Of a DNA stretch of 44,894 nt, positions 1 through 44,894 are shown piece after piece. A model generated the notes under the pieces. The model was given only the letters and a program-made list of their open reading frames with translations. It was not told where the DNA came from and did not search any database. Made by a program: the position numbers and the translations under genes. The stretch's first letter is position 1. Each line of letters starts with the position of its first letter. Origin of the DNA: a virus (Duplodnaviria; Caudoviricetes); the IMG/VR virus record IMGVR_UViG_3300036803_000078, positions 1 through 44,894 of that record, one strand, 5' to 3'.

Positions 1-127
1 TGCATGGGTTTGGGCTGAAGACGACCTCGCTGGCCGAGCCCAACGTGCGCAATCTGCTCTATTCGGCCGATTCGATGGCTTGGTCGTATGCCGCGCGCCG
101 CGAAGGACGTAATCAAAACGACTGGCG
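1..127. repeat. Terminal direct repeat copy 1 (identical to 44768-44894); circular-assembly overlap
   Basis: Bases 1-127 (tgcatgggtt...actggcg) match the last 127 bases. An ORF reads through the junction. Confidence 0.95.
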
Positions 128-179
128 CGAGGCGAAAGCCTTTGTCGACAAAATCACTCGAGGAGCTCTGGCGGCCTGA
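1..179 (+). CDS. dpdA: 3' part of the DpdA/TGT-like transglycosylase (continues from 44233 across the junction)
   Basis: Frame 3 reads HGFGLKTTSLAEPNVRNLLYSADSMAWSYAARREGRNQNDWREAKAFVDKITRGALAA, stop TGA at 177-179. HGFG and SADSMAW are TGT-fold motifs. Confidence 0.75.
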   Translation, partial: HGFGLKTTSLAEPNVRNLLYSADSMAWSYAARREGRNQNDWREAKAFVDKITRGALAA

Positions 180-336
180 TCCTGCTTTCATCGGTCCGGT
201 GGCGCCGCCGATGTGGCTATGGGTGCGTGGCCGCGGCAGAGGGCGTTATTGGGAGCGATCACATTGGTGGCTATCGCGAGACGCTGAATCTGGTTAAAAC
301 CCTCATCGGGTGAACCAGATTGGGTCTTCGCGCGCC

Positions 337-3030
337 ATGACGATGGAACGCATCTTCGCGCATTTCAAAGATCAGCAAGGTCCAAACACCAGCTCATACG
401 ATCCTAGTGACCCCGACAGCTACGAAGCCTATCTTCGTTCGATGATGTCGGATAGTAAGGATTATGAAAACGCATTTTTACAAGTCGATAGAAACCAGTC
501 TCAACTTTACTACTATGGATACGAACCTTGGATTGGGCCATATAATCCAGGCTCACCTTACATAGGTGAGGATCCGAACGCTACTATTGGCGAGATTTTA
601 AACAAAGACAACACCAACCAGCCGAATCGCTCGACCTACGTCTCGACTGACGTGCGCGACGCGGTCATGTACATGCTGCCATCCCTGATCCGGCTGTTCG
701 GCGCCTCGGAGAACCCGGTCTATCTGGTGCCGCGCAGCGAGGAGGAGATCGCCTCGGCGGAACAGTCTACCGATTATATCAACTACACGATCTGGAATGA
801 TAATCCGGGTTTTTTGATCTTACACGGCGCGATCAAGGACGCGCTGACGGTCAAGACCGGTTTCGTTAAATGGTGGACCGAGGATTTCAAGGAGAAGAGG
901 CGCAAACGGTTTCTCAACATCGGCGTCGATCAGATCAAGATGCTGCTGGCCGAGGACGACACCGCCAGGCTGGTCAGCGTCGGCAGGACTGTTCAGCAGA
1001 AACTACCCCCTCCGTTGTCGCCGCCACCACCGCCTGCCCCACAGCCGAATGGCCTGCCGCCGGGTCCACTTGCTGCCGGCGGGCCACCCGCTGGTCCGCC
1101 GCCTGGCCCAATGGCCGGAGCTCCACCGCCGCAAATGCCGCCCCCTGGTCCGCCGATGCCGCCGCCTGCGGTCTACGAGCATGCGGTGATCGAATACGAG
1201 GTGTCGAAGCCGCTGATCAAGATCGCCGGGGTGCCGCCGGAAGAGATGCGGCTCGATCGCTACGCCCGCACTTGGAAGGACAGCCGGATCACCGGGCATG
1301 CGCGCATCGTCGCCGTCGATCAGTTGATCAAGATGGGCTACGACCGCGATCTCTGTCTCGAGCACATCCAGACTTCGGAAAGCCAATTCACCACCGAGCC
1401 GCAGTTGCGTAATCCGGCCCGCTTTATGGGCACCCGGATGGGCGATGGGGTGCTCTATGGTGAGTGGTATGTGAAGATCGACAAGGATGGCGACGGCATT
1501 CCCGAGCTTCGCTACATCTGCACTTTCGGCGACAATTACGAGATCGTCAACGACGAGGAGGCCAACCGGGTCAAGTTCGCCCTGTTCTCCTGCGATCCGA
1601 TCAGCCACACCATTGTTGGCGACAGTCTGGCGGATTTCACTGAGGACATTCAGCGCATCAAGACCAACATGATGCGCTCAATCCTCGACAGCGCCGCTGA
1701 AAGCATCAACCCGAAGACGGTCATCAACGAATTGGTGGTCGAGGTCGATGATGCGCTCAACGATGACCTCGGCGCGGTGATCCGTACTCGCGGCGACGTC
1801 AACAGCGCGGTGATGTACGCCAACGTTCCGTTCCTCGGCCAACAGGCGATGCCAGTGGTCGAGATGCTCAACGACCAACTGCAGCGGCGCACTGGCTTGT
1901 CGGACGCGGCCAAGGGGCTGGATCCCAAGGCGCTGCAGTCGAGCACCGAGATCGGCGTCGAGGCGGTGATCAACGGGGCGCAGGAGCGCACTGAATTGGT
2001 GGCGCGCATTCTGTGCGAAACCGGGTTCAAAGATTTGTTCACCGGGGTGTTTAACGAAATCTGCGAGAACCCCAACCAGAAGCGGACACTGAAGATCCGC
2101 GGCCAGTTTGTCCCTTACGATACTGGGACGTTCGACGCCTCGATGGCGGTCGAGGTCAACCCGAACATGGGCAAGGGGTCCGACATGGTTCGGATGATCG
2201 CCCTCAATCAGATCGACCAGAAGCAGCAGATGCTGGTGGCGCAGATGGGGCTCAACAACCCGATCTGCGGCGTCACCGAGATGTTGAACACCCAGACCGA
2301 CATGCTGGCGCTGGCCAACATCAGGGATGTGAGCCGCTATTTTAAGACCCCCAATCCGCAGCAGCTGCAGCGGATGATGTCGGCGCCGAAGCCGCCCGAT
2401 CCGATGGCGGTCGCCGCCCAGGCGCAGATCGAGAAGGTTCGCTCGGACAGCGCCAAGTCGCTAGCGCAACAACAGCTCGATCAGTCGAGGCTGATTGCCG
2501 ATACCCAATTCAAGCATCAGCAACTGCACGCCAAGACGCAACTCGACATCCAGAAGATGGACATCGACGCGCAGAAGGCGGGGCTCGACCACCACGTCCA
2601 ATTGGCGACGTTGGCCAGCAAGCTCGCCTCCGACGAGCAGGACCGGCAGCAGCAGGATCAGCAGGGCCAGGTCGACATGGCCCAGGCGCAGAACGATGCG
2701 GATGCTCAACAGCAGCAGGCGCAGCAGGCTCAGAACGATGTGCAGCTGAAGGCAGTGCAGACGCTGGCGCAGCATCATCAGAACATGGCGAAGATCCAGA
2801 GCCAGCATACTCAGGCGATGACGCAAATGGCGGCGCAGCATCATCAGGCGATGTCTGGCCTGCGTTCGCAGGAAGGCCAGACTGGGGCGAAGCTGGTCGC
2901 CGGCGCGCTCGACGGCCAGGCTGATCGAGCTCATCAGGCGCAGCAGTCTTCGCTCGACCGTGAGCATCAGGCGCTCACCACCGCGGCAACGCTGCAAACC
3001 CAGTCGAAGATCGCCAGGAAGAAGAAATGA
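337..3030 (+). CDS. Portal protein (podovirus type) with Pro-rich insertion and long Gln-rich C-terminal coiled coil; start could be 310, 337 or 343
   Basis: About 900 aa. Motifs RSTYVSTDVRDAV..MLPSL.RLF, DAL..KTGFVK.W and DGDGIPELR. Lies after the terminase module and before scaffold and capsid. Confidence 0.88.
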   Translation: MTMERIFAHFKDQQGPNTSSYDPSDPDSYEAYLRSMMSDSKDYENAFLQVDRNQSQLYYYGYEPWIGPYNPGSPYIGEDPNATIGEILNKDNTNQPNRSTYVSTDVRDAVMYMLPSLIRLFGASENPVYLVPRSEEEIASAEQSTDYINYTIWNDNPGFLILHGAIKDALTVKTGFVKWWTEDFKEKRRKRFLNIGVDQIKMLLAEDDTARLVSVGRTVQQKLPPPLSPPPPPAPQPNGLPPGPLAAGGPPAGPPPGPMAGAPPPQMPPPGPPMPPPAVYEHAVIEYEVSKPLIKIAGVPPEEMRLDRYARTWKDSRITGHARIVAVDQLIKMGYDRDLCLEHIQTSESQFTTEPQLRNPARFMGTRMGDGVLYGEWYVKIDKDGDGIPELRYICTFGDNYEIVNDEEANRVKFALFSCDPISHTIVGDSLADFTEDIQRIKTNMMRSILDSAAESINPKTVINELVVEVDDALNDDLGAVIRTRGDVNSAVMYANVPFLGQQAMPVVEMLNDQLQRRTGLSDAAKGLDPKALQSSTEIGVEAVINGAQERTELVARILCETGFKDLFTGVFNEICENPNQKRTLKIRGQFVPYDTGTFDASMAVEVNPNMGKGSDMVRMIALNQIDQKQQMLVAQMGLNNPICGVTEMLNTQTDMLALANIRDVSRYFKTPNPQQLQRMMSAPKPPDPMAVAAQAQIEKVRSDSAKSLAQQQLDQSRLIADTQFKHQQLHAKTQLDIQKMDIDAQKAGLDHHVQLATLASKLASDEQDRQQQDQQGQVDMAQAQNDADAQQQQAQQAQNDVQLKAVQTLAQHHQNMAKIQSQHTQAMTQMAAQHHQAMSGLRSQEGQTGAKLVAGALDGQADRAHQAQQSSLDREHQALTTAATLQTQSKIARKKK

Positions 3031-3293
3031 TCGAACCCCGCTCAGCCGAGGAGATCAAGACCAGGGCGCGCGAGGCGACCGAACTGGTGGAGAACCGCGC
3101 CTTTCTCGAATCGGTCGCGGAATTGCGCAAGCAGTGGTTCGGCGAGCTGATGAACCCGAATCTGGTGGAGACGGCGCGCATCGTCGCCCTGGTCGAGCGG
3201 CTGCGTGGCCTGGAGGCTATTCCACAGAAGTTGGCCAGCACAATGCGTGATGTCGAATTCACGCCAAGAGGAAGCAATGCCCGAAGGACTTGA
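3027..3293 (+). CDS. Small conserved head-module protein
   Basis: 88 aa helical ORF with ATGA overlap to the portal stop; typical position between portal and scaffold. Confidence 0.65.
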   Translation: MIEPRSAEEIKTRAREATELVENRAFLESVAELRKQWFGELMNPNLVETARIVALVERLRGLEAIPQKLASTMRDVEFTPRGSNARRT

Positions 3294-4386
3294 TTCGGCC
3301 GTAACGGCCTTCGCCAACGAGGTCGCGCCGCAAAGCCGGCCGCGCGACCAGGGCGGCAAGTTCGTCGCCACCAAATCAGCGCCGGAGCCGATGTTCGGCG
3401 CCCGCGAGATCGAAGGAGATCCGCTGACCGGCGACACGCGCGACGGCGGCGACAACGAGAGGCTCCGTTCACATGAACGTGAAGTCGCCGACGGCCGCGC
3501 TGAGCGTCCACCCGCTAGGCGTGAGCCGGAGGACGACGACGTCGAGGAAGTCGAGCAAGAGCCGGAGCGGATCAGCGCCGAGGTTGGCGCCGACGACGAT
3601 AGCGGCGAAAGGCAGGTCGAACGTCAGGGCGATGACGAAAAGTATGAGGTTACGGTCGATGGGCAGACTCATGAGGTCACGCTCGATGAGGCGCTCGCCG
3701 GCTACATCCGTCAGCAGACCTTCCACCAGCGGATGGCCAAGCTCAACGAGCTGCAGGGCGCGCTCGAGGCCGAGAACGGTAAGATAAACGCTAATTGGCA
3801 GATGTGGCACAAGGCGCGCGCCGCTTACGAGGAAGACCTCGGCAACATGATTCCGCATGAGCCGAACTGGGATGAAGCTTTCGCCAGGAACCCGGCCCAG
3901 GCGCATGCCGACCAGAAGGTTTACCGCGTTCTCTACGCTAAGTTGTCGGCGTCCCAGCAGGCGCGCGCCGAGCGCGAGCGGCTCGATCAGGAGGAGGCCG
4001 ATAGACGCCTGCAGAAATACGCGGTAGATGGATTCGCCAAGTTCGTCGCGATGCACCCCAGGGCGCTTCCCGATGAAGCCGCGCTGAAGAAGAACCTCCA
4101 GTCGATGCGTCGTACCGCAATGGCTGTTGGCTTCAGCGAAGCCGAAGTCGCCACTGTTTACGACCCGCGAATGCTCACGGTGTTGTTAAAGGCGAGCAAG
4201 TACGACCGTATGATGGCGGCTGGGCCCAGAGCCGTCATCCCAGGCAAGGGCAAGACGTTGACCCCCGGCGCCGCTACCCCCCTTGGTGGGAATGGACGCC
4301 GGAATGGCTTCGACGATGCACAGCGCCAGTTGGCGCGCAGCGGCAAACTTTCGGATGCTGTGGACGTGTTTCGACGAATGCTATGA
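3277..4386 (+). CDS. Capsid scaffolding protein
   Basis: ATG 3277 after GAGG. Acidic N-half, RDQGGKF motif, YEVTVDGQTHEVTLDE..GY motif and coiled coil. Directly upstream of the capsid gene. Confidence 0.8.
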   Translation: MPEGLDSAVTAFANEVAPQSRPRDQGGKFVATKSAPEPMFGAREIEGDPLTGDTRDGGDNERLRSHEREVADGRAERPPARREPEDDDVEEVEQEPERISAEVGADDDSGERQVERQGDDEKYEVTVDGQTHEVTLDEALAGYIRQQTFHQRMAKLNELQGALEAENGKINANWQMWHKARAAYEEDLGNMIPHEPNWDEAFARNPAQAHADQKVYRVLYAKLSASQQARAERERLDQEEADRRLQKYAVDGFAKFVAMHPRALPDEAALKKNLQSMRRTAMAVGFSEAEVATVYDPRMLTVLLKASKYDRMMAAGPRAVIPGKGKTLTPGAATPLGGNGRRNGFDDAQRQLARSGKLSDAVDVFRRML

Positions 4387-4396
4387 GGAGTCAACG

Positions 4397-5377
4397 ATGC
4401 CCAAGGTTACCAATGCATTCACCACCTATGAGGCGGTAGGCAATCGTGAAGACCTATCGAACGCTATCTACAATATCGACCCGTTCGATACGCCGTTCAT
4501 GAGCGCGGTTCGCCGGCGCAACGTCAAAAACAGGACGTTCGATTGGCAAACCGAGTTCCTACCGATCGTCAACGCCAACAACGCGCAGGTCGAAGGTTTC
4601 TCGCTCGCCAATGCGCCGGCGCAGCCGACCATCCGGCAAAACAATGTCACTCAAATTTCCGAAAGAGACGCCACTGTTTCTGGCTCGCAGGAGGAGTCAG
4701 ACGCGGCCGGCAAGTCGTCGGAAATGGCGCACCAGATGGCGATGGCCAGCAAGGTGCTCAAATCCGACATGGAGGTCATCGCCTGCGGCCGACAGGCGCG
4801 CAACAACGGCGACGACACTACGCCGACCGCGAGGACGACCGAAGCCTTCGCTCACTGGCTGGCCCGGGCCCGCGACAAGACCGGCGCGGTCGCCGGCGCG
4901 GTGGCGCCAGGCACGATTACGACTGGCCTTCCCACTCTAGCCACCGACGCCTTCCCGGCGCCGGGCTCGCCTGTCCCAATTACCGAGGCGATGTTGGGAG
5001 ATGCGATGCAGAAGGCGTACACCAATGGGGCGAGCCCATCGCTCTGGATTGTGCCGCCAGGGCCGAAGCGGACCGTCAGCACCTTCGTCGGCCGGTCGAC
5101 CACTCAGGTCTTGGTGGGCAAGACCGAGGTGGTCAGCACGGTCGATGTGCTGGCGACTGATTTTGGCCGGATCAAGTGCGTTCCTTCGCGCTGGGTGCCG
5201 GTCGACGTCGGACTGCTGATCGATCCGGATTATGCCGCCATCGCCTACTTCAGGTCGTTCAGGCAATATCTCATGGCAAGAATAGGGGACGCTGAGACCC
5301 GTATGATCGTAGCAGAATGGGGTTTGGAAATGCGCAACCCCTTAGCTCACGTCCTGTTTAACGGAATCACGAAGTAA
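4397..5377 (+). CDS. Major capsid protein (DUF5309/SU10-like, HK97 fold)
   Basis: ATG 4397 after GAGGAG. Motifs GNREDLSNAIYNIDP.DTPF, N.TQI, TDFG.I and GDAE..MIV.EW.LE.RN are characteristic of this capsid family. Confidence 0.92.
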   Translation: MPKVTNAFTTYEAVGNREDLSNAIYNIDPFDTPFMSAVRRRNVKNRTFDWQTEFLPIVNANNAQVEGFSLANAPAQPTIRQNNVTQISERDATVSGSQEESDAAGKSSEMAHQMAMASKVLKSDMEVIACGRQARNNGDDTTPTARTTEAFAHWLARARDKTGAVAGAVAPGTITTGLPTLATDAFPAPGSPVPITEAMLGDAMQKAYTNGASPSLWIVPPGPKRTVSTFVGRSTTQVLVGKTEVVSTVDVLATDFGRIKCVPSRWVPVDVGLLIDPDYAAIAYFRSFRQYLMARIGDAETRMIVAEWGLEMRNPLAHVLFNGITK

Positions 5378-5442
5378 CGCCGTTCACCTCCCAGACGGCG
5401 CACCTCGCCGGTTGGCGGCCCTCGTCGCTCACCGGCGGTTTT
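5378..5442 (+). terminator. Two hairpins and a T-run after the capsid gene; probable intrinsic terminator or structured 3' UTR
   Basis: cgccgtt-cacctccca-gacggcg, then cgccggt...accggcg followed by gttttt. Confidence 0.55.
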
Positions 5443-5451
5443 TAAGGTCTT

Positions 5452-5763
5452 ATGGTTATGGGCGAGGCGCGCAGAAAATATTTCGCTCAAAACGGTGTTT
5501 CACGCGAAACAATTACCGACAACGATGCGCCTGATCGCATTACTGTTCATGTGCAACAAGATGTGGAGCCCGTTCTCGACTCGATAGCGCGCGACCGCGA
5601 GATCATGCCGAACAATGGCGCGAACAAGCTGCTCGGCCGCCTGCCGCTGATCATCGTCGAGGATCTGATTAAGCGAGAAATCTACGACGACGGTCCGAAG
5701 TTCACCAAGTGGTGGAACTCGTCTGAAGCCGACCCGTGGAGGATCTGGCATGGGCGGGTTTAG
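5452..5763 (+). CDS. Conserved phage hypothetical protein (post-capsid)
   Basis: 103 aa with QDVEPVLD and W.N....PWR.W.G.V motifs often seen after DUF5309 capsids. Confidence 0.7.
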   Translation: MVMGEARRKYFAQNGVSRETITDNDAPDRITVHVQQDVEPVLDSIARDREIMPNNGANKLLGRLPLIIVEDLIKREIYDDGPKFTKWWNSSEADPWRIWHGRV

Positions 5764-6056
5764 TGGACGACTACGCCCTCAAGCCGCTCTATTTCGGCCC
5801 GGTCACCATCTGCGCTGTCCTTCTGATCGGCGGCTATGTGGCGTTGCTCGGCTATCAGGCGTGGATGCAGGGCGACGACTTCCGCGCGCCGATTCGCGAC
5901 ATTCTGGCGCTGGTGATCGTCATCGCGTTCATGGGGGTGGTCGCCTATCTGTTCGTCGGCAAGCCGAACGAAGCGGCCGACATCCTGATCGGCGCGCTGA
6001 TTGCAGCGTTCAGCGCCATCGTCGCGATGTACTTCAAGATCGGCGGTGACAAGTGA
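5763..6056 (+). CDS. Putative holin (three transmembrane segments)
   Basis: GTG overlaps the upstream TAG. Three hydrophobic stretches; directly upstream of and overlapping the endolysin. Confidence 0.6.
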   Translation: MDDYALKPLYFGPVTICAVLLIGGYVALLGYQAWMQGDDFRAPIRDILALVIVIAFMGVVAYLFVGKPNEAADILIGALIAAFSAIVAMYFKIGGDK

Positions 6057-6487
6057 CCCCTCACTTCACCCTGGTCGAGTTCACCGACAGCCAGACCGCG
6101 GCGCGCCGGGGCATCGACAACGCGCCGCCGGCCCGGGAGCGTAAAAACCTGCAGCGCACCGCCGAGACGATGGAGAAGGTCCGCACCCTCCTCGGCGATC
6201 ACCCGGTGCTGATCAGCTCCGGCTATCGCAGTCCGCCAGTCAACGCGGCGGTCGGCGGCAGCAAGAACAGCGCGCACATGAGCGGCCTGGCGGTCGACTT
6301 CAGTTGCCCGGGCTTCGGCACGCCGAAACAGATCTGCAGAAAGCTCGCGCAGCATATGAAGGAACTCGAGATCGATCAGCTGATCCATGAATACGATACC
6401 TGGGTGCATCTCGGCTTGAGCGCCGGCAAGCCGCGCTACATGGCGATGACCATCGACAGCAAGGGCACGCGCAACGGATTTGTGTGA
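6053..6487 (+). CDS. Endolysin, peptidase M15A family
   Basis: TPHFTL.EF, ISSGYRS..VN.AVGG..NSAH..G.A.D and WVHLG zinc-peptidase motifs. Confidence 0.9.
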   Translation: MTPHFTLVEFTDSQTAARRGIDNAPPARERKNLQRTAETMEKVRTLLGDHPVLISSGYRSPPVNAAVGGSKNSAHMSGLAVDFSCPGFGTPKQICRKLAQHMKELEIDQLIHEYDTWVHLGLSAGKPRYMAMTIDSKGTRNGFV

Positions 6488-6669
6488 TGAGCATCATTGG
6501 AATCGTTCTCGTTGTTCTTCTGATTTTGATTCTGCTCGGCGGCCTTGCGCCGCTCGGTTGGCATGGGGCGCCCTACGCCTATGGCTATGGCTTTCATCAC
6601 GGCGGCATCGGGGTGATCGGCGTGTTGTTGATCGTCTTGCTCATCCTGGCTTTAACGGGGCGGGTATGA
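6484..6669 (+). CDS. DUF3309-like small two-TM membrane protein
   Basis: Pattern I.LVVLLILILLGGL..W....YGYG...GG.G.IG.LLIVLLIL.L.GRV. Confidence 0.7.
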   Translation: MMSIIGIVLVVLLILILLGGLAPLGWHGAPYAYGYGFHHGGIGVIGVLLIVLLILALTGRV

Positions 6670-7322
6670 CCGACTTCAGTGATTTTTGCGCCCAGCTTAA
6701 GGATTACGCCAATCGCAGCGACTGGTCGGACGCGCTGGTCACTTCGTTCGTTAGAAACGCTGAGGAGAAGCTGAACGCCGAACTGCGCATCGACCGGATG
6801 ATCTGCACAGTGACCAACAACGTCACTCAGATGTGCGCTGCGCTGCCCGACAATTGGCTGGCGTCGGATTTCATGGAGATCCAGGACGGCACGACTCCGT
6901 CTGGCTGGCGACCGATCCGTTATGAGCAGCGCGACCGTTTCTTCAAGTTGCCGATCAGCCCCTATTCTGGCACCTACAAGACGTCGGCCTCGACCATGTA
7001 CAAATACACCATCGAGGGGCGAACCATCTTCTTCGGCGGCGCCGTCGACGAGATCGAGGGCACTCAGTTCAAATTGCATTACTACAACGAAGTCCCGGTC
7101 TTCTCCGACACTCAGGATAGCTGGGTCTACACCAAATTCAATGCGCTCTATCGCTGCGCGGCGCTGATGCACGCCGATCTGCATGCGGTGGGAGAGGAGG
7201 ACAAGGCCGGTGGGCTGAAAATGCTCTGTGAGGATATGATTCAGAAGCTCAACGACAATTGGAAGCGCGCTCGAGCGTCGGGTTCGCTACTGGCGCGCGG
7301 AAGGGTTCGGTCCTTTGGCTGA
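6666..7322 (+). CDS. Head-tail adaptor (tail tubular protein A-like)
   Basis: ATGA overlap. MTDFSD.....DY.NRSD....V.SFV..AE..LN..LR..M and LP..WL motifs typical of podovirus adaptors. Confidence 0.75.
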   Translation: MTDFSDFCAQLKDYANRSDWSDALVTSFVRNAEEKLNAELRIDRMICTVTNNVTQMCAALPDNWLASDFMEIQDGTTPSGWRPIRYEQRDRFFKLPISPYSGTYKTSASTMYKYTIEGRTIFFGGAVDEIEGTQFKLHYYNEVPVFSDTQDSWVYTKFNALYRCAALMHADLHAVGEEDKAGGLKMLCEDMIQKLNDNWKRARASGSLLARGRVRSFG

Positions 7323-9315
7323 CAATCAATGGATCGTCGACGGTCTGCCGCTCGACAACGAGTGGGATCCGTCGTGCGGTTGCGCCAAGCCGAGCGACCG
7401 CACCTCGACGGTCGACAACATCCAGATCACCGGCTCGCCAGGCGGCGTCACCTCGGTTCAGAACGACCAGGCTTTGTGGGCGGTCATTCTCAACGACGGC
7501 ACGCCGCAAGCTGATTTCGCCATTCAGCGATTTAACAGCGGGCAGTTAGTCGACACGCCGATGACCATCGAGCGCGCCACCGGCATTGTGACATTTCACG
7601 ACCCAGTGATGCTATCCGAAGATCCGGTCGATCCGATGGAGGCGGTGACCAAGGAGTATGTCGACACCAAGGGCGGTGTTCTAACGTGGAACGCGCGCGC
7701 CGGCGACGTCACTATGACGTCGACCGACGTTATGACGGCGCAGGGCTATTCATCTTACGACGCAGCCAATCCAGCCGGTTATCAGACTCAACAGCAAGTC
7801 ACCGACGCGATCAATTTCGCGGTGCCGCAGCCGTCGAACAATTTTCCGCTGATGGACGGAACCGCGGCGCCGGGGCAGACCAACCAATGGGCGCGCAGCG
7901 ATCACGTTCACCCGACCGATACCTCGCGTTATGCCGCATCGAATCCGTCTGGTTTCCAGACTTCGGCACAGGTCACCGCGTCGCTCAGCAATTATTTGCC
8001 GCTCGCAGGAGGCACGCTGACCGGCAATCTGTTTGTCCCGACCCTCGTCGCCACGACCGGCATTGCTGGGACGAGCGGCGGGGCGCCGCCGGTCCTATTC
8101 ACCGATCCGCCGGCGGCCGACAGTTCGTTGATGGTGCCGTCTACGCGCTGGGTTCAGGCGAGGATTGCCTCTTTCGGCAGTTCGGTCAGCATCAGCGATA
8201 CGCCGCCGGCAAGTCCGAAGGTCGGTGATCTGTGGTGGGACAGCGTCGGTGGCCAATTGTACGTCTGGTACGCGGACGCCAATTCGAGCCAATGGGTGGT
8301 CGCCAACAATGGTGGAGCGCCGCCGACCATCGACACGCATTACCGCAACCGCATCATCAACGGCGACATGGCGGTCGATATTCGCAACGGGGGCGCACTC
8401 ATCGCTATGCCCGCCGCTGGCGGATACATTATCGACCGCTGGAAGTTCTTGTCGAACATAGCGTCGAAGGGGCAAGCAGGGCGCGTCGCCATAGCGGCTC
8501 CATCGATCCTGCCGTTTCCGTACAGCCTGCAATTCATCACCCAGACTGCTTATGCTAGTCCAGCGGCGGGCGATGTGGCGAGATGCGCTCAACTCATTGA
8601 GGGGATCAATTTTAATGACGCCCAATGGGGAACGGCGCTGGCGCAGCCCGTTACGCTTGAGTTCTGGGCAAATGCTGGTCTTGCCGGAACCTACAGCGTT
8701 GCGGCGACTAACGTTGCCCTCAATCGGTCTTATGTCTCCACCTTCACCCTTCCGGCTGGCAATTGGACGAAGATCAAGCTTAACATTCCCGGCGATCAAA
8801 GCGGAACGTGGGCCGTCGCTGACGCTGCTGCGGCGCTTAGTTTATCGTTCGCATTGTGTATAGGATCGACTTACCAGACCGCGACGCTCAACCAATGGCA
8901 GGCTGGGGCATTTCTCGCCGCAACTGGCGCAACTAATGTGTTTGCCTCGACCTCAAATTATCTCGCACTAAGCGGCGTTGCGCTGATGGTCGGCGCAGCG
9001 GCAAGCAATGCCGAACCTGAGTTCCGCAAGTTTTCTGATAACCTGATCGACTGCCAGCGGTATTATCAGAAATATGTGCAAGTAATGGCGAGTGGATATA
9101 ATGCCGCAGGAGCAAATGTATTAGTTCAGTTTTTATTGTCGCCTCAAATGCGAGCTAGTCCGACAAGTGGGTTTGGAGCGCCAGCCTATGCCAATGCCTC
9201 TGGACTTGCTGTTAATGAAGTTAACCTTGATAATTTGAGATTGCAAGCAACGATTACGGCGGTTGGTTATGGATATGGGGTGGCGTCACCATTAACTTTA
9301 GACGCGGACTTCTGA
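7315..9315 (+). CDS. Tail fibre / receptor-binding protein 1
   Basis: TKEYVD, WARSDHVHPTD, YLPLAGGTLTG, GDLWWDS and C-terminal RNRIINGDM...CQRYY module. TTG start overlaps the adaptor. Confidence 0.8.
   Translation: MADNQWIVDGLPLDNEWDPSCGCAKPSDRTSTVDNIQITGSPGGVTSVQNDQALWAVILNDGTPQADFAIQRFNSGQLVDTPMTIERATGIVTFHDPVMLSEDPVDPMEAVTKEYVDTKGGVLTWNARAGDVTMTSTDVMTAQGYSSYDAANPAGYQTQQQVTDAINFAVPQPSNNFPLMDGTAAPGQTNQWARSDHVHPTDTSRYAASNPSGFQTSAQVTASLSNYLPLAGGTLTGNLFVPTLVATTGIAGTSGGAPPVLFTDPPAADSSLMVPSTRWVQARIASFGSSVSISDTPPASPKVGDLWWDSVGGQLYVWYADANSSQWVVANNGGAPPTIDTHYRNRIINGDMAVDIRNGGALIAMPAAGGYIIDRWKFLSNIASKGQAGRVAIAAPSILPFPYSLQFITQTAYASPAAGDVARCAQLIEGINFNDAQWGTALAQPVTLEFWANAGLAGTYSVAATNVALNRSYVSTFTLPAGNWTKIKLNIPGDQSGTWAVADAAAALSLSFALCIGSTYQTATLNQWQAGAFLAATGATNVFASTSNYLALSGVALMVGAAASNAEPEFRKFSDNLIDCQRYYQKYVQVMASGYNAAGANVLVQFLLSPQMRASPTSGFGAPAYANASGLAVNEVNLDNLRLQATITAVGYGYGVASPLTLDADF
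8341..9315 (+). repeat. Diverged tandem duplication copy 1 (copy 2 at 9540-10508)
   Basis: 8341-8396 vs 9540-9595 differ at 2 of 56 nt. 9043-9064 is identical to 10242-10263. Both genes end gacgcggayttctga. Confidence 0.9.
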
Positions 9316-9317
9316 CC

Positions 9318-10508
9318 ATGTTGGATTTCCCCGCCTCCCCCACTCTCAATCAGATCTTCACCGCCCCCAACGGCTCGACTTGGCGATGGGACGGAATCAA
9401 GTGGGCCACGACCTCGGCCGGAACCGCTTTCCTGCCGCTTGCGGGCGGAACGATGACCGGGCCGCTGATCCAAGCCGCCGATCCGGTGCAGCCGCTCGGC
9501 AGCGCGACCAAGCAATATGTCGACGCGACGAACATCCGCTACCGCAACCGCGTCATCAACGGCGACATGTCGGTCGATATTCGCAACGGGGGCGCGCTGG
9601 TCGCCGCGCCCGCTGCGAACACCTACATCATTGACCGTTGGAAACTCAACGCCAACATCGCCAGCAGGGGCAACGTCGGGCAAGGCCCCATGGGAGCGGT
9701 AGCGCAACCGGCGACTGGTGGTTTTCAGTATTGTCTGACATGGCAGACAACAACGGCTTACACCCCGGCAGCGGCTGATATTCTGAATTGGATACATTTC
9801 GTTGAAGGCTGCAATTTTAACGACGCGATGTGGGGGACCGCCAACGCGCAGCCAGTTGTTATAGAGTTTTGGGCGCAGGCCAGCATTGCTGGGACTTATG
9901 CAGTAGCATTACGAAACAATACAAACGCTCGCTCTTACGTAGCGACTTTTACGCTTCCCGGCACATGGACGAAGGTTCGGCTCAATATTCCCGGCGACAC
10001 GGCGGGAACATGGGCGGTGGCTAATAACGCCTTTGCAATCACTCTTACTTTCAATCTTGGCGATGGCTCTAACTTCGTTACGACGCCGAACGCGTGGCAG
10101 GCGGGCAATTTTTACACCGCTGCGGGCGTCGTCAATCCGGTCGCTACCCTCAACGCTTACCTCTACATCACGGGCGTTGCGCTGATGGTTGGCGCGGCGG
10201 CAAGCAACGCCGAGCCTGAGTTCCGTAAGTACAGCGACAATCTGATCGACTGCCAGCGGTATTTTAATAGAGCGCAAGTTGCGTTTAATGGTTATTCAAC
10301 ACCAGGTAGTGCCTATGCAAGTGGCTATTTTGGGACGAACCTGCGGGCTAGCGCAACTTTTACGCTTCTTACCAACAATTCCTCCAATTTCACCATTTCG
10401 AGTTATGCAAATTTGTTGGGATTTAACGGCGTGACGGTAGTCGGGAATGTAACGGCGACAGGGAATTACGGCATCAATCTCAACGTTGCAGCTGACGCGG
10501 ATTTCTGA
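9318..10508 (+). CDS. Tail fibre / receptor-binding protein 2 (paralogue of the C-terminal half of fibre 1)
   Basis: LDFPASPT...W.WDG.KW, FLPLAGGTMTG, ATKQYVD and RNRVINGDM...CQRYF. Confidence 0.8.
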   Translation: MLDFPASPTLNQIFTAPNGSTWRWDGIKWATTSAGTAFLPLAGGTMTGPLIQAADPVQPLGSATKQYVDATNIRYRNRVINGDMSVDIRNGGALVAAPAANTYIIDRWKLNANIASRGNVGQGPMGAVAQPATGGFQYCLTWQTTTAYTPAAADILNWIHFVEGCNFNDAMWGTANAQPVVIEFWAQASIAGTYAVALRNNTNARSYVATFTLPGTWTKVRLNIPGDTAGTWAVANNAFAITLTFNLGDGSNFVTTPNAWQAGNFYTAAGVVNPVATLNAYLYITGVALMVGAAASNAEPEFRKYSDNLIDCQRYFNRAQVAFNGYSTPGSAYASGYFGTNLRASATFTLLTNNSSNFTISSYANLLGFNGVTVVGNVTATGNYGINLNVAADADF

Positions 10509-10517
10509 GGCAAAACC

Positions 10518-10730
10518 ATGCGGCTCACTTACACATCTCCCGAAGAAAACACCATCAGGGTCACGCTCGACGAAGGCGAGAGCCTCGATGATCTCGTTGG
10601 CCCGATCGAGGCTTTTGTCCCGACTGACGAAGACAACAGGCACTTTGCTACAATCCGAGTTGAGGGCTTGGAGATCTACCGCTACGCAGCGCCGATGGTG
10701 AACGACATTCTTGGTCCTCGTTTCCGGTAG
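10518..10730 (+). CDS. Small fibre-associated protein (possible assembly chaperone)
   Basis: 70 aa after GAGG; FVPTD..NRHF motif common downstream of such fibres. Confidence 0.6.
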   Translation: MRLTYTSPEENTIRVTLDEGESLDDLVGPIEAFVPTDEDNRHFATIRVEGLEIYRYAAPMVNDILGPRFR

Positions 10731-10741
10731 AGGGGAATCCA

Positions 10742-11518
10742 TTGGCAGAAACGCTCACTCATAACTTCGGTTGGACGAAGCCTGACCCCGGGGCAAGCGC
10801 GAACACTTGGGGCGCGACGCTCAACGCGACCACCGACAAGATCGACAATCAGTGCTTCCTCAACCAACAGTCGGGCGTGCCCATCGGTTCTGGCGCTTTG
10901 TGGTTTACCAACACGCCGCCGACCAATTGGTTGATCTGCCAGGGTCAGTCGCTCGCCACCGCGACTTATCCGGCTTTGTTCGCGGTGATCGGCTACGCCT
11001 TTGGAGGTAGCGGGGCGAATTTCAATCTGCCGAGCTTCACAGATCGATTCCCGATTGGCGTCGGCGCCAACGCGCTCGCTGCGACCGGCGGCGCGGCGAG
11101 TGTCGCGCTCGCCACGACGATGATTCCGGCGCACGCCCATCCGATCACCGACGTCGTGCACAATCACACCATCAACCAAACGGCGCACGCCCATGGCGAT
11201 CCTGGCCACACGCACGGCGCATCCGGATCGCAGGACGCGCATAGTCATACGATCCCTGGGAGCGCAGGGTATGGCATCGGAGCGACCGCGCCGCCCAATC
11301 CGCTTGTCAATCAGGGCTCGACCCCGACCTCGACTGTGCAGCCCAACGTCTATGTCAACGTCGCCGCAGCCGGGACCGGCCTTCAGGCGGCCAACGCTAA
11401 CGTCTCGCTCAACGCTTCCGGCACCGGCTTGTCGACCACCCAGAACGCTGGCGGCGGCGCGGCGCATGAAAACCGGCCGCCGTTTCTCGGCGTTAACTTC
11501 ATCATTAAATTTCAATGA
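10742..11518 (+). CDS. Tail collar domain fibre protein
   Basis: P.G......PP..WL.CQGQ......YPALFAVIG..FGG....FNLP.., repeated HxH motifs and HENRPPFL..NFIIK. Confidence 0.88.
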   Translation: MAETLTHNFGWTKPDPGASANTWGATLNATTDKIDNQCFLNQQSGVPIGSGALWFTNTPPTNWLICQGQSLATATYPALFAVIGYAFGGSGANFNLPSFTDRFPIGVGANALAATGGAASVALATTMIPAHAHPITDVVHNHTINQTAHAHGDPGHTHGASGSQDAHSHTIPGSAGYGIGATAPPNPLVNQGSTPTSTVQPNVYVNVAAAGTGLQAANANVSLNASGTGLSTTQNAGGGAAHENRPPFLGVNFIIKFQ

Positions 11519-13128
11519 GCACTAAATTTACCGCCCTCGAAATTCCTCCCGGCGTCGTCGCTACGGCGACGAAGAAGATGCGTTCCAGCAACTGGGCGGA
11601 AGTCAATATGATGCGCTGGCGTGAGGGCCAGATGACTCCGTTCGGTGGCCAGTCGCGATATACCAACGTCGTTGGCGGGGTGGAGCAGTATGTCTTCGCC
11701 TCGCGCTGTAAGATGATCCACGGATGGTTTGGGCTAGATGGGCAATATCATATAGCCTATTTGTGCGAGACGGGGCTCTACGTCGACACTGGCGGCACGC
11801 TGTACAACATCACTCCGGCGGGCGGCATCGCCGCGCCGAGCGGCCTGGTCGGCGGCTTTGGCGACGGGCTTTATAGCGACAGCGCCTATGGCACGCCGCG
11901 CGCCATCCCTGGCTCGGTCGCCATCACCAAGGTGCCAGACGCCTATTCTCTCGACAATTTCGGCTCGATCCTTTACGCCATGACCTCGGCCGATGGTCGT
12001 CTCCTGATGTGGGATCCGGCGGTTGGCGGGCCCGCGGTCGTCCAGCCGCCAGCAAGCGGTCGCGGGCCGGTGCCGCATGGCCGCTGCTTCGTGGTGACGC
12101 AAGAGCGGTTCATCATGATCTTCGGCTCGACCCAGGACGGAACGACCGGCGGCGGCTCGTCGCGGCGTTTCGCCTGGTGCGACCAGGAGAACCCCGGCGC
12201 TTGGGATTACTCGAGCGTCACGTCGCAAGCTGGTTTCCTCGACATCGAGCCGGCAAGCCCGATCATCTGCGCCATCGCGACTCGCGTTGGCGTCCTCTCT
12301 TGGACCGCCAAGAAGGTCTACGCCTCGAGGTTTCTGGGCAGTCCGTATATTTATAATTACGCCGAACTGGCTGACGGCACGACGCCGTGGTCGCCGCAGT
12401 CGATGTGCACCACCTCGTCGCTGACGTTATGGTTCTCCGAGCAGGGCATGTTCAGCTACGACGGCACCTCGGTGCTGCCGGTGGGCTGCAAGGTTCGACC
12501 GTGGATCGACGACAACATCGATCCGATCTCGGTGCGAGAGCTCTCCTTCGCCTGTCATGTCGGTGAGTTCAATGAATGGTGGTGGTTCTTCCCGACGCTC
12601 AACAGCCCATTCAACACGCGTGCCGCGGTTTACAACTATAAAGAAGGCTGGTGGACGCAGGCGCAGTTGTCGCGCTCGGCTGGGATCACCTCGAGCTACA
12701 CTTCACACCCGATCATGACCGACGACACGGTCGCCTTTCAGCATGAGGTCGGCAACGTCTACGCCAACTTGAACATGCCGGTGGTGTTGCCGTTCGCGGA
12801 ATCGTTCGACCTCAACCTGACCTCTGGCGCGCAGCTGATCACTGTCAAGCAGATGATCCCCGACGTCGAGGCGGTCGACGCCTCCGATCCGACTGCGGTC
12901 AACAATATCATCGGCAATCTGCGATACAGCTTATTCTACAGGAACAGCCGCTCTTTAGGCCTGCCGGAACTGCAGACGCCGTGGATCACGCCGCGTTCGG
13001 ACGGCTTCGTCGATTTTCGCACCACCGGCCGGGACATCCGGTTGCGCCTCGACGTCGCGAGTTCGGTGGTCGAGCCTTTCACGTTGGGCCAGCATCTTGT
13101 GGATGCTATTCCAAGGGGCGACCGCTAA
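11515..13128 (+). CDS. Tail nozzle / packaged-DNA stabilization protein (tubular protein B-like)
   Basis: 537 aa beta-rich ORF with EIPPGV, WCDQEN...W and F.E.WWFFP...YNY.E..W; position after the fibres. Confidence 0.75.
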   Translation: MSTKFTALEIPPGVVATATKKMRSSNWAEVNMMRWREGQMTPFGGQSRYTNVVGGVEQYVFASRCKMIHGWFGLDGQYHIAYLCETGLYVDTGGTLYNITPAGGIAAPSGLVGGFGDGLYSDSAYGTPRAIPGSVAITKVPDAYSLDNFGSILYAMTSADGRLLMWDPAVGGPAVVQPPASGRGPVPHGRCFVVTQERFIMIFGSTQDGTTGGGSSRRFAWCDQENPGAWDYSSVTSQAGFLDIEPASPIICAIATRVGVLSWTAKKVYASRFLGSPYIYNYAELADGTTPWSPQSMCTTSSLTLWFSEQGMFSYDGTSVLPVGCKVRPWIDDNIDPISVRELSFACHVGEFNEWWWFFPTLNSPFNTRAAVYNYKEGWWTQAQLSRSAGITSSYTSHPIMTDDTVAFQHEVGNVYANLNMPVVLPFAESFDLNLTSGAQLITVKQMIPDVEAVDASDPTAVNNIIGNLRYSLFYRNSRSLGLPELQTPWITPRSDGFVDFRTTGRDIRLRLDVASSVVEPFTLGQHLVDAIPRGDR

Positions 13129-13406
13129 TGGCGACCTTCCCAACCGCGCCCGGCGAGCAACCGCCGCCGACAATCCCGGCGATCCCTGATCAATCGCCGC
13201 AGTTGATCAACTATCTGCAGACTTTCGCGCTGTGGTGCCGCAACGGTTTCAGGGCCAAGCTCGACGCCAATGTCGCGCTGCCGGGGATCATGATGCAGGC
13301 CAACGACGCTCCAGCGGGGACGGCGCCTGTTATCTGGCGTCTCGAGGTCAACACCGCCGGGCAATTCATCGCCTCGCGCGTCCCGCTCGGAGGCGGACGC
13401 CCATGA
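13128..13406 (+). CDS. Hypothetical tail-associated protein
   Basis: TAATG overlap with the nozzle gene; 92 aa. Confidence 0.65.
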   Translation: MATFPTAPGEQPPPTIPAIPDQSPQLINYLQTFALWCRNGFRAKLDANVALPGIMMQANDAPAGTAPVIWRLEVNTAGQFIASRVPLGGGRP

Positions 13407-13771
13407 CCGCGCACGTCCCTCATCCGTATGTGAAAAAGTTAGATAGAATTTTAGACCGGATGGGCGGGCTTTATCTGGCGAGCGACATTCTGCGCCTGGT
13501 GCGCGAAGGCCGGATGCAGATGTTCGCCGAAGGCGACAGCATCGCGGTCACTCAGATCTGCAATTTCCCCCGCGGCAAGGTGCTGGAGATCATCGCGGTG
13601 GTCGGTGATATCAATGACCTCAGAACGCTGCATGATCGGCTGCTGATTTTCGCCGCCGAGATCGGCGCAAGCGTCATTCAGGCGTTCGGCCGCAAGGGCT
13701 TCATGCCCGACGCCGAACGGCGTGGGTGGCGGGTGAAAGCCCGGTCCTTCGTCTATCAAAGGGACATGTGA
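13403..13771 (+). CDS. Conserved tail-module protein, GNAT-like
   Basis: ATGA overlap with GGAGG upstream. FPRGKVL.I..V.G...GA..I.AFGRKG pattern seen before podovirus ejection genes. Confidence 0.6.
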   Translation: MTAHVPHPYVKKLDRILDRMGGLYLASDILRLVREGRMQMFAEGDSIAVTQICNFPRGKVLEIIAVVGDINDLRTLHDRLLIFAAEIGASVIQAFGRKGFMPDAERRGWRVKARSFVYQRDM

Positions 13772-13772
13772 G

Positions 13773-15080
13773 ATGAGCAGCGGCACGTCAACGCAACAAA
13801 CAGATAGCTCGTCTGTAACGCAAATACCAGCCTGGATGCAGCAAGCAGGTGAGCAGAATTACGCTTACGCCCAGGACGTCGCCGGGCTTCCCTTGCAGCA
13901 ATATCAAGGTCAGATGGTGGCCGACACCGCGCCGCAGACCCAGCAGGCGTGGAACCTGGCGGCGAGCTCCGGCAACGTCGGCGGCGATCAGTATAACGCC
14001 TCGACCGCCGGCGACCTCAACGCGCTCGGGCAGACCATCAATCCGATAACAGCGTCGCAGATCTCGCAGCAGAACCTGTCGCCGTACATGAATCCCTACA
14101 CCCAAAGCGTGATCAACACGACGCTGCCCTTAATGCAGCAACAGAACGCCCTGTCGCAGAACCAGCAGGCGAACCAGGCCAACGCCGCCAACGCCTTTGG
14201 CGGCTCGCGCCAGGGCGTGCAGCAGGGCGTCGCCCAGGCGCAGGGCGCGCTCAACATCGGCCAGATGGCCTCGCAGCTCAATCAGGCCAACTTCCAGCAA
14301 GCGCAGGCCGCCGCCGGGACCGACGTCGCCTCGCAGAACGCCGCCAAGGCGGCCAACCAGACCGCGGCGCAGAACAAGATCAACAGCGACATCCTCGCCT
14401 CGCAGGGCCTCACCACCACTGGCAATTCGCTTAATACGGCCAACCAGCAGCAGTTCAACAACCTGATGACCGCCGGCGCGAGCCAGTCGATGCAGGCGCA
14501 AAACCAGATCAACAGCCAGATAGCCAAGTTCCAGCAGGCGGTCGACTACCCGCAACAGCAGCTCGGGACGCTGTTGTCAGCGCTTGGCATGACGCCGCAT
14601 GACACCTCGACCACCGGCTCGCAGACGACCGAGACGACCACCCCGACCGACTGGGCGTCGATCCTGACCAACGGGCTGAACGCTGGCGCCAATCTGTGGA
14701 AGGCGGCCTCCGACAAGAAGATCAAGAAGAACATCGTCTCGCTCGGGTCCGACCCGCTCACCGGGGTGCCGATCAAGAGCTTCAACTACAAGGGCCAAGC
14801 CCCCGGCGCTCCGAAAGTCATCGGTCCCTTGGCGCAGGACATCGAGAAGGCGGCGCCTGGATCCACCTCGAAGGTGGGCGGCGTCATGCATGTGCCGGTG
14901 GGCGTGCTCGCCAGGGCGACGCCGAGTGTCGCCGCACATCCGTCTTTCTCAGCCAATCAGATGATGCCCAACATAGCGACGATCAGCAAGGCGCTAACCA
15001 ATCCCCGTGCTGGCGCGCGCGCCGGAGGTCTCGCCAACACCAAGCGGCGTATGCCGATGGGGGCGCTGAGTGGCGCTTGA
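13773..15080 (+). CDS. Internal virion/ejection protein with C-terminal peptidase S74-like chaperone domain
   Basis: Gln/Ala/Asn-rich body with YMNPY and AFGGSR motifs. C-terminus SDKKIKKNI...SFNYK...GPLAQDIEK. Confidence 0.75.
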   Translation: MSSGTSTQQTDSSSVTQIPAWMQQAGEQNYAYAQDVAGLPLQQYQGQMVADTAPQTQQAWNLAASSGNVGGDQYNASTAGDLNALGQTINPITASQISQQNLSPYMNPYTQSVINTTLPLMQQQNALSQNQQANQANAANAFGGSRQGVQQGVAQAQGALNIGQMASQLNQANFQQAQAAAGTDVASQNAAKAANQTAAQNKINSDILASQGLTTTGNSLNTANQQQFNNLMTAGASQSMQAQNQINSQIAKFQQAVDYPQQQLGTLLSALGMTPHDTSTTGSQTTETTTPTDWASILTNGLNAGANLWKAASDKKIKKNIVSLGSDPLTGVPIKSFNYKGQAPGAPKVIGPLAQDIEKAAPGSTSKVGGVMHVPVGVLARATPSVAAHPSFSANQMMPNIATISKALTNPRAGARAGGLANTKRRMPMGALSGA

Positions 15081-16284
15081 CCTTAATTTTAATCCAACCT
15101 TCGGCGACCCGATCAGCAAGATGCGGGCCGACGCGGAGGCCCAAGGGATCAAGACCCACTTCACCTCCGGCGTGCGCTCGGCCGAAGATCAGCGTCAGCT
15201 TTACGCCAACTACATTGCCGGGCGTTCGGGCCAGCCGTTGCCCTATCCGGAGCGCGGCGCGGTGCCGCTGGCGGCGAAGCCGGGCACGAGCCTGCATGAG
15301 CGCGGCCTAGCCGCGGACCTCGAGGCTGACGATCCTAGCCAGCAGGCCGCGCTGTGGGCGCTCGCACCGAAATACGGATTGACCGCGCTCGGAGCGAAGG
15401 ATCCGGAGCACTTTCAACTTGCGAGCAACGCCATGGTGAGCAGACCGCACGACACGAGTAGCAGCGACAGCAGCGCTGCCGCGCCGGTCGACTTTCGCAA
15501 CAGCGTCTACCAGACCTTGATCGGCAAGGGGCTCAACCCCCAACAAGCCATGGGGGCAATGTACAGCCTGATGGGGGAATCAGGCCACGGCCTCGATCCC
15601 TCGAGCTTCAATCCGAACGACCCGGGCGGGGCGATGGGCTTTGCCCAATGGACCGGCGATCGCCGCGCCGGCCTGCAGGCGACCGCCAAGGAAATGGGGC
15701 TGAAGGAAAACGACCCGACCGCGCAGCTCGCTTATTTCAATCAGGAACTCGACGGCAAGTACAAGGGGGTCATTCAGCGCATCAAGGATAGCGCCTCGAG
15801 CGCCGCCGACGCGACCCGGATCTGGACCTCGGACTTCGAGGCGCCGAAGGTCAACAATTGGCAGGCGCGCTTCGCGCAGGGGTCGCAGATCGGCAAGGTC
15901 GGCGATGACGGCGCTCCAACGTGGACGACCGCGCCAGCCACCACTACGCCCGATGCGCCGGCGGCCCCACCCAAGACGGTCGGCGACGCGCTCGCGGCGA
16001 TCACCAAGCAGGGAACCGACGCCAAGGGCAATGAGACCCAAAGCCCACTGCAACAGCTCGGTGCGGCGTTCTCGCCCAAGCAGCAGCAGCAGCAGCAAGG
16101 CCCCTCGACGCCGATGCTGCAGGCGCCGCAAGACAATAGCGCCATGCTGGCGCAGCCGTCGCAGCAGCTCATGCAGCAGGTGATGGCGGCGTCAGCCAAA
16201 CCGCTATCATGGCAGACGACGCCTTATGGCTCCGGATCGGCCGGGCCCATCGGCACAACCCTCAACTCGTATGGGGTCAGCTAA
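15070..16284 (+). CDS. Virion-associated peptidoglycan hydrolase: M15-type peptidase plus phage tail lysozyme domain
   Basis: SGVRS..DQ..LY..AAKPGTSLHE.G.A.D..DPEHFQL (M15), then GL..QQA.G....L.GES..GA.GFAQW.G.R..QL.Y...EL (Phage_lysozyme2-like). Confidence 0.8.
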   Translation: MALDLNFNPTFGDPISKMRADAEAQGIKTHFTSGVRSAEDQRQLYANYIAGRSGQPLPYPERGAVPLAAKPGTSLHERGLAADLEADDPSQQAALWALAPKYGLTALGAKDPEHFQLASNAMVSRPHDTSSSDSSAAAPVDFRNSVYQTLIGKGLNPQQAMGAMYSLMGESGHGLDPSSFNPNDPGGAMGFAQWTGDRRAGLQATAKEMGLKENDPTAQLAYFNQELDGKYKGVIQRIKDSASSAADATRIWTSDFEAPKVNNWQARFAQGSQIGKVGDDGAPTWTTAPATTTPDAPAAPPKTVGDALAAITKQGTDAKGNETQSPLQQLGAAFSPKQQQQQQGPSTPMLQAPQDNSAMLAQPSQQLMQQVMAASAKPLSWQTTPYGSGSAGPIGTTLNSYGVS

Positions 16285-16892
16285 TGTCCCAACAGGATGT
16301 GATCAACGCCGAGATGATGGGCGGGATGTACGGCCCCAACCCCTATTCGGCCTACCAGGGCCGGATTCCCCTGCCTGGATATCGCGGCACGCCGACCGAC
16401 GCGATGGGCAACCCCATCGCTCCGTCGCAGGGCACGACGTTGAATTCGACGCCAGCCGCCGTTGCCGCGCCAGCTGCTGCGGCGCCGACGGCCGACCCCA
16501 ACGCGGGTCTACGCGCCTCGCTGGCGGGCCAGGGAGGTTATCAGGGCAATCCCCAGCTGTTCTCGTATCTCGCCAACCAGGGGCCATCCCCAGGCCAAAC
16601 GGCGTCGCTCGCAGCCATGGGCTATCCCGTGTCCACTACAGGAACAGGGGCGAACACAGCAGGAACAGCGAGCCCGGCGAGCCCGGCGCAGGGTTCATGG
16701 ATGGACGCGACTGGGCTTCTGTCGAACCCAGGCAAGGTGACCACCCCGGGCGCCACCGTGCCGCAGTCGACCGTCGGCTCGCAGCCCAGCGTGCTGCAGC
16801 AGTTCCTCTCTAACCAGAAGGGCGGGAGTGGGGCTGGCGGCTATAACAACGCGGGGTTCTTCGATACGCTAAACGCGCTCGGGAGCAGGTGA
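16284..16892 (+). CDS. Putative internal virion protein
   Basis: TAATG overlap; low-complexity Gly/Ala/Pro/Gln sequence within the ejection module. Confidence 0.6.
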   Translation: MSQQDVINAEMMGGMYGPNPYSAYQGRIPLPGYRGTPTDAMGNPIAPSQGTTLNSTPAAVAAPAAAAPTADPNAGLRASLAGQGGYQGNPQLFSYLANQGPSPGQTASLAAMGYPVSTTGTGANTAGTASPASPAQGSWMDATGLLSNPGKVTTPGATVPQSTVGSQPSVLQQFLSNQKGGSGAGGYNNAGFFDTLNALGSR

Positions 16893-16893
16893 C

Positions 16894-18324
16894 ATGCCCG
16901 TTGGTTTCGGCGGCCTCGTTACCGAGGCGCTCAGCGGCGGCGATCTCAACCAGCAGCTCGCTAACGCCCTCGCTGGCCCTAACCCCACGCCAAATCCGAA
17001 CGCTCCCCCCGGAGCGGCGCCGCCGACCGCGCCGGCGCCCGGCCAGACGCCGGCCCAGTCCTACGCCCCTGACCCGCAGAACGCCAACACCATTGCGCTC
17101 CTGCTCAAAGTTCATCAGCAAGACGCGATCAGCAACGATCTGAACCGCAACATCGCCGGGATCGCCGCCGGCTTTGGCACCGCTCAGCAGCAGCATGACA
17201 AGCAGGAGGCGCTCAACCACATGGGGCCGGGCGACGATCGCTTGGCCGCGCTGCAGAACATCGAGCAGATCACCGGCGAGCAGACAAAGCAGAACGAGCA
17301 CGCCCGCTTCATGGCTGGCGCCGACCTTCTGGGCCAGCAGATCCTCGGCCTCAAGCCCGGCCAAGGCGCGACAATGGCGGCCGGCGGCCTGATGCCGCAA
17401 CTCCTCCAATCGCACTTCCAGGGCCTGCAGCCGACCGACGCGATCAAGGACTACAACGCCGCGCGCCAGGCGCTGCGCGAACAGGGCTTGTCGGAAGACG
17501 AGATCAACCAGCGCATCCCGCCCGACATGCTGGTCAGCGCCATCGGCGGCCAGACGCCGGTGGAGAAAGACCTGCGCAACGACATTCGAATGTGGAAGGC
17601 GGCTCACCCGGACGGCACCACCGAGCAGATGTACGCCGAGCACCCCGGCTGGACGACGCTGACCGGCTACGCCGCCGAGAAGGCCGAGGAAACCAAGACC
17701 GCAGCCGTCGCCGCCACCGACAAGCTCAATTCCAAGGCCAACCTCTCCGACGTTGAAAAGACCAGCAAGCCGATCACCGACAATCTCGACGACCTGATCA
17801 ACAACTTCGATCACACGGTTACGGCGATCAAATACCCGGAAGTGGCTTCCGGGGCGATCGGCCGCGGGTTCGGCGCAGCTGGCCTCACCGATCAGAAGAC
17901 GCTCGATATGCGCGTTGCTCTCAACACGCTGCAGCAGCAACTGAAGAGCGACTCAATGCACAACATGAAGAACATCCGCACCCAGCGGGAGTTCGACGCA
18001 ATTGGCGGGGCGGCGAGCGGCATCTTCGATCCGAACAATTCGCCGGAGAAGATCAAGCAGGGGCTGTTGGATCTCAAGACCCGTTTCGGCCTCGCGCACG
18101 CCAACGCCATCGCTTCGGCCGGCGGCGAGGTGCCAGCCGAATACGCCGATCAGGTCAATCGGGATTATCTCACCAAGGGAAGCCCGCTCTACAATGGAGC
18201 GACAGTGGAGAAGGTGCCCGACTTCAGCGGTATGACCGGTCCGCAAGCCGATGCGGCGGTCGCCGCGCTGCCGCCAGGCGGCAAGTTCAGGGGTCCGGAC
18301 GGTAAGATCCACACGAGGAACTGA
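16894..18324 (+). CDS. Putative DNA ejection protein
   Basis: 476 aa helical protein ending LPPG.KF.GPDG motif; position in the ejection module. Confidence 0.65.
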   Translation: MPVGFGGLVTEALSGGDLNQQLANALAGPNPTPNPNAPPGAAPPTAPAPGQTPAQSYAPDPQNANTIALLLKVHQQDAISNDLNRNIAGIAAGFGTAQQQHDKQEALNHMGPGDDRLAALQNIEQITGEQTKQNEHARFMAGADLLGQQILGLKPGQGATMAAGGLMPQLLQSHFQGLQPTDAIKDYNAARQALREQGLSEDEINQRIPPDMLVSAIGGQTPVEKDLRNDIRMWKAAHPDGTTEQMYAEHPGWTTLTGYAAEKAEETKTAAVAATDKLNSKANLSDVEKTSKPITDNLDDLINNFDHTVTAIKYPEVASGAIGRGFGAAGLTDQKTLDMRVALNTLQQQLKSDSMHNMKNIRTQREFDAIGGAASGIFDPNNSPEKIKQGLLDLKTRFGLAHANAIASAGGEVPAEYADQVNRDYLTKGSPLYNGATVEKVPDFSGMTGPQADAAVAALPPGGKFRGPDGKIHTRN

Positions 18325-18325
18325 G

Positions 18326-19735
18326 ATGGGCTGGCAGGACGATTCCACTCCGGTGCTGCCGACAGATGCGGGCGCAAAGTCGTCTACGGCGACTGACCAG
18401 CCCGGCTTCTGGTCAAATCAGCTCGGACCGCTGGCGCCAGTGTTCGGCCTGCCAAAGCCGAAGATGTCGCCGCCAATGACCGTCGGAACGATCCTCGATA
18501 TCGGCCGTCGCGCCGCCGATCAGGTTCCGTTCGTCGGCAATTATCTCGATGAACAAGGCGCTCAAGAGCGGCTTAAGGGCACCGCCTATGAGGGCGCCGG
18601 CGAGGCGCTCGGCATGGCGGCGACCGCTGCGGGCGCGGAGGCGGTCGGAGCTGGGCGGTACATCGCCTCGAAAGCCGGTCCCTTGATCAGTAAAGTCATT
18701 CCCAATCAGAGGATAGCTGATTTCCTGGCCGGGCGCGTAGGCGGCGCGGCCGAGCAAGGCACGATCGCCGCAACTGGCTCAGCCGGTCATGGCGGCAGCG
18801 CCAGCGACGACCTCAAGGCTGGATTGATTGGCGCGGTGACCGGCGCGGCGACCGGCCCGGGCGGCTCGAAGACGACGCCTGTAACCCCGCCGACCAGCGA
18901 TCTCGAGCAATTGAACAAGACAGCCTGGACTAAAGCCGAGAACACCCCGGTCAACCCGCAGGCGGTCGCCAATCAACTTGGTTGGACGAAACAGAACCTG
19001 ACGCCGGGCGAGAGAACGGTGATGAGCGGCGGTCTAGGCACAGCGGTCAACAAGGCCGGTAGGGAGGCGCTCAACAGCAAATCGATGAGCGCCGACGACG
19101 TGTCGAAGTTTCAAGATGCGCTGTGGAACGCCGCGCGCAACGACGTCGGCCTGTGGCGCAGCCCGGCTGACCAGATGCTCGCTTCCAAGTTCTCCGGCGC
19201 GCTCGACACTGCGCTCGGGCCCGCCCTGCCGGTGGTTCAGGAGGCGAACAAGGCGACCGGCGCGATGAAAACCGGCAAAGAGATCGACAACTGGCTAACC
19301 AATCCCAGCGCCGCGCCGAAGCAGATCCAAGGGGCGCTCGCCAAGGATCCGGATTTCTACAACCATCAGCCGGGGCTACGTGAGCAGTTGACCAACATCG
19401 CCGCCAAAGCCAAACCAGACCCGAGTGTCAGCCAGGCGGTTGGCAGCGAGATCGCCAAGCGTCTGACCGGCGCCGCAATCGGGACTGGGGCCAGTTATGC
19501 CTTCGGGGGCGGTTTGCCGGGAGATCTCGCCGGCGCAGCGGTCGGCGCTGCAATCCCGAGCGCCGTTTCGAAGTTTAAGACCAACCAGATTCGCAACAGC
19601 CTGCTCGCCGCCAAGCACCTCAACGCCACCGGCCTGAAGCTCGACCCGAGCGAATTCGGCTCTGGAACGGTGCAGTCAGGGCTAGATTTGTTGCGTCAGG
19701 GCGCCTACGGGGCCGGCGCGGCCGGGAAGTTCTAG
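18326..19735 (+). CDS. Putative DNA ejection protein (last late gene)
   Basis: Starts MGWQD; Gly/Ala-rich with glycine-zipper-like segments. Confidence 0.65.
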   Translation: MGWQDDSTPVLPTDAGAKSSTATDQPGFWSNQLGPLAPVFGLPKPKMSPPMTVGTILDIGRRAADQVPFVGNYLDEQGAQERLKGTAYEGAGEALGMAATAAGAEAVGAGRYIASKAGPLISKVIPNQRIADFLAGRVGGAAEQGTIAATGSAGHGGSASDDLKAGLIGAVTGAATGPGGSKTTPVTPPTSDLEQLNKTAWTKAENTPVNPQAVANQLGWTKQNLTPGERTVMSGGLGTAVNKAGREALNSKSMSADDVSKFQDALWNAARNDVGLWRSPADQMLASKFSGALDTALGPALPVVQEANKATGAMKTGKEIDNWLTNPSAAPKQIQGALAKDPDFYNHQPGLREQLTNIAAKAKPDPSVSQAVGSEIAKRLTGAAIGTGASYAFGGGLPGDLAGAAVGAAIPSAVSKFKTNQIRNSLLAAKHLNATGLKLDPSEFGSGTVQSGLDLLRQGAYGAGAAGKF

Positions 19736-19836
19736 TTATCCCACAGCCCAAGCTTCTCGCCGAGAACAGTGACGCAGAGAGAAGCGATAGCGGCCACCGG
19801 GAGAACAACGAGCACGACGTAGAGAAACTGATCCAT
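19732..19836 (-). CDS. Small single-TM peptide (34 aa)
   Basis: MDQFLYVVLVVLPVAAIASLCVTVLGEKLGLWDN with AAGGA upstream. Confidence 0.4.
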   Translation of the reverse strand: MDQFLYVVLVVLPVAAIASLCVTVLGEKLGLWDN

Positions 19837-19857
19837 TTTTGGCATTCCTTTAAAGAG

Positions 19858-19882
19858 CGGGAGGGCGACAATCGCCCTCCCT
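19858..19882. terminator. GC-rich hairpin near the convergence of the two transcription arms
   Basis: gggagggcga-caa-tcgccctccc. Confidence 0.45.
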
Positions 19883-19951
19883 AGCGTTGGCCCGACACGA
19901 TCTTCCGGAGAAAATCTTTGGTTCGGGGGGTGGAACCTCAAGCCAGCGCGT

Positions 19952-20128
19952 TCATGGTTTCCCACCGCGCCCATTGGGAATGAAGACGCCATCAATCTCG
20001 CAAGGCAGGTCGGGATCGTCCATCAATTGTCTGATTGCCTGTTTGAGACTAGCGTCTTGGCGACGGCGAACTGCGGGAATCAGTCGCAAGAGCCGTTGCC
20101 AAAACGTGCGTTGTTTTAGGTAAATCAT
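19952..20128 (-). CDS. Hypothetical protein (58 aa, not in the ORF track)
   Basis: Hand translation MIYLKQRTFWQRLLRLIPAVRRRQDASLKQAIRQLMDDPDLPCEIDGVFIPNGRGGKP; ATGA overlap with a 32-aa hydrophobic ORF at 20125-20223. Confidence 0.5.
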   Translation of the reverse strand: MIYLKQRTFWQRLLRLIPAVRRRQDASLKQAIRQLMDDPDLPCEIDGVFIPNGRGGKP

Positions 20129-20203
20129 TCACGAAGCACCGCGACCCAGCCGGTGAAAATCAAAACGCCGCCCGGGGCCGCAAGCACCAACCAGCCAACG
20201 AAG

Positions 20204-20998
20204 CTACCCGTTAGCCGCCACATGATCAGCGAAAGTATGCAGGCGAGCGTGCCGTTGACGAGAAGTCCGCGCGCCATAGCCGATCCCCATAATGGCGAAG
20301 CCTAACGCCATCATAACCCAAGTTTGCGTTTCTGGGATCACCGCGATCGCGCCTGGAACCGAGAATTCGATCTGCTTGAACTCATTCCACGCGCCGCCGT
20401 CGCCCGTCACCGAGACGATCACAGATCTAACCAAGACGCCGGGATCGACCAGCTCGTCGAAGCCGAGCACGCCGAAGTCCCGGCCGTTGGTGTTAAGGCC
20501 AGTGAAGGTATGAGACGCCGTCGTGCCGTCAGCGAAGTTGACGGTCAAATCAAGATGACCGTTGTAAGCGCCAAGATTATCGATCTGACCCCTGAACAAC
20601 TCGCCATCGAAACCGACGAACGGCGTGCCGTCTGGCAAGGTCGTCGAAGGCCCAGGCGAGAACCGATACGCGGTCAGCGTATTGGTGAGCTTGCCTGCGT
20701 CCACGCTCTTGAAGTTAGCGAACCCCGAACCGTCCGTTTCAAAGTCAGAGTTAGCCACCGACACGATATTGTCGAACGCCTGGTCGTTAGATCCCAAACT
20801 GCCGTCGATGGTCTGGGTTGTCGTCCGGGTTTTGTCGACGAACATCTTAATGTCGTCGCCATCATTCGCCTGATTATCGGACGAACAACCGGAGATCCAG
20901 ACGATGTTGCCGACCGTAATATTGCCTGAACAGGTGGCGAATGCCGGGGTTGCCCCAAGCGCCGCGAGTATGGTAGTAGCCAAAAACAAGCTTTTCAT
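20204..20998 (-). CDS. Secreted PEP-CTERM (PEPxxWA-type) sorting-domain protein 1
   Basis: Signal peptide MKSLFLATTILAALGATPAFA; acidic Thr/Gly/Asp-rich body; C-terminal IPETQTWVMMALGFAIMGIGY plus basic tail; GAGGAG RBS. Confidence 0.85.
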   Translation of the reverse strand: MKSLFLATTILAALGATPAFATCSGNITVGNIVWISGCSSDNQANDGDDIKMFVDKTRTTTQTIDGSLGSNDQAFDNIVSVANSDFETDGSGFANFKSVDAGKLTNTLTAYRFSPGPSTTLPDGTPFVGFDGELFRGQIDNLGAYNGHLDLTVNFADGTTASHTFTGLNTNGRDFGVLGFDELVDPGVLVRSVIVSVTGDGGAWNEFKQIEFSVPGAIAVIPETQTWVMMALGFAIMGIGYGARTSRQRHARLHTFADHVAANG

Positions 20999-21019
20999 GA
21001 TTTCTTCTCCTCAAGGTGG

Positions 21020-21050
21020 GGGCCGCGCCAATCGCGGCCCTTCTTTTTTT
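21020..21050 (+). terminator. Intrinsic terminator oriented on the + strand between the two PEP-CTERM genes
   Basis: gggccgcg-ccaat-cgcggccc followed by ttcttttttt. Confidence 0.7.
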
Positions 21051-21773
21051 CTAGATCGTCGCCAAACGCGAATTACGCTTACGCTTTACGCCAAACAGAG
21101 CCATCGCCCCGAAGCCAAGCGCCATCATCGCCCAGGTGCGCGGCTCGGGGATGGCGTTCAGTGTCTGCATGTTCTGATCAAACCCAGTGATCGAGCCGCC
21201 AGCGATCAGATGAAGCGAGGCGCCCTCGGTCATCGAGAATGGACCGGACGCGCTGAAGGCCGAGAGCTTGGTGCCGGAGAACGAGTCGGGATCGGTCGTC
21301 GGCGTGCCGGTGACCGTATCGAGCAGCGTGCCAGGGGTGTTGAGCGGATTGGCCCCCTGCGCGTTGTTCGGATCGGCCCAGAATTGGACCGAGGACGGCC
21401 CAGAGCCAATAGCGTTGTTGAAGGTGAGCGAACCGCTCTCCTGAACGTCGGTCACCGGCCCGGCGAAATTGGTGTCCGAGGCGAGCAGGGTGATGGTGAT
21501 TGGAGCGCCGCTCTGGTTGACGATCTGATTACTCGAAAGCTGCAACACGTCAGGAGCGCCAAAGGTTGACGTGGCGAGCGCGATCTCGACGAACGCCCCA
21601 CCGACTGTGGTGTTAATCGTCAGTAGATTGTTCGCCCCACCTGATTGGTCACACCCAAGCTGACCGTCAAAACAACTGAACGTCGAGCCGTTGGCGTTGA
21701 TGCTCAGCTGCAACCTTGCCTCCGCGGGCGCTGCGAACGCCAGGAGAGCCGTCGTTAAAAGAAGCTTATGCAT
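21051..21773 (-). CDS. Secreted PEP-CTERM (PEPxxWA-type) sorting-domain protein 2
   Basis: Signal peptide MHKLLLTTALLAFAAPAEA; Ser/Thr/Gly-rich body; C-terminal IPEPRTWAMMALGFGAMALFGVKRKR. Confidence 0.9.
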   Translation of the reverse strand: MHKLLLTTALLAFAAPAEARLQLSINANGSTFSCFDGQLGCDQSGGANNLLTINTTVGGAFVEIALATSTFGAPDVLQLSSNQIVNQSGAPITITLLASDTNFAGPVTDVQESGSLTFNNAIGSGPSSVQFWADPNNAQGANPLNTPGTLLDTVTGTPTTDPDSFSGTKLSAFSASGPFSMTEGASLHLIAGGSITGFDQNMQTLNAIPEPRTWAMMALGFGAMALFGVKRKRNSRLATI

Positions 21774-21860
21774 GATATCCCTCGCTTGCCGATTCCACAG
21801 TTATAACACATGCTCAACGGGTGTGGTAGATCTTTGCGCTCCCCTCTGCCCTATGATATA

Positions 21861-21980
21861 GGGGAGCCCTGGACATCAGGGGTTCCAAAGACCCCCTCCG
21901 GTTCGCAACCTCCGCTCATTCGGCACAGTCCGAGTGGACCCATACCGGGAGCCCCAAGCTCCCGGTATTCATTGTTTTTT
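21861..21980. ncRNA. Candidate structured small RNA or leader upstream of the PEP-CTERM genes
   Basis: Four consecutive hairpins, the last an 11-bp perfect stem (21942-21968) followed by a T-run. Two CCTCC motifs. No convincing ORF. Confidence 0.35.
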
Positions 21981-22232
21981 CCTCTCCCGATATTCGCCAA
22001 TCATTTTAGAAGCAAAGATGACCTGCGGATCCCCAGCGATCTCCACCACCTCTTCGCTTGTCAGTTGGCGCAAGACAAGATTGTCGCCGAAGGCCTGGAT
22101 ATGTCCACAGTCAAAACACATGGATATGTCACCCGGTTGCGGCCCGCGACCGCCGCCGACCGGCGCGGCGCCGGTTAGATCTTCGCCACAGTTCAGGCAC
22201 TTCGAGCCGGGAACGCGATAGTTGTCACGCAT
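21969..22232 (-). CDS. Small Zn-ribbon protein
   Basis: CLNCG...CFDCG; overlaps the helicase stop. Confidence 0.65.
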   Translation of the reverse strand: MRDNYRVPGSKCLNCGEDLTGAAPVGGGRGPQPGDISMCFDCGHIQAFGDNLVLRQLTSEEVVEIAGDPQVIFASKMIGEYRERKKQ

Positions 22233-23640
22233 CTTCCGGCACCGCGGCGCGCAGGTTCTTGAACACAGATCTGTAAAGCGCATCCTTGCGTTGCAGCGCC
22301 TGGCAAATCCGCCGGTCGAGGTCGCTTGCCGACAGGTCGATGTAAAGCACCCGCTCGCCGGTCTGGCCGCGGCGATGGATCCGGTCTTCGATCTGGTCGC
22401 GGGTGTCGGCCGAGTACGAGTTTTCGAAGAAGATCATAGTGCGACAGAGATCGTCTGGCCCAGGCCCGCCCAATAGGGTATGGCCGTATTTAGAAGCCTC
22501 AGCTTGCAGAAGAATGACGCGGCAGCTGGGGTCGGTATTGAACCGGGCCTTTTGTGCTTCGACGTCGTCCGGTTTCATCCCTCCGCGGATCCAGGCAGGA
22601 TCGTACTCAGCCAGCGTCTCCACCAGTACGTTGAAGATAGGTCGATGTCGGTAGACAACGCAGCACTTGCCTTCGACCTCCTCCTCCAGCAATTGCTTAA
22701 GCAGGTTGAGCCGGGGGTTGTCGCAGTGTTCGACCAGTTGGTGAACGGATCCAGTCTCGTCGTATATGAAACCTGTCTGAATCTGGGCCAGCTTCGCATA
22801 TTTAGCGATAGCGATGTCTACCGTGACGTAGTTTCCATGTTCGATCTCTAGGAGAAAGTGCTCTTCCATCGAATCGTATTGCGCCGCCTGCTCCTTCGAC
22901 ATTTTGTAATCACGGATGGTCGCATCCTTGCGCGGCAGTTCGGGCAACCAGTCTTTCTTCTTCGCTTGGAATACCCATGGCGACATCAGCCTGGCGAGAT
23001 CTTCGGTGTTCTTCGCCCGAACCACTTCCTTCATCATCCAGCCGCCCATCTGGCAGAAGTAGCCGCGAAAGGCGTAGAAGTTCATGTCCTGCACCAGCCC
23101 GATGGCGCGCAATTGCCCCCACAAATCGTGCGGTCCTTGGGTTTGAGGCCGGCCGGTCAGCAAGCGAACCCAGGCGCACAGCGGCGCGAGCTTGAGCACC
23201 GCCTTGGTTTGGGCGCTGCGGTTGCCTTTGATTTGAATGCTCTCGTCGATGACGAAGTAGGTCTTGCCGCGCTGCGCCCACGCACACATCGCCTTGAGCA
23301 CGTTAGGGAGCCGGAGCGCCTCGTAGTTCAGGACGAACACTGGTGGCCGATTGCGCTGGCGGATATTTATGAATTTCCCAGCATCCTTCTTTTTTGAGGA
23401 TCTGAAGATGTGCCAATCGAAATCGAAGCCATGCTTCTCGATTTCGTCGATCCAGCCCCTTTTGAAGCTATTTGGGCACACGATCACCATTCGATCCGCT
23501 TCGCCAAGATTGCTGTACCAAGAGTACTCGGCGAGCGCGGTCAGGCTCTTGCCGAGCCCCTGCTCGAGGAACCAACCAACCCCGCGCTTGTCACGGGCAA
23601 AGTCGAGTGCGGCGAGCTGGACGGGATCGAGGGCGCTCAT
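22225..23640 (-). CDS. SNF2-like (SF2) helicase
   Basis: EQGLGKS (motif I), VIDES (II), LLTGRP (III), QIEDRIHRRGQ (VI). Confidence 0.92.
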   Translation of the reverse strand: MSALDPVQLAALDFARDKRGVGWFLEQGLGKSLTALAEYSWYSNLGEADRMVIVCPNSFKRGWIDEIEKHGFDFDWHIFRSSKKKDAGKFINIRQRNRPPVFVLNYEALRLPNVLKAMCAWAQRGKTYFVIDESIQIKGNRSAQTKAVLKLAPLCAWVRLLTGRPQTQGPHDLWGQLRAIGLVQDMNFYAFRGYFCQMGGWMMKEVVRAKNTEDLARLMSPWVFQAKKKDWLPELPRKDATIRDYKMSKEQAAQYDSMEEHFLLEIEHGNYVTVDIAIAKYAKLAQIQTGFIYDETGSVHQLVEHCDNPRLNLLKQLLEEEVEGKCCVVYRHRPIFNVLVETLAEYDPAWIRGGMKPDDVEAQKARFNTDPSCRVILLQAEASKYGHTLLGGPGPDDLCRTMIFFENSYSADTRDQIEDRIHRRGQTGERVLYIDLSASDLDRRICQALQRKDALYRSVFKNLRAAVPEDA

Positions 23641-23951
23641 CGCTTTTTCGTCTTTGACAACTCGGCAACAATAGAAAGATAGGTTTTGTTGTTCTTGGCC
23701 CAGTGAACGACGCAATCCACACCCTGTTCTTCCGAAAATACCTTGGTCAACTCTAGTGATGATCGGCCCTGAAAACCATTCGTTGGGCGATTAACTTGAA
23801 CTATTAAGGTTTTCCCATCGCCTATGATTTTTTCTAGCTTCTCTGGATCTGGTAGATTTTGGTAATCACGTTTGCCATTAAAGGCGACGGTTTTCACCAT
23901 TTTCTCTCCGATTTGTATTGAGAAAATACGAAAATCAACGTTGGCCATCAT
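23637..23951 (-). CDS. Hypothetical protein, markedly AT-rich
   Basis: 104 aa, coupled to its neighbours; visibly low GC compared with the genome. Confidence 0.6.
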   Translation of the reverse strand: MMANVDFRIFSIQIGEKMVKTVAFNGKRDYQNLPDPEKLEKIIGDGKTLIVQVNRPTNGFQGRSSLELTKVFSEEQGVDCVVHWAKNNKTYLSIVAELSKTKKR

Positions 23952-24233
23952 TCAGCAATCATTCACAGTGTGGGTGACGTACCGCATCGCCTCGGCGAAG
24001 CGCGGCTCGAAGTTCTCGGCGACTGGATGGGCGGCGAAGCTAGCAATGATCTCATGCCCGCACGCGCGGCATTCATAGAGATCGGCCATCCACACCTTGT
24101 AAGGCTTCCAGGCGGTCGGATCGATCGTCCCAGGCTCAGCCGCCGTTTCCACCGGCATTTGCTCGTTGACGACGACCCCGTTTTTCTTTGGCCGGTAGAA
24201 CGTCTGGCACTTCACGCAAATTGGCTTTGGCAT
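23952..24233 (-). CDS. Zn-ribbon protein
   Basis: CVKC...ADLYECRACG; GAGG RBS. Confidence 0.7.
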   Translation of the reverse strand: MPKPICVKCQTFYRPKKNGVVVNEQMPVETAAEPGTIDPTAWKPYKVWMADLYECRACGHEIIASFAAHPVAENFEPRFAEAMRYVTHTVNDC

Positions 24234-24423
24234 TCTTCCTCACTCGAAAAGCCCTTCGCAGTTTCTCCAGAGCGGCTCGTTCTTCTTCGAGCTTCTCTTT
24301 CTCCCAGGCGAAGCGATCTCGCTCCATCTGCTCCTGCGCGCCGCACTGGAAGGCGAGGAACTTGTCTTCGAGCGTCTTCACGCGCGCCGCGAGCGCGAGG
24401 TGGCGCACCCTGCTCTTCTTCAT
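24136..24423 (-). CDS. Hypothetical coiled-coil protein
   Basis: ATGA overlap with the upstream gene; charged helical sequence. Confidence 0.5.
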   Translation of the reverse strand: MKKSRVRHLALAARVKTLEDKFLAFQCGAQEQMERDRFAWEKEKLEEERAALEKLRRAFRVRKNAKANLREVPDVLPAKEKRGRRQRANAGGNGG

Positions 24424-24788
24424 ACGAACACCTTGGGCGGCAGGGTGATCTCGTAGTCCAGCGGACGCCAGAGATGGAGCACGTAGGGGTGGATCGAGAT
24501 GTGGTCGTCCACGGCGACGTGGAGCTGTATCGCGACCTCATTGTCCTTGAAGAACGTCCGCTTGGCGTATTCCATCTCGGCCCACGTCGGCGTGCGCTGG
24601 CTGCGCTCGAGGCTGACTGAAAGGTGATCCCAGCCGTTGCCGGAGGCGGCGAGGCACTTCAGCCGGTCGCCGACCAGAGGATAGGGGATCATAAACACGC
24701 CGGCGCTGTCGTCGCCGTAGCTCCCAAACCGCCGCAGGATGTCAGGCGTCTTGATGCGGAAGGCGTCGAGCTCGTTCAAATCACGCAT
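24420..24788 (-). CDS. Conserved phage protein (DUF7694-like)
   Basis: GWDHLSVS....TPTW.EM...K..FF..E..Q.H.....I.IHP.VLHLWRP. Confidence 0.75.
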   Translation of the reverse strand: MRDLNELDAFRIKTPDILRRFGSYGDDSAGVFMIPYPLVGDRLKCLAASGNGWDHLSVSLERSQRTPTWAEMEYAKRTFFKDNEVAIQLHVAVDDHISIHPYVLHLWRPLDYEITLPPKVFV

Positions 24789-25128
24789 CGGGCTCTTCCG
24801 GCGCGCGCAGGATCATTGTAGACGTCGTCCGTGACGGGACAGGGGTCCGCATGCGCTCGGCGGCGATCGCGACGATGTCGCGTTCCAGCGATGGCTTGTT
24901 GATGACGGCGCCGCGCAGCATCATGTATTGGGCGATGCGGTTCCAATGCCCTGTGTCGTTCGGATCGCCGTTGAGAATGCGGGCGATCGACGTCGCCGTC
25001 TGCTCGAGCGCCTCCTTGGCGTCGTTCGACAAGCCTTCCCAGTTCTTGCCGCGGCGAAACGCGGTCTTCAGGATCTGGGCAAACGCCGCCGTCTCCTCAA
25101 AATTCCCGTTTGTTTGTTTTACGTCCAT
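24781..25128 (-). CDS. DUF6378-like conserved phage protein
   Basis: GNF...A...Q.LK..W..L....KEALE.....IARILNGDP....HW..IAQY. Confidence 0.65.
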   Translation of the reverse strand: MDVKQTNGNFEETAAFAQILKTAFRRGKNWEGLSNDAKEALEQTATSIARILNGDPNDTGHWNRIAQYMMLRGAVINKPSLERDIVAIAAERMRTPVPSRTTSTMILRAPEEPDA

Positions 25129-25484
25129 CCTTTGAGAAACTCCTGCAGGATTGGCAGATTTGGTCCCGTGCCGTGAAAACAATCGTCGCAGTGAGCTTTT
25201 CGAACCCACGGCGAAATGAACATTGTCTTGTTCTTCCAGCCGATTAAGATAGCCGGCATGCCGGCGGCGATAATCCGCCGGCCTTCTTCGTATTGACGAG
25301 GGGTAGGGGCGAAGACCAGGCCCTCGACGATCTTGCCTTCGCCCCATACAAGCGGGTGGCCGGGAAGCTTCATCACCAGATCAAGCAACCCAACTGCCCA
25401 CTTGTCCTCCCACCGACGCGCATATCCTCCCGACAGCGCGTTGATCGCGATAACCAGATTGGCTTTGCGTCGGGCTTCATTCAC
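25119..25484 (-). CDS. PD-(D/E)XK nuclease / Holliday-junction-resolvase-like protein
   Basis: NE start, R.ED...G..D, W.EGK and TPRQ motifs; GTGA overlap. Confidence 0.6.
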   Translation of the reverse strand: MNEARRKANLVIAINALSGGYARRWEDKWAVGLLDLVMKLPGHPLVWGEGKIVEGLVFAPTPRQYEEGRRIIAAGMPAILIGWKNKTMFISPWVRKAHCDDCFHGTGPNLPILQEFLKGWT

Positions 25485-25687
25485 TGGAGCAGCGACGGCG
25501 CGATGAGGAACGTTGCGATCTCCTGACCGCATTGTCCGCATAGGACCGCCAGCGTCCCGTCTCCATTGTCATAAGACACGGCGAGACCGACGTTTGGATG
25601 ACAGGTTGAGACGAGAAACAACCGGTAATCAGGGTCCACGCAAGTGTCTCCCTTCAACGACTCCTGTGTTTGAAGCTCACGCATCAC
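25481..25687 (-). CDS. Small putative metal-binding protein
   Basis: CHP...CGQCG motif; coupled to its neighbours. Confidence 0.55.
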   Translation of the reverse strand: MMRELQTQESLKGDTCVDPDYRLFLVSTCHPNVGLAVSYDNGDGTLAVLCGQCGQEIATFLIAPSLLQ

Positions 25688-26055
25688 GCCGCCTGGGCCA
25701 GCCGATAGACGCCTTCCGATTCGCGCTCGATTTGCCGCGCCTTGGTCAAAGCCGCGATGCCGGTCGACAGCGAGCCCGGCGACATGCCGGCGTGCTCGAG
25801 GGCTTCCTTCAGCGCCTTGACGCTCTGCGGACCCTGGTCGAGCGCCCGCAGGACGGTGTTGTTGACCTTCGACCCGCGCCGCTGGCGGGCCTTGGCCGGC
25901 TTTTGCGCGGGTTGTTCATTCCATTGCGGCGCCGACGCTTCGCTTTCAGGCGCCACGGTGATCACCAGCTGACCAGCCACAGGTCCGACCGTGTCAACGA
26001 AGTGCAGAAACTGCGCTTTGTCTTTAAGCTGCAGGGTAACCGTATACTCACTCAT
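25684..26055 (-). CDS. Putative winged-HTH DNA-binding protein
   Basis: C-terminal VL.AL..GP.SV..L...L...G.S..S.S..I..L.....I.R...GVY.L pattern. Confidence 0.6.
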   Translation of the reverse strand: MSEYTVTLQLKDKAQFLHFVDTVGPVAGQLVITVAPESEASAPQWNEQPAQKPAKARQRRGSKVNNTVLRALDQGPQSVKALKEALEHAGMSPGSLSTGIAALTKARQIERESEGVYRLAQAA

Positions 26056-26264
26056 TTTTCCGTTCCTTGGTTTGGCACTTCGATTACGGAACCGTAGATC
26101 TCCAGAGCGCACCTCATCGCTCTGGAGGCCATCTGCAAATGGACCTTAATCCGCCGCGGATCGTCGATGTGCATGGCGATATCGCAATGCTCGATGACGA
26201 GCTCCAGCACCTCCCCCAACGTCAATGACCAAGCGAAGTTCAGATCTTCTGGAGCTGCTTCCAT
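26052..26264 (-). CDS. Hypothetical protein
   Basis: 70 aa, overlaps both neighbours in the operon. Confidence 0.5.
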   Translation of the reverse strand: MEAAPEDLNFAWSLTLGEVLELVIEHCDIAMHIDDPRRIKVHLQMASRAMRCALEIYGSVIEVPNQGTEK

Positions 26265-26662
26265 GCGTCAGCATGAGCCTCCGAGAGAGTGGCGAAGCGG
26301 CCGGAGAAGTCTGTGTTGTTGGTCACTTGGTTGGTCCTTAACCATCCCCATGTAGGACTCTTTTTGTGACGAAACAACACAAAATGATAGCCAATCCCTT
26401 TGTGCTTGGTGAGAATCCACGGATTGCCGGTTGCTTTGGCGGTGCGCCAAGAGCCGAGATCCATGAAACGGTATTTGTCGTATTCCGGCGATGTTTGCAT
26501 ACCCGCGTGCTGCGGATTGCTGGGTCGCCAGACCTGTTCCGGCTGGGCGAGCGGCTCTTTGGAATAGCGTGCGTAGGCGCGGCGCGCGATCTCCCGGGTG
26601 GCTGGATCGCCGCGGTGATCCTCGGCGAGCGCCTTGATCTTGGCCAGCTTGTCGGGGGTTAT
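26240..26662 (-). CDS. Hypothetical protein, probably ATA-initiated (140 aa)
   Basis: The frame of ORF 26240-26500 stays open to 26665 (ITPDKLAKIKALAEDHRGDPATREIARRAY...). GGAGGTG lies just upstream of the ATA at 26662. Confidence 0.55.
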   Translation of the reverse strand: MTPDKLAKIKALAEDHRGDPATREIARRAYARYSKEPLAQPEQVWRPSNPQHAGMQTSPEYDKYRFMDLGSWRTAKATGNPWILTKHKGIGYHFVLFRHKKSPTWGWLRTNQVTNNTDFSGRFATLSEAHADAWKQLQKI

Positions 26663-26907
26663 GATTCACCTCCCGCCCTTTCGCGGCACAGCCGCTGAAT
26701 GAGGAAGGCGAGTGCGGTGGTTGGGTCAGGCGTTAGTTCCTGATGACAGAATAAGCCATAAGCGACCTGCGCGCATGCCGCTTGAATAGCGAGGTTGCCG
26801 CCGCGGCCATCATGATAGCGTATGGCGTGGGTGATCATTTCTTCGCCCTCGGCGAAGGTGGTCGGCACCTCGTAGACGCGCCCGTTGCCGACGCGGACCT
26901 GTTTCAT
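26659..26907 (-). CDS. Hypothetical protein
   Basis: GGAGG RBS; ATGA overlap. Confidence 0.6.
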   Translation of the reverse strand: MKQVRVGNGRVYEVPTTFAEGEEMITHAIRYHDGRGGNLAIQAACAQVAYGLFCHQELTPDPTTALAFLIQRLCRERAGGES

Positions 26908-27140
26908 TTGTCCTCCTGCTCGATATAGAGCAACCGGTCGGCTAGCCGCTCGGCGTCCAGGGGGTGCATGTAGCCGATGCGCCGAATATCCCTTTCATCG
27001 CCAATAATGGCTTCGTTGAAACCATCAGTGACACCGCGAAGCACGTCTTCATCAGCACCGCGCAACAGGCTCTCGATGATGATGAGTTCCTTGCGGGTGA
27101 GCCGCACAGTATACTTCAGCCGCTCGCCCTTGCGGTTCAT
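26904..27140 (-). CDS. Hypothetical protein
   Basis: GAGG RBS; ATGA overlap. Confidence 0.55.
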   Translation of the reverse strand: MNRKGERLKYTVRLTRKELIIIESLLRGADEDVLRGVTDGFNEAIIGDERDIRRIGYMHPLDAERLADRLLYIEQEDK

Positions 27141-27340
27141 TCGCCCTCTTCCTCGCTCATCACGAACTCGCGCCGCACTATCCAGCCGCGCATGCGCGCC
27201 ATGCGGTCGATCACCCCGATCACCAGCGCGTCCTGTTCGCTCGGCGGCATCTCGGGATAAGCGTATTCGACGCTCTTGGTCAGCATGGCGCTGGTGAGGA
27301 TGGCGCTGATCTTCTCGTATTCATTTTGGTCGATTGGCAT
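27137..27340 (-). CDS. Hypothetical protein
   Basis: MPIDQNEYEK..., 67 aa, in the operon. Confidence 0.55.
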   Translation of the reverse strand: MPIDQNEYEKISAILTSAMLTKSVEYAYPEMPPSEQDALVIGVIDRMARMRGWIVRREFVMSEEEGE

Positions 27341-27359
27341 TCCGGCACCTGTTTCTTTC

Positions 27360-28280
27360 CTAAAAGGGAATCTCTTCTTTGTCATCGAGCGGCTGATCGT
27401 AGACCGCTCCCCGCTGCGGCTTGTTCGCCTGGATGTCGGCCGCTTCGCTTTCGAGATCAACGACAAAACCGGATTTCACATACTGCTCGTACAGCCCGCG
27501 GTTCTTGTCGCCTTCTTCCTCGCTCTGAACATTACCAATATACTGGTACTCGTAGGTGAAATACGGATCGCCGGTCGGCCCGGTCTTGCGCTGCACGACA
27601 ATCCGGTAACGCTGGTAGAACTGATCGACGCCCATCGCCAAAATGGTGCCGATCCAGTTTTGCGTCGGGGTGACGCCGGTGCGCGCCGAGGTCCAGACGG
27701 CCAGCTGCTTCGAGCCGTTGGGCAGATCGACCACCACCAGAACATCATAGGTCAACGTCGCCGCCGGCTTCGACTTCGGATCGTCGTCCTGCGACGAGCC
27801 GAACTTGTGCATGTTGAACTCGGTGACCTGTCGGCCGATCTTCCACTTGTAGACCCGCGGGTTGTTGGGGAAGCGGACTTCGAACACCTGGTTCGGCTGA
27901 TCCCAGTGGATGCCGTCCGAGGCGGTCGCTAGCGGCCCTTTTTGCTCGGCGTTGGCTGGCGTCTTCGGCGCCCAAAGCTGATAGCTCTTGCGCATCATGA
28001 TCGGGGTGATGACCACCGACTGCCCAAGATTCAAGTTGTGCACCGTCAGCCAGAAGTTCCCCGGCACGGCGCCGGGGGTGGAACTGGTGACCTCCGGCGA
28101 TTGGCCGGCGAGCAGCTTGAGGCGCGGCGGCTTGAGGTCAGACGAGTCGACATTACCGAGGGAGACGCCCTTGCTTTTCTCCCGCATCCAGGCAGGCACG
28201 CCGCCTGATTCTGTAAGTTCATTGGCCATGATGACGTATTCCTTCCCGTTCCAACGGTAATGGGGTTTTTCAAAGTTCAT
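27360..28280 (-). CDS. Putative ssDNA-binding/annealing protein (start may be 28229)
   Basis: D...PRLKLL...SP.V motif and acidic C-terminal tail DDKEEIPF, an SSB-like interaction tip; lies in the replication module. Confidence 0.65.
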   Translation of the reverse strand: MNFEKPHYRWNGKEYVIMANELTESGGVPAWMREKSKGVSLGNVDSSDLKPPRLKLLAGQSPEVTSSTPGAVPGNFWLTVHNLNLGQSVVITPIMMRKSYQLWAPKTPANAEQKGPLATASDGIHWDQPNQVFEVRFPNNPRVYKWKIGRQVTEFNMHKFGSSQDDDPKSKPAATLTYDVLVVVDLPNGSKQLAVWTSARTGVTPTQNWIGTILAMGVDQFYQRYRIVVQRKTGPTGDPYFTYEYQYIGNVQSEEEGDKNRGLYEQYVKSGFVVDLESEAADIQANKPQRGAVYDQPLDDKEEIPF

Positions 28281-28491
28281 GACGACGCGCCCATTCCTTC
28301 ATGATCGCGCCGCACAAACAAACGAATTGACCGTCATCCTCTTCCAGAATGCCGGGATCGAGCTTCTCAACACGACAGTCAATATTGCCGTTGAGATAAG
28401 TCCACCCATCGTTTTCATTGAAATGCACATAACCGGTTTGATGGCACGCGGGACAGTAGTATCTGGTTTGGTAATAATCCCGCGCGCTCAT
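28270..28491 (-). CDS. Small Zn-binding protein
   Basis: CPAC...ENDG...C.CG. Confidence 0.55.
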   Translation of the reverse strand: MSARDYYQTRYYCPACHQTGYVHFNENDGWTYLNGNIDCRVEKLDPGILEEDDGQFVCLCGAIMKEWARRHEL

Positions 28492-28492
28492 C

Positions 28493-28981
28493 TCAGACCT
28501 TAGTGATGCTGACGAACGGCGTCGCGTTGATCTTAAACACATCGCTCGGCAAGGGTTGCTGCTTCTCGGCCATGTCCTTAGCGTGCGCGCCCAAGGTTTG
28601 CGCGTTGCACGTCTCGATGATCAAGCCTTCCATGCCGTTCGCGCGCAGCCACGCCAGACCTTGATCCTTTTCCAGTAACGAGGCGGTCCAGCGGTGGTTG
28701 ATCGTCACCCGGCCGACACCCTCAACGGTCGCGTTTTTGATCCGCTGATTCATGAACATAGTTGGAATGCTCTCCTGCGAGAGCTGATCGAGGTGCGCCT
28801 GAATTTTCGCCATTTTGCCAGTCAAAATCCTGAACTCATCGCGCAGCTTAGCGAAATGAATGATGATCTCAGGAATCTGCTTGGTGGAGATGACCGCCTC
28901 CGAATCGCGCGTGGCGCGTTCAAAGAGGGAGTCGAGCTTTTTGCCAGCGTAATCGGCCGCAACCGTAGTGTCGAAGTTCAT
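28493..28981 (-). CDS. Conserved replication-module coiled-coil protein
   Basis: IP..F.....K...V.GVG..WLR.NG...LI.ET.NAQTL.A motif commonly found upstream of this SSB type. Confidence 0.65.
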   Translation of the reverse strand: MNFDTTVAADYAGKKLDSLFERATRDSEAVISTKQIPEIIIHFAKLRDEFRILTGKMAKIQAHLDQLSQESIPTMFMNQRIKNATVEGVGRVTINHRWTASLLEKDQGLAWLRANGMEGLIIETCNAQTLGAHAKDMAEKQQPLPSDVFKINATPFVSITKV

Positions 28982-29019
28982 TTTGGCATTCCTTATTTTG
29001 GGTTAGAGCCACAAAGGGG

Positions 29020-29096
29020 CGCTAGGACTGTGATATGTGTAATTAGGGATGACTGTCAAGTTGAATATTGACTTAGGCGCAAAGATTTTTCATGCT
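29020..29096. promoter_or_regulatory. Divergent sigma70-like promoters
   Basis: - strand TTGACA (29059-29054) with a weak -10; + strand TTGACT-17-CATGCT just before ATG 29102; TAGGACT at 29023-29029. Confidence 0.5.
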
Positions 29097-29101
29097 GGCG
29101 A

Positions 29102-29335
29102 ATGTCAGTTTTCAGCACGCTCGCCTTGATGGTCACCGCCGGCCTGCGCCCCACCTCGAAGACGGAGCTCGATGATCTCCGTCGCGAGCGCGACGAGTGG
29201 CGCGATCTGGCTATCCGTTATCGCGAGATCGCAAGCGCCGAGATCATCAGGGCGCAATCGCTGCAGGCGGCGCAGATATTCGATAGCTTTTGCAATTGCG
29301 CTCCGGCGCGGCACGATCTTCTCACTCGCGGATAG
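29102..29335 (+). CDS. Hypothetical protein, lone + strand gene in the - strand arm
   Basis: 77 aa with a coiled coil and CNC.PARH motif; has its own promoter and is possibly leaderless. Confidence 0.55.
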   Translation: MSVFSTLALMVTAGLRPTSKTELDDLRRERDEWRDLAIRYREIASAEIIRAQSLQAAQIFDSFCNCAPARHDLLTRG

Positions 29336-29531
29336 CGTCGACGAGTTCCTGCCAATCTGTTGCGGCCTTGACGTCTTTCGCCTTAACAGCGCGAAACGCC
29401 ATCCGCTCGGCGATGCGCTTCAACACCGCCAGCATCGCCATCGGCTCGTCGGCATGGATCAATTCCATCAATAAGAATTGCAGCGCGTCTTTTTCTTGCT
29501 GGGTCAGGCGGTCAAACCCTTCACCGCCCAC
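29322..29531 (-). CDS. Hypothetical protein
   Basis: 69 aa helical ORF downstream of the Acb2/Tad1-like gene. Confidence 0.5.
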   Translation of the reverse strand: MGGEGFDRLTQQEKDALQFLLMELIHADEPMAMLAVLKRIAERMAFRAVKAKDVKAATDWQELVDAIRE

Positions 29532-29728
29532 ATGACGGCTTCTTCAACCTTCGTCTTGGCGAGCGAGGCCTCACGGCCGGGCGGGACCATTTTGTCGATG
29601 ATCTTGAGAAATAAAAGACCTGTGTCTTTAATATGAACCATCACATCTTTTTCAGCATCGGTCAGCACCCGATACTGATGGCGCACATCGTTGTTGACGG
29701 TGCATTCGTCGCTCGCGCTGTCAACCAT
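29504..29728 (-). CDS. Acb2/Tad1-like helical-hairpin anti-defence (nucleotide sponge) protein
   Basis: RHQYRVLTDAEK..M..IK..G..F..II.....GRE.SLAKTK.EEAVMWAVK resembles the Acb2 YR.L..EE...M...K N-terminus and the Tad1-like TK.EEA.MW motif. Confidence 0.7.
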   Translation of the reverse strand: MVDSASDECTVNNDVRHQYRVLTDAEKDVMVHIKDTGLLFLKIIDKMVPPGREASLAKTKVEEAVMWAVKGLTA

Positions 29729-30039
29729 CAGTCGCACCGCGGCGTTTTAGAGACATGCCCGCGCGGCGTGCCTCTCAACCGACCCACGCCTTTGCTGATC
29801 GTGTTGCTCGGGCTGGTCGTCACATGCGCCTTCGAGCGGTAGGGCTCGCGTGTGTCGGAGGTCGGAGCCGGCATCACCGCGGAGCGCAGGCCGAACTCCG
29901 CGACGTCGTTGGCGATCTTGCCATGCTTTTTCGGTGGCCGCTTGGCCATCTCCGGAAAGCCGCCGATCTCGCCGCCCTGGCCATGCTTCAGCCGGCCGCC
30001 CATCGGCATGCCAAATCCTTTGCCCTTGGTGAGCCTCAT
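29728..30039 (-). CDS. Small basic, probably disordered protein
   Basis: Lys/Arg/Gly/Pro-rich; ATGA overlap. Confidence 0.55.
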   Translation of the reverse strand: MRLTKGKGFGMPMGGRLKHGQGGEIGGFPEMAKRPPKKHGKIANDVAEFGLRSAVMPAPTSDTREPYRSKAHVTTSPSNTISKGVGRLRGTPRGHVSKTPRCD

Positions 30040-30227
30040 GGCTTGCTCCTGTGCCTTTGGCCGCGCGTCATCTTGCCGCGCTTGACGCCCTTCTTGGTCG
30101 GCGTGTTGTGCCCCGCCTTCAGCTCGCCAGCCTTCTGCAACGCGCTGGTGGCGATGGCGTAGGCGCTCGATTTCGAGTGGCCCTTCTTACGGATCTGCTT
30201 GACTGCATCCTCGAGGATCTTCGGCAT
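30036..30227 (-). CDS. Small highly basic protein
   Basis: MPKILEDAVKQIRKKGHSKSSAYAIATSALQKAG..., 63 aa; TGATG overlap. Confidence 0.65.
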   Translation of the reverse strand: MPKILEDAVKQIRKKGHSKSSAYAIATSALQKAGELKAGHNTPTKKGVKRGKMTRGQRHRSKP

Positions 30228-30796
30228 CACGCCACCACTGGGCCAATCGTATTCGAAGTCGCGGTTACAGTTCCGTTGGCGTTCTCCGCGGTCACCCGGC
30301 ACGACAGCATGAACGTCTCGTCGGCGACGGCTAAGGTATACGACTGATTTGTCGCATTGAAGATTGGCGATCCGCTACGAAGCCACTGATATATGTAAGT
30401 CGCCGGCGAGCCGGTCCACGTCCCATTGGTGGTCGACGCAACGCCGTTCGCCCCGACCGACAACGAAGTCGAAGAGACGACCGGCGCCGCAGTGTTGGCT
30501 GGCGGGCTGACCACTGAGAGCGCGTTTGTGATCGCGGTCGACATTGCCGCTGGCGTGAGATTGCCTGCCTTGCCGCGGTTAACGACGCGCAGCAGTTCAT
30601 TGAGCATCGGACCGTTAGAGGCGTTGCCGGGCATCAATCCAGGAACCGGCGCCTGCAGTTCGACCGAATATGTAGTCGGATCGGGACTGAGCGCAGCGGC
30701 GAGCGCATTAGCGATGGCGAGCCGATTCGGATCCCATTTGTTGGCCATGTAGACGAGCGTCACCTGCTGGGTGAAGTCGTTGATCATGTAGCTCAT
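30227..30796 (-). CDS. Protein with C-terminal Ig-like beta domain (possible virion decoration)
   Basis: PPANTAAPV.S...TTNGTWTGSP.TY.YQW.R.G..I..AT..SYTL..AD....SC.VTA.N..G motif. Confidence 0.7.
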   Translation of the reverse strand: MSYMINDFTQQVTLVYMANKWDPNRLAIANALAAALSPDPTTYSVELQAPVPGLMPGNASNGPMLNELLRVVNRGKAGNLTPAAMSTAITNALSVVSPPANTAAPVVSSTSLSVGANGVASTTNGTWTGSPATYIYQWLRSGSPIFNATNQSYTLAVADETFMLSCRVTAENANGTVTATSNTIGPVVA

Positions 30797-31809
30797 GAGT
30801 ACCCGCCTCCCTGACTGGTCGAGGAGTCAGCCACACGCTGCTTCGGCCGCCGCGGCGGCATCGGCGTTTGGTCTAGCGGAACACGCTGTGCAAGATCCGG
30901 GCGCGCAGCTATGGCCGCGTGAACCGCCGGGTGCGCAGCTGCGGCCGCGGCAACTGCCGGATGGCTGAACAGCGAACTGAGATCGAGCGCCGTTCCCATG
31001 CGCGTGCCCGGGTTCCAGCCGGTCGCCGAGGCGTTCGGCCGGTCGATGCCGATGAACGGGCTGTTGGAGGGCGCCTGGACAGGCGCCGTAACGCCCGGAG
31101 TTCCTGTGCCCAGGTTGACTGACTTCGGGTTGATGCGCTTGGGCGGCGTCGATTTGTTGGAGCTTGGCGGATTGCCCCAAAGCCTGGGATCGCCATAGCC
31201 GCTGCCGCTTTGCGTCGCTGGCGCTGGCAGACCGCCGGTCTTCGGCGCGTCGGGGCGCGGCGGAAACATGCCAGGATTGAACTCGCCCGTCTCGGCCGGC
31301 GTCGGCGAAAGAACGCCAGCACCTGCGATCGCGCCGCGCCAATAAGGGTTGCCGCCACCGAGCATCGTAAGCGGATTGAAACTTGGGCCGCCGCCAATCG
31401 GCTCGCCAGCATTGAAGGTTTGGCCGCCCTTAAACCAATTGTGCGGATCCCAATAGTCGCCTTCGGTCGATGTGCCGCCGGTGAATGGACCGACAGACTT
31501 GTTGTTCGGAATAGTGGAATTGTTCGGTGGAAAGATTTGCGGTTCGGCCGTCGTCAGGCTGGTGCCTAAAGGACTTGGACTGGAATCAACCGCTGGCGCG
31601 AGTGGCGCTGGCTGGCTGTTCGGAACCGATAGCGGACCGGCAGGCGGTGGAGCCGGCGGGGCGGGAGTGCGATAGGGAGCGTTCCAGTCACTCCCCACCG
31701 AATTGGGCGGACCGATAGACCCGTCGGGAAACTGAATCCAGCCCTGTGGGATACGGGTCCGCCAAGCATCGTCCGTTCCTGGCATATCGCCTGGAGCGAA
31801 AACAGCCAT
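30793..31809 (-). CDS. Pro/Gly-rich low-complexity protein
   Basis: 338 aa, coupled at both ends. Confidence 0.6.
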   Translation of the reverse strand: MAVFAPGDMPGTDDAWRTRIPQGWIQFPDGSIGPPNSVGSDWNAPYRTPAPPAPPPAGPLSVPNSQPAPLAPAVDSSPSPLGTSLTTAEPQIFPPNNSTIPNNKSVGPFTGGTSTEGDYWDPHNWFKGGQTFNAGEPIGGGPSFNPLTMLGGGNPYWRGAIAGAGVLSPTPAETGEFNPGMFPPRPDAPKTGGLPAPATQSGSGYGDPRLWGNPPSSNKSTPPKRINPKSVNLGTGTPGVTAPVQAPSNSPFIGIDRPNASATGWNPGTRMGTALDLSSLFSHPAVAAAAAAHPAVHAAIAARPDLAQRVPLDQTPMPPRRPKQRVADSSTSQGGGYS

Positions 31810-32150
31810 TACTGATCCTTAAAGCCTACGCCGGGAACCTGACGGCCGCGATCGCCGGGAGCGCGCTCGTCGCGAATCGGATTGCCGCGGTCAGAACGCT
31901 CGCGCTGTTCGTCGGCGACTGTCTGCATGCTGGGATCGGAGGGCGCCGAAGGACCGCCAGGCTCGCCCGGGCCGGGGTTGGCGTAATCGTGGCCTTCGGG
32001 GGGTGTTTGCGATGATGCTGGCTGTTGTTCGCGATCCCTCGAGCCGGGGCCGCGATTGGTGTCGGCTTCATCGCGTCTGTCGGCGACGCGCCCACCCAGT
32101 GGATCTCTGCCGCCAAGCGGGGATTGAGGTCGTTGCGGTTGGTTGGCCAT
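31809..32150 (-). CDS. Disordered Pro/Arg/Asp-rich protein
   Basis: AGGAG RBS; TVADEQRERS motif. Confidence 0.6.
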   Translation of the reverse strand: MANQPQRPQSPLGGRDPLGGRVADRRDEADTNRGPGSRDREQQPASSQTPPEGHDYANPGPGEPGGPSAPSDPSMQTVADEQRERSDRGNPIRDERAPGDRGRQVPGVGFKDQ

Positions 32151-32250
32151 AGCGTTTCTCCTGAAGAGCGGTTCGCCACGGGAGCAGCGAACCGCCTTAT
32201 CGCGCGACCTGCGCGAGGACCATACTCAACGCGCAGGAAAGCGCAATGGA

Positions 32251-32760
32251 TCAACGACGCTGTTGCTGACCAGGCTTAGGCTGCGCAGTAGGCGGCAGGC
32301 CCTGATCGGGATGGCCAGGCTGGATTGGCAAACCTTGATCGGGGTGACCTTGGCCTGGCGGCAAGCCCTGGTCAGGCCGCAAACTGATGTCAATGCAGAT
32401 GTAACGCCAACCATGGCCGGGGATGCCAGCCACCACCCAGAACTTGCCACTTGAGTTCGGCGGCGCTGGCGGCCAGATGGTGCCGGGTTCATCCGGAGCG
32501 TCCGGCGGCACAGGAACAATCGGATGTGATGGCGTGGGGCCAGGCCAAATCCCGGGAGGCGGTTCCGGCAAACTATTATCTGGTCGACCGCCGCTGCCCG
32601 GGAGTTCCTGATCGGGATGCCCGCCCTCATCGATGCCCCAATCTGGATCGACAGGGCGATTGCCGCCGCCAGGAGGGCGACTGCCTCCAGGAAGCCCTTG
32701 GTCAGGGCGGCCGGGACGGTCTGAGTCAAATTCTAACCAACCACCTTTTACTCTCGGCAT
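32251..32760 (-). CDS. Repeat protein with six [RH]PD[QN]xLP motifs
   Basis: AGGAGG RBS; RPDQGLP, HPDQELP, RPDNSLP, RPDQGLP, HPDQGLP, HPDQGLP. Confidence 0.7.
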   Translation of the reverse strand: MPRVKGGWLEFDSDRPGRPDQGLPGGSRPPGGGNRPVDPDWGIDEGGHPDQELPGSGGRPDNSLPEPPPGIWPGPTPSHPIVPVPPDAPDEPGTIWPPAPPNSSGKFWVVAGIPGHGWRYICIDISLRPDQGLPPGQGHPDQGLPIQPGHPDQGLPPTAQPKPGQQQRR

Positions 32761-33007
32761 TTTCTCCTCCTTTGTCCTTAAGGACACATTCATCTACCAC
32801 TTAATTCCCTCAAGAGCGCAATCCCCTTCAATCGCTCATCGGCCTCTGGACATCCAATCCAGTCCATTGACGGTATCGGAATATCGATTCGTTCTGGTGA
32901 CGGGGGTGGAGAGTGAACGGCGCGACGCGCAAGCGCGATAGCGTGACAATGCTGCGGATAGGGGTAATGCCATACGTGATAGCAGTGGGCGTCGGCGCTG
33001 GTGACAA

Positions 33008-35545
33008 TCAGTATTCCACATCCGGCGGCATATAATCCGGGTCGTAAGGCCGCGATGATTCCTGCCTTTGCCTTTGCTGCCGGTTGCCGCGCCAATCAGG
33101 AAACCCCTTAAAGCCTGGGACTACGTCGTTGACCCCTTCGTCATTAGGACGAACGGCCATCCAGGCTGGTTGTAGCGGAAGTCCGTGGGCGGCGCCAAGC
33201 TTTTCCAACAGGGTGAGGTATTTGTATTTAAACCGCCAACTGTCGCCCATCATGGGTTCGATCACTTGAGCGCGCTTGTATTCCTCCAATACATCGGCCG
33301 CCTCGATCCTGGTCCTTTGGCCTTCGTGGCGCTTGATCGCGTCGCGAAGAGCGAAAATGTTGAATGGCGCGATGATGTCCAGACCGCTCATCACCCGCGC
33401 ATCGGCGGCGATCTTGCGCGCCACATTGCGCGCTGGCGACATGGTCGAACGAACCACTCGCTCGTCGTCGCGTGATGAATGCTCGAGGCTCTCCAGCTCG
33501 ATCTGCGTCACCTCGATGTCCATGAAGTAGCGCATCAGATGCTGTCTAAAAACCACCTTGTCGAGATAAGCAGAGAACTTGGCGTATTCCGGCTTCAAGC
33601 TGTTCGCCCATAATTGAAACTCTTGATCGGTCACCCCCATGCTTTCAGCTGTGTGACCCATGATGAAGAACAGCGTCCGGTCGGCGGCGTCGGTCGGCGA
33701 AAGACCGATCTCGACCGAATTAGAGGCGATGATCAAGCGTGAAGGAATGTAAAAATCGTGCTGATGACCAAACTTGCGCGCGCTGGAAATGTACTCCGAA
33801 CGGATCAGCCGCTTGATCGTGTTGATTGCGCCGACCGACTCGAGCTTGACCTCGTCGATGAAGGTCACCAACTTGCCGATGAACGGCTCGACCATGAACT
33901 TATTGTCGACCAGCGACGAGGCGTCCGCCATGCCGGCCATCCGGTCGAACAGCGCGACCATGAACTTGCCGCCGAATATCGACTTGCCGATGCCCTGGCC
34001 GCCGACGATCACCGGGCAAACCTGCGGCTTGATCTCAGGATGTTGGGCGATCCAGGCGACAAACTGCTTGAGCCACTTCACCTGATTGGGCTTCGCGCCG
34101 CCGGTCAGCAATCCGAAGATCCAATCGACCATCGCCGCGACCTCGCGCATGACTGCCTGGTCGATAGTCGCTATCGGCTTGATGGCAAAACCGGGAAAGG
34201 TGTTAAACAGTTTGTATTCGTCGCTACGCTGCTCTTCATCGCCCGCTAGAAGCCCATGGACGCGCGATTGGCGTAGGATGGCTCCAGGTTCATAGCCGGG
34301 TCGAAACTCCCGGTGGTCGACGTCCGTGCGCAATCCTGAAGCGGAATAAATCTTGAAGGGGTTATGCGGCTTCTTGCCGACGTAAACCACCTCGGTCTGA
34401 TGGCGCTCGAGCAAATGGTCGTTGCTGAACTCGAAACTCAACCCCTGGTGCAAACGTTCGCGGTCGAGATAATCCTGGGTTGAGCGATCATAAACGTAAC
34501 GTTCCGACATCTGCTCGATCACATCGATATCGAGGCCAGCGCGGAAGGCGCGCCGGATGCCGATCATCCCGTCGAGTTTGAACAGCCCCTGGATCGCCTT
34601 CCAGCCGGGCACACGGCGCGAATCGTGTTCGTAGGCGATCTCAGCGCGATGAAAGGCGGCGCCGAGAGCCTTGCCCGCTCCCATGCCTTCCAGAAAGCGA
34701 ATTAAGTCGGAGGCGTTGTCGAGGCTGTCGATGGGCGACCAGCAGACGCCCTCCAGCGACTTGCCGCGGGCGTTGATGTCTTTCCCCTCGCGCACCAGGC
34801 GAGCGATCCAGCCGCCCAGAATGCCAGTCAGCGACTCCGGCCAGTCGGTGAGCCCATCGAGGTAATCGGCCACCCAATAGCCCAGCGTGGCGAAAGCGAT
34901 GGAGCGCACCACCGTCTCCATCGTCGTCGGTTCAATGGAGCGCGCCTCGAGATCCTCCAGGCCGAGCTCGGCGTCGTCGGTCGCCGGTTTGCCCTTTGGC
35001 CGCCAGACCACCAGGTCATCAACGAAGCGCGACCCCGGCAGCGGCGCCGAATGCCGCCAATCCGGCTTGGCGGCCGGTGGGGTGTAGATGAGCTCGGTCT
35101 TCACCCAGTGACCGGCCTTGTCCTTGTGCGGCGCCGGCCAGAGGTTCGCCCAGCGATCGATGGTGCGTTCGTCTTCGATCTTCAGGATAACCGAAGAGAC
35201 TGGTCTTTTGCTCAGCCCGTAAGCGGCGCGGGCGTCGACCAGCGGGGCGAAATGCTTGAACCAAACGTCGTCGGGCGATGTGATCTTGAGCGCGATGTAA
35301 CCATCACACAGGCGCACGCCGGCGTTGCGATCCGTGTCGCCCCATTGGTTGGGATCGCACTCCAGTTCATCGCCGGGAGTGGCGCTCTCGGGTCTTAGCC
35401 AGATGAAGGGGGCATTTAGCCTCTTTTTGTTGATAAATTCGGTGGTTAGAATACGCTGCGCAGCCGTTAATGGTGGCATTCGAGGGCCTCGACGAGGCAA
35501 GATTTCTCCTCGTCGCGAGGCGTTGTCAAACCGGGTTGTAGACAT
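33008..35545 (-). CDS. Primase-helicase-like replication protein (C-terminal SF3/DUF5906 NTPase); start may be 35479
   Basis: WL.QFVAW..QHP, GGQGIGKS (Walker A), FIDEV (Walker B), IIASN (motif C). Confidence 0.85.
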   Translation of the reverse strand: MSTTRFDNASRRGEILPRRGPRMPPLTAAQRILTTEFINKKRLNAPFIWLRPESATPGDELECDPNQWGDTDRNAGVRLCDGYIALKITSPDDVWFKHFAPLVDARAAYGLSKRPVSSVILKIEDERTIDRWANLWPAPHKDKAGHWVKTELIYTPPAAKPDWRHSAPLPGSRFVDDLVVWRPKGKPATDDAELGLEDLEARSIEPTTMETVVRSIAFATLGYWVADYLDGLTDWPESLTGILGGWIARLVREGKDINARGKSLEGVCWSPIDSLDNASDLIRFLEGMGAGKALGAAFHRAEIAYEHDSRRVPGWKAIQGLFKLDGMIGIRRAFRAGLDIDVIEQMSERYVYDRSTQDYLDRERLHQGLSFEFSNDHLLERHQTEVVYVGKKPHNPFKIYSASGLRTDVDHREFRPGYEPGAILRQSRVHGLLAGDEEQRSDEYKLFNTFPGFAIKPIATIDQAVMREVAAMVDWIFGLLTGGAKPNQVKWLKQFVAWIAQHPEIKPQVCPVIVGGQGIGKSIFGGKFMVALFDRMAGMADASSLVDNKFMVEPFIGKLVTFIDEVKLESVGAINTIKRLIRSEYISSARKFGHQHDFYIPSRLIIASNSVEIGLSPTDAADRTLFFIMGHTAESMGVTDQEFQLWANSLKPEYAKFSAYLDKVVFRQHLMRYFMDIEVTQIELESLEHSSRDDERVVRSTMSPARNVARKIAADARVMSGLDIIAPFNIFALRDAIKRHEGQRTRIEAADVLEEYKRAQVIEPMMGDSWRFKYKYLTLLEKLGAAHGLPLQPAWMAVRPNDEGVNDVVPGFKGFPDWRGNRQQRQRQESSRPYDPDYMPPDVEY

Positions 35546-35629
35546 CCATTTGGATTGACACTACATGTTGCGCTGAGAGCCTTCGGCACATGCTCTCAGC
35601 GGAACCGGGGCCCCTGGAATTGGCATTCC

Positions 35630-36283
35630 CTAGGGGCCCCTTTGCTTAAGCGCCGCGACCGCTGATTCGGTGTACTTAGTCCACCTGGCGCGGTTCAGGT
35701 CGATCTGCATCGCCTGCCGCGGCTCTTCAAAGCCTTTCTCCAGATGCAGCATGCGGTCTTCAATCGTGGTCACCCGCCACTGCTCGCCGGAAATCGAAAG
35801 CCACATGTGGTCATCGCGCTGGTAGCCGCCCTCGTCGGTGCGCGGGACGTCCTTGATGGTGAACCGCGGCGGAAAGATCTTCAGCTGCGCTAGCGCGATG
35901 CAGCCGGCCGGCGAGCCGGGATAGATCCTCGCCGGCTTGCCTTCGACCTCGCCCCATGAGAAATGGAAGCGTCGCCAGTCCTTAAGGACGGCTTCGAAGG
36001 CATTGTCCTCCGCCAAGTAACGCGGTAACTTGGGCCAACGGAGGCAATGCTCTTCGAAGCGTTTCCGCCAATCAGGCTCCTCGAGCTCGACGCTCATCGC
36101 TTCGGCTGGGGTCAATTTGTACCTCCGTAAAAGGCCAGATTTGTTGCGCTGCTGGACGTGATGCTCGGCCAGCAGGAACGCCAGATGCCCTGGATGTTGA
36201 TACGGGTTGCCGCGCCATTCGCAGACGTCGTAGGCCTCCGCGATGATCTCCGCAGCCTCGGCGACGTATTCAGGACCGCCCAA
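35630..36283 (-). CDS. Hypothetical protein
   Basis: 217 aa with protein-like composition; TTG start overlaps the upstream ORF. Confidence 0.6.
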   Translation of the reverse strand: MGGPEYVAEAAEIIAEAYDVCEWRGNPYQHPGHLAFLLAEHHVQQRNKSGLLRRYKLTPAEAMSVELEEPDWRKRFEEHCLRWPKLPRYLAEDNAFEAVLKDWRRFHFSWGEVEGKPARIYPGSPAGCIALAQLKIFPPRFTIKDVPRTDEGGYQRDDHMWLSISGEQWRVTTIEDRMLHLEKGFEEPRQAMQIDLNRARWTKYTESAVAALKQRGP

Positions 36284-36461
36284 GATCGTCGCAATGCGAT
36301 TTCTTAGCCCGATATTGCCGGAAGTAGGCGTTGCAAGCCTCTCTAGATGAGCGTCTTGACCCCGGCTTGGTCTTTGCCGCCGACATCAGCGCGCGGCGCA
36401 AGGGGCAATCCCATGCCAATCTGATAACGGCGTTGCGGGCGTCGAGTTGTGCCTGGGTCAT
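36270..36461 (-). CDS. Small basic hypothetical protein
   Basis: 63 aa with REA.NAY.RQYRAK. Confidence 0.45.
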   Translation of the reverse strand: MTQAQLDARNAVIRLAWDCPLRRALMSAAKTKPGSRRSSREACNAYFRQYRAKKSHCDDLGRS

Positions 36462-36500
36462 CCATACGATGAATCACAATCCCGATTCCGTGTGAATCCC

Positions 36501-36953
36501 CTACGACCGCAAAAGATTGACTAACAATCCTTGGAAGTCGGTATAATCTTTGTTCAGTTCTGGCAATGCGGTGACGACCCCATCCGGACCGCGCTCGATA
36601 TCGAGCATCCTCATTCGCATGTCCTTATGGTTGCCGGCGTGAATGATGACGCACTCCTTGCGATCTTCGCGCTGGCTCGGTGTAAGGCCGGTCGGATGCT
36701 TGAGATTTTCGGTCGCCATCCATGCTTCGGATAAAAACGAGTAACTGTCCGCCGCGTGGGTGCGCATCCAGATAGTCACCGCCTTGATCACCATCGTTTT
36801 AGTTTCGCCGCTCCATGGCGTCACTATGAGCGTAGCCGGCTGATGCTTGAACTGAATCACCCATGTCGGGATCAGTTGGGCGTCCTTCCGACCTATTAGC
36901 GCGCCGTGGGCGTGATCGATGGCGCGCTCGATCATTTCATCGAGGCTAAGCAT
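36501..36953 (-). CDS. Conserved hypothetical protein
   Basis: YSFLSEAW...PSQ..DRKE motif; 150 aa. Confidence 0.65.
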   Translation of the reverse strand: MLSLDEMIERAIDHAHGALIGRKDAQLIPTWVIQFKHQPATLIVTPWSGETKTMVIKAVTIWMRTHAADSYSFLSEAWMATENLKHPTGLTPSQREDRKECVIIHAGNHKDMRMRMLDIERGPDGVVTALPELNKDYTDFQGLLVNLLRS

Positions 36954-37302
36954 ACTTAGCCATCCGGGTGGCTTCCTTGGCCATTTCAGCGTTGACGCGG
37001 CGCACCAGATCGTCGCTGACAAACCGCTTGCGCACCTCGGTCGGCCCAAGCCGGTCGAACATGGCTTTTGTTTCGGCCGCGCTATTCGAGTGATTGGTGG
37101 TCGGATAACTGTCGGCGTCGCCGGTCAATGACTTGTAATAGATGGTGTTCTTGCTCACCCCAAACACTCGGGCGAGGATCGGCACGCGAACACCTTCGTT
37201 CCAGAACCAGCGGATCGCCATGCGATCGCCGTCCGACAACCCACCCTTGCGCGCCCGGCGCTTAGTCTGAAAGACCAGACTGGGGTCTAAAGCTACACTC
37301 AT
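36946..37302 (-). CDS. HTH DNA-binding protein A
   Basis: LS..DR.AI......GV....LARVFGVSKNTIYY; GGAG RBS and its own promoter. Confidence 0.7.
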   Translation of the reverse strand: MSVALDPSLVFQTKRRARKGGLSDGDRMAIRWFWNEGVRVPILARVFGVSKNTIYYKSLTGDADSYPTTNHSNSAAETKAMFDRLGPTEVRKRFVSDDLVRRVNAEMAKEATRMAKYA

Positions 37303-37332
37303 TGCAGTTTGCTCCACCAAGTTCGTGGTCCT

Positions 37333-37361
37333 AATATAGCGTCTCAATGTCGCAAGGTCAA
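37333..37361 (-). promoter_or_regulatory. Sigma70-like promoter
   Basis: TTGACC-17 nt-TATATT overlapping TTAGGAC. Confidence 0.65.
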
Positions 37362-37534
37362 TGAATCGGCCGGCCGAACGCCTTGGCGATCGCCTCGCGC
37401 GCGGCCTTGTCTTCGCGCTCGATGCGCGGCGCGCGCTCCTCGTTGGCGATGTCGCGCTCGAGCGCGGCAAGCAGCTTACGATCGGTGGCGCGGCGCTTGG
37501 CGCCGAATAGGCGCTCCCAATTACCCTTGGCCAT
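37358..37534 (-). CDS. Hypothetical protein (58 aa, not in the ORF track)
   Basis: MAKGNWERLFGAKRRATDRKLLAALERDIANEERAPRIEREDKAAREAIAKAFGRPIH; GGAG RBS. Confidence 0.6.
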   Translation of the reverse strand: MAKGNWERLFGAKRRATDRKLLAALERDIANEERAPRIEREDKAAREAIAKAFGRPIH

Positions 37535-37739
37535 GTTTGATCTCCACGGCGCGGCCGGCGGACCAACGGTGGGTCACCGGATCGTTGCTTTCGAGCGAGC
37601 GCCAGCCGCGGACGGAGGTCCAGCGGTCCATGAAGTCGCTGACGTATTGGTCCGCCTCTTCGCGGGTGGCGAAGCGCAAACCGTTGCCGGCCCATTTGCC
37701 GGAGGAATCCGCGATCACCTCGGTTTTGTAGCTAGTCAC
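37521..37739 (-). CDS. Early hypothetical protein (paralogue of 38046-38243)
   Basis: SYK.EV....GKW..NGL.F.T..EA...RWT.....R..ES..P...RW. Confidence 0.7.
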   Translation of the reverse strand: MTSYKTEVIADSSGKWAGNGLRFATREEADQYVSDFMDRWTSVRGWRSLESNDPVTHRWSAGRAVEIKHGQG

Positions 37740-38049
37740 AGCGCGTCACCTCGAATTTGCCGTCCTTCTGGATCACCGCCAAAAGTGAACAATTTCGGTA
37801 AAAGATCACCAGCTCACCGTTGATGTCGGTCGCGGCGCTCGGGCGGAACGGCGGATCGCCGGGAAAGCGCAAGGTGCGGTTCTTCTGCATCCGGAAGCCC
37901 TGGATGGGGCGCCAGCCGCCGCCATGGGCGTAGCGGTCCATGAGCTGCGCTTTGACCGGACGCCTGTCAGCGGCGCTTAGAATGTCAGGGAGGAACCCCA
38001 GGCCTTCCGGCAGGTGAAAGCTGGGGTCGAGGGAAACCCAGAGGCTCAT
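37732..38049 (-). CDS. Early conserved hypothetical protein
   Basis: LGFLP.IL...D.RP...Q...RYAHGGGW, FPGDPP and Q.DG.FEV.R.D. Confidence 0.7.
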   Translation of the reverse strand: MSLWVSLDPSFHLPEGLGFLPDILSAADRRPVKAQLMDRYAHGGGWRPIQGFRMQKNRTLRFPGDPPFRPSAATDINGELVIFYRNCSLLAVIQKDGKFEVTRCD

Positions 38050-38243
38050 TTGATCGGCTCCAGCTTGCCATCGACCCAACGATAATTCGGCGGTTCGTCG
38101 CTTTCGACCGCGCGTGAGTCGGTTAGGACCGTCCAGCGCATCAACAGCGCAAAAGCCTTAGCTTCCGGCTCAGTCGGGAAGGCAAGCCCGTTGGCGCGCC
38201 ACTTGCCGTCGACCAACATTTCTGGCTTCCAAGATTTGGGCAT
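38046..38243 (-). CDS. Early hypothetical protein (paralogue of 37521-37739)
   Basis: SWKPEM..DGKW..NGL.F.T..EA...RWT.....R..ES..P...RW; GAGG RBS. Confidence 0.7.
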   Translation of the reverse strand: MPKSWKPEMLVDGKWRANGLAFPTEPEAKAFALLMRWTVLTDSRAVESDEPPNYRWVDGKLEPIK

Positions 38244-38332
38244 TGTGGTATTCCTCTTTCTCGTATGATGTCGTCACTGCCGGCGCATGGCGGTGAACCA
38301 GAACGCGCCGGCAGGAAAGGCATCACCTCCTT

Positions 38333-38539
38333 TCAGCCGGCGCCTGTGTGGGCAGGCGCCAGGTTCAACGCGGCATGCAGCTTGTCCCAAAGCTCATGGT
38401 TTGTTTCGATCAACTGAATGAAGGTTCGATGCTCAGCGCCCTCGGCTGTCTTTAGTTTGTCGAACCAAACATCGTTGGCGCGGGTCAACGCAAACTGAAG
38501 ATTGTCAATCTCGTCTTCGGTTAATTCGAGCGTGATCAT
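38333..38539 (-). CDS. Early hypothetical protein
   Basis: GAGGT RBS; ATGA overlap. Confidence 0.6.
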   Translation of the reverse strand: MITLELTEDEIDNLQFALTRANDVWFDKLKTAEGAEHRTFIQLIETNHELWDKLHAALNLAPAHTGAG

Positions 38540-38796
38540 CGTTTCAACCTCATGGCTTCGGCCTGGCGATGGGCGAGCTCGCCAGCGTCAGGCGCGTCGT
38601 AATCCCCGTCGTAGCGTTTGTCGGCGCAACGCTCGCACAGGTAAGCGCCGCCGGCGGGGTCGTAGCCGGTCAAATCCTCGGCCCAGATTTCGGCGATGGC
38701 GTCGTCGCAATCGTCGCAGGCGATGCGCTTGGCGCGGATGCGGCGCGCGGCTTCGTCCTCGGCGTTGTCGAGCTTGTAATCATCATAAGCACTCAT
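38536..38796 (-). CDS. Early acidic Zn-finger protein
   Basis: CDDC...LCERC; GGAGGT RBS. Confidence 0.65.
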   Translation of the reverse strand: MSAYDDYKLDNAEDEAARRIRAKRIACDDCDDAIAEIWAEDLTGYDPAGGAYLCERCADKRYDGDYDAPDAGELAHRQAEAMRLKR

Positions 38797-38853
38797 TTTA
38801 CCCACCTCCAATTGTTGCCATAAAGAACAGCGCTTATGGCGTGTTTAGTTACA

Positions 38854-39039
38854 TTAACGCGCCTCTCTGAGAGCGCGCACAATGCGCTGGTCAGTGAGCG
38901 TGGAAATCCACGCACATGCTTCCCAGGCGCTGACGATGATGGACTCCCGCAGATCCTCGTCCAGCAGCAACAGCCATTCAGGCGCGAGATCCTCGGCGCG
39001 AGCGAGAAAGTCTTCGTAGGATATTTTTTCGTTAGTCAT
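38854..39039 (-). CDS. Early hypothetical protein
   Basis: AAGGTG RBS; 61 aa, acidic. Confidence 0.55.
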   Translation of the reverse strand: MTNEKISYEDFLARAEDLAPEWLLLLDEDLRESIIVSAWEACAWISTLTDQRIVRALREAR

Positions 39040-39106
39040 CACATCACCTTTCCGTGGCTTTGCCAGCAAGGGCGAACTTGGCGGGGTCGATCATGGCAAC
39101 CTGCCA

Positions 39107-39295
39107 TTAACCCGAGTGGCTTCGCGCGCCGCGCGGCTTGGCGAAGATGGCGCTGGCCAATTCGGCTTCGCGCTCGATGATGAAACGCTCGGCGGCGTTC
39201 GAACTGGCGAAACCAGCGACGAATTGGCCATTGCGCAAAACCAGCCAATCGCAATCGGCGTGGTCAGGAGTATCGTTAAACTTGAGAGTGAACAT
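39107..39295 (-). CDS. Early hypothetical protein
   Basis: AAGGA RBS; W.V.RNG..VA.F.S..AAE.FI. Confidence 0.55.
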   Translation of the reverse strand: MFTLKFNDTPDHADCDWLVLRNGQFVAGFASSNAAERFIIEREAELASAIFAKPRGARSHSG

Positions 39296-39386
39296 TTTGG
39301 CATTCCTTTTCGAGGGCGTCAGCCGCGCGGCCTGCGCGAAGAAACCGATGGACATTTCGCGAAACGTCGCGCGGCTAACGGTTATG

Positions 39387-39429
39387 GATATAGCGGATCG
39401 TTAGGACTACGTCAATGGTGATTAGGACT
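39387..39429 (-). promoter_or_regulatory. Sigma70-like promoter with two TTAGGACT boxes
   Basis: TTGACG-17 nt-TATATC; ttaggact at 39401-39408 and 39422-39429. Confidence 0.65.
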
Positions 39430-40102
39430 GATTTTCGAATTTATTTTTGGCCCAATCTTCGGCCTGCTGGCCGGTTAGGGCAGCTGGGAAGGCGAACGGC
39501 ACGGCTTGGTTGTTTTTCTGGTAGACGGCGAGCAGGGCCTTGCGCGAGCTATGGTAATTGTCTTCCGGCATGAGGCTTTCGACGCGTTTGGCGAAAATTG
39601 GGGTCAGGTTGGCGTCTATGCCGATCACGTGCAGGGCGATCCATTCGCCTTGGGCGTACGGGTGCGGCGCGATCTGGTGCAATTCGGGTCCGTTGGGGCC
39701 TTCGACGATATGCCAGCCTTCCAGGTCGGCGGGTTTATTGGCGCGGCTTTTCATGCGGGTTTGTTCGGCTTTGCCGGCGCGGTGGTGGCTCATGGCGACG
39801 TGGCAATCGCGGCGCATTTTTTCGGTGAAATATTTCTCGCCGATCATTTCGGCGCCGAGATCATGCCATTCGCGGGCGACGTCGCGGTATCGCGGATTGC
39901 GGGTGTGAGTGAGGCAGGCGCCGATGGCGTTGACGTTGGTCGGCGCGATGTTGAAGGCGCGGGCCACGACAATTTGGGGATATCCGAGATGAATGGCGAA
40001 TAATAGGCCGCACCTTTCTCCGAAAGTTAATCTCCGAAGTTCTTTTTTGCCGAATTCTGCGATATCTCTGCGAGCGCCATCGGTGATTTCGTTCATTTGC
40101 AC
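39422..40102 (-). CDS. HTH DNA-binding protein B (N-terminal domain paralogous to HTH A)
   Basis: LT..ER.GL......GY....VARAFNIAPTNV; AAGGA RBS. Confidence 0.65.
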   Translation of the reverse strand: MQMNEITDGARRDIAEFGKKELRRLTFGERCGLLFAIHLGYPQIVVARAFNIAPTNVNAIGACLTHTRNPRYRDVAREWHDLGAEMIGEKYFTEKMRRDCHVAMSHHRAGKAEQTRMKSRANKPADLEGWHIVEGPNGPELHQIAPHPYAQGEWIALHVIGIDANLTPIFAKRVESLMPEDNYHSSRKALLAVYQKNNQAVPFAFPAALTGQQAEDWAKNKFENQS

Positions 40103-40406
40103 TTTCCTTTTGTCATTGGAAATTGTATTTTTGACGGCGTTTTAGCAATAGTCAACATGAAAATTCCATCCTATAAGGATTGACCGGGTAAACCATTGCG
40201 CGTGAGAGAAAAAGGGCTTTTTTGAGGAACAAGAGGTGAACGAGAAAAGGGCGAATCGTCTTCCCGTAGTGGTTAACGTGGTATCGAGTTATAGCATGGG
40301 ATATTCATGTTCATTATTGCCGCAACAAATGTATGAAGGGCTTCGGCTGGCATCGGTGGCCACCTCTTCCACTGCGGGAGGGCGCCCGCGCGGCCGATCG
40401 GAGGCC

Positions 40407-40441
40407 AAAATAAAACCCCGCTCGGAAGCGGGGTTCATTTT
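40407..40441 (-). terminator. Intrinsic terminator downstream of the GP88-like gene (possibly bidirectional)
   Basis: aaccccgct-cgga-agcggggtt flanked by aaaataa and catttt. Confidence 0.75.
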
Positions 40442-40458
40442 GTGTTTATCGCAAAGTT

Positions 40459-41205
40459 TCAGCGCACCACGAAGCCGCTCGAGTCGGCCTTGGCGCGATT
40501 GCCTTTAGGCGAGAGGGCGATGACGACACCGCCTTTCGGGTCGAGGTGTCGAAGATCGTGTTCGTCGCCAGACACGACTGGCGCGCCAAGGTAGGTCGCC
40601 GGGAACGCGCCGGCGAACACGACGGCGACATTGCCGCCAGCGGCCAGGACGCGTTTGCAGTCCGCCTCGTTGGTTTCCGAGCGGCTAAAGGTTAGGTGAT
40701 AGTTGGGGGGCAGCTGGCCAGCCGCGTGCGCCAGCGCGCGGCGGACGTTCTTCGTATAGTCAACGAACTGGATATCGGGAAAGGCGGCAATGATGTTGCG
40801 ACCATCGCTGCCTTTTGCGCTTTCCCATCCAATGTCAGTTGCGCCATTCAGGCGCACGCAAAGCTTAAGGCCTTCGCGATCGGCGGCGCGTTGCGAGGCA
40901 TAAATTCCATTGATCATTTCGCGCATGAATGCAGCGCGATCGCTCATGAACAGTTTGACCTTGGCGACGCGCGACGCGCGGACCGAATTGATGGCGGTTT
41001 CCTCTTCCGCCTTTTTCACCATGCCGGCCTGGCCGGAGTACCAGCCGAGGCAAAGCGCGAGGCAGCCAGCGGAAGCATGGGGGCAAAGGTTGCCCATGCC
41101 TGCCGTTGCTGCAGGAGCCATGTAGTTAATGGCGTTCATGTAGCCATAGGCGCGTGCTTTGATCGCCTTTTGCGAGTCGAGGGAAAAGAACCGTTTGAAT
41201 TGCAT
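40459..41205 (-). CDS. GP88-family protein (radical-SAM-like Cys cluster)
   Basis: LCP.AS.GC...CL..SG, VRLNG.TDI.WE, F.DYTK, NYHLTFS.SE.N, G.NVAVVF and GDEHDLR.LD; GAGG RBS before ATG 41205. Confidence 0.8.
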   Translation of the reverse strand: MQFKRFFSLDSQKAIKARAYGYMNAINYMAPAATAGMGNLCPHASAGCLALCLGWYSGQAGMVKKAEEETAINSVRASRVAKVKLFMSDRAAFMREMINGIYASQRAADREGLKLCVRLNGATDIGWESAKGSDGRNIIAAFPDIQFVDYTKNVRRALAHAAGQLPPNYHLTFSRSETNEADCKRVLAAGGNVAVVFAGAFPATYLGAPVVSGDEHDLRHLDPKGGVVIALSPKGNRAKADSSGFVVR

Positions 41206-41301
41206 TGTGTGGCCTCTTCGGTCCACAGCCGGGTGGCTGTCAGACATGAAGCGTGATTGCTTCGTAACGCCCACGCTTCATGCGTGGGCGTTGCGCTGCA
41301 A

Positions 41302-41493
41302 TCAACCATCAATAATGATGTCGATAAGATTGGTTAGTGTGCCGTCGCATACTTTGTCGAAATGCTCGCAGCCACGTTGATTGCCGATGGTGATAAGGCG
41401 TTCAATGCATTGCTGCAATTCGACGTCTTCGCGGTTTGGATCGATCATATCCAGACGTTCAATGGCATAGGCGATAGCGGCTTCGGTGTTCAT
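41302..41493 (-). CDS. Early hypothetical protein
   Basis: AAGGAG RBS; 63 aa. Confidence 0.6.
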   Translation of the reverse strand: MNTEAAIAYAIERLDMIDPNREDVELQQCIERLITIGNQRGCEHFDKVCDGTLTNLIDIIIDG

Positions 41494-41712
41494 GAGTTCA
41501 CTCCTTGGATGCTGCAATCAAAGGCAAAGATTGTAGTAATAGACGCGCGCGTTCTCATGAGAACGTGCGCGTGCGCGCCATAGTTTTTTGTCGCTATCGG
41601 GATAGCGTGCGTAGCGGCGACACTTCACGGCTTGCAAGTAGTGCCATGTCATCAAGTGCTGGCAGTGTAACATCGGTCTCAACTCCAGCGCGCACCATGC
41701 GCGCGAGAGCCA

Positions 41713-41755
41713 CACATAGCGTGGTCTGTTCCTTATGTCAAGATCATAGTCCTAA
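41713..41755 (-). promoter_or_regulatory. First early sigma70-like promoter
   Basis: TTGACA-17 nt-TATGTG, with TTAGGACT just upstream of the -35. Confidence 0.6.
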
Positions 41756-41759
41756 TTAT

Positions 41760-42030
41760 TTCTAGGCATGCAAGTCATGCAGGTGCACTAAAGGTATACC
41801 CTAGGAAACTCACTACATGTAGTAGGTGAAATGCAGATCACACTGCGGTGTGATGCAATCAAGCAATGGTTGCATGCAAGCACAGCGTGCGACAGCACGC
41901 TGTGCTTGTGCAACCATCCGATCGAGGCGAACGCCTATTGGCGAGCCGCTCGAGCCCCTCCCACCCTAGGCTCTCCCTGACATCGGAGCCGGGGGTGTCA
42001 CCAATCGTTTTGTGTGCTAAGCTATACTAC
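41760..42030. other. Divergent non-coding control region with palindromes and hairpins (candidate origin, pac site or genome end)
   Basis: Lies between the early arm and terS. Long hairpin 41866-41917, hairpin 41837-41854, palindrome actacatgtagt 41812-41823, eight TGCA in about 145 nt. Confidence 0.5.
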
Positions 42031-42032
42031 AA

Positions 42033-42539
42033 ATGACAGATGAACATCCACATCTTACTTTAGTCGACCCAAACTATTCTACAGAGCACGATCAGGAGTT
42101 TCTACCGCTCCCTTACTACGCCTGGGACGAGCGTCCACCCACTCTGCCGCTCACTCACGACGAGGCGGCGACGGCGATCCATCTCGATCACGGCGATCTG
42201 CAGGCTGCCGCCATTCGGCTCAAGGTTCCGTTTGTTCGGCTCAACCGGCTGATCAAGCAAAGCCCGCGCCTGAAGCGCATCGTCGAGGAGGCGCTTGACG
42301 AGGTTCTTGCCCGGGCGGTTTCTCACCCAATCCAGACTTTGTTCGACCCGGCCGCCAACACCCGCGCCAAGGAGTGGGCTGCCTCTTTGGTGCTCAAGTC
42401 CAGGCTTGGTCAGGATCATCCGCTGGCTCCCAACCCGGCTGGCGCGCAGGCTCAGAGTTTGACGGTCGACACCGTGCAGCGCAGCATCACTTTCCGCTGG
42501 AGGACGGATGCAGACGACCTTCCCGACAATGGAGGCTAA
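42033..42539 (+). CDS. Probable terminase small subunit
   Basis: HTH-like AA.RLKV....L.RLI..SP.L; overlaps the terL start. Confidence 0.6.
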   Translation: MTDEHPHLTLVDPNYSTEHDQEFLPLPYYAWDERPPTLPLTHDEAATAIHLDHGDLQAAAIRLKVPFVRLNRLIKQSPRLKRIVEEALDEVLARAVSHPIQTLFDPAANTRAKEWAASLVLKSRLGQDHPLAPNPAGAQAQSLTVDTVQRSITFRWRTDADDLPDNGG

Positions 42540-43821
42540 AGCCCCCATCGATGAAATCGTCCTCCCTTACAAGCCAAGATCGTTCTTTGTCCCGCTGCAT
42601 CAGTCGGCCAAGCGCTGGAAGTTCGCCGTCTGTCATCGGCGCGCCGGCAAGACGGTGGCGTTGGCCAATGAGCTGATCGCCCGCGCTCTCAACAACCCGC
42701 GCCGCGATCCGCCGCCCAGGTACGCTTACATCGGCCCATCTTTCGACCAGACCAAGGATTTAGTGTGGGGCTACATCAAGCATTATACCGGGAACATTCC
42801 CGGCATTCGCCATCTCGAGGGCGAGCTCACTTGCGTTTTTCCTGGCGGCGCGACGATCAGGCTATATGGCGGCGCGCTGGCCTATGAGCGGATGCGCGGC
42901 ATCTATTTGGACGGCGCGGTGCTGGACGAGTACCCGCTGCTCAATCCGGCTGCCTTCACCTCGGTGGTTCGCCCCGCTCTGGCTGATTATCGCGGTTTCG
43001 CCATTGTCAGCGGCACCAGCGCTGGCGATGACCACTTTCACAAACTGAAGTTGCGGGCCGAGGACGACCCTGATTGGGCGATCTTCGACATCAAGATCGC
43101 CGACACTGGCGAGGAGGCGCTCAGCCGAGAAGAAGTCGGGGAGATGCGCAAGGACATGACGGCGGACGAGTTCGCGCGCGAGATGATGAACTCGTTCGAC
43201 GCGCCGGTCGAGGGGGCCTATTTCGCCGAGGCGCTCAACCTGCTGCAGTTGCAGGGGCGGGTGTGCAAAGTCCCGGTCGATCTCAACGCCAGCGTGCTCA
43301 CCAGTTGGGATCTGGGCATGCGGCATTTGCAGGTGGTGTGGCTGTTCCAGTTGGCCGGCCGCGAGGTGCACTGGATCGACTACATCGAAGGCTCCGGCAA
43401 GGCGCTCAGCTATTACACTGATCTTTTGGCGCTGAAATCGAAAGTCGGCAATTTCAATTACCGCGCCCATTTCCTGCCGCACGACGTCGAGGTGCGCGAG
43501 CTCACCACGGGTCAGTCCCGCAGGCACGAATTGTCCGGTTTGATGGCCGAGCCGGTGATCACCGTGCCCAATCACAACACCGACGACGGCATCACCGTCG
43601 CCCGTTCGGTGCTGGGCGTCTCATGGTTCGATCAGGACGCTTGCCGCAAGGGCTTGGCCAGGCTGCGCTCGTACCGTAAGGGAAAGAACGGCGCGGCGAT
43701 TCCCGACGAGGCCGAGGACACCGCGGACGGGTTCAGGACCGGCTGCGTTGGCATTCCGATGATCAGCTCGGTGCGTCACGGCGGCGGCCGGTTGCGGAGG
43801 CGGATCCGGGGGTTGGTTTGA
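42529..43821 (+). CDS. terL: Terminase large subunit
   Basis: HRRAGKT (Walker A), RG..LDGAVLDEY (Walker B), SGT coupling motif, SWDLG nuclease and LPHD motifs. Confidence 0.95.
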   Translation: MEAKAPIDEIVLPYKPRSFFVPLHQSAKRWKFAVCHRRAGKTVALANELIARALNNPRRDPPPRYAYIGPSFDQTKDLVWGYIKHYTGNIPGIRHLEGELTCVFPGGATIRLYGGALAYERMRGIYLDGAVLDEYPLLNPAAFTSVVRPALADYRGFAIVSGTSAGDDHFHKLKLRAEDDPDWAIFDIKIADTGEEALSREEVGEMRKDMTADEFAREMMNSFDAPVEGAYFAEALNLLQLQGRVCKVPVDLNASVLTSWDLGMRHLQVVWLFQLAGREVHWIDYIEGSGKALSYYTDLLALKSKVGNFNYRAHFLPHDVEVRELTTGQSRRHELSGLMAEPVITVPNHNTDDGITVARSVLGVSWFDQDACRKGLARLRSYRKGKNGAAIPDEAEDTADGFRTGCVGIPMISSVRHGGGRLRRRIRGLV

Positions 43822-44087
43822 TGGTCGGCAACCCCAATCTCTTCGATCAAGACGCCAGCTACCTTGCAACTTTGCCGGGACAGGCTCATTTTGCCGTCGA
43901 TAGCAACCACACATGCAGGGAGTGCGAACATTGGGCGAACCAGAGGGGCGAACGGAATCGGATCGGGCTTCTGAAGGAAGCGCGCTGCCGGAAGGCGCTG
44001 CTAAGCCTGAAGAATCCGCCGCCGATTCCGCACGACGCGACCGCGTGCCGCCATTTCGAGGCGTCGCGCAACCCGCCCCCAATCTAG
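43818..44087 (+). CDS. Small Cys-rich protein
   Basis: TCRECEHW...C.K...AC.HF; overlaps the terL stop. Confidence 0.65.
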   Translation: MMVGNPNLFDQDASYLATLPGQAHFAVDSNHTCRECEHWANQRGERNRIGLLKEARCRKALLSLKNPPPIPHDATACRHFEASRNPPPI

Positions 44088-44101
44088 ATCTTTTGGTGGA
44101 G

Positions 44102-44236
44102 ATGGATGAGCCGGAGGAAGTCGTCTTCGAGCTCCGGAAGATTGCCAGCAAGCGCACCGGCAAGGCCTGGGCGGCGGTCGCGGCCGGCCTTGCCGAACTC
44201 GAGGAGCGCCTGCGAGAGCTCAACGAGCCGGCTTGA
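44102..44236 (+). CDS. Small helical hypothetical protein (start uncertain, 44093-44102)
   Basis: MDEPEEVVFELRKIASKRTGKAWAAVAAGLAELEERLRELNEPA; its stop overlaps the TTG of the dpdA-like gene. Confidence 0.5.
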   Translation: MDEPEEVVFELRKIASKRTGKAWAAVAAGLAELEERLRELNEPA

Positions 44237-44894
44237 AGTTCTTTGTCGGACTTCACCAGCCCAGCGACGCCAAACGTCTCGACCGGGTCTTCATCAGCGC
44301 CAACCGGCTCGCCACCCGCCGAAAGCCGTTGGGGGCGCGTGAGTGGATCATGGATTCGGGAGCGTTCACCACTCTCGCGCTTCATGGCCGCTATCTGGCC
44401 CCCGCCGGGGATTATGCTGGTTTGGTTCGCCGCTTTGCTGCTCCTGGCCTGCTCGCTGCTGTAAGTCAGGATTACATGTGCGAGCCGTTTATGTTGGCCA
44501 AGACTGGTCTATCGAAGGCCGATCATCAACGGTTGACCATCGAGCGTTATGACGAGCTGCGCGCCTGCGATCTTGGCGGCGTCTATTTGATGCCGGTGTT
44601 GCAGGGCTACGAGCCGGAGGATTATGCGGAACACGCGCGTCAGTATGGCCGGCGTCTGGCTCGCGACTCCTGGGTTGGGGTCGGTTCGGTGTGCAAGCGG
44701 AACCGGTCATGGATCTCGGTGATGGACGTGCTGGTGGCGATCAAGGCCGAGCGGCCGGATTTGCGTTTGCATGGGTTTGGGCTGAAGACGACCTCGCTGG
44801 CCGAGCCCAACGTGCGCAATCTGCTCTATTCGGCCGATTCGATGGCTTGGTCGTATGCCGCGCGCCGCGAAGGACGTAATCAAAACGACTGGCG
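44233..44894 (+). CDS. dpdA: DpdA/TGT-like guanine transglycosylase, 5' part (full gene 44233-44767 plus 1-179, 237 aa)
   Basis: Hand translation from TTG 44233: MKFFVGLHQPSD..FISANRL..MDSGAFT..SQDYMCEPF..TGLS..HQRLTIERY..PVLQG..VGVGSVCKR..LHGFGLK..SADSMAWS. TGT-barrel catalytic Asp motifs are present. Confidence 0.8.
   Translation, partial: MKFFVGLHQPSDAKRLDRVFISANRLATRRKPLGAREWIMDSGAFTTLALHGRYLAPAGDYAGLVRRFAAPGLLAAVSQDYMCEPFMLAKTGLSKADHQRLTIERYDELRACDLGGVYLMPVLQGYEPEDYAEHARQYGRRLARDSWVGVGSVCKRNRSWISVMDVLVAIKAERPDLRLHGFGLKTTSLAEPNVRNLLYSADSMAWSYAARREGRNQNDW
44768..44894. repeat. Terminal direct repeat copy 2
   Basis: Identical to 1-127. Confidence 0.95.

Follow-up and report, generated by a model that had tools for sequence, protein, structure and literature searches.

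Stand-alone DpdA genes have been catalogued before. In the survey of Hutinet et al. (2019), DpdA-only viruses number 76 of 182 and make up the largest group, group 3 (PMC6884629). Sinorhizobium phage phiLM21 is entered in its Supplementary Data 1 with DpdA and the transporter YhhQ (PMC6884629). Mycobacterium phage Orion, the sole tested member of its subfamily that we found in the literature, had fewer than 6 per 10^6 nt of dPreQ0, dADG, dG+, dPreQ1 and dQ in its DNA (PMC6884629, Table 2), and its host lacks the preQ0 pathway, like other mycobacteriophage hosts (PMC6884629); phage 7-11 had 50 dADG per 10^6 nt (PMC6884629). Salvage of a host precursor was proposed for Orion in 2016 (PMC5699537). 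DNA-modifying genes beside the terminase have been described as the ParB-terminase (ParB-Tls) locus (PMC6536676; PMC4738411). Neither a stand-alone DpdA nor DNA-modifying genes beside the terminase are new (PMC6884629; PMC6536676; gene order of Rosebush), and the locus analysed here is an ordinary finding that joins the already catalogued DpdA-only group. The open-access literature yielded no report of activity for any member of the Pfam DpdA family PF23859 (subscription papers may differ), and the available text of PMC12429752 contains no DpdA terms.

The window, that is, the whole stretch of 44,894 nucleotides that was analysed, is the record IMGVR_UViG_3300036803_000078, a complete soil phage of 44.9 kb with direct terminal repeats (CheckV 100%). 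Its dpdA-like gene lies across the two ends, in the following order of features.

42033..42539, plus strand: probable terminase small subunit, by position, with a homolog preceding terL in 64 of 80 terL loci; no Pfam or PHROG match
42508..43821, plus strand: terminase large subunit, terL (phrog_2, PF03237)
43821..44087, plus strand: Cys-rich 88-aa ORF (CxxC..C..HxxxxC), found in all 18 close relatives, which have no dpdA close by
44102..44236, plus strand: small ORF of about 44 aa with a DEPE motif and an uncertain start, a resident gene of the clade
44233..44894, plus strand: dpdA-like gene, codons 1-220 (PF23859, E 2.6e-39; phrog_1279, E 6.8e-64; predicted fold)
44768..44894, no strand: terminal direct repeat, copy 2, an exact copy of 1-127
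1..127, no strand: terminal direct repeat, copy 1, inside dpdA, probably an assembly overlap
128..179, plus strand: dpdA-like gene, non-repeated 3' portion beyond the terminal repeat, encoding the final 17 residues and the stop, by homolog consensus
160..297, plus strand: mini-ORF (ELWR..FIGPVAPPMWLW), in 6 of 18 relatives, with third-position variation in alignment A3
310..3030, plus strand: SU10-type portal protein (PF23899, phrog_1216)

The original prediction held that joining the ends yields a 237-aa ORF, and this was confirmed. Comparison of the window ends showed that bases 1-127 are identical to 44768-44894. The dpdA frame opens with TTG at 44233 and meets no stop up to the window end, and its last 41 codons are the first 41 codons of the open frame 3-179; once the repeat is dropped, the ORF therefore spans 44233 to 179 across the junction and encodes 237 aa, as against 257 aa when the 127-bp repeat is kept. 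All six predicted motifs (DSGAF, QDYMCEP, PVLQG, GVGSVC, HGFG, and DSMAW) are found in it. A misassembled junction, the risk raised in the original prediction, was rejected on the ORF overlap and on two further observations. The homolog consensus carries on across the junction as NDWREAxxF, matching window bases 128-179, and a 21,465-base Logan contig from the probable source run equals 43000-44894 without differences and runs 8,565 bases beyond 44894 with no joint, support that is one-sided, partial, and not independent. The dpdA gene is thus real and intact. Its origin-spanning split is an assembly artefact, and the 127-bp repeat, judged by its length, is probably an assembler overlap.

The predicted chain of terL, Cys-rich ORF, small ORF, dpdA, and portal is correct, with the addition of the conserved mini-ORF (motif PVAPPMW, about 160-297), which the last dpdA codons overlap and which precedes the portal gene. 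Stop and start codons overlap between terL and the Cys-rich ORF (TGATG) and between the small ORF and dpdA (TTGA), where the TTG start of dpdA overlaps the upstream stop codon. A promoter scan of 41200-44894 returned two sites, both on the minus strand and at chance level, so it is gene order that speaks for late expression. By this order, dpdA is likely transcribed late with terS, terL, and portal, and the predicted late expression is supported as probable. Six-base palindromes (mean ratio 0.84) and GANTC (0.65) show ordinary site avoidance, which is uninformative on modification. In the same region, the frame of the small ORF is open far back into the Cys-rich ORF (window 43913-44236), as it is in all 18 close relatives, some of which have no ATG at its apparent start; an overlapping start or a frameshift fusion is possible. 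In the portal gene, a proline-rich stretch of about 55 aa is inserted (window 1000-1170).

The family and fold assignments made from the sequence were both borne out. The dpdA product matches PF23859 at 135.4 bits (cut-off 27) over residues 2-213, with an E-value of 2.6e-39, and PHROG 1279 with an E-value of 6.8e-64; NCBIfam gave no match. The AlphaFold model (pLDDT 92) is an eight-stranded barrel, whose top structural match among 48,161 chains is the DpdA structure 7UI4 (Z 19.0, rmsd 3.1, 209 residues aligned), followed by arcTGT (Z 18.1), bTGT (16.4), QTRT2 (15.4), and, fifth, Cap10 (13.0). Unrelated barrels scored Z 12.1 or less in the same search, and among the matches listed by Foldseek TGTs occupied 47 of 47 rows. 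A PDB sequence search with the protein or its profile returned no TGT (best E 0.23-0.26), so the link to TGTs is visible by structure only.

Matches in GenBank phages came from 407 records, 398 of them mycobacteriophages. The best is phiLM21 gp25 (YP_009221496; 57% over 220 aa); Orion gp20 (YP_655116) is 44% identical over residues 19-212 (E 3e-35) and keeps the DpdA motifs intact. The DpdAs of 9g (E 1.4e-4) and CAjan (E 1.6e-3) are weakly similar, and no similarity was found to those of Rosebush and phage 7-11. When the proteins of Orion, CAjan, 9g, and Rosebush were tested against PF23859, only Orion's matched. On a quick tree of the homologs, from which L077 and identical rows were left out, the window protein has no well-supported sister; it is 55-66% identical to homologs with all key residues intact, and its pI is 9.5 (family median 9.1). 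Judged by its sequence, the protein belongs to the Orion/phiLM21-type singleton DpdA subfamily and not to the proven DpdA1 type.

The active site of this subfamily has its own features. All 64 aligned sequences share D41, F45, D80, Q124, G125, and D202. By motif order and homolog alignment, not by residue-level superposition, these residues correspond approximately to D95, F99, D130, H181, G182, and D256 of S. Montevideo DpdA (PMC10164549). The base-reading position is Gln124 in all 64 and His in 9g, CAjan, and Rosebush. A Gln there is the bacterial TGT state (Q203; PMC5699537), and a conserved His is described for phage DpdA1 (H196; PMC6884629) and S. Montevideo (H181). The specificity loop reads G-S-V-C-K-R and that of proven DpdAs GG(L/M)V; since GSVCKR fits neither published motif, including the GGhsbb of preQ0-specific aTGT/bDpdA given in PMC10164549, the substrate cannot be read off the loop. 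The C-terminal Zn site of tRNA TGTs and bacterial DpdA (CxCxxC..H) is absent from the 237 aa.

The gene stands alone in its genome, as predicted: no folE, queD, queE, queC, queF, or arcS was found in profile searches of the complete genome with working controls. QueD (PF01242), FolE (PF01227), QueC (PF06508), radical SAM (QueE; PF04055), QueF (PF14489), and DUF5591 (ArcS; PF17884) had no match, nor had YhhQ, and the positive controls matched in each case. Rosebush QueC, QueD, QueE, and FolE likewise found no match in the window and 108 loci. Among 50 homolog-bearing phage genomes (the 49 longest of the 80 apart from one, plus L060), QueC was found in none, a mini-QueD lies directly upstream of dpdA in three, and YhhQ was found by Pfam in one, phiLM21 itself; by tblastn, 4 of 108 loci have a YhhQ-like gene close to dpdA, with one further weak match. 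These neighbours tie the subfamily to 7-deazaguanines. The mini-QueD-like genes (L054:7603-7980, L066:7610-7957, and L080:1060-1353) encode about 100-125 aa with an HGH motif, mostly without the QueD Cys, in genomes without queC. In bacteria, 14 of 27 genomes with a homolog have QueC over the cut-off; the other 13 include many incomplete MAGs. Many of the 28 bacterial genome loci with a homolog are alphaproteobacterial, and the phiLM21 host is reported to belong to those that have the Q pathway. Use of host preQ0 or preQ1 by the window protein, as originally proposed, is plausible.

The reading that we favour, and hold to be somewhat better than an even chance, is that an intact Orion/phiLM21-type DpdA, a minimal TGT barrel, swaps some guanines of the phage DNA for host-made 7-deazaguanine, as an anti-defence mark. 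In its favour are the family and fold matches, the invariant active-site residues and basic pI, phiLM21 as nearest named homolog, the YhhQ and mini-QueD neighbours, the bacterial genomes that pair a homolog with QueC, and the insert, described below, at a site that is empty in relatives. We infer its substrate, DNA target, timing, and benefit as follows. By analogy with DpdA and TGT chemistry (PMC10164549; PMC5699537), D202 would attack C1' of a flipped guanosine, D41 would serve as acid/base, and D80, Q124, and G125 would read the base edge. A free host base, most likely preQ0 and possibly preQ1 or CDG, would then be joined through the Asp-linked intermediate after replication. The enzyme would act late because its gene landed in the terS-terL-portal transcript, not through a link to the packaging motor. 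Modification would probably be sparse and dependent on the host pathway, and the benefit would be protection against restriction or other defence. Several observations stand against this reading: the level in Orion DNA, below 6 per 10^6 nt, albeit from a host without the pathway (PMC6884629); the predominance of mycobacteriophages among the phage matches (398 of 407), whose hosts lack the pathway (PMC6884629) although Orion's motifs are intact; a pocket unlike that of proven DpdAs, with Gln for His and GSVCKR for GG(L/M)V; the weak similarity to the DpdAs of CAjan and 9g, with none to those of Rosebush and phage 7-11; and the 13 of 27 bacterial genomes, many of them incomplete MAGs, in which QueC did not pass the cut-off.

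A rival reading is a diverged Orion-type enzyme, which would insert a purine outside the 2019 LC-MS panel (unsubstituted 7-deazaguanine or another base, for example) or remove guanine from DNA. The invariant Q124 and the G-S-V-C-K-R loop differ from proven DpdAs, and the family is kept in 398 mycobacteriophage records. Hutinet et al. themselves raise possible functional divergence of singleton DpdAs (PMC6884629), and dDG and three further bases were first found only in 2023 (PMC10516641). However, having YhhQ and QueD as neighbours suggests that the precursors are ordinary ones, and Gln, as the bacterial TGT state (Q203; PMC5699537), is compatible with preQ bases. We consider such divergence possible but unlikely.

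The position of the gene was compared with that in relatives at two levels. A search with the window's terL gave 80 loci, and no dpdA lies 5 kb or less from the gene in any of them. In the 18 close relatives (terL identity 74-86%), the Cys-rich ORF is retained throughout, and so, judged by eye, is the small ORF (DEPE motif in 18 of 18 translations; 3 of 18 by tblastn). PF23859 was found in 0 of these 18 records, of which only three are at least 90% complete and in which no positive-control match was obtained. The small ORF is followed immediately by the mini-ORF in L090 and L091, and the window's dpdA sits exactly between the two, which identifies it as a gene-sized insert. It likely entered the packaging operon as a single gene, at a variable site, and appears to have displaced the native start of the mini-ORF. 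In the 80 homolog loci, dpdA has neither the Cys-rich ORF nor the small ORF close by. Because both are kept in 18 of 18 relatives without dpdA at the locus, they are not accessory factors as had been proposed; on the sequence evidence they are residents of the phage clade rather than DpdA partners. Atlas matches of the Cys-rich ORF are unnamed viral clusters only. DpdM was also considered for this ORF and rejected, as it has no CxxxCxxCC motif and no family match.

The gap between terL and portal ranges from 498 to 3,179 bases in the close relatives. L089 has a C5 methylase there, L095 a Mom-family gene, and L101 a Tad2-like gene, each one junction upstream of the dpdA site, and HNH genes occupy the gap in L092, L103, and L160. 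The relatives with an empty site also show that DNA-marking and anti-defence genes settle in the terminase-portal interval. Between terS and terL, L089 and L095 also carry an unnamed PHROG 24928 gene (L089:4447-4998 and L095:3417-4696; 35% identical), which we take, by eye, to be Mom/GNAT-like. It is preceded in L095 by a radical SAM gene, with the Mom-family gene after terL; L089 has the C5 methylase. An unrecognised DNA-modification cassette at the terminase locus of these two relatives is possible.

Neighbourhoods of the dpdA homologs were scanned through 120 ORFs of at least 330 aa lying no more than 3.5 kb from dpdA in 63 of 80 loci. Replication, recombination, nucleotide, or methylase genes were near in 37 of 80 loci and terL was within 3.5 kb in 8 of 80, two loci being in both tallies, near-duplicates being counted separately, and some contigs being cut. 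A conserved synteny of terL, Cys-rich ORF, dpdA, and portal was accordingly not upheld: none of the 80 terL relatives has it, and the homologs lie mostly in replication modules. The terL-adjacent homologs are scattered on the quick tree, implying at least three changes. In an SU10-type relative, L060 (L060:4928-10054; portal 60% and terL 57%), terL is directly preceded by a different dpdA and the portal is transcribed oppositely, probably an independent arrival next to the terminase. In one clade (L021, L026, L028, L029, L031, and L033), a 122-aa protein with a signal-peptide-like start and no Pfam or PHROG match is encoded directly upstream of dpdA. GP88 homologs lie no more than 3 kb from dpdA in several loci, for example L005, L018, L022, and L028; the window has a GP88-family gene (PF17338) at 40459-41274 on the minus strand.

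These arrangements bear on a broader proposal, in which the Orion-type 'DpdA' is misnamed. It would be a separate minimal transglycosylase with its own pocket, which either makes an unrecognised DNA base or disarms a deazaguanine-based defence, and would form one of several interchangeable terminase-side cassettes (C5 methylase, Mom-like, Tad2-like) that mark progeny DNA only. If true, this would account for the retention of the gene in about 400 mycobacteriophage records despite hosts without a preQ0 pathway; we regard it as unlikely.

Counter-defence away from DNA, in which a 7-deazaguanine metabolite or a deazaguanylated defence protein is bound or depleted, or host tRNA is the target, seems distinctly unlikely. 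The TGT homolog Cap10 acts on a deazaguanylated defence protein and, like the window protein, lacks the Zn site (bioRxiv 2025.04.06.647259). It is the fifth structural match, the same interval of L101 holds an anti-defence gene, and Orion DNA is unmodified (PMC6884629). However, DpdA is the closer structure (Z 19 versus 13), the protein is basic (pI 9.5), which fits binding to nucleic acid, the parts with which TGTs hold Zn and tRNA are absent, and the neighbours are DNA-metabolism genes.

It is more doubtful still that dpdA is an intact passenger, inactive or unexpressed in the window phage. The gene is missing from the 18 close relatives examined, starts with TTG, and has a third-position T of 0.23 versus 0.15 in terL or portal, but its key residues are intact at 55-66% identity and its start overlaps the upstream stop codon. 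Coupling of modification to packaging, in which DpdA and the two small proteins would act at the terminase or portal on DNA being packaged, finds some encouragement in translational coupling within terL...portal, the eight homologs near terL (directly upstream in L028 and L060) in at least three separate places on the tree, the Rosebush run ParB-dpdA-queCDE-folE-terL, and the proposed ParB-terminase locus (PMC6536676; PMC4738411), but is highly improbable given the terL relatives and close relatives counted above (0 of 80; PF23859 in 0 of 18, only three at least 90% complete and with no positive-control match), the small ORFs that persist without dpdA and are never near its homologs, the 37 loci beside replication, recombination, or methylase genes, and no ParB among the 78 ORFs scanned, and this part of the original prediction is unsupported.

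The question of substrate belongs to the Orion-type family rather than to this locus. At 237 aa and with no Zn domain, the window protein is a very small TGT-fold candidate that lends itself to simple assays. Should it act on DNA unaided, it would provide a compact base-exchange tool and settle the role of DpdA-only phages. Two minus-strand proteins of the window (20204-20998 and 21051-21773) end in PEP-CTERM/PEPxxWA-like sorting motifs, with PF07589 over the cut-off for the second and weak for the first, which suggests display on the host surface via exosortase. At 29504-29737 on the minus strand lies an Acb2/Tad1 hairpin-domain protein (PF24729, E 2e-18), by its sequence a probable anti-CBASS/Thoeris sponge.

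Set against known systems, the locus resembles the ParB-Tls arrangement in that a DNA-modifying gene adjoins terL and that relatives have methylase and Mom-like genes there. It differs in that terL precedes the gene, the site has no conserved occupant, and ParB is lacking (no Pfam or PHROG match among the 78 window ORFs scanned, some of which have no family match at all). S. Montevideo DpdA (7UI4), from the bacterial Dpd restriction-modification system, is the best structural match, and by motif order its three Asp are apparently conserved; it differs in its 413 residues, insertions, Zn site, and need for DpdB/ATP. No dpdB or dpdC family was matched by Pfam or PHROG among the 78 window ORFs, and PADLOC gave no match for four window proteins. 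The DpdA1 enzymes of 9g, CAjan, and Rosebush share the TGT barrel and the DSGAF, HxxG, and DS motifs, and the Rosebush dpdA also stands in one run with terL. They are only about 25% identical, do not match PF23859, are 306-385 aa long, accompany folE/queCDE, and have His and GG(L/M)V where the window protein has Gln and GSVC. The closest likeness is to phiLM21 and Orion, which share the family, the motifs, a similar length, and a genome without preQ0 genes. In phiLM21, dpdA lies in an early/replication region beside a methylase and yhhQ, which the window lacks; in Orion it lies antisense among tail genes. In the window, dpdA is co-oriented between terL and portal, in a phage with SU10-type portal, capsid, and adaptor genes.
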